32,000 nucleotides of DNA, from assembly GCA_002794465.1 (NCBI GenBank), contig MTSL01000041.1:107113-139112 (forward strand), written 5' to 3'. The translations under genes were made by a program, and so were the position numbers. The notes below the pieces were generated by a model, which made no database searches, had not been told where the DNA came from, and was given only the letters and a program-made list of their open reading frames with translations. Every line of letters starts with the position of its first letter. The stretch's first letter is position 1. Positions 1 to 32,000 of the stretch are shown here, piece after piece. The DNA comes from Paramicrosporidium saccamoebae KSL3 (taxonomy: Eukaryota > Fungi > Cryptomycota).

Positions 1-1071
1 TTTGTTTCTTGACGCAGCAACTGTTATTGTACGACACCAATGGAACACAAATTCTGGGATAATGAATGGAAGATTGAACATGAAGTTTGAGTATTCAGTA
101 GCACCGTTCTGCTCCTTTTGTTTATCCGCTCTTCGGGTGGAGCGCTCTTGATTTGCAGCCATCAGTAACTGATCAACAATATAAACTTTGAACTGATTCT
201 CAATAATCCGCTTTTTAAAGGAAGTCTCTTGGAAGGAATTTTTCACCACCATCATGACCACAGAACCAACCGACATTACCAGCCCTGCCACAATACAAAA
301 TAGGAACAGTCGCGGGACATGATCAAATCCACAAAATCCCTGAGCAACTGTGGCATCCTGTAGGAGTGTACTAGCGCCAAAATCTTCAAGACAGGATGCA
401 GGAAAATTGGCAACCCAAAAAGCACCGGAAATGAAGGCACCTATTGAGATGGATAGTGGCACAGCCACGGCAGAGATCCTAGCAGGATGGTCAGTCTTTG
501 ACAAAAATGTATTGGCCTGAAGATACTTTGACAACTTTTTCAGTCCTACATTTGTCCAAATTGGAGCAAAAACTAGGATTACAGCAAACAACGCCCAGGT
601 ATCCAAGGAAGTACGTGCATAGACGGGTGTTTTTCCGTGGAGGAGCACTTTACAGGATAACCAAATTGTAGAACACAGCAGCAAGTGACCCAAAAGGAGA
701 TTATTCAACAGATTAGGGGACAGAATATTCTTAACGGCGACATTTTCATCACGCTGTAGTTTGACTCCCTCCGTGTCCTCGCCAAAGGATTCTGCAAATT
801 CACGCTCCTTCTCCCGATCATCCCCGATCCAATCAAAAGAATCACTGCTCGCGTTGGAGAGGCTTCCATCTTCTGATAGATTGGGTGATGAAATGGATGC
901 GTTGGGGGATGGTTGTACTTCAAGTCTGTTGGATGCTTTGGGGGACGATTGTGCTTCAAGCTTGTTGGATGCTTTGAGGGACGATTGCGCTTCAAGCCTG
1001 TCAGATCCTGTCTCGGTAACACGTCGTCTAACTGGACCTTGAGAGTTCAATGTCTTTTGTGCGCCTTCCAT
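1..1071 (-). CDS. MscS-like mechanosensitive channel (Msy1/Msy2-type), N-terminal 357 aa; runs off the left edge; paralogue of 26645..28804
   Basis: Manual translation from ATG at 1071 is open to base 1, so it is absent from the ORF track: MEGAQKTL...SNASSDSFDWIGDD...GFCGFDHVPRLFLFCIVAGLVMSVGSVVMMVVKNSFQETSFKKRIIENQFKVYIVDQLLMAA...NFMFNLPFIIPE. This aligns by eye with the 26645..28804 protein (SDASQDSFDWIGDD...GYCGFSYVPRILVFIFICG...NFQEKTFKSRLIENRFKIHVVDMLLLAA...DFMFNLPFVIPE). An in-frame TAA lies upstream of the ATG. Confidence 0.85.
   Translation of the reverse strand, partial: MEGAQKTLNSQGPVRRRVTETGSDRLEAQSSLKASNKLEAQSSPKASNRLEVQPSPNASISSPNLSEDGSLSNASSDSFDWIGDDREKEREFAESFGEDTEGVKLQRDENVAVKNILSPNLLNNLLLGHLLLCSTIWLSCKVLLHGKTPVYARTSLDTWALFAVILVFAPIWTNVGLKKLSKYLQANTFLSKTDHPARISAVAVPLSISIGAFISGAFWVANFPASCLEDFGASTLLQDATVAQGFCGFDHVPRLFLFCIVAGLVMSVGSVVMMVVKNSFQETSFKKRIIENQFKVYIVDQLLMAANQERSTRRADKQKEQNGATEYSNFMFNLPFIIPEFVFHWCRTITVAASRNK
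895..1002. repeat. Coding tandem repeat, 3 x 36 bp (12 aa, LEAQSSPKASNK-like), in the N-terminus of the MscS-like gene
   Basis: Units at 895-930, 931-966 and 967-1002, e.g. ggatgctttgggggacgattgtgcttcaagcttgtt. Confidence 0.9.
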
Positions 1072-1582
1072 GGTGTAATGATGCTGCAATGCTAATACGA
1101 GTTACTATAGTGGCTGTAAACAACGAGGCTCATTCGCCGGCGATCATGGTTTCCTACGTTCATTGGTTCGGATGGAGCAACAAGCACCGCGATTGGCTCG
1201 GTAAGAGAGTATTGCGTGTGGTGAGGTCCCACGAACAGTAATCAATTGTCGTGTATTTGCTACGAGAGCACGCTTTCAGATATTTTACCTTTTTAATAGA
1301 ACATGATCCTTACTCAGTTCATATTTATTAAGGGCACCATTACAGATTGCCGATTATAAGTGGATATTATCTAACTGGAGCCTTTGTAAATTCACCAACG
1401 TTGCGATTATCAGGCCGACTAATACATTCGTGCAGATTTCTCTTTCCATCACACCCCTCAGTCTCAACAAACCTCGCCAATTATCATATTACTTCATGCT
1501 CTGATTGACTCAAATAAGGATGGTTGCCGAGATGGGCGCTTATGCCCGTTTATAATAATTATAAAAGTATGGATAAGTGCAA

Positions 1583-2194
1583 TCAGTTGAAATGAAACTG
1601 TGGCAATTCTGAGGCAGGGACACTGTAGCCCATTCTCCTAATATCAGTCGAGTCATCCCACCTAAATTCAAAGCTGGGCAGAGTAGGAGAATCTTCCATA
1701 GAAACAGAGTCATCCTCCACCGGCATTGGATCCTCAAATTGTGTTTGGCTCGTACCTACAGGCTTGTTTAGGGGAATAATGTCAATGATTGGCGTGTTTT
1801 CTTCAGGAATCTGTCGCACTGGATTGTCCAGTGCATCTAGGATCGTTTTGGCGGTTCTCGTCATAGCTACTGGAAGCTTTGCTGGTGCCTTTTCTACCTT
1901 GTCCACCTCGTCCATTGCAGTCCCCTTTGTCTCTATAACAGTCTCCTCTCGCCTAAGTAGCTCCCGTATTTGCCTTTTCACAGGTGTCATGTCTATTGCC
2001 TTAGGTGCTGGTTTCCGTATAGACCGCGGGATGGGGACGGGTGTGGCAAACACGGGCGCAGATTTGACAGTAGCGTCGCGTAGCCATTCAAGACAGACTG
2101 TAACTTCGGCAGAGGTGAGTGGAGCATCTCCTTTGGTGGAGAAAAAGTCGGACAAGCGACGGTAGGCGGGGAGGAGAGCTTCACCCAAGTCCAT
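1583..2194 (-). CDS. Small Nup60/Nup153-like nuclear-basket nucleoporin (putative), 203 aa
   Basis: LSDFFSTKGDAPLTSAEV resembles yeast Nup60 LANFFSKKGNEPLSEIEI. MTRTAKTILDALD resembles Nup60 SNTAAALVSLLD and Nup153 TARRILQSLE. C-terminal FxF motifs LPSFEF and LPQFHF. Similarities are from recall, not alignment software. Confidence 0.55.
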   Translation of the reverse strand: MDLGEALLPAYRRLSDFFSTKGDAPLTSAEVTVCLEWLRDATVKSAPVFATPVPIPRSIRKPAPKAIDMTPVKRQIRELLRREETVIETKGTAMDEVDKVEKAPAKLPVAMTRTAKTILDALDNPVRQIPEENTPIIDIIPLNKPVGTSQTQFEDPMPVEDDSVSMEDSPTLPSFEFRWDDSTDIRRMGYSVPASELPQFHFN

Positions 2195-2299
2195 ATCTGG
2201 ACCCCTCTAATCCTGGTCAGCATCAGTCTCCAGGCAAAAATTTGTAACTCTAGTTATTGTAGAGGCGCATTTATAAAGAATCAACCTCTCTCTCTCAAT

Positions 2300-2386
2300 A
2301 AAGAGTCTTTACTATAAATCTTACAAGTATATCATAGCTACGAAGCAAGCCCCCAAGAAAGAGTCTTTGCTACAAACCCTACAAGT
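2300..2386. repeat. Imperfect direct repeat, 2 x 29 bp with 58-bp period, starting with the near-palindrome AAAGAGTCTTT, in the divergent Nup-like/NOP56 spacer
   Basis: aaagagtctttactataaatcttacaagt (2300-2328) vs aaagagtctttgctacaaaccctacaagt (2358-2386): 4 mismatches, all transitions. Confidence 0.75.
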
Positions 2387-2537
2387 GTGGTACATCTACA
2401 GACTATTTTATCACTTCTCAAACGAATCGCCAATATAACAGCAATTGCGGACCATGAGTAGTTTAGACTGTACCCACTTTGTACATTGACTTTCCGATAC
2501 TTTGAGCCCGACTTGACCAGGGTAGGAATTTTGCTGG

Positions 2538-4148
2538 ATGAGCAACACACTATACGTTCTCTTTGAGACGGCGTATGGGTATGCTCTATTTGAGCGCCTC
2601 GAAAGCGACGAAATCGGTCAAGAACTCGATGCAGTGACTGCGGCGATGCAAGACCTTGGCAAATTCGGCCGTGCCATCAAGCTCCAGGCCTTCCTTCCTT
2701 TTAAGAATGCGGCCGAGGCCCTGCAGAATATTAACGAGGTGAGTGAGGGCATTATGGGCGACACTCTGCGTCAGTTCTTGGAGCTGAATCTCCCAAAGAG
2801 CAAGAAGAGCAAGGATGGAACTCCCAAAAAGAGTGCCAGCTTCTCCCTGGGTGTCTCGGATAAAACCCTTGCCTCCACAATCAAGGGCGAGCTTGGTGTC
2901 GAATGTGTCTCAGATGAGACTGTCCTTGAGGTCGTCCGTGGGCTTCGTCTCTTTGCCCACACAATGCTGAAGCAGTTCCGTGAAGGCGACTTGGAGAAGG
3001 CACAACTTGGTCTTGGACATAGTTACTCCCGTGCCAAGGTCAAGTTCAACGTGCATCGTTCTGACAATATGATTATCCAGTCCAGTGCGCTTCTTGATCA
3101 GCTTGACAAGGACATTAACACTTTTGCCATGAGAATGCGCGAGTGGTACGGATGGCACTTCCCCGAGCTCACTCGTCTCATTCCCGATCATCGTCTTTTT
3201 GCCAAGGTGGCGCTGTCCATCCCTGACAAGTCCAGTGTCACCGAGGAGGATCTGCCCGCCATTGAGGCTGCCGCCGATGGAGATGCAGGCCTGGCAAAGC
3301 TCGTCTTGGAAGCCGCTCGCCATTCCATGGGAACTGACATTAATGAGCTCGACATGATCAACATTAAAAACTTTGCCCGCCGAGTGCTGGCGCTCAGCGA
3401 ATATCGCCTGAAGCTGCACTCTTACCTAACTGGGAAGATGGACATTGTCGCGCCCAACCTTAGTGCCCTGATTGGAGAAATTGTTGGGGCTCGTCTCATC
3501 TCGCATGCTGGCTCTTTAACCAACCTGAGCAAGTTCCCTGCCTCGACTGTTCAGATCCTGGGTGCTGAAAAGGCGCTCTTCCGTGCCCTAAAGACGAAAG
3601 GAAAGACACCCAAGTATGGGCTGATCTATCATTCGAGCTTTATTGGCAAGGCGGGAGCCAAGAATAAGGGACGCATTTCCCGTTATCTGGCAAACAAGTG
3701 CTCCATTGCCTCTCGCTTGGATTGCTTTGCTGATGTCCCCACAAACAAATTTGGTGATGCTCTGAGGGCTCAAGTCGAAGAACGTCTTGATTTCTACGAA
3801 AAGGGCACTCAACCCACCAAGAACGCCGATGTAATGTCCAAGGTGATGGCCATTGTCGAAAAGGAGCAGGCCAAGAAGGAGAAGAAGAGCAAGAAGAAGG
3901 ACGACAGCAAGGACGAGGTGGTCGTTGCTTCCCCCAAAAAGGACAAAAAGTCTCGCGAGTCCAAGAAGGAAGAGGCGGCCGCTGTCTCTCCCAAAAAGGA
4001 CAAAAAGTCTCGCAAGTCTGAAAGTGCCCCAGTTGAAGAGGAGGAGACTCCAAAGAAAAAGTCCAAAGTAGAAGTTGTGAGTAGCAAACAAGACAAACAG
4101 GACAAGAAGGAAAAGAAGGAGAAGAAGGACAAAAAGGTCAAGGCTTAG
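2538..4148 (+). CDS. NOP56: Nucleolar protein 56 (box C/D snoRNP core), intronless, with K/D/E-rich tail
   Basis: LGLGHSYSRAKVKFNVHRSDNMIIQS is the Nop56-type (not Nop58-type) signature. Also MREWYGWHFPEL, STVQILGAEKALFRALK, TPKYGLIYHS, KGRISRYLANKCSIASRLD and a KKD/E tail. Confidence 0.95.
   Translation: MSNTLYVLFETAYGYALFERLESDEIGQELDAVTAAMQDLGKFGRAIKLQAFLPFKNAAEALQNINEVSEGIMGDTLRQFLELNLPKSKKSKDGTPKKSASFSLGVSDKTLASTIKGELGVECVSDETVLEVVRGLRLFAHTMLKQFREGDLEKAQLGLGHSYSRAKVKFNVHRSDNMIIQSSALLDQLDKDINTFAMRMREWYGWHFPELTRLIPDHRLFAKVALSIPDKSSVTEEDLPAIEAAADGDAGLAKLVLEAARHSMGTDINELDMINIKNFARRVLALSEYRLKLHSYLTGKMDIVAPNLSALIGEIVGARLISHAGSLTNLSKFPASTVQILGAEKALFRALKTKGKTPKYGLIYHSSFIGKAGAKNKGRISRYLANKCSIASRLDCFADVPTNKFGDALRAQVEERLDFYEKGTQPTKNADVMSKVMAIVEKEQAKKEKKSKKKDDSKDEVVVASPKKDKKSRESKKEEAAAVSPKKDKKSRKSESAPVEEEETPKKKSKVEVVSSKQDKQDKKEKKEKKDKKVKA
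3933..4013 (+). repeat. Internal duplication in the NOP56 tail (SPKKDKKSR twice)
   Basis: Identical 24-mer cccaaaaaggacaaaaagtctcgc at 3933-3956 and 3990-4013. Confidence 0.85.
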
Positions 4149-4259
4149 ATACTTGGTACGTACATTTCACATAAAATACAGATTTACATAAATGGAAGTA
4201 CTGGGTGACTTGTTTACATTCACCTAAAATGGACTTTGGAAACAGACTGACTCACAGAG

Positions 4260-6002
4260 ATGGTGCTGCCACTGATACTGCCGCTGATATTGGCCTTTTG
4301 TTTGGTAAATGTCTCGGCGCACTCATGGATGACATGTCCCGTTTCCTTTGATTCCAGCCCACATCGCCAGGTGGAGCTCGATGGGCCCTGCGAATCTCAC
4401 ATTGGCACTAGTGCCTTCCACGTCACTACTGTGAATGCCGGAGATCGTCTTAAAGTGGGCTGGGTCTCCAATAATGAAGGTGGCGGTTTTGTCCGTTTGG
4501 CGTTGGTTCCAGTCGCTTCCCGCTTTGATGCTTCTGCCTTTGATCAGAGCGTAATTAAGGTGGCTTGCTTCGGATATGATGAACGCAAGGGTCGCTTTGC
4601 CAATGGATTCTGTAGCCATCCATGTGGCGCGAGAGGGGCATGCGATTATCAGAAAACGCGGGATGACGTGAATAGATATGACACCACAATTGCGATTCCC
4701 ACAAACTTGGAGGACGGCTATTACGTCCTTCAGTGGAAAGGACTCTCTGCTGGTAATGAACGTCCCGCCTACAGCTGTTCATTGCTCCAACTCATCGGAG
4801 GCAACAGTACGCAAGCTCTATGCGGTCCGGCTAAAATGGTCATTCCAAAATGCAAAACGGTAGAGGGTGCAATGACTGCAAAATCGTTTTTGAGTGGCAA
4901 TCAAATGGGGTCATACTGCTTCAATGCAACCGGAAGCAACGATGTGGACTTTAATATGGGAAGGCTCGCAAAGAATTACATGTGCGATCCGAGACAGACT
5001 TGCAACATTTCAAATTCACGTGTTTACTGTAAACAGGAAATGGGGCGGGAGCCTCTTGACCCTTCAAATCCGGTCATGGACTGTCCAAAAATGGATCAGA
5101 CGGACCAGCAAGAGGATCAAGTCCCTCCAAAGAAGGGAATGTTGGCCGTTGAAGACACTATAACATCAATACCACTGCCTCCGCCAATTTATCCGTCCAC
5201 GACGATAACTCAAAGTCCCGAGTCCAAGACTACTACTACTACATCTAAAACTACGACCACATCCAAGACTACTTCCAAAACTACGACCACGACTACGTCA
5301 AAAACTACGACCACGTCCAAGACTACCACTACATCTAAAACCACGACCACGTCCAAGACTACCACTACATCTAAAACCACGACCACATCCAAGACGACGA
5401 CTACAACCAGACCCGTGTCCACAACAACAACTAGGACTACCACAACTATTACCACTACCGGATCAATCACGCCAGGTGGGCCTTGCTCTGCTCCTGACAG
5501 CCAATTTTTCTGTTACAACACCGGTTATTATGCGCGATGCGTCTTTGGTTCTTGGGTTGTACAGCCCTGCTCACCTGGGACAAGATGCCAGGATGGCACC
5601 TGCGTCTTAGCCTTGCCCGGAGATCCTATAAGATTCACTACTACAATCAGAAGAACTACTACCACCACTACAACCAGAAGAACTACCACCACATCTACCC
5701 GTGTGCCAACATCGGCAGTGAGAATTACGCCAGGCGGAGACTGCAATCAACCCGACACTAAATACTTTTGCTATTCAAACACTCGGCTGGCGCGGTGCAT
5801 ATTCAATACTTGGTGGATTCAAAGTTGCCCACAAGGAACCGCCTGTGTGAATGGAAGATGTGGCTTTGCAAAACGCAAATCTCCCGTCAATGTTCAAGAT
5901 CCACACATTGGTGACAACGCAGAGGAAGAACGCATCTGTCGTCGTAATTGGGTCCGTCGAAATAGGGTGCGCAGAGTGAGACGTGGAGTCAGACGGCATT
6001 AA
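4260..6002 (+). CDS. Secreted LPMO-like (N-terminal His) protein with Thr-rich linkers, two CBM19-like Cys-rich modules and an Arg-rich tail; intronless, 580 aa
   Basis: Hydrophobic signal peptide ending VNVSA, followed directly by His21 (HSWMTCP). LPMO-like core strands (LKVGWVSNNEGGGFVRLAL; IPTNLEDGYYVLQW...YSC). (TTTTSK)n linker. Two 46-aa modules at 5466-5603 and 5724-5861 with the pattern ARCxxxxWxxQxCxxGTxC. Confidence 0.7.
   Translation: MVLPLILPLILAFCLVNVSAHSWMTCPVSFDSSPHRQVELDGPCESHIGTSAFHVTTVNAGDRLKVGWVSNNEGGGFVRLALVPVASRFDASAFDQSVIKVACFGYDERKGRFANGFCSHPCGARGACDYQKTRDDVNRYDTTIAIPTNLEDGYYVLQWKGLSAGNERPAYSCSLLQLIGGNSTQALCGPAKMVIPKCKTVEGAMTAKSFLSGNQMGSYCFNATGSNDVDFNMGRLAKNYMCDPRQTCNISNSRVYCKQEMGREPLDPSNPVMDCPKMDQTDQQEDQVPPKKGMLAVEDTITSIPLPPPIYPSTTITQSPESKTTTTTSKTTTTSKTTSKTTTTTTSKTTTTSKTTTTSKTTTTSKTTTTSKTTTTSKTTTTTRPVSTTTTRTTTTITTTGSITPGGPCSAPDSQFFCYNTGYYARCVFGSWVVQPCSPGTRCQDGTCVLALPGDPIRFTTTIRRTTTTTTTRRTTTTSTRVPTSAVRITPGGDCNQPDTKYFCYSNTRLARCIFNTWWIQSCPQGTACVNGRCGFAKRKSPVNVQDPHIGDNAEEERICRRNWVRRNRVRRVRRGVRRH
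5223..5460 (+). repeat. Coding minisatellite: 18-bp unit (TTTTSK) with a 36-bp higher-order unit; mucin-like Thr linker
   Basis: Exact 36-mer accacgtccaagactaccactacatctaaaaccacg at 5310-5345 and 5346-5381, flanked by diverged 18-bp units. Confidence 0.9.
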
Positions 6003-6029
6003 TATTCCTTTGCGATTAAACGACATTGT

Positions 6030-8753
6030 TTATTGGGCTGTATATTTCAAGAGATTAAACAGGGTTGCTGCATTGGCAATCCGTTGGTCTGCGTCAGCAG
6101 TATTCGTGTCCCCAATAGCGCAGACATAGATGGGGCAATCGGCTTCATAACTACATAATCTCCTCACATTGGGACTTGAGCTGTTCGGTGATAATGCTGA
6201 TGGGCTCGCACCCGGCAGTAGCCCGAGACAGCGGCCGATCATTTCATGACAGAACGTATATAGCTCTTCTTCATCTCGAGATTTTACGAATATGCTCAGG
6301 AATCCCACCTTATGATCGCCTTTAAGAACCGACTTGAGCACATTTCCGATGGCTTGCCGTTGTCCAAGAGACAAAAGTCTTATTCGCAGCCGTTTCTGGC
6401 AAGAGACGGCATGGACTGGAAAGTTTGATCCGATAGTGTCTTGTATATGGGCTTGACACTCCTTGGCCTGCCTTTCACCAAAGACGGGATCTGCATTCTC
6501 GTAATGCCAAATATAGGCTGCACTCTTTCTTTCAAACCAGGAGCCAGGCGTGCGCTCCGTGTAGTACTCCAAGATTGTTTGCACCCTCTCCCACCAGTGC
6601 GGATCAGGATCATTAACGCAGCATTTCCACTCGGCATCTTTGGATAACCGAATGCAGTAACCATCCTCAGCACATAGGACAAGGTGATCGAATCCCGAAA
6701 ATGTATGATCCATCTGCTCGGCGCTCCGTTCACTGATGAGGGCAACTATATTTTCATCGCTACTCAGCAAAGACAGGCAGGACTTTAGCTCCTTGAGTAA
6801 CTCAAGCGACGCTGGAATGTTTTTAAAGCCGGGCATGAGGGCATCGTAGTCAATGATGAACAGCCTTTTACCATCCTCAATGGAGTTCACAGATTGATAA
6901 TCTCTGCAAAATGAAATCTGGTTAATCAGGGGAGCAACTAGTGACTGACGCTGCCTCTCAATGTCCGATTGCGTGATTAGGGAGGCTAAGAAGGATGCTG
7001 CCCAAGTATTAGCAGTGTTGCTCCTAACGTTTCGCAGCAGGCTTCCATGTCGTTCTCTCTTTTCCTGCTCATCCATTTCCAGAGCCACGAGAATTGCATC
7101 AGCAACATCCTAAAAGCTATAAACTCGCCCCATAATGAATACTATTGGATCCCACGGATTCACTCGCAGAGCTGCTCCAAATGTCGAGCTTGTGCCAGCA
7201 AATTCCGATATAATAACTGTCCCGAATTTGCCCTGCTGGCAAAGAACATATTCATGCGATGTCAAGTTCATCCCATCGCGGAGACTAGTAATTAAGCACA
7301 CATCGGCTGAGCCCAAGAGAGCAAGGTATTGCTCAAACGAAACCTCCTGCGTGGATATGACCACGGGACAATAATCGAGATTGCCAAATCGAGTGTTCAC
7401 CTCATCAGCAAGATCCATCACAGACTGTAGATACTTTCCATGACCGGCAACGGCCATCTGATACAATATTGCTCGCCCTCGCCATTCGGCGTTATCACGG
7501 AGAAACTGCATAAATCCAAGAATTTTTTGCCGAATTCCCTTTACGGGATCAACCTTGTCGCGGGCAATTATAATCTTTTTCCCCTGATACTTTTCCATTA
7601 TGTGGTTAGTCATTTCCGTAATCTCTCGAAGAGCCAGTCTCTTTTCAATTCTTCCAGGATCAATTCCAATGGGAAAAATCCCGATGGGAACAATTCGCCC
7701 CTCAACCTGCACGCCCCTTGGAGTGCATGCATATCCTAGAATGCGTGTGCAGCATTGGAAGAAATGACGGGCGTATCCGTAGGTTTGAAATCCCACTAGA
7801 TCGGACGCCAAAATTCCCTCTAATATCTCCTGCCGTACTGGCAAGCAGCGGAATATCTCGCTTGTTGGAAATGGGACATGGAGAAAGACGCCAATTGTTG
7901 CATTGGGCAGCGCTGTGCGAACCATTTGTGGAACGAGCAATAAGTGATAGTCATTGATCCAAATAACGTCATCGGGCTCATAGATTTGGATGATTTTATC
8001 AGCAAAGCACTGGTTGGTTCGGACATATGCCCTCCAGTCTCCTTGGCTTGAGGTTGCTTGCAGAGCCAACTGTTGATCTGGCAGCAGATTGTGAAATATT
8101 GGCCACATGGTCCTTTTACAAAACCTAACATGGTCGTCAAAATTTCCATCGATAACATGACATCTATAGTCCGCATTTAATTTATCCAGCACTCTTTCTT
8201 TCTCGGAAAGATCAGATGGAAGATCTCCAGCCAATGTTCCAATCCATAGTCGATTTTTGAGTGCACTAATGGCATTGGTAAGGCCAGAGTTGCCCCCAAA
8301 ATACGGTCTTATCTCCCAAGTGTCTTGCCCAGAATCTGTATAAGGTTCTGCAATTAAAAAACTGTCCACGGAACTGACACTTGAGCTTATTGCAGGCATT
8401 CCATCAGGGACAAATGCATTCTTTAGTGGCCTGATGGTCGGCGACGGTATCGGAGTGCTAAAATCGTGGGGATGACCAGTAGGAGATGAATCGTCCGCCT
8501 GTATTCCAAGCAAAGTAGCGGTCATTCTATCCAGGCTTCTCCTTCGATTATCATTCCTGGGACGATTGGCAATATCTCCTCCGTCAATCAATGGCGATTC
8601 CAAGTGACATGCAAAGGTGGGACGGACATGAAATGGTTTGGTGGTCAGATACGCATTGTTATTGTCTACAGCCGATTTAGCAATGTCGAGGTAGGTTGTA
8701 GTGTATGGAAGGTAATTTGCCGCTACCAAGACACGTCGCTCCTTATCGCCCAT
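6030..8753 (-). CDS. Trehalose-6-phosphate synthase/phosphatase complex subunit (GT20 plus HAD-like TPP domain), probably regulatory Tsl1/Tps3/TslA-like; one 33-nt intron at 7110-7142
   Basis: GT20 motifs WINDYHLLLVPQMVR, FLHVPFPTSEIFRCLP, DLVGFQTYGYARHF and SLRDGMNLTSHEY. TPP-like ERTPGSWFERK and IWHYENADPVFG. The intron GTATTC...TTTTAG joins PWDPI to DVADAI in frame. First ATG at 8753; the ORF-track start at 8834 is TTG. Confidence 0.9.
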
Positions 8754-8899
8754 GAATGTGGACCAATAATTAAGAGTCCGTATTGTAGTATTATAACAGA
8801 CCGGGGATTCAAACAGAGCAGGCTCTACTTCCAACTCTCACCCCAAGTAATATTCATGCAGCAGTCAGAAACGATAACAATATTTAAATTTCAAATATC

Positions 8900-9520
8900 A
8901 TGAAACCGGACGCTTACAAAAAAGAACGCTCGAGGCAGTATTTAGCAAAGCAACGAGCCAAGCATGGTTCTCGGGCCACTGGCGAGAATAAAGTAGAATC
9001 GGCAGAGATGAAAAGGTTACGAAAACTTTCCTCAAATTCCGACCGATATGACACAGAGGGAGAGGAGGAGGGGACCGTGTCATCAGATGATGAATTTGAT
9101 ATTTCATCGACACAACAATTAGAATTGCTACTCGCAAGTGTAAAGTTGGAAACGATTCAAGACGACTTGGAGCAAACTCGTTCAGAAGCATCATGTCCAA
9201 CTTATGAAAAATGGAGTAGCTTTAGTGTGGAAAAGCTTGCCATGATTGTGGAGAGGGAACGGGTTACAAATGAAGAAACGAGGCATCTTCCCAAAAGGTT
9301 CACAGATTACTGGAGAAGCCTTCCGACAAGCGGGACAGAATGTCGACCGAAAAGCGACACTGCACCACCCCGAAGCTCGGCGGGCAGTCGATTTGTAAAG
9401 CCTAAGGGGGAGCGACAAGGAAAAAATTTGCCCAAAGATGCCACTCCTGCTGTCAAGACTGAGAGTCGAGAACGAGGAGAATTAGAAAATTGGTTAGACA
9501 ATGTTCTAGACGAGATGTAA
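8900..9520 (+). CDS. AVEN-like protein (putative), 206 aa
   Basis: RKLSSNSDRYD resembles AVEN RRKIVSNWDRYQ, and C-terminal GELENWLDNVL resembles AVEN EELEDWLDSMI. The middle is low-complexity. Confidence 0.5.
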   Translation: MKPDAYKKERSRQYLAKQRAKHGSRATGENKVESAEMKRLRKLSSNSDRYDTEGEEEGTVSSDDEFDISSTQQLELLLASVKLETIQDDLEQTRSEASCPTYEKWSSFSVEKLAMIVERERVTNEETRHLPKRFTDYWRSLPTSGTECRPKSDTAPPRSSAGSRFVKPKGERQGKNLPKDATPAVKTESRERGELENWLDNVLDEM

Positions 9521-9776
9521 ATAGATATAAAACGCATGTTTATAATGCAAGTGTCGCGTGGTGGAATGATCACCAAGAACTTTTTCAGGCGGCAAGGAAA
9601 CTCCTTTGTTGGTGTTTTATTAGTATTTTGTGAGCCTTTTCATAGTTCCCACAATATAATGGCAATAGGTCGAATAGGTTGGATGAGAGTGGCATTCTTT
9701 CCATTGCGCCCCTCTATTTTCCCTTTTCGGCGATTGGCCTATTTCGAACAAAGAACCCACCATTCCAGTTTTCACA

Positions 9777-12700
9777 TCACAACGATGCCATGTTTTTGCA
9801 TAAAATGTCAATGATGAGTCGTGAGAGTTGTCTCGATTGGGAATGTGCACGGTTGTCAAGAGAAATGCATAGACTGCTGTCAAATTGTTCAGCAATCGTT
9901 TCGGCTTCATCGATTACAGAGGACGGAAGGCCTGCCATGGCAGCCACATTCATTCCGTAACTCTTTGGCGATATTCCTGGTGTTAATTTATATAAAAAGG
10001 TCACTCTTCGGCAATCTGGATCTAGCGCACAAGACATGTACTGGCAGGATACGGTCGCCTCTTGTAAAAAGTCAACAGCAAGAGGCCTGTAATGCGTTGC
10101 AAAGAGGCCAATGCACATGGTGACACGGGCGAGCGTAAGAAGAACGGCATGCGCAATAGCCATTCCATCAAACGTACTTGTTCCACGACCAAGCTCGTCC
10201 AAGATTACCAAGGATTTTGACGTGCCCTCTCGGAGCACCTTGGCCGCATCAAGTAATTCGACCATAAAAGTCGACTGGCCAGCGATAATATTGTCGTTTG
10301 CCCCGAGACGTGTAAAAATACGATCGACAGGAGAGATTTGGCATTCTCGGGCCGTCACATAGCATCCAAGCTGCGCCAAGACAACCGCCAAGCATGTCTG
10401 CCTCAAGAGAGTTGACTTTCCTCCCATATTAGGACCGGTTAACACAATAATTCGCTTTCCATCCTCGTCGCTGCCCAAAGAAATATCATTTGGGATGAAT
10501 GAAGATTGTCGATCTTCAGAGATGCAAGGATGGCGCAATTCCTTGATGACACATTTTGCAGACGAATCCTCCACAATCAATGGCCGACATTTCGGCTCAT
10601 TCATCGCCGCCGATGCCTTTGACAGACTCAATAAGCAATCCAATTTTGCAATAGACGAAACAATTGGACGCCAAATGTCACTGTTACTGTCGAATTTGTT
10701 TAAAATCTTGCCGTATACATTTCTTAGGACAGCTACCCAATAAGTAAAACTTGCTTCACTATAATACCTGATCGTCTCTCTTCCCACTCCTGATACGACT
10801 TGACCAATTCCTTGATGGTTGGTGTCCAGTATCGCTTAACACTTTTGGTCTTGGACATTAAAATATATTCTTTGGGGACGTCAGTCTCGGCGGGAATCTC
10901 CAACTGAAACAATTCCTTTCCGACATCGCGATACTTTGCTCCGCGAATACTAAAGATTAGAAATCAAATGTAAAAAACCGAAGAAGCTTTTCTTGGCCTT
11001 GCAAATACGCTTCCAACTTGGTCTTGACAGCAGCAAACTGGGCTTGGGCTTCGTCGTAGTCCTGCTCAATTCCAGGATATGGAATGACTTGGCCTACACA
11101 TAATTAGGACATTTCAGTAGAAAGTACCCTCTTTCAAAGCAAGTTGGCGATCAAAGGCCGATAGATAATAATCGATGACAGCAGAGTACTCTGGGACTTC
11201 AGCAAGCACAGATTTCAGCAAACAGGGCGTCTCTTGTGATTCTACAAGCTGTGCTATGCGAGTGATTGCCTTAAACGCATCTATTGTAGCAATAAAGTCC
11301 TTCAATCGAATGCTTCCGGTATGAACCCTGCTCAATGTACGTTCCAAGTCCGGAAGGGTCTTTAACATGTCAGTAAAGCTATCCGCAAGTCCTGGCTCAT
11401 TTAAAAAGTACTCGACAACATCCAACCGTGCATTAATCTCATTGGCACGGCAAAGCGGATGGCAGAGCCAATTGTTAAGAAGACGCTTCCCAAACGGTGT
11501 ACTGCAATAATCAATCATTCCCAAAAGAGTGCCCTTCCTTTGATCGGCCGCAGATATGGAGGAGCGTAGCGGACTGGGAAGGATATCAAGATTTAGCAGA
11601 GTCTGACCATCCAAAACCATTGAAGAGCTGTCGGGTTTCAAAATGGTAAAGTTTTGATACGACAATAATCCACGATCCAGCTTTAGCTCGCGGAGGTACC
11701 AGAGCAAAGCCCCAAACGCCAGGAACGACAGTTGGTTGGCATCATGAATATGCTTGAGAGTATCAGGCCAGCACGAGAAATATTGCCCCATGTCCAATTC
11801 ATTGGCAATTTTAGATTTTCCCCAAAACTCCTTATCCGAAACAGCTTCCGTAATGAGTGCCGCTGGCAATAACGTCTTGATGGTTCGTGTCGTCTCGGAA
11901 CTTGTCGAGCCCTTTTCCAAGATAACCTCTTTGGGCTGTAACTGCATTAGGATCGTTTCCAAGATGGCACGCATCCCATCATCTTGGAAGTCGCACAATT
12001 TAAAGCTACCGCCGGCGGCATCTACAATAGCCAACCCAATCTCTACTTTACTGCCGCTGCAAACCTTTTCTTTGATGGCAACACAGTAAGAGGCAGAATC
12101 TGAGGCGATCATGGAGGGCTCGGTTATTGTCCCGGCGGTCAGAATGCAAGTGAGCTCACGTCGGATAATTTTTTCAGCTTTACTGTCAGACTCTTTCTCC
12201 CTAATCGACTTTCCGATTGCAGTCTCCACCTGGTCGACTCTTGCAATTTTATATCCTGCGGCAACAAATCTTGCTGCCCACATCTCAAAAGTTGCTTCGG
12301 GGACCCCTACCATGCGCATGTTCACACGATCAGTCATTTTCAAATCAAATTCTCTAGATCCAATGTCGGCATCATTCTCATATAGCTCATAAAACTTTCC
12401 CTTTTTAAAAAAGACCACAGTGTCGAATAGACGGCTTTTGATCTCCCAAAATTGCTTCTCGAATGGTGTAAACTTTAACCATTGTGATTTAGGAATATGT
12501 AGAGTGCGAGGATTATAGCCTTCGTCATTAGGACTCTTACCATCGGCGTCCTTAATCATTGCCAGCCAAGGATATCGATCCCCCGATGTATCTCGGTTGT
12601 CAGTTCCCTTGTCATCCTCATCTAGAGAGACGCCATTCTTGCGAAACTTTCTCAAGGGTGCGTTGAGACTTGTTGGTTCCATATCCATTGATTCGTCGAG

Positions 12701-13027
12701 GATGAAATCCTGCAAATCTACCTTCCCTGTAAGGGTACCTGGCGTGTCATCTTCCGAAACCATTTCGTAGAATGAACTCGAGGGAATCAGAGGAACAGTT
12801 TCCGTAGTTCCCAGAGTTTTCGTAGCTTCCTTCCTCTTCAAAGGGGAGGTTTGAACTTTGGCCTTATCAAAGTCAGATAATTGGCGCTTTGGGGACGGCG
12901 ATGGGAAGAATGAAAGCAGGCTGGTCTGTCGTTTGCTCCCAGCGGGACTGCTAGTTGGAATATCCCCGCCCATAAAGCTTGTGACAGTCTTTTCCTTCAA
13001 AGTCTTGTTGAATTCTTCGACAGTCAT
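9777..13027 (-). CDS. MSH6: DNA mismatch repair protein Msh6 (MutS-alpha); introns at 11094-11127 (34 nt), 10950-10978 (29 nt) and 10733-10767 (35 nt)
   Basis: PIP box KRQTSLLSFF; YNPRTLHIP; FFKKGKFYELYE (Phe-X-Glu mismatch-binding motif); Walker A GPNMGGKST; DELGRGTSTFDG; FLYKL and SYGMNVA. The three GT-AG introns restore one reading frame. Confidence 0.95.
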
Positions 13028-13086
13028 GAAGCGGCAGGATATGCTGTTCGCGCCAACTTTAATCTTTATTACACAATTTGGACCAT

Positions 13087-14131
13087 TTATGGAGATTTGG
13101 CAGCAGTTGGGACCGCTTCTAACGGCCAATTATACATTAATAATCCAGACATGACTAGGATAAAGCCTGCGAGGAATTGCCACGAAAACTACAAGTGATG
13201 AGTGAGGCACGCTTTGCGACCTACCGATTCATGAAACAGGAAATAACCCACAAGTAGGGAGAAAAAGTTGACCGTCAACAAGGACAGATTAAAAAGAGTG
13301 GCAGATGCACGAAGCATAACGATCGGAAGGATGGAATGGAATATGATCATGCTCAAACAATACACGACAAAATGCACCCCAACCCAAGAAAACGCATGCT
13401 CGGTAAATTGAGTCACCTCATATCGACGCCAAATGGTCCTAAAATTAGGGGAAAAATTGAAAATACAGATATAAAATACTCCAAACTGATGCAAAACTTG
13501 AATTCATCGCCAAATATTCGATTAGAGAGGCGCCCTCCTTTGTTACATATTCGGTAAGAACATTTGACATGCCATACAGTACTGCGGACGCAACACACAT
13601 GGCATGACCCGCAAATGCTGGACCAGAAGCTTCCCCCACCTGGCCGCTATCCTCAAAATACAGCTGAACAATGCTGGTAAACGCCACACCGGAAATGGCA
13701 ATCAATGTGCCACATATGTTGGTCCAGCTATATTTGGTGCCGAGGAACACTTGTGATAAGAACATTGCTGTTGGAGTGGAGAGGGTGGAAATGAGCGCAA
13801 TAGTCGGCATACCAAGATGGTTGTATGCATGGAGTGCTAAAACACTAGCTGTTGAATCAAGGACTGAGATTAACATAGTTGTGGGGATCTTCCTGCGCAT
13901 ATTCCTTGTCCAAAAGTACTCCACAGTGAAATGAATCAATGCGAGCCAAAATAAGAAGGCAACCAACATGTACACTGTCGTAGTTTGAAGGGCAGCAAAG
14001 TCCACATGATATTTCCTATTCAGTATTTGGCTGATAGTGCTAGAAATTGTCATACATACACTCAAAACCTGGCCAAGGACCAGGTTTCCATGTCGAGACG
14101 CACTACCGGGCATTCTTGGCGAGCCAATCAT
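13087..14131 (-). CDS. SLC35F1/F2-like drug/metabolite-transporter-superfamily protein; introns at 13439-13466 (28 nt) and 13189-13224 (36 nt)
   Basis: About 10 hydrophobic segments. LGQVLS, YGMSNVLTEY and SATLFNLSLLTVNFFSLLVGYFLF match the SLC35F pattern. The last exon FSWQFLAGFILVMSGLLMYN...KSP* ends at 13087. Confidence 0.8.
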
Positions 14132-14367
14132 GTGGGATCACTTATGTAATTGCGATAAACAAGGATCCCACCAATGTAATAATAATCCATCAAATGCAAA
14201 AATCCCTTTGTAATGAGTCGTGGACCCTAAAAAAAAGAACCCTACTTTTATCCCTTCTTTGGGAATGCAGGAAAGCATTAAATGCTAAGAGGGAGGTTTT
14301 TAGTATCGGTCACTGAAAGTACATACATGTGGGCGCCAGTTTTCGTCAGAGTCTTTATTACCATTAT

Positions 14368-14834
14368 AGGTGGCATAACTACGGACCAGAGATCATAATG
14401 TCGCGTAGTGGGGATAATACCACGGCCCAGTTTAGGTGAGAAGAGAATTTATTCAGTCAATCCAACGACCCATTTATAGTCTCACAAATAACATAATCAT
14501 AAAGCGGTAAAGACCTCATTATCCTTCATCGATTGTTCTAATTATCCCTTCTCCAAACTAGGAAACCATCCTCAAATACCCAACTAATCAGTCTTCTACG
14601 TCACAATAATAAAGAGTCTGTTGCACAGTATTCGCGTGTCATTGGCAAGTTCGGCCCAGATAGCGATCCCATAATCCAGCGTGTTAAGAGTAGCTGCTTA
14701 TAAAGGAGTCACATGCTTTAACAAAACCAATTTTCACTCCCCACGCAGGGTCTTTACTTGAACCTCACAATAATTAAAGTATCGTGGGGTTAAAGACCCT
14801 TTATTGGTATCCCTGGCCCGTAGTTATGCTATCT
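14368..14834. mobile_element. Non-coding segment of about 467 bp bounded by 26-bp imperfect inverted repeats (MITE-like relic; no target-site duplication found)
   Basis: Left 14368-14393 AGGTGGCATAACTACGGACCAGAGAT vs reverse complement of 14809-14834 AGATAGCATAACTACGGGCCAGGGAT: 22/26 identical, all four differences G/A. The inner 21-bp core is 19/21 identical. Confidence 0.45.
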
Positions 14835-14920
14835 CACAAGTATTATGAATTTAGGCTACCACCCTTACCTTTATTTCCGCTCTCACTCTCACCTTTGCTT
14901 CACCCTCATACCCATTAAAT

Positions 14921-16013
14921 TTATTGAAAATATATACGAGCGAGATTGCGCCCAATGTTGGGTTGATTTTCCTCAGTATCGGCAACAGCGTCAAATATCC
15001 TAAATGAAGATTCGTCCACGTCCAGGCTTTCGTCAATCTTCAAGACTGCGGCAACATTACCGCATCGATAGCAATAATTTGGAGCGGACCAGATGGTGAC
15101 TAGGTCTCTTTCGGGAAACATAAACTTGTATCCCTCTTGTACAAGCTGATGCGCTCGACAAATGAGTGTCAGATCATTGATACGGTTGAATTCTGCAGCA
15201 ATCTTACTTCCAAATAAATACCCAGCGCCTCGGGGGCTCACTGCCCAAGCACCAGAATCTAAATCTTCGGGATCGGACCAGACCATATCTATGAAACGTT
15301 AATCAACGAGACATTATTGCACCACATAACGATCCTTGATGAGGTATCTCTTGCGCTCTCCTAATCGTCCGCACTTGATCGAGAGTAGATATTTCGGGGG
15401 ATAGACCACCGTGAACACAAAATATTCGTCCGTCAATTAACTACAGATCAGGTCATTCTGTCAACCTACCGCAGAAACATTAAAATAATCAAAAACTTGA
15501 CAACAATACTTCCAAACATTTGCATTGCCATACTTTTGTTGGCATTCGTCTACAAACATCAGACTTGGATTGGAAATGGACCGTAGAATCCGTAGACTTG
15601 TGTGATCTGACGACACTCGTGGTTTCCACGGAGAAGGGTAATCTTGGCTGGATATTTGGCCTTTAAAAGGAGGAGATAGGTCAGAGTCTCCAGACTATGA
15701 TGGCCTCTGTCAACGTAGTCACCCTAATGTTACAGCTTTCTGGAGCATGTACGAGAAAGACGTAGCTTGTGGAGGGAATTTCGCCCGCAACCTCAAATAG
15801 CTTCAAAAGGTCGTAGAACTGTCCATGAATATCTCCACAGATAGTCACAGGCGAGCTCACCGTCTGGACATTTGATTCCTCTATCAGGCATGAAATGACC
15901 TAAACCATGATGCACGATTACGAATCACTGACAAGGTCGCAGAGCTGCTTCATTTCCTCCTCCTCCAAAACGACACATTTCCGGGACTTTTCCAGACAAC
16001 TGTCCAGGTTCAT
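14921..16013 (-). CDS. SIT4: Ser/Thr protein phosphatase PP6/Sit4 catalytic subunit; five introns (33, 29, 32, 29, 34 nt)
   Basis: Spliced translation has GDIHGQ, GDYVDRG and [44 protein letters not shown] and KIDESL are closest to Sit4 ([38 protein letters not shown]). ATG at 16013. Confidence 0.88.
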
Positions 16014-16103
16014 GGCCGACCGTACCCTCGGTGGAAAAGCAGTTTGAGAAATATTAAAAGACACATTTATAAACAGACAAGCCAGACCAGGTGAAATCAT
16101 CAT

Positions 16104-16503
16104 TCATACACTACTACTAGATATAAATGCTGCTGCGGGTGGATTTCGTGCTAACGGTATATATTCCTTGTCGTAGTCTAGATCATAGAGCCCCTCAAAT
16201 TTGTCGCAGAGTCCCTACAAGGAATAACAAACCAATTATCTCAAATACTAGATATACAGCGCCTTCCTCTCTTAATTTGTAAAATATCCAGAAGAAGCAA
16301 ACTGCACCGATGAGCTTGGACGCAATAACCTCCTTGCGCGGAGGCGAGTGAAAGTCGGCGGGCGGAGAGGGCGGCTGGACAAGATACCATAATTGTCCAA
16401 ACACCGATTGACCAGTGGCCTTATCAAGTGTGCTGCTGAGTGACCTCGAAATTTTTAATGGTGCAAGACTCCGCAACAAGACGGAAATCCGACTGCTCAA
16501 CAT
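16104..16503 (-). CDS. NDUFB2: NADH:ubiquinone oxidoreductase accessory subunit NDUFB2-like (putative), with a 34-nt intron near 16222-16255; ends uncertain
   Basis: Ser/Arg/Leu-rich presequence-like N-terminus (MLSSRISVLLRSLAPLKISRSLSS). Single TM segment SKLIGAVCFFWIFYKLREEGAVYL|G resembles the fungal motif LGAxMWFWIFYRxKxDGxVLLG. Confidence 0.6.
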
Positions 16504-16526
16504 CACGAGATTTGGCCAGGGTGTAA

Positions 16527-17275
16527 ATGTCCTCCACTCCCCCTTTGGTCTATTCTCGGGAAGAATTTCTTGTACATCCCGCCACTATCTATCTGTGGCC
16601 ATCAGGCTCATCTGGGGTCCCCTTTTTCGTATCGCTTGGCCAATGGACTGCGCTGGTTGCAAAGTATTAGTCCGCAAATAGCCATTCATGTTTGTCATAG
16701 TGAGAATCGGATACGGCCCAAAGCTGTGCAAATAACCGTTCTGTCGCTTCCAGAAAATGTCAACTGTATTGAAGTGACTTTAAATAATGGCCATCGTTTG
16801 GCCCTGACAAGATCTCCCAAAGATGTTTCTGAATTCTGCATTCCTGGAGGAAATGAGCTCTTGGTTCATAATGGATTGTCTGTTATGCTCACTGTTGTTC
16901 TTCAAATAGAGCTCAAGCTTGGAATGGATATTCAGACGCTTGTGCGGAAAATCCCTAGGGATATGGACTCGGCCCTAGATTTTTCAATCTTGTCAATCTC
17001 AAGGGATCCAGATGTGGAAACTCTAGAAGTGAAATCTTGCAACACTTGTCCAATCACCTTGAAAGAAATTCAAGTTGCTGTCAAAGGAAGGCAATGCAAG
17101 CACCTGCAGCCATTTGATGCCAGCTCATTCCTTCTCTTCTGCTCCCAGATTGATTCCTGGAAATGCCCCATATGCGGGTAAGCTGTCTAATGTCCATTCT
17201 CTTTATTTTTATAGAGAGCCAACTTTTCCAGAGGATTTAGTCAAGATTGACAGACGAGTCAAGTCAGCGTTTTAA
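16527..17275 (+). CDS. Small SP-RING (zf-MIZ) protein, Siz/PIAS-type SUMO E3 ligase-like; introns at 16572-16605 and 17178-17214
   Basis: TCPITLKEIQVAVKGRQCKHLQPFDASSFL...WKCPICG matches the SP-RING pattern. ATG 16527 joins the main ORF through a GTACAT...CATCAG intron. The last exon is EPTFPEDLVKIDRRVKSAF*. Confidence 0.8.
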
Positions 17276-18296
17276 TAAGGAGGCACACATTTGTACAAAG
17301 TATCTGGGGATCCGGAAGGGGAAGCATAAACAATTGTGGAATGCTGTCCAAAGTGCTCCTACCACACCAAATACCCAGTTTTGTGGAGCTCGCTCAGTTT
17401 TGAACTCGGCCAGCTGGTCATAGAGAAAAACAATTTGGCTTTCCAGTTCTTCAACTCGCTTCAGCAAAGCCGCCAGCTGCTTCCGTTGCCCAGAGCCCAC
17501 ATCGACTACTCCACCCCTTTGCTCTGGTTGTACATCAAGCTGGTCTACACGATCTAAGAGGATTCCCACCTGACGCCTAACACGTCGCATCTCAATATCG
17601 CTACTTGAGGCGCGTCCACCTTCTCTTAAAAAGTAAATAACTGGCCGCAGCAATGCAGCACCAAGAAATAGGGGGATGCTAAAGTGCTTCAAGATTATAT
17701 TTCCTTCCCCAAAGTACAACTTGGATACCTGGATGAAGTAGGCTCCCATTACGGGACTCGTAAATATCAAAAGAATGAAAAACTTTTCAGAGGTTGTGTA
17801 ATTGAGACGTCGACTTTGAAAGAACAAATTCCAAGGAGCTATGACAGTTGAGTGACAGCCTATGATACATACTTTGTAGAATATAATAGACCCACGTCAT
17901 AATAACGAGGATAATGCAAATCTCAACCCATTGATTTGTGCCATGGAAGAAGAAATTTGCAACAATTGGCAAAGCCCCCAGAATGATGGGAGTGAATGGG
18001 TGCGGTTCCTGACGGGGCTCTTGTGAGGACCCTGACTGGGACTTTTCTATTCTAGTGTGTCCAAAGTAGCCTTTACCCAGTCGCAAGCAGTCTGAATCTT
18101 CGCTGTCAAGATTACTCATCTGTTTCAGCCTTAGCTCCCCGTTGTCGACTTTAAAATGCCGCCTTTTCGATAAATCAGAGCAAAGTTTACTCTCGCCTCT
18201 TTCAGTCGCACTGACCATCCAATCAGATTTGGAAATTTTGTTATAAATATATTGCAGTCCATTGGCCCGGTGATTATCCTGGTGACTACACTCCAT
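17264..18296 (-). CDS. Uncharacterised multi-pass membrane protein with C-terminal coiled coil (fungal-type); one 34-nt intron at 17839-17872 joins the two track ORFs
   Basis: GTATGT...TCATAG fuses WVYYILQ to TPWNLFFQSRR in frame. Several hydrophobic helices, then a heptad region (QLAALLKRVEELESQIVFLYDQL). Confidence 0.7.
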
Positions 18297-18304
18297 TGTC
18301 TTGG

Positions 18305-18342
18305 TGATTACAGCCTATTGTTCTGTTGATTACAATCTATTG
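18305..18342. promoter_or_regulatory. Direct 16-bp repeat pair inside a 67-bp divergent promoter
   Basis: TGATTACAGCCTATTG (18305-18320) and TGATTACAATCTATTG (18327-18342) lie between ATGs at 18296 (-) and 18364 (+). Confidence 0.35.
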
Positions 18343-18363
18343 CACTGTCCGCTTTGTAAAGAC

Positions 18364-19062
18364 ATGCCTAGAAGGTATATATTATACTTGGAACCAAACG
18401 GGTCCAACCCCTTACTACAGCTCATCAAAGACTTCTTTGAACTAAGCAAAGGAATTGGGCTCAATGAGGCGCAGCAGTATCGTCCGCACTGTTCAATAAC
18501 TGGCTTCTTTGAAGCTACAACAAACCCACAGGGCGAGTTTGATCCAATTGAGGCGTTTTGCAGACTAATCGACCATGAGTTATCGCGTAGTCATTTACAC
18601 GTTGGTCTTGGCGGTATTGAATTGGACCCTAAAGGGAAAGCAAACTCTCCCAGACAAATACCTTCTGTGCGGCTTACTCTGGCCACTGAGGGAGTCCGTG
18701 AGATTGCTGCTCTTCTCAAAGATAAAATGTCAAATTATGACGTTCACATTCGCCCCAAGCTTGTGGATCACATATCTTTGGCTTACATCGCAAACTTTCC
18801 TCAAAGGGAACATTCAGAAGGGATCTATCAATTTTGTTCATCCATGACTAATAGCAAAGCCGATTCTGTGCACTATGACCCTCAGGCTTACTTGGAAGCT
18901 GCTAGATTACACTTTAAAGACGGCTTGGTGGAATCTAACGAGTGGAATCTCGTCTTGCATGAAGAAGAACATAGCACGTCAATGAACGAGCCACACAAAT
19001 TCCATTCAGTGCGTACATGGAACCTGAAATCGCTACTAAGCAAGGCATATCCGGACAGATGA
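18364..19062 (+). CDS. Stand-alone 2H phosphoesterase, UBASH3/Sts-like 2H domain
   Basis: Two HxS motifs (RPHCSITGFF and VDHISLAY). The N-terminus RRYILYLEP...IKDFFELSK...NEAQQYRPHCSITGFF resembles UBASH3 REYVLYLRP...LSDFWQQSK...NKAHNIFPHITLCQFF. ATG at 18364; the track start is TTG. Confidence 0.75.
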   Translation: MPRRYILYLEPNGSNPLLQLIKDFFELSKGIGLNEAQQYRPHCSITGFFEATTNPQGEFDPIEAFCRLIDHELSRSHLHVGLGGIELDPKGKANSPRQIPSVRLTLATEGVREIAALLKDKMSNYDVHIRPKLVDHISLAYIANFPQREHSEGIYQFCSSMTNSKADSVHYDPQAYLEAARLHFKDGLVESNEWNLVLHEEEHSTSMNEPHKFHSVRTWNLKSLLSKAYPDR

Positions 19063-19100
19063 GTAGCGGAGACATCAATTAAAGAGACCATTTCATGCTT

Positions 19101-19690
19101 TTATTTTTCGTGCTTCCTCTTTTGAGCAGTTGACGATCCCAGCTTTAGAGACTCGTCACTGGCCATCATTGCCCTAGCCTCTGCAGATTCTGGAGCTGGA
19201 TATTGTGCGAGGGGGTGCCCGTGAGGTATAGATGGTACCGGTCTCCGCTGTGATGTGATTCGGTAGCTTGCACTAAGCAATGTTTGCTGGTCAGGCGGGA
19301 GTCTAAGGCCAACCTTGTCCTCAAATATAGGTAACGGGACTGCATTTTTTCGAGCACCCAGCTCGAGCAAAAACTAAACTTAATACAACTGTTGACATGT
19401 ACATCTCGAGACGGCGGCTGTGCAAACATGTGTTTCAGCTGACTCTTGATTCCAAGCCGAAGATCTTCGAGGTCAAGTTCATTCTTCCCCGCATGCTCAG
19501 AATAAATGAGACTATCTTGGAGGACATCTGTCGTATATCCTAAACATATAGTAAATTGTACGAAAAATATTTCCATACGATACATAAACTCTAGTAGCTG
19601 CTGAATCACCTTTGGCTCGCACTCGGCTATCCCACTGGAACAAAGAAGAAGGGACACGAGCTTTGCCTCGCGAGGAACCTGCTCAGTCAT
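19101..19690 (-). CDS. TAF9: TFIID/SAGA subunit TAF9; introns of 39 and 29 nt
   Basis: Spliced: PREAKLVSLLLCSSGIAECEPKVIQQLLEFMYRYTTDVLQDSLIYSEHAG...PPSRDFLLELGARKNAVPLP...GLRLPP. This is the TAF9 histone fold plus its conserved extension. Confidence 0.92.
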
Positions 19691-19951
19691 GATTAAAAGT
19701 AATTGATTTGTTAAGTGCAAGTTGTGTACGAGCCAGGGACTTTAAGTTTTTAGTGAGTGTTAAGATGTGAAAGTATGAGTGTGCGATATAGTATACTATG
19801 GATCAAAGACTTTAGTAAAGAATTCCCATTACCATGGAGAGAGTGTATTACGGGCAAAAACTCTGATAAAGGATCTTTACCATTCATTATGGGGAAACTA
19901 TAATAAACGTTACAGGGGCCCAGATCAAGCGTTAAATACAAGTCTTTACTT

Positions 19952-20050
19952 TCAATCTTGCATATAGCCCTTCACATCAATCTTGCATATAACCCCCACA
20001 TCAATCTTGCATATAACCCCTCACATCAATCTTGCATATAACCTCTCAAA
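19952..20050. repeat. Non-coding minisatellite, 4 x 24-25 bp (TCAATCTTGCATATAACCCCTCACA), just past the RPN13 stop
   Basis: Units at 19952-19976, 19977-20000, 20001-20025 and 20026-20050. They are contiguous, with no spacers. Confidence 0.9.
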
Positions 20051-20058
20051 TAAATCTT

Positions 20059-20970
20059 TTAGACTTTTTTACAAGAACTTTCTGGCGATTCCTTCTGAAC
20101 TAGTGCGCTAATCAAAGACTCCACATTGCATATAGATGGATCCAATTCCAACTCCAGCAGCAAGGGGGCCAAATCTCCAGTGCCGAGGGCTTCGTCCAGA
20201 AAGGACAATGTCTAATGGTCAGGCATGTCTTATTTCCGATTACCTGCTGAAATTGGGGGCTCCGAATAGTAGACTCTAGTTCGTCTTTAGTTTTCGGAAG
20301 ATTTGGAGGGATGAATGAAAACAAAGATTCCCTGATTTTGTCATTGTTAAAAAGAGGTGCCAAGTTCTCGATAGTCAACACCTTTGCTAGACTGAGGCCA
20401 CTGCCACGTCTCTTTGAAGTAACTAAGAGGATAAGACAAAGACCTTGTCACCGGAACCTGAATTTATAGCCTTTTGAATTGCGTCGCTAGGGTTTGAACT
20501 CGCTGACAATTCAGCGGACGGCGCCACTGCTGGCTTCTTATTTAATAAAATACGGTTCATCTTCTTCACAAACTCGGGGCCATAGTCCTCATGCTTAGGC
20601 TCTTGTAGCCAAAAGTACAATCGAATGGACGAGGTGCGAAATTTTACTGCAAAAGCCTTGCCAGTTGGGCATTGAGGAATCGAAAGAAACTCTACTTCTT
20701 CTGGAAAAACTATCAGATCCTTGAAAAATGATAAACATTTGCAGCACTTACATCTTCTGGAGAGCTTGCCGAGCGTTCAAACCAGCGAAAGTGCAACATG
20801 CCGTCCTGTTTCAACTACCATAAATGATGCTCATCCATTGTGGCTACCTTTTCCACCACCACATATCCACGCCTCTTATCTGCAACCAACGTGCTGTCCT
20901 GACGGAGTAATTTTCCGGCTTTGAATCGGATAAGAGGCCCTCCCAAATGCGATGCATAGTTACCGAACAT
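20059..20970 (-). CDS. RPN13: Proteasome ubiquitin receptor Rpn13/ADRM1 (Pru plus DEUBAD domains); four introns (42, 32, 32, 32 nt)
   Basis: Spliced: LIRFKAGKL...ADKRRGYVVVEK|DGMLHFRWFER...|DLIVFPEEVEF...AFAVKFRTSSIRLYFWLQE (Pru domain), and C-terminal LESTIRSPQFQQ|TLSFLDEAL (DEUBAD). Confidence 0.9.
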
Positions 20971-21042
20971 GCCAATAACGTCACAAGTATTCGCGAATTT
21001 ATTATTAAGTGATTCTTAAAATTACTGTCCCAGAATCCCTCA

Positions 21043-22520
21043 TCAATGGCGATCCGCGGATCGTCCATAGGGATGATAGGAGCGCACTGGATGTTGAGAT
21101 GGTCCCTGTATATCATGGTTATACTCAGCCGGTCTATAAGAGTCGCCTCCATATGATGTAGCTTGGCTTGGTGAGGCTGGCCGGCGTGCGTATTGCTGTT
21201 CGTGCAGATCAGGAGGACCTGGCAGGCGGGAGTCTTCGGCAAATTGGGGCTCGTATTCCCCATGTTTTCTGCGGTCATAGTCGCGGTCTCGTCGCCGCTC
21301 ACGGTAGCGTTCTCTGCTAGGACTGCGACTCGGACTTCTTGGCGACCTTGACCGTGATCTGGATCGGCTCTTACTACGCCGGGAGCGTCGGGAATGCCCA
21401 TGTCGGCGGTCATAGCGTGAGGATTCAGACGGATGATACGGCTCTCCCGGCGCAGGTGCTCGGTCAGACGGATGATAGGGCTCTTCCAGCGCAGACGTTC
21501 GGTCAGCTGAATGATAGGATTCGCCCAGGGCAGACACCCGATCAGACGGATGATAGGATTCTCCTACTGCTGACGTGGTGGAAGATGTTCCGTCATTGTA
21601 GCCTCCATTCATTTGGCCCCCCATCGCCGCCATCAATGCTGCATATTGTGTCGGGTCATAAGCACCAGATGCCGGCATCGGTGGTACACCTCCAGACTGT
21701 GACGATCCGTAATACTGACTGTAATATGCTGCCATAGTGGCTGGATTACTGTAGGCTTTCATCATAGCCTCATAATATTCAGGATACTGCTTAAAATACT
21801 CTGTCCAGGCGGCATAGGGATCAGATCCATTATTACTAGCATCTGACTTTGTTGACACTGTGCGTCCCTTGGGAACTGCCAGTTTTACCTCAACTCGACG
21901 TCCACGAATTCGGAGATCGGCATCATTACAAGCTTTTTGCGCTCCCTCGTATGTGGTAAATGTAACGAATCCGAATCCACGCGAGCGTCCCGACTCCCGA
22001 TCACGCATAAGGATTGTTTCGCAAACATCCCCAAACTGTTCAAAAATTTCCTTGAGATCCTTCTCGTCTGCCTCAATATGTATCCCTCCGACAAAAACCT
22101 TGTTCTCTTCTTTTCCAACTCCCATCTTCGTGCTAGTATGACTGGCGACCTGAGGCGCGGGATGTTGCTGGTCTTTTGGAATCGCACGTTTAGGATCAAT
22201 CTGTAAAAGTTTATACCAATGCTATAACCACGGCTAACCTGCTTCTTGTCTAGAATATGTGTTTTTTGCAAGACAATGTCTACTACAACTGGGTCGGCAA
22301 AACTAACAAACCCAAAGCAGCGCGAGCGGCCTGTAGGGTCACGCATTATGTTGCAGTCTGAGACAAGACCAAACTGCTCAAAATATGCCTTCAAGCCCTC
22401 TGATACAGTTAAACCTCAACAATGCTCATACCAGTTGTCGTATTCCAGTGCAGTCCACCAACAAATATTTTACTACACAAGTTACAAATTGGGTCAGAGT
22501 TTGTACCCTTCGTCTCCCAT
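21043..22520 (-). CDS. HRP1: Tandem-RRM RNA-binding protein (Hrp1/Musashi/DAZAP1 family) with Tyr/Ala-rich region, 13-aa repeats and RS domain; three introns (34, 32, 38 nt)
   Basis: Spliced RRM1: MGDEGKIFVGGLHWNTTTEGLKAYFEQFG...IMRDPTGRSRCFGFVSF...IDPKRAIP. RRM2: KVFVGGI...RSRGFGFVTF...VEVKLAVP. Tail RRSRRSKSRSRSRSRSPRSPSRSPSRER. Confidence 0.85.
21425..21564. repeat. Coding tandem repeat, about 3.6 x 39 bp (13 aa, GESYHPSDRxSAL-like), in the RRM gene
   Basis: Units start at 21425, 21464, 21503 and 21542 (tcagacggatgata...). Confidence 0.85.
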
Positions 22521-22612
22521 ATTCTCGGCACAGCCACTATTGAGTGCGGAAGAGATGATTCTGGTGCGGCCTGACGGCGAGCAAACCTTACTAGCCGGGG
22601 CTGTCGGGCGCC

Positions 22613-23042
22613 ATGACAAAACTTGTTCAGTATGTAATTTTGAACAATGCTGTTATGACCGGTACCTCTGGCTGGTTTCAAATTGGCAAATTTCTAGGTT
22701 GGGGCACTGGAGAAATTGCAACGCAAGCGTGCCATGCCTGCGTAGCAGCAATTTCAACATTTGCGCACTTGCCCGATACGCAAAAATACATTAGTCCTGA
22801 GTGCATACAATCCATGACCAAGGTTCTTCTGGAGGTACCGTCAGTGCAATAGCCGTACCAATAATAACTAGACAACAAGTGATGCGGAATTCCGTACTAC
22901 TCTAGACACCTTGAACAAGGCGGGAATTGAACATTATTGCTGGACCGAACAGCCAGAAAACACCATGACCTGTATCGCTCTTCGTCCCTACGAAAAATCC
23001 ACCGTTTCTCGCTACCTGAGACAACTAAATCTGCAGCGATAA
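22613..23042 (+). CDS. PTRHD1: PTRHD1 (Pth2-fold peptidyl-tRNA hydrolase domain protein); 37-nt intron at 22835-22871 and a possible in-frame 36-nt intron near 22661-22696
   Basis: LVQYVIL...IATQACHACVAAI...MTKVLLE|TTSD...IEHYCWTEQPENTMTCIALRPYEK matches PTRHD1 (LVQYLVL...LVAQACHA...MRKVVLE...WLEQPENIATCIALRPYPK). The second exon is missing from the ORF track. Confidence 0.9.
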
Positions 23043-23074
23043 TGTCCGGTCCGGGCTCATTTATTAATTATTCT

Positions 23075-25575
23075 TCAGTGAATTGAATTTAGCGCTTCTA
23101 GATGAGCTCGTCGCAAATCTTCAATCACTTTTGGTCCCAATCTGTTCATGCCCGGGATCCGTTCAAATTCAGATTCAAAGTCGGCCTTGAGGGTAATAAG
23201 AGTAGCTCTTGAGATAGCCGCCCAGGCCTTCTCTTGATCAAAAAATCGTACAATACTCTGTTGTTTCCCCTTCAATGCGTTAATAACCGATTTCGGGATA
23301 GCCTTCCTTTCCGTCGCTCTAGAAACCGAGACTATGCGTGCTGGATAATACGGGTATCCCTTGATCTTTGCCCATACAAGTCCCTGGGCCGGTTCATTCT
23401 CCGTCCGCCGTTGTATCATGCTACTGTCCGCGCCAATAACAGATTGTCGAGATGTTCGTTTTAATGGCTCTCCCTTGCTCTTCTTACGAGAAGGTGGGTG
23501 TTCCCTTTTGGTATCGGCGATTTCATCACAGACAGCAATTCCGCCGATTGCAGAAGCCCATATTCCTGAAAAGTGAAAGGTCTTCGTATGCCTCGTTCGA
23601 GCCGAGTTAATCATTAATCTTGCTGTCTGGATAAATTTACAGGCTGATTCGTGGTATACAGTGCCTTCTTTGTTGTACAGGATAGCGTTAGTAAAGATCA
23701 ATTCGACATCGTTCTGCGCACATTAATCAGATCAAAAATGCATACTGCGAAATCGTCGATTGAATGGTATTGGTCCTGTGAGGCCTTGAAGGCGATGGTG
23801 GAAATGTCCATCGGATGTTTAATAACGTCATAGTAATCCGGAACAAAATGAGAATCTACAGGTTCATGGAAAAACTTGTCATCGTCTAGTTTTCTGTAAA
23901 CTCTATGAGTTACCGTAGTCTCCACAATTACCTTAATTCTGAAATGAGCACCGACAAGACCACATTGATCGGATCCAGTGCAAGGCGAATAAGATCCATG
24001 TCAATCAATAACGTGGAAAGCTTCAGCTTCTCTCGCTTATAGATCAGCAAACAAAGTTCCTCCAGTCTACGAAGATCCTGCAATAAGTCTTTGCGGCGTC
24101 CAAGGGACTCTTGGACATTTGACAAAATGTCTCCACTTGTCCAAGGCTCCACCTGCAGAGTCTTGATCAGAGCTGCGCCGTGTCTAGAGGCCCGTTTAAG
24201 CGACCAATACCGTGAAATGAGCTCAATCGTTCCCAGTTTGTGTTGAGCACCCATGGATGCACAGGTGGCTGTTTGCAAGAGACAGTCGGCAATAGCTTGG
24301 CAGATAAACGGCTTCTGAAAAGTTCTTTCTTGACGCCCGTGGCCGGAGGGTTTGTTTAATACATCATTGTTAACAGGACACACTGGGCCACAATCCGAAG
24401 ATGGCGAAAGACCTTCAGGTCCCGTTGCCATTGAGTGCTTAAAGCACATTAGGGTCTTGGAGGCAATGTTCATAGTACATCGCGCGTGGCGTGCACATTT
24501 TGGGTGAAGAGCCATGTGACAGGATTTTATGGAACACTGAATTGGGGCCCCATACTTTTGACGACAAATCTGACAGACCAGGCCCCATCGTTCCGGATGG
24601 ATCTTTCCGATATCTATAGGTTCTTGATAGGCTGTATTCAAAACGTGTGTTTCCCCACCAAGCATATATGAGCAGAAAAGATGACACCATGGCTTTGAAG
24701 CCTCAGTTGTCTGTTTGAAAGCACCCGCTTTCCATGGACAAAGGCAGCAGCTAACATCTCCTGCATTCAAGTAACATTTTCTACAAAGCCAAGGCCCTTC
24801 GGGAATTAATGGAACACCGTAACAATCTTGGTGGACGGCAATATCACAACTTTCGCACAGCACGATTAAATTATGTGAGGTCGTTTCACTATCGCCACAT
24901 ATGTCACAATGGAGTTCTCCGGAACATTTGGATTCGGCTCTGCGTGAAGTCCATCTCTGGGCTGCGCGACTGAGATTAAACCAACCTCTTTCAAACCGAT
25001 CCATTAAAAGTTCAAAGTCATCTGGCTCAATGATTGCTTGATTTCGATTCCTTCTGGTTAAATTCAGGTTCGCTAGCCAGTTGGCATCTAGGCTGTAAGA
25101 CTATGAGCGCGCAGCTTTACCTTGTTCGTCCATGTCGTACTCTACATCTGGTTCGTAGCCCTCAATAGTCTGTCCAAAATACCCTTCCGTATTATTGTAG
25201 CCTAATCAATCAATTATATAAAATGAGTCAATAGATACTTCTGTCATTTGCCTCCACCGTCCGAAAACGTCGGTTGATGGGGAAGCACAACGGTGCATAA
25301 TCAGCGCGCCGCTCGCTAGCAATTATTCTCGTACTTTTTAATTCCAACTTTCGCACATCGCTGTTCTTGATCCCGCTCTTCCATGGGGTCCGTGATTTTG
25401 CTTTTAAAATTCGTAACTCCCAGTCGTTACGCCAAGCTTCCTCGCAGTGTTGATTAGATACTGGAGGAGCAGATATCGTTTCGAGAGAGACGTCAATATC
25501 TAACACGTTCGGATAGAAACATTTCCAATCATTTTCCTCACGGGGCTTAGTGTTATCGTACGTGTGTGCGCTCAT
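23075..25575 (-). CDS. NTO1: BRPF/Nto1-like histone acetyltransferase scaffold (EPc-N, PHD, zinc knuckle, PHD2, bromodomain, PWWP); four introns (37, 33, 29, 32 nt)
   Basis: VEYDMDEQD; CDICGD...IVLCESCDIAVHQDCYGVPLIPEGPWLCRKC; CCLCP...GAFKQT...WCHLFC; bromodomain FFHEPVD...VPDYYDVIKHPMDISTI...NAILYN; PWWP LVWAKIKGYPYYPARIV. Confidence 0.88.
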
Positions 25576-25621
25576 TGCACGCACAGGACGAATTTATGAC
25601 CGCGTATGACCCCAGTCGCCC

Positions 25622-26569
25622 ATGACTCGAGAAAGTCATAAATTACACCTGAAGACTCTTCTACGCAGCGGTAGTAATATTGGATGCTCGGCGGAATTGG
25701 AACCCGGTGCCAAGAGCCATAAGAAAACAATGGCTGCGATGGCCGATAAACACGAATGCTACCAATTAGCCGTACAAGACGCGCGTATAGAAGTGCGCAA
25801 CTTGGTAAATATTTTTGCCGAGCTTTCACTCACCACGTGTGCGATGCAACGCATTGTGCCAACAATTCTTCTCGAGGATTTTTGTGGCACTGCTTTGTTA
25901 TGCCGCGAATGGGTGGCGAAATTTCCTTTACGCAGGGCATACGGAATTGATTTAGATGCTGATGTCCTTGAATACTCTCAGAAGAAGCTCGTTGATAGCA
26001 ACTTGGTTGGTTCTGTGCGCCTCATTCAGGGTGACGTATTATGCTCCAAACTTGGCAACTGTCCTCCGCCCCACATAATTGTGGCATTTAATTACGGGAT
26101 TTGCTATTTTCACAAATTCTCCATTTTAGTAGAATATTTTAAACGCTGCAAAAATATTCTTGCACCAGGTGGCCTATTTATTTGTGATTTATTTAATGCA
26201 TTTGCGGCCGAGGGATCTGGGAATCTAGGATATAGAAAAGGCTGCGGCGCATTTGACTATATTTTTGAACAGTCGAATATTGACCTGGTTTCCAATACTT
26301 GCCACTGCCATATAAGTTTCAAGTTTAAGGATGGATCTTGGATGAAACGTGCGTTCAGTTATCACTTCCGTATGTGGACGCTTGCTGAAGTGCGTGACGC
26401 CATGTTAGAGGCTGGTTTTGTAAAGGTTGATTTCTTTTTGTCGTATGATGACGGCACAGCCGGGTCTGATGAAAAGACATATACACACGTGTCACAAAAA
26501 ATTACAAATGTCAATCGGCCATGGAGCGCGTATATAACAGGAACTTGCAACGTGGACATGATTTTATAA
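25622..26569 (+). CDS. Uncharacterised class I SAM-dependent methyltransferase, intronless, 315 aa
   Basis: Motif I variant LLEDFCGTALLC, acidic post-I GIDLDADVL, IVAFNYGICYF and LAPGGLFICDL. C-terminal FSYHFRMWTLAEVRDAMLEAGF. Confidence 0.8.
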   Translation: MTRESHKLHLKTLLRSGSNIGCSAELEPGAKSHKKTMAAMADKHECYQLAVQDARIEVRNLVNIFAELSLTTCAMQRIVPTILLEDFCGTALLCREWVAKFPLRRAYGIDLDADVLEYSQKKLVDSNLVGSVRLIQGDVLCSKLGNCPPPHIIVAFNYGICYFHKFSILVEYFKRCKNILAPGGLFICDLFNAFAAEGSGNLGYRKGCGAFDYIFEQSNIDLVSNTCHCHISFKFKDGSWMKRAFSYHFRMWTLAEVRDAMLEAGFVKVDFFLSYDDGTAGSDEKTYTHVSQKITNVNRPWSAYITGTCNVDMIL

Positions 26570-26644
26570 AACCTCGGTTTTTATTAATCGCAGCGCTGGG
26601 TTGACGCACAAACCATGAAATAGGCCCAAAGTACTCATTCAAAA

Positions 26645-28804
26645 TCACGATGCAAATTCAATCCCAGATCGATTCACCGCCTGTTTTAAGAACGCCAAAA
26701 TTCGCGAGTGGCGCACCCATTTCTTTTGGCTATCTGCGGTTTGCTTGCAGCGGACTTTGAGACATAGTTTTAATGAGTCAAGATTGCGATCAGACTGGCC
26801 ATTATCGGCAGCAATAACAGCTCTCAGTTCGAATGACTGGTAATAGTCTTGACTGTAATGATGCAGGAAGGTTTCGATTCTTTTTCGAAGACTTGCCAGC
26901 CGAGAAGTCTCTTCTTCCATTGTTAGCTTGTTCTTATCTGGTGTGCATAAGGTGAACTCGACTCTCTCCCATTGCTCAGATCCACGTGAAAGATTTGTCA
27001 ATGGATTAGCTGCAAGAACATGATTCGGCACGATTACAAAAAGTCCATTCCACCTCTTAAATACAGTATTTTGAATATTAATGTTGGTCACAGTCAGTAC
27101 GTCTTCGTCACTAGATCCGACCTCTCTTCCCATCACAACACGATCACCTACGTCATACGGGTGTATCACAAACAGAAATATGAGTGAATGAAACATTTTG
27201 TTTGTGGCTTCAAAGATGAGGAAATTTAGTGTGAGCACTATTGATGCAGTGAACCCTATCAGGTTGACGACTCTGACACCAAACAGAGCCAGCAAGAACA
27301 AAAATAGTCCAGCTGTCATGGCGCACATACCAATTGTGTCAAGAATAGATAGGACGGATCCAGTATTTGCAACACTTTGTGCGAGATTTCTTTGTTCTCG
27401 GAAAATTCGCACAATTGCCCCGCGAAATTCGTTTTTGGTAATCGCACCATCTTTGTCATAGTCGAACACATCAAATGCATCCTTGCTAGCCGCATCATTA
27501 ATAATGATAGCGGAGAAATCTTCCAAGGAGAGTATTTTTGTATTCGGCGCGCAGAGATAATGGAAAATCATACGTGCCATAATTTTTGCTTCGTGATCGG
27601 TCCTCGGAGGTGCGGTTGCAATTGTTTCGTATCCGGACACTTGAATTGTGCGAATAATTTCATCACGGAATTCTGAAAATTCTACCGTGGCATAATCCTC
27701 TAGTGCGAGCCCGTTGACAATTCTGTTATAAGATGACGTCCTTCGATCTCGTCTCCACCAGGCAACGATCTGTTCAGGGATGACAAATGGGAGATTGAAC
27801 ATAAAATCTCGAGTGGTTTGTCCAATATTTACGGCATTATGTCTTGCAGCAGTATTATCAATAGTATATCTGCGGGCGATACGCTGTCGTTTGGCAGCCA
27901 AAAGGAGCATGTCAACGACGTGGATTTTGAATCGGTTCTCAATGAGCCGACTTTTGAACGTTTTTTCCTGAAAATTGCTCCGGAGTGATATCATGACAAA
28001 AGAACCAGCGGCTGATGTAAGGCCACAAATAAAAATGAAGACCAAAATGCGAGGCACATAACTAAAGCCACAGTATCCGAGATATCCGAGCGCTTTATCG
28101 GCCTCCAAAAACTCGAACAAATTTTCTTGTGTGAGCAGGTGCACACAGTCATCAGGAAAGTAAGCCTTCCAGTATAGGCCGATAACCACAGCCCCTATGC
28201 AAACTGAAAGAGACGCGGCAATATTTTCGATTTTCGAAGGGAGATCTGATCGCGACAAAGTGGATGTCGATTTGACTAACCGGACAATTTTCCGAATTGC
28301 AGTTTGCGACCAGACGGGGACGAAAACAGAAAGAAAGACTAGTGTGACCCATAAGTGAAATGGCACTTGAGCAATAACTGGCACTCCTATCGATGTGAGC
28401 GAGCATAACCACAGAATGACACACATGGCCATGATTACGAGCAATACACTGTTCAGAAAATTTTTGTACCTGACATTCACGTTATTAGGAGCTGGAGGCG
28501 TCGTTCCCGGGGCAGAAATTTCATCGACAAAGGCCTCTTCATATTCGCTCTCTTCGTCACGGCGATCATCTCCAATCCAATCGAATGAGTCTTGACTTGC
28601 ATCCGAGAGATTGTCGCTCGGTGGAGGCCTTTCATCAGCGCTAGAATAGTCTTCCGCTGGCATGGGGACTGCTACCCTTCCAGTTTCACGAGCATTTGAA
28701 GATGATGGATCAGGGGTGTCCTTGCTGGGGGTGCTGTAAACCGTATCTTCTTCCCCTTGAAGATCTCCATTTTGAGATTCTGATTTCCATTCAGATTCAT
28801 TCAT
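26645..28804 (-). CDS. MscS-like mechanosensitive ion channel with EF-hand (Msy1/Msy2-type), intronless, 719 aa
   Basis: EF-hand DVFDYDKDGAITKNEF. MscS core LIFLFVIHPYDVGDRV...NINIQNTVFKRWNG...VPNHVLA...ITNLSR-like segment. Multiple N-terminal TM helices. Confidence 0.92.
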   Translation of the reverse strand: MNESEWKSESQNGDLQGEEDTVYSTPSKDTPDPSSSNARETGRVAVPMPAEDYSSADERPPPSDNLSDASQDSFDWIGDDRRDEESEYEEAFVDEISAPGTTPPAPNNVNVRYKNFLNSVLLVIMAMCVILWLCSLTSIGVPVIAQVPFHLWVTLVFLSVFVPVWSQTAIRKIVRLVKSTSTLSRSDLPSKIENIAASLSVCIGAVVIGLYWKAYFPDDCVHLLTQENLFEFLEADKALGYLGYCGFSYVPRILVFIFICGLTSAAGSFVMISLRSNFQEKTFKSRLIENRFKIHVVDMLLLAAKRQRIARRYTIDNTAARHNAVNIGQTTRDFMFNLPFVIPEQIVAWWRRDRRTSSYNRIVNGLALEDYATVEFSEFRDEIIRTIQVSGYETIATAPPRTDHEAKIMARMIFHYLCAPNTKILSLEDFSAIIINDAASKDAFDVFDYDKDGAITKNEFRGAIVRIFREQRNLAQSVANTGSVLSILDTIGMCAMTAGLFLFLLALFGVRVVNLIGFTASIVLTLNFLIFEATNKMFHSLIFLFVIHPYDVGDRVVMGREVGSSDEDVLTVTNINIQNTVFKRWNGLFVIVPNHVLAANPLTNLSRGSEQWERVEFTLCTPDKNKLTMEEETSRLASLRKRIETFLHHYSQDYYQSFELRAVIAADNGQSDRNLDSLKLCLKVRCKQTADSQKKWVRHSRILAFLKQAVNRSGIEFAS

Positions 28805-29070
28805 TAGAATCTACTACTTACTGCCTCTCTGCTGGAATACCTACTATAATGCTGTAGGAAGTCTAGGCTTTTGATTGGTCTCTTAAAACGAAAACATTGC
28901 CAATTGGTCGGACTTTGAAAAGGTTTCAGTCTCATAGGTGCAGGCCGAAGAAGTGTAGTAGGGAGTATCAAAGACCTTGATAGGACAAGATTACTGGCAG
29001 CAAGTTTTGCCGAGCCCAATTGAGTGATTAGATATTAAGACAAATAGACTTAAGATTAAGGGTTTTATTA

Positions 29071-30054
29071 ATGACGGACGAAAACTTGAATGAGTTGAAA
29101 CAAGGATTGGCACGGATGCTAAAGGTTTTCTATAATCTGCGATAATTTTATACACTTCAGGGAGGTGTAATAATGGATGTTGTGAATGCAGAACAGGCAC
29201 GGATAGCCGAAGCGGCTGGGGCATGTGCGGTTATGGCCTTGGAGCGAGTCCCTGCGGACATTCGGAAAGAGGGTGCCAAACATTATACAAGTTTCTGAAA
29301 GTTTAGGAGGAGTCTCGAGAATGTCAGATCCAACTATGATTGAAGAAATCAAGGCGGCTGTATCAATCCCTGTTATGGCAAAATGCCGCATTGGGCACTT
29401 TGTTGAAGGACAGATACTCCAAGATCTTGAGGTTGATTTCATTGACGAGAGTGAAGTTCTCACCCCCTCAGACGAAAGACACATTAGCAAAACTGACTTT
29501 AAGGTGCCATTTGTATGCGGGTGCCGCTCTTTGGGCGAGGCTCTACGACGTATCAACGAGGGAGCAGCGATGATTCGGACCAAGGGTGAAGCTGGTACGG
29601 GTGATGTCTTTGAGGCGGTCAGACATGCCCGAAAAGTTGCTAAAGAAATCGAGACTTTAAATATGTCAAACAAAGAAGTTTGGGAAAGTTTTTGCAAGGA
29701 AAATAACGTTCCCATGACTCTTTTGGAAGATACCCTTCGACGAGGTCGTCTTCCCGTTGTTACATTTGCCGCTGGCGGTATCGCCACGCCGGCAGACGCT
29801 GCTTTGATGATGCAGCTCGGGATGGACGGAGTATTTGTCGGTTCTGTACAAAGAGTGAAGAGTCTTTTTACATTTAGGGAATCTTTAAGAGTGGAGATCC
29901 CGACAAAAGAGCAAGGGCTATTGTCGATGCTGTGGCAAACTATAAAGATCCAAAAGTGCTGTCCAAAGTCTCCCGCAATCTTGGCGAAGCAATGGTTGGT
30001 ATTAACGTTTCTGAGCTCTCAGCTGAGAATCGTCTCAGCTCCAGAGGATGGTAA
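29071..30054 (+). CDS. PDX1: Pyridoxal 5'-phosphate synthase subunit PDX1/SNZ; introns at 29125-29160, 29273-29306 and 29846-29877
   Basis: Spliced: GLARMLK|[37 protein letters not shown]|GGVSRMSDP...[13 protein letters not shown]...[13 protein letters not shown]...[27 protein letters not shown]|GIFKSGDP...SSRGW*. Both catalytic lysines are present. Confidence 0.95.
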
Positions 30055-30145
30055 ATCACAGAATGATAGTCTATTTATAGGAAATTACTAAATATGCAAA
30101 TAAAGTCGGATTTAATTTACGATCGACGCATAAGCTCGCATTGTC

Positions 30146-31274
<1,129 letters not shown>

Positions 31275-31318
31275 GTTTATCTAAGACAATAAATACTAAT
31301 GGAATTTGCCAATTCACA

Positions 31319-31645
31319 ATGGATTGCCTCAGCGTGCCGTTTGCGGAAGCACAACACCAGTTAAATGTGGCCATTAGCAAGACGCATCTGTCTGTCCCGG
31401 ACACAGATTCAGGCAATCCGACCATAATCGACAGCATAGCATGGATTCAAAATGGTGCAGAGAGACTCTTGGAGGAAATTGAAAATTGCCGACCAACAGA
31501 GACTCATCACTCTGCTGCGCAGAAGATTGATGCTCTCCGAGAACTCGAGTCGGCCTTACTGTCCATGAACGGCAGCATTGCTCGTACCGCCGACGAGATA
31601 TCCGGCGTCTTGTTCGCTTATTATTGCAAGCTGCGTACCGACTGA
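31319..31645 (+). CDS. Hypothetical small alpha-helical protein, about 108 aa
   Basis: Fills the gap between GAPDH and CCDC124 with no overlap. ATG at 31319. Amphipathic heptad-like segments (AQKIDALRELESALLSMNGSIARTADEI). No family recognised. Confidence 0.5.
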   Translation: MDCLSVPFAEAQHQLNVAISKTHLSVPDTDSGNPTIIDSIAWIQNGAERLLEEIENCRPTETHHSAAQKIDALRELESALLSMNGSIARTADEISGVLFAYYCKLRTD

Positions 31646-31690
31646 AACTCTAGGAATATATTCTCTCTATACTATTGCAAAACGTCAAGT

Positions 31691-32000
31691 TTAGGCTGGC
31701 GGTAGCTTTAGGCGGTCAAGATTAGCCTCAATCTCACTAGTTGTCTTTAGTACTTCTTGACTCCTCGTGGAATTGTAAGATATATGAGTCTGGTTAAACG
31801 GGTTGTCGGGCGACTTTTGCCAGAGCTTGTATAATTTCTCCTTCAGTTGGGACAGTCGCAGTCCAGGAAACTGTTCCTTCAAGAGTGGCATCTCCCTTTC
31901 CTCAAAGGATGCATATGCAGCCTTCATGCGGCGCTCCGGATGCCTCTCAACTCCGCTTTTTGTCAAATTGGAAGATGTTGCATCAAGCAAAAAGAGTGCA
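31691..32000 (-). CDS. CCDC124: CCDC124/Lso2/Oxs1 family protein, C-terminal part; the start lies beyond the right edge
   Basis: RHPERRMKAAYASFEEREMPLLKEQFPGLRLSQLKEKLYKLWQKSPDNPFNQ is the CCDC124 C-terminal signature. The frame is open to the window end. Confidence 0.9.
   Translation of the reverse strand, partial: ALFLLDATSSNLTKSGVERHPERRMKAAYASFEEREMPLLKEQFPGLRLSQLKEKLYKLWQKSPDNPFNQTHISYNSTRSQEVLKTTSEIEANLDRLKLPPA

What the first reader, a model, noticed from the sequence alone, without database searches (positions are those of the whole stretch)
4260..4860. Secreted LPMO-like domain with His1 intact but Glu at the expected second histidine-brace position
Seen: signal peptide cleavage exposes His21 (CAC, 4320-4322). 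The strand W-V-S-N-N-E-G-G-G-F-V-R-L has Glu73 (GAA, 4476-4478; two base changes from a His codon, so not a single sequencing error). A late QW...YSC segment is present. Known: copper LPMOs bind Cu with His1 plus a second His that follows such a strand (AA11 H-G-G-G-S-C, AA15 N-H-x-G-Y-F, AA10 A-x-H), with an aromatic residue near the late Cys. Inference: this is a His/Glu variant metal site, a non-catalytic chitin-binding or copper-scavenging LPMO-like protein, or a new subfamily. Other His residues (H35, H47, H54, H120) could substitute, so the site must be modelled. This is the best candidate in the window for new biochemistry.
Basis: partly seen in the sequence, partly recalled or inferred. 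Interest (0 to 1): 0.75.

Follow-up and report, generated by a model that had tools for sequence, protein, structure and literature searches.

The report
LPMO-fold chitin protein, decayed copper site
This fungal gene encodes a secreted protein that keeps the shape of a copper-dependent polysaccharide-cutting enzyme (LPMO) and carries two chitin-binding modules, but two of its three copper-site residues are gone, so it most likely binds rather than cuts.

Summary
ORF 4260-6002 (+) encodes a 580-aa secreted protein. His21 follows the signal peptide, and Glu73 (GAA, 4476-4478) lies in W-V-S-N-N-E-G-G-G-F.

An AlphaFold2 model (pLDDT 95.7) matches only LPMOs at the top of a Foldseek search of the PDB (AA9, AA11, then AA10). 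Homologues form an LPMO-like family with no Pfam model of its own and no description in the papers I searched. It occurs in cnidarians, a ctenophore, a nucleariid, chytrids and Basidiobolus. Its consensus is H-S-W-M-S-C-P ... N-N-H-G-G-G ... Y-Y-S-C.

Position 73 is therefore the second brace histidine.

The positional orthologues, all next to Nop56, show a mosaic of losses at the His1/His2/Tyr triad: H-E-A, G-H-A, H-R-Y, A-Q-A, G-Q-S. One relative lacks the domain altogether. Of the 57 columns conserved in canonical members, nearly all others are kept.

Best reading (about 0.6): a non-oxidative, chitin-associated LPMO-like protein, tethered by two CBM19 modules.

Main rival (about 0.2): His21 plus Glu73 form a YcnI-type "mono-histidine brace" that binds Cu(II). 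H+E is conserved in the closest orthologue but occurs nowhere else among about 150 family representatives.

I could not obtain model coordinates, so the site geometry is untested.

The parts
4260..6002 (+). Complete single-exon ORF of 580 aa: signal peptide, LPMO-like domain, Pro-rich motif, Thr-rich linker, CBM19, linker, CBM19, basic tail.
   Evidence: Homologues align across the whole domain without gaps.
4260..4319 (+). Signal peptide MVLPLILPLILAFCLVNVSA, with predicted cleavage A20|H21.
   Evidence: Read from the sequence (-1 Ala, -3 Val). Homologues all place H-S-W right after the leader. SignalP was not run.
4320..4322 (+). His21 (CAC), the predicted N-terminal residue of the mature protein and first brace position. 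Retained.
4320..4802 (+). LPMO-type beta-sandwich core (aa 21-181).
   Evidence: AF2 pLDDT 95.7. Foldseek top hits are AA9 and AA11. The family profile hits AA9 and AA11 PDB chains over the IPTNL..YVLQ..YSC..GG motif. Pfam AA9 is sub-threshold at 17.6 bits against a cut-off of 27.8.
4476..4478 (+). Glu73 (GAA) at the family's second brace-His position (N-N-H-G-G-G in canonical members).
   Evidence: The closest orthologue, L005, also has Glu (GAG).
4617..4619 (+). His120 in C-x-H-P-C. Near-invariant in the HSW family whether or not the member has a brace, so it probably has a structural or second-shell role and is not a substitute ligand.
4731..4733 (+). Gln158 in Y-V-L-Q-W. Invariant across the family and nearly so in the sister family.
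4767..4769 (+). Ala170 (GCC) at the position three residues before Cys173. This position aligns with the axial Tyr of the AA9 Q-x-Y-x-x-C motif and is Tyr in all 26 canonical members.
4803..5093 (+). Family-specific Cys-rich extension of the domain (aa 182-278), modelled with high confidence. The whole domain (aa 21-278) has 14 Cys.
5169..5198 (+). I-P-L-P-P-P-I-Y-P-S motif that opens the C-terminal module. In relatives, the same motif opens stand-alone CBM19 genes.
5223..5459 (+). Thr/Ser/Lys-rich mucin-like linker (TTTTSK repeats), encoded by an 18-nt tandem repeat at 5232-5409. Presumed to be O-glycosylated (inference).
5484..5603 (+). CBM19-type six-Cys chitin-binding module 1 (aa 409-448).
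   Evidence: Pfam CBM_19 scores 26.1 bits against a cut-off of 20.1, in 2 stretches. Cys pattern.
5637..5714 (+). Second Thr/Arg-rich linker.
5742..5861 (+). CBM19-type module 2 (aa 495-534).
2538..4148 (+). Nop56 gene. It serves as the synteny anchor that identifies positional orthologues of the LPMO-like gene in related fungi.
6030..8834 (-). Trehalose-phosphatase and GT20 trehalose-P synthase ORFs, the downstream synteny anchor.

Best explanation
The gene encodes a secreted, modular, chitin-associated protein of an early-diverging fungus.

Its N-terminal domain is a well-folded member of an uncharacterised LPMO-like family related to AA9 and AA11. The ancestral family has a canonical copper site: N-terminal His, a second His in N-N-H-G-G-G, and an axial Tyr in Y-x-S-C.

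In the lineage of this fungus the copper site has been abandoned. His2 is Glu and the axial Tyr is Ala; only His1 remains. The rest of the scaffold stays under purifying selection.

The protein therefore most likely does not carry out copper-dependent oxidative cleavage. I infer that it acts as a binding or structural protein. Two C-terminal CBM19 modules on long, presumably O-glycosylated, Thr-rich linkers would anchor it to chitin in the fungus's own wall or in a host or prey. The LPMO-like domain would contribute a conserved surface for polysaccharide or partner binding.

Shown: the fold, family membership, the residue substitutions, their mosaic pattern in orthologues, and retention of the scaffold. 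Inferred: loss of catalysis, chitin as the target, and the binding role.
For: Fold:
- AF2 pLDDT 95.7 and pTM 0.93.
- All Foldseek PDB hits with E <= 0.001 are LPMOs or LPMO-like proteins. AA9 gives E = 1e-6. AA11 gives the best TM score (0.53-0.55 of the target).

Identifying the copper triad:
- 26 of 43 aligned members have H/H/Y at positions 21/73/170.
- The family profile aligns p-Y-y-S-C to the axial-Tyr motif Q-x-Y-x-x-C of AA9 chains in the PDB.
- More than 50 representatives of the sister family also keep H/H/aromatic.

Targeted decay of the site:
- 57 columns are at least 90% conserved in canonical members. The 15 non-canonical members keep almost all of them.
- The outliers are exactly positions 21 (12/15 changed), 73 (13/15) and 170 (11/15), plus 227 and 97.
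- The window protein keeps 52 of the 57.

Mosaic pattern in positional orthologues, all directly downstream of Nop56:
- window H-E-A; L005 H-E-A; P0001 G-H-A; P0002 H-R-Y; P0003 A-Q-A; P0005 and P0029 G-Q-S.
- A relative with 87% identical Nop56 has only CBM19 genes in the slot and no LPMO-like domain.

Still a working gene:
- The 580-aa ORF is intact.
- Against L005, dN is 0.32 while dS is saturated; Nop56 shows dS of about 3.5.

Chitin link:
- Two CBM19 modules score above the Pfam cut-off.
- Relatives carry CBM19, CBM2, CBM18 or GH18.

Precedent: LsAA9B is an AA9 without a His brace or copper site (PMC10354095, citing PMC6851306).
Against: - His21 is retained, and the His21 + Glu73 pair is conserved in the closest orthologue despite 34% divergence across the domain.
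- An N-terminal His plus a Glu carboxylate binds Cu(II) with nanomolar affinity in YcnI (PMC8424229). 'No metal site' is therefore not proven.
- No member of this family, canonical or not, has been characterised, so even the ancestral LPMO activity is an inference.
- The tree is a simple NJ tree, and only two species sample the H-E-A lineage.
Confidence: 0.6

Rival explanations
1. Mono-histidine brace. His21 (free amine plus N-delta) and the Glu73 carboxylate form a YcnI-type 2N2O Cu(II) site on an LPMO scaffold. The protein would then be a copper-binding, copper-scavenging or copper-handling wall protein rather than an oxidase.
For: - Glu73 occupies exactly the backbone position of the brace His, with identical flanks.
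- By simple stereochemistry, Glu O-epsilon reaches about as far from C-alpha as His N-epsilon2 (my inference).
- H+E is conserved in window and L005 with different Glu codons, GAA and GAG.
- YcnI binds Cu(II) through an N-terminal His, Glu50 and water, with Kd of about 2 nM and a nearby Trp (PMC8424229). Trp23 and Trp68 are conserved here.
- Two family members give weak CopC Pfam hits.
Against: - H+E occurs in one shallow lineage only. Among about 150 representatives, the other non-canonical members have Q, R, L, N, K or Y at position 73, so there is no recurrent choice of a carboxylate.
- Sister orthologues have lost His1 itself (G or A). This shows that the shared function of the orthologous group does not need the N-terminal chelate.
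- Two conserved residues at 66% overall identity are not statistically remarkable.
- The side-chain geometry was not inspected.
Confidence: 0.22
2. Still an active LPMO. Another histidine (H47, H54 or H120) or a rearranged loop completes a brace, or the His/Glu site supports oxidative chemistry on chitin.
For: - His1 and the fold are intact.
- H47 and H54 are conserved in the closest orthologue.
- CBM19 modules are typical companions of chitin-active enzymes.
Against: - The family's brace His is unambiguously position 73.
- H120 is equally near-invariant in canonical members, so it is not a replacement.
- H35 is not conserved even in L005. H47 is absent from P0001, P0002 and P0003, and H54 from P0002 and P0003.
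- The axial Tyr is also lost.
- A hard carboxylate ligand would disfavour Cu(I), going by general copper chemistry (my knowledge).
- Orthologues without His1 cannot be LPMOs.
Confidence: 0.07
3. The LPMO-like domain is a decaying relic on its way to loss, and only the CBM19 part is functional.
For: - A close relative (L003) keeps only CBM19 genes in the syntenic slot.
- Another (L002) has a separate CBM19x2 gene.
Against: - The frame is open across the domain.
- 52 of 57 family-conserved columns are kept, and all 14 Cys of the domain are present.
- dN of 0.32 against saturated dS indicates purifying selection.
- The AF2 model is very confident.
Confidence: 0.06

Closest known systems
AA11 and AA9 lytic polysaccharide monooxygenases (CAZy)
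   Same: - Same beta-sandwich fold.
- N-terminal His directly after the signal peptide.
- The family consensus H-G-G-G after a strand resembles the AA11 H-G-G-G-S-C (this comparison is from my memory).
- The C-terminal motif IPxNL..G.YvLq...Y..C..L.i.GG aligns with AA9 and AA11 chains.
- Sub-threshold Pfam AA9 hits in 28 of 32 members.
   Different: - Sequence similarity is marginal: profile against PDB gives E = 0.0025 for AA9 and 0.06 for AA11.
- The window protein scores 17.6 bits against the AA9 cut-off of 27.8.
- The domain has an extra Cys-rich extension of about 95 residues.
- The taxonomic range differs: cnidarians, a ctenophore, a nucleariid, chytrids and other early-diverging fungi.
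- The window protein lacks the second His and the axial Tyr.
LsAA9B-type LPMO-like proteins without a histidine brace (Frandsen et al. 2019, PMC6851306, as cited in PMC10354095)
   Same: LPMO fold retained, copper-site residues replaced, function non-oxidative or unknown. These are the closest analogy for what the window protein probably is.
   Different: - Different family (AA9).
- According to PMC10354095, LsAA9B lacks the brace motif and any copper coordination site. The window protein keeps His1 and loses His2 and Tyr.
- Here the loss is a mosaic across orthologues.
YcnI / DUF1775 mono-histidine brace copper proteins (PMC8424229)
   Same: The possible ligand set is the same: an N-terminal His plus one Glu carboxylate, with conserved Trp residues nearby, on an Ig/cupredoxin-like beta-sandwich.
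   Different: - Bacterial, with no detectable homology (no DUF1775 hit).
- In YcnI the ligands are conserved family-wide. Here H+E is confined to one shallow lineage.
- Copper binding here is untested.
X325 / Bim1 LPMO-like copper proteins
   Same: LPMO-like fold, non-LPMO role, fungal, cell-surface associated. Weak Foldseek hit to LaX325 (6ibi, E about 4e-3).
   Different: X325 keeps both brace histidines and adds an Asp ligand (PMC10952591). The window protein has lost the second His.

Membership tests
Copper LPMO (functional class) | His as the first residue of the mature protein | tested here: met
   VSA|H21-S-W. Homologues all begin H-S-W after their leader. SignalP was not run.
Copper LPMO (functional class) | Second histidine completing the brace | tested here: not met
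   The family position is N-N-H-G-G-G; the window has Glu73.
Copper LPMO (functional class) | Axial Tyr/Phe near the late Cys | tested here: not met
   Ala170 in P-A-Y-S-C. The position aligns to the AA9 axial Tyr and is Tyr in all 26 canonical members.
Copper LPMO (functional class) | LPMO beta-sandwich fold | tested here: met
   AF2 pLDDT 95.7. All Foldseek hits with E <= 0.001 are LPMOs or LPMO-like proteins.
Copper LPMO (functional class) | Copper binding and oxidative polysaccharide cleavage | not testable with these tools
   Needs ICP-MS, EPR and product analysis.
AA9 (Pfam PF03443) | Score at or above the Pfam gathering threshold | tested here: not met
   17.6 bits against 27.8, E = 0.0036. 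The full-length scan lists no AA9 hit.
AA11 | Sequence or structure similarity sufficient for family assignment (CAZy/dbCAN model) | tested here: inconclusive
   Best TM among PDB hits (9exj, 9hdg, 4mai; TM 0.53-0.55 of the target; 17-19% identity). Profile E = 0.06. dbCAN/CAZy models were not available.
Unclassified HSW...NNHGGG...YYSC LPMO-like family (this work) | Full-length domain homology and the conserved scaffold columns | tested here: met
   E = 3e-98 to the nearest member. 52 of 57 conserved columns retained.
CBM19 chitin-binding module | Pfam PF03427 above the gathering threshold; six-Cys pattern | tested here: met
   26.1 bits against 20.1, two stretches. Two C-x-C-x-C-x-C-x-C-x-C modules at aa 409-448 and 495-534.
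YcnI / DUF1775 mono-His brace | Homology to DUF1775 | tested here: not met
   No DUF1775 hit in the Pfam scans. Any resemblance would be convergent.
YcnI / DUF1775 mono-His brace | N-terminal His and Glu carboxylate positioned to chelate one Cu(II) | not testable with these tools
   Both residues are present, but the structure tool gives no coordinates.
X325 / Bim1 | Complete His brace plus Asp ligand | tested here: not met
   The second His is absent. The Foldseek hit to 6ibi is weak.

The most novel reading that the evidence does not exclude
In the window/L005 lineage, a eukaryotic LPMO scaffold has been converted into a YcnI-like mono-histidine brace: His1 amine and imidazole, the Glu73 carboxylate, and water. 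This would be the first such site in a eukaryote and in an LPMO fold. It would give a chitin-tethered Cu(II)-binding protein for copper capture or buffering at the cell wall.

Separately, the parent family with an intact brace would be a new LPMO (AA) family shared by non-bilaterian animals, nucleariids and early fungi.
Probability: 0.2. Interest if true: 0.8.

Novelty: new variant of a known kind. Interest (0 to 1): 0.55.

Why it matters
Three things would interest LPMO researchers.

1. An apparently undescribed LPMO-like family with a canonical His brace. It has no Pfam model of its own. It occurs in cnidarians, a ctenophore, a nucleariid and early-diverging fungi. Members are often fused to chitin- or cellulose-binding modules or to GH18. 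The family would widen the known range of LPMOs and deserves biochemical testing.

2. A natural experiment within that family. Fungal lineages have specifically and repeatedly dismantled the three copper-site residues while preserving the rest of the domain. This points to a second, non-oxidative function of the LPMO fold. It also supplies orthologue sets for finding out what that function is.

3. The His1 + Glu73 combination. It can be tested cheaply as a possible mono-histidine brace.

If the plain reading holds, the window protein itself is a pseudo-enzyme. That is useful for annotation, because it should not be counted as an active LPMO, but it is not new chemistry.

Tried and rejected
- Sequence search of the full protein against PDB chains gave only low-complexity noise.
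- phmmer of the N-terminal half of a canonical member against the PDB, meant to align the second His with AA11, gave nothing relevant.
- Exact look-up of the window protein in public assemblies found nothing on record.
- NG86 dN/dS against the closest orthologue could not be computed because dS is saturated. Only dN and the comparison with Nop56 are usable.
- A scan of metagenome contigs for more orthologues returned one locus, L009. It is a chance match of the HSWMTCP pattern to tandem small bacterial ORFs, not a relative.
- I looked for model coordinates in the scratch machine to measure His21-Glu73 distances. None are provided.
- Literature searches for a description of this family found nothing that matches it. 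The 2017 'LPMO14' HMM paper concerns other families.
- 'Sequencing error at codon 73' is rejected. The orthologue L005 also encodes Glu, with a different codon.
- 'A paralogue elsewhere in the window' is rejected.
- Rfam and tRNA scans of the window found nothing.
Full report
**1. What is in the sequence**

The + strand carries one uninterrupted ORF, 4260..6002, of 580 aa. It starts with a hydrophobic leader, MVLPLILPLILAFCLVNVSA. This is followed by H21-S-W-M-T-C-P, with the His codon CAC at 4320-4322.

The strand K-V-G-W-V-S-N-N-E-G-G-G-F-V-R-L-A-L-V contains Glu73 (GAA, 4476-4478).

The finding's right-hand border (4860) is too short. The conserved domain extends to about aa 278 (5093). The gene then continues with:
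- an I-P-L-P-P-P-I-Y-P-S motif;
- a Thr-rich linker encoded by an 18-nt tandem repeat;
- two six-Cys modules that Pfam recognises as CBM19 (26.1 bits against a cut-off of 20.1), separated by a second Thr/Arg-rich linker;
- a basic tail.

The neighbours are eukaryotic housekeeping genes: Nop56 upstream, and trehalose-P synthase/phosphatase and MutS downstream.

The best named Nop56 matches are early-diverging fungi, all at 62-68% identity: Syncephalis, Basidiobolus, Mortierella and chytrids. Unnamed assemblies reach 72-89%. The organism is thus an early-diverging fungus that I cannot place more precisely.

**2. The domain is an LPMO fold from a family with no model of its own**

Pfam has no significant hit for the N-terminal domain, and PDB sequence search finds nothing.

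Homology search finds a coherent family. It includes:
- cnidarians (Clytia, Hydra, Hydractinia, Dendronephthya);
- the ctenophore Mnemiopsis;
- the nucleariid 'Nk52';
- chytrids (Gorgonomyces, Entophlyctis, Rhizophlyctis, Nowakowskiella);
- Basidiobolus;
- many unnamed assemblies.

Several members carry CBM2 or CBM19.

An exhaustive profile search of 1.84 billion cluster representatives gives 48 representatives at E <= 1e-30 and 299 at E <= 1e-10. The weaker tier is a sister family with the pattern H-S-Y-L-T-x-P-x-S-R ... W-P-R-N-N-H-x-G-G-F-I-R ... T-L-Q-W-A-W-F-G-G ... D-Y-Y-S-C. Members of it are fused to hevein-type chitin-binding domains, CBM2 or a GH18 chitinase.

An AlphaFold2 model of aa 21-278, built on a 43-sequence alignment, is very confident: pLDDT 95.7 and pTM 0.93. 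In a Foldseek search of the PDB, every hit with E <= 0.001 is an LPMO or LPMO-like protein.
- AA9 has the best E-values (1e-6).
- AA11 has the best TM scores (0.53-0.55 of the target).
- AA10, AA16 and X325 follow.

The family profile also hits AA9 (E = 0.0025) and AA11 (E = 0.06) chains directly, over the motif I-P-x-N-L-x-x-G-x-Y-v-L-Q ... Y-y-S-C-a-k-L-x-i-x-G-G. Of 32 members, 28 give sub-threshold Pfam AA9 hits.

I could not run dbCAN, so whether CAZy already bins these proteins, for example with AA11, remains open. I found no paper describing the family.

**3. The copper triad of the family, and what the window protein has**

In the alignment, 26 of 43 members have all three of the following:
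- His directly after the leader;
- His in N-N-H-G-G-G, the window's position 73, with flanks that align without any gap;
- Tyr three residues before the late Cys.

The third position is the one that the profile-to-PDB alignment places on the axial Tyr of the AA9 Q-x-Y-x-x-C motif. More than 50 representatives of the sister family show the same H/H/aromatic triad.

This identifies 21/73/170 as the predicted His-brace-plus-axial-Tyr site.

**4. The decisive context: targeted, mosaic loss in orthologues**

The nearest relatives of the window protein are positional orthologues. In each case the gene lies directly downstream of Nop56, usually with the trehalose synthase or MutS genes beyond it.

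| Orthologue | Nop56 identity to the window | Triad (21/73/170) |
|---|---|---|
| window | - | H-E-A |
| L005 | 89% | H-E-A |
| P0001 | 84% | G-H-A |
| P0002 | not measured (only the Nop56 C-terminus lies on its contig) | H-R-Y |
| P0003 | 80% | A-Q-A |
| P0005 | 80% | G-Q-S |
| P0029 | 79% | G-Q-S |

In L003, a relative whose Nop56 is 87% identical, the slot holds two genes. Each consists only of a signal peptide, the P-L-P-P-P-I-Y-P-S motif and CBM19 modules, with no LPMO-like domain at all. L002 has an additional stand-alone CBM19x2 gene.

A chytrid clade (C/K/R/Y - R/Q - I/V) and a third group (A/D/R - L/H - Y/F) are also non-canonical. So are further representatives (AQV, DNV, RRI, QRY, GRT, GQY, RHV, EYS and others).

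I then took the 57 alignment columns that are at least 90% conserved in canonical members. I asked what the 15 non-canonical proteins do at each one.
- Almost every column is kept, including all Cys positions, W68, N72, G75/G76, R79, H120, Y155 and Q158.
- The outliers are positions 21 (12/15 changed), 73 (13/15) and 170 (11/15).
- Two further columns stand out, 227 (13/15) and 97 (9/15). I cannot explain these without coordinates.
- The window protein keeps 52 of the 57.

The pattern is a specific dismantling of the predicted copper site, with the rest of the domain preserved. Different orthologues keep different remnants. Constraint on the site must therefore have been relaxed before the lineages split, and the individual residues were lost independently afterwards.

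**5. Is the gene alive?**

Yes, as far as sequence can tell.
- The ORF is intact.
- Against L005 the domain is 66% identical, with dN = 0.32 while dS is saturated. Nop56 in the same pair shows dN = 0.078 and dS of about 3.5. This implies dN/dS well below 1.
- The AF2 model is confident throughout.

**6. Best explanation and rivals**

Most likely (about 0.6), this is a secreted, non-oxidative LPMO-like protein. It would be tethered to chitin by two CBM19 modules on glycosylated linkers. It would be a pseudo-enzyme whose conserved beta-sandwich now serves a binding or structural role. LsAA9B, an AA9 lacking the brace and any copper site, is the known analogue (PMC10354095, citing PMC6851306).

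- Bacillus YcnI binds Cu(II) with Kd of about 2 nM. It uses the amine and N-delta of an N-terminal His, one Glu carboxylate and water, with a Trp nearby. This is the 'mono-histidine brace' (PMC8424229; reviewed in PMC10952591).
- Glu73 sits on the backbone position of the lost His. The closest orthologue conserves it together with His21, using a different codon (GAG against GAA).

Against this rival:
- H+E is seen in this one shallow lineage only.
- Other non-canonical members have Q, R, L, N, K or Y at position 73, with no recurrence of a carboxylate.
- Sister orthologues have lost His1 itself.
- Two residues conserved at 66% overall identity prove nothing.

The codons deserve a note. A route from His (CAY) to Glu (GAR) through Gln (CAR) takes two single-base steps, and Gln (CAA) is what the orthologue P0003 has. 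However, P0001 keeps His (CAT), so the Glu and Gln changes are probably independent.

A still-active LPMO using another His (about 0.07) is unlikely.
- H120 is near-invariant in canonical members too.
- H35 is not conserved even in L005. H47 is absent from P0001, P0002 and P0003, and H54 from P0002 and P0003.

A relic domain on its way to loss (about 0.06) conflicts with the preserved scaffold.

**7. What could not be done**

- The structure tool returns no coordinates.
- SignalP and dbCAN were not available.
- No biochemical data exist for any member of the family, so 'LPMO' for the canonical members is itself an inference from the fold, the triad and the attached modules.

**8. Verdict**

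The LPMO-like fold, the Glu at the brace-His position and the novelty of the subfamily are right. 'New biochemistry' is the minority reading.
- The more solid and more general result concerns the family. It is an undescribed LPMO-like family with a canonical brace in early-branching animals and fungi, and within it the copper site has been removed specifically and repeatedly in fungi.
- Interest 0.55. Novelty: new variant of a known kind.

Noticed in passing
L003:2276-3620 and L002:2991-3764 (syntenic with window 4260-6002): In a close relative (Nop56 87% identical), the slot between Nop56 and the trehalose genes holds two genes made only of signal peptide, PLPPPIYPS motif and CBM19 modules, with no LPMO-like domain. 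Another relative has an extra stand-alone CBM19x2 gene. The C-terminal half of the window protein therefore exists elsewhere as an independent gene.
   Followed up: partly
window 4548-4550 (Ser97) and 4938-4940 (Asn227): Family columns 97 (Asn) and 227 (Gly) change in 9/15 and 13/15 non-canonical members, tracking the loss of the copper triad. They may be second-shell residues of the site. This remains unexplained without coordinates.
   Followed up: no
P0228-P0309 (representatives): A larger sister family (HSYLTxPxSR ... WPRNNHxGGFIR ... TLQWAWFGG ... DYYSC) keeps H/H/Tyr (or Phe/Trp) almost without exception. Members are fused to hevein-type chitin-binding domains, CBM2, GH18 chitinase or PKD/EGF domains. 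It also has no Pfam model for the catalytic-like domain.
   Followed up: partly
L009:1244-2262 (metagenome contig ULTC01019983.1): A chance pattern match: four or five tandem small ORFs of the form MKKLVLK...QVQGG...SVWKDCTARPTLTQTV...GGC[HPY][ST]WMTC(P). They look like precursor peptides of a ribosomally made natural product in a bacterium, flanked by peptidase-like genes. They are unrelated to the LPMO-like gene.
   Followed up: no
window 6030-8834 (-) and 9777-13129 (-): The trehalose-phosphatase and GT20 synthase parts lie in two adjacent ORFs, as do the MutS domains I-III and V. A relative (L001) has one 890-aa TPS-TPP product and L007 one 976-aa MutS. The splits are therefore probably short introns rather than separate genes.
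   Followed up: no
window 3588-4141 (-) and 5210-5746 (both strands): Long ORFs opposite or overlapping the Lys/Glu-rich tail of Nop56 and the Thr-rich linker are by-products of low-complexity repeats, not genes.
   Followed up: no
window 1-32000: There are no tRNA genes and no Rfam family at gathering score in the whole window. A second mechanosensitive-channel/EF-hand gene (26645-28804, -) also lies near Nop56 in relatives (L001, L006), so synteny extends beyond the gene of interest.
   Followed up: partly
A3 members: Two family members give weak Pfam CopC hits (best E = 0.016) and six give weak Kre9/KNH hits. This is consistent with a shared Ig/cupredoxin-like sandwich, but too weak to interpret.
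   Followed up: no
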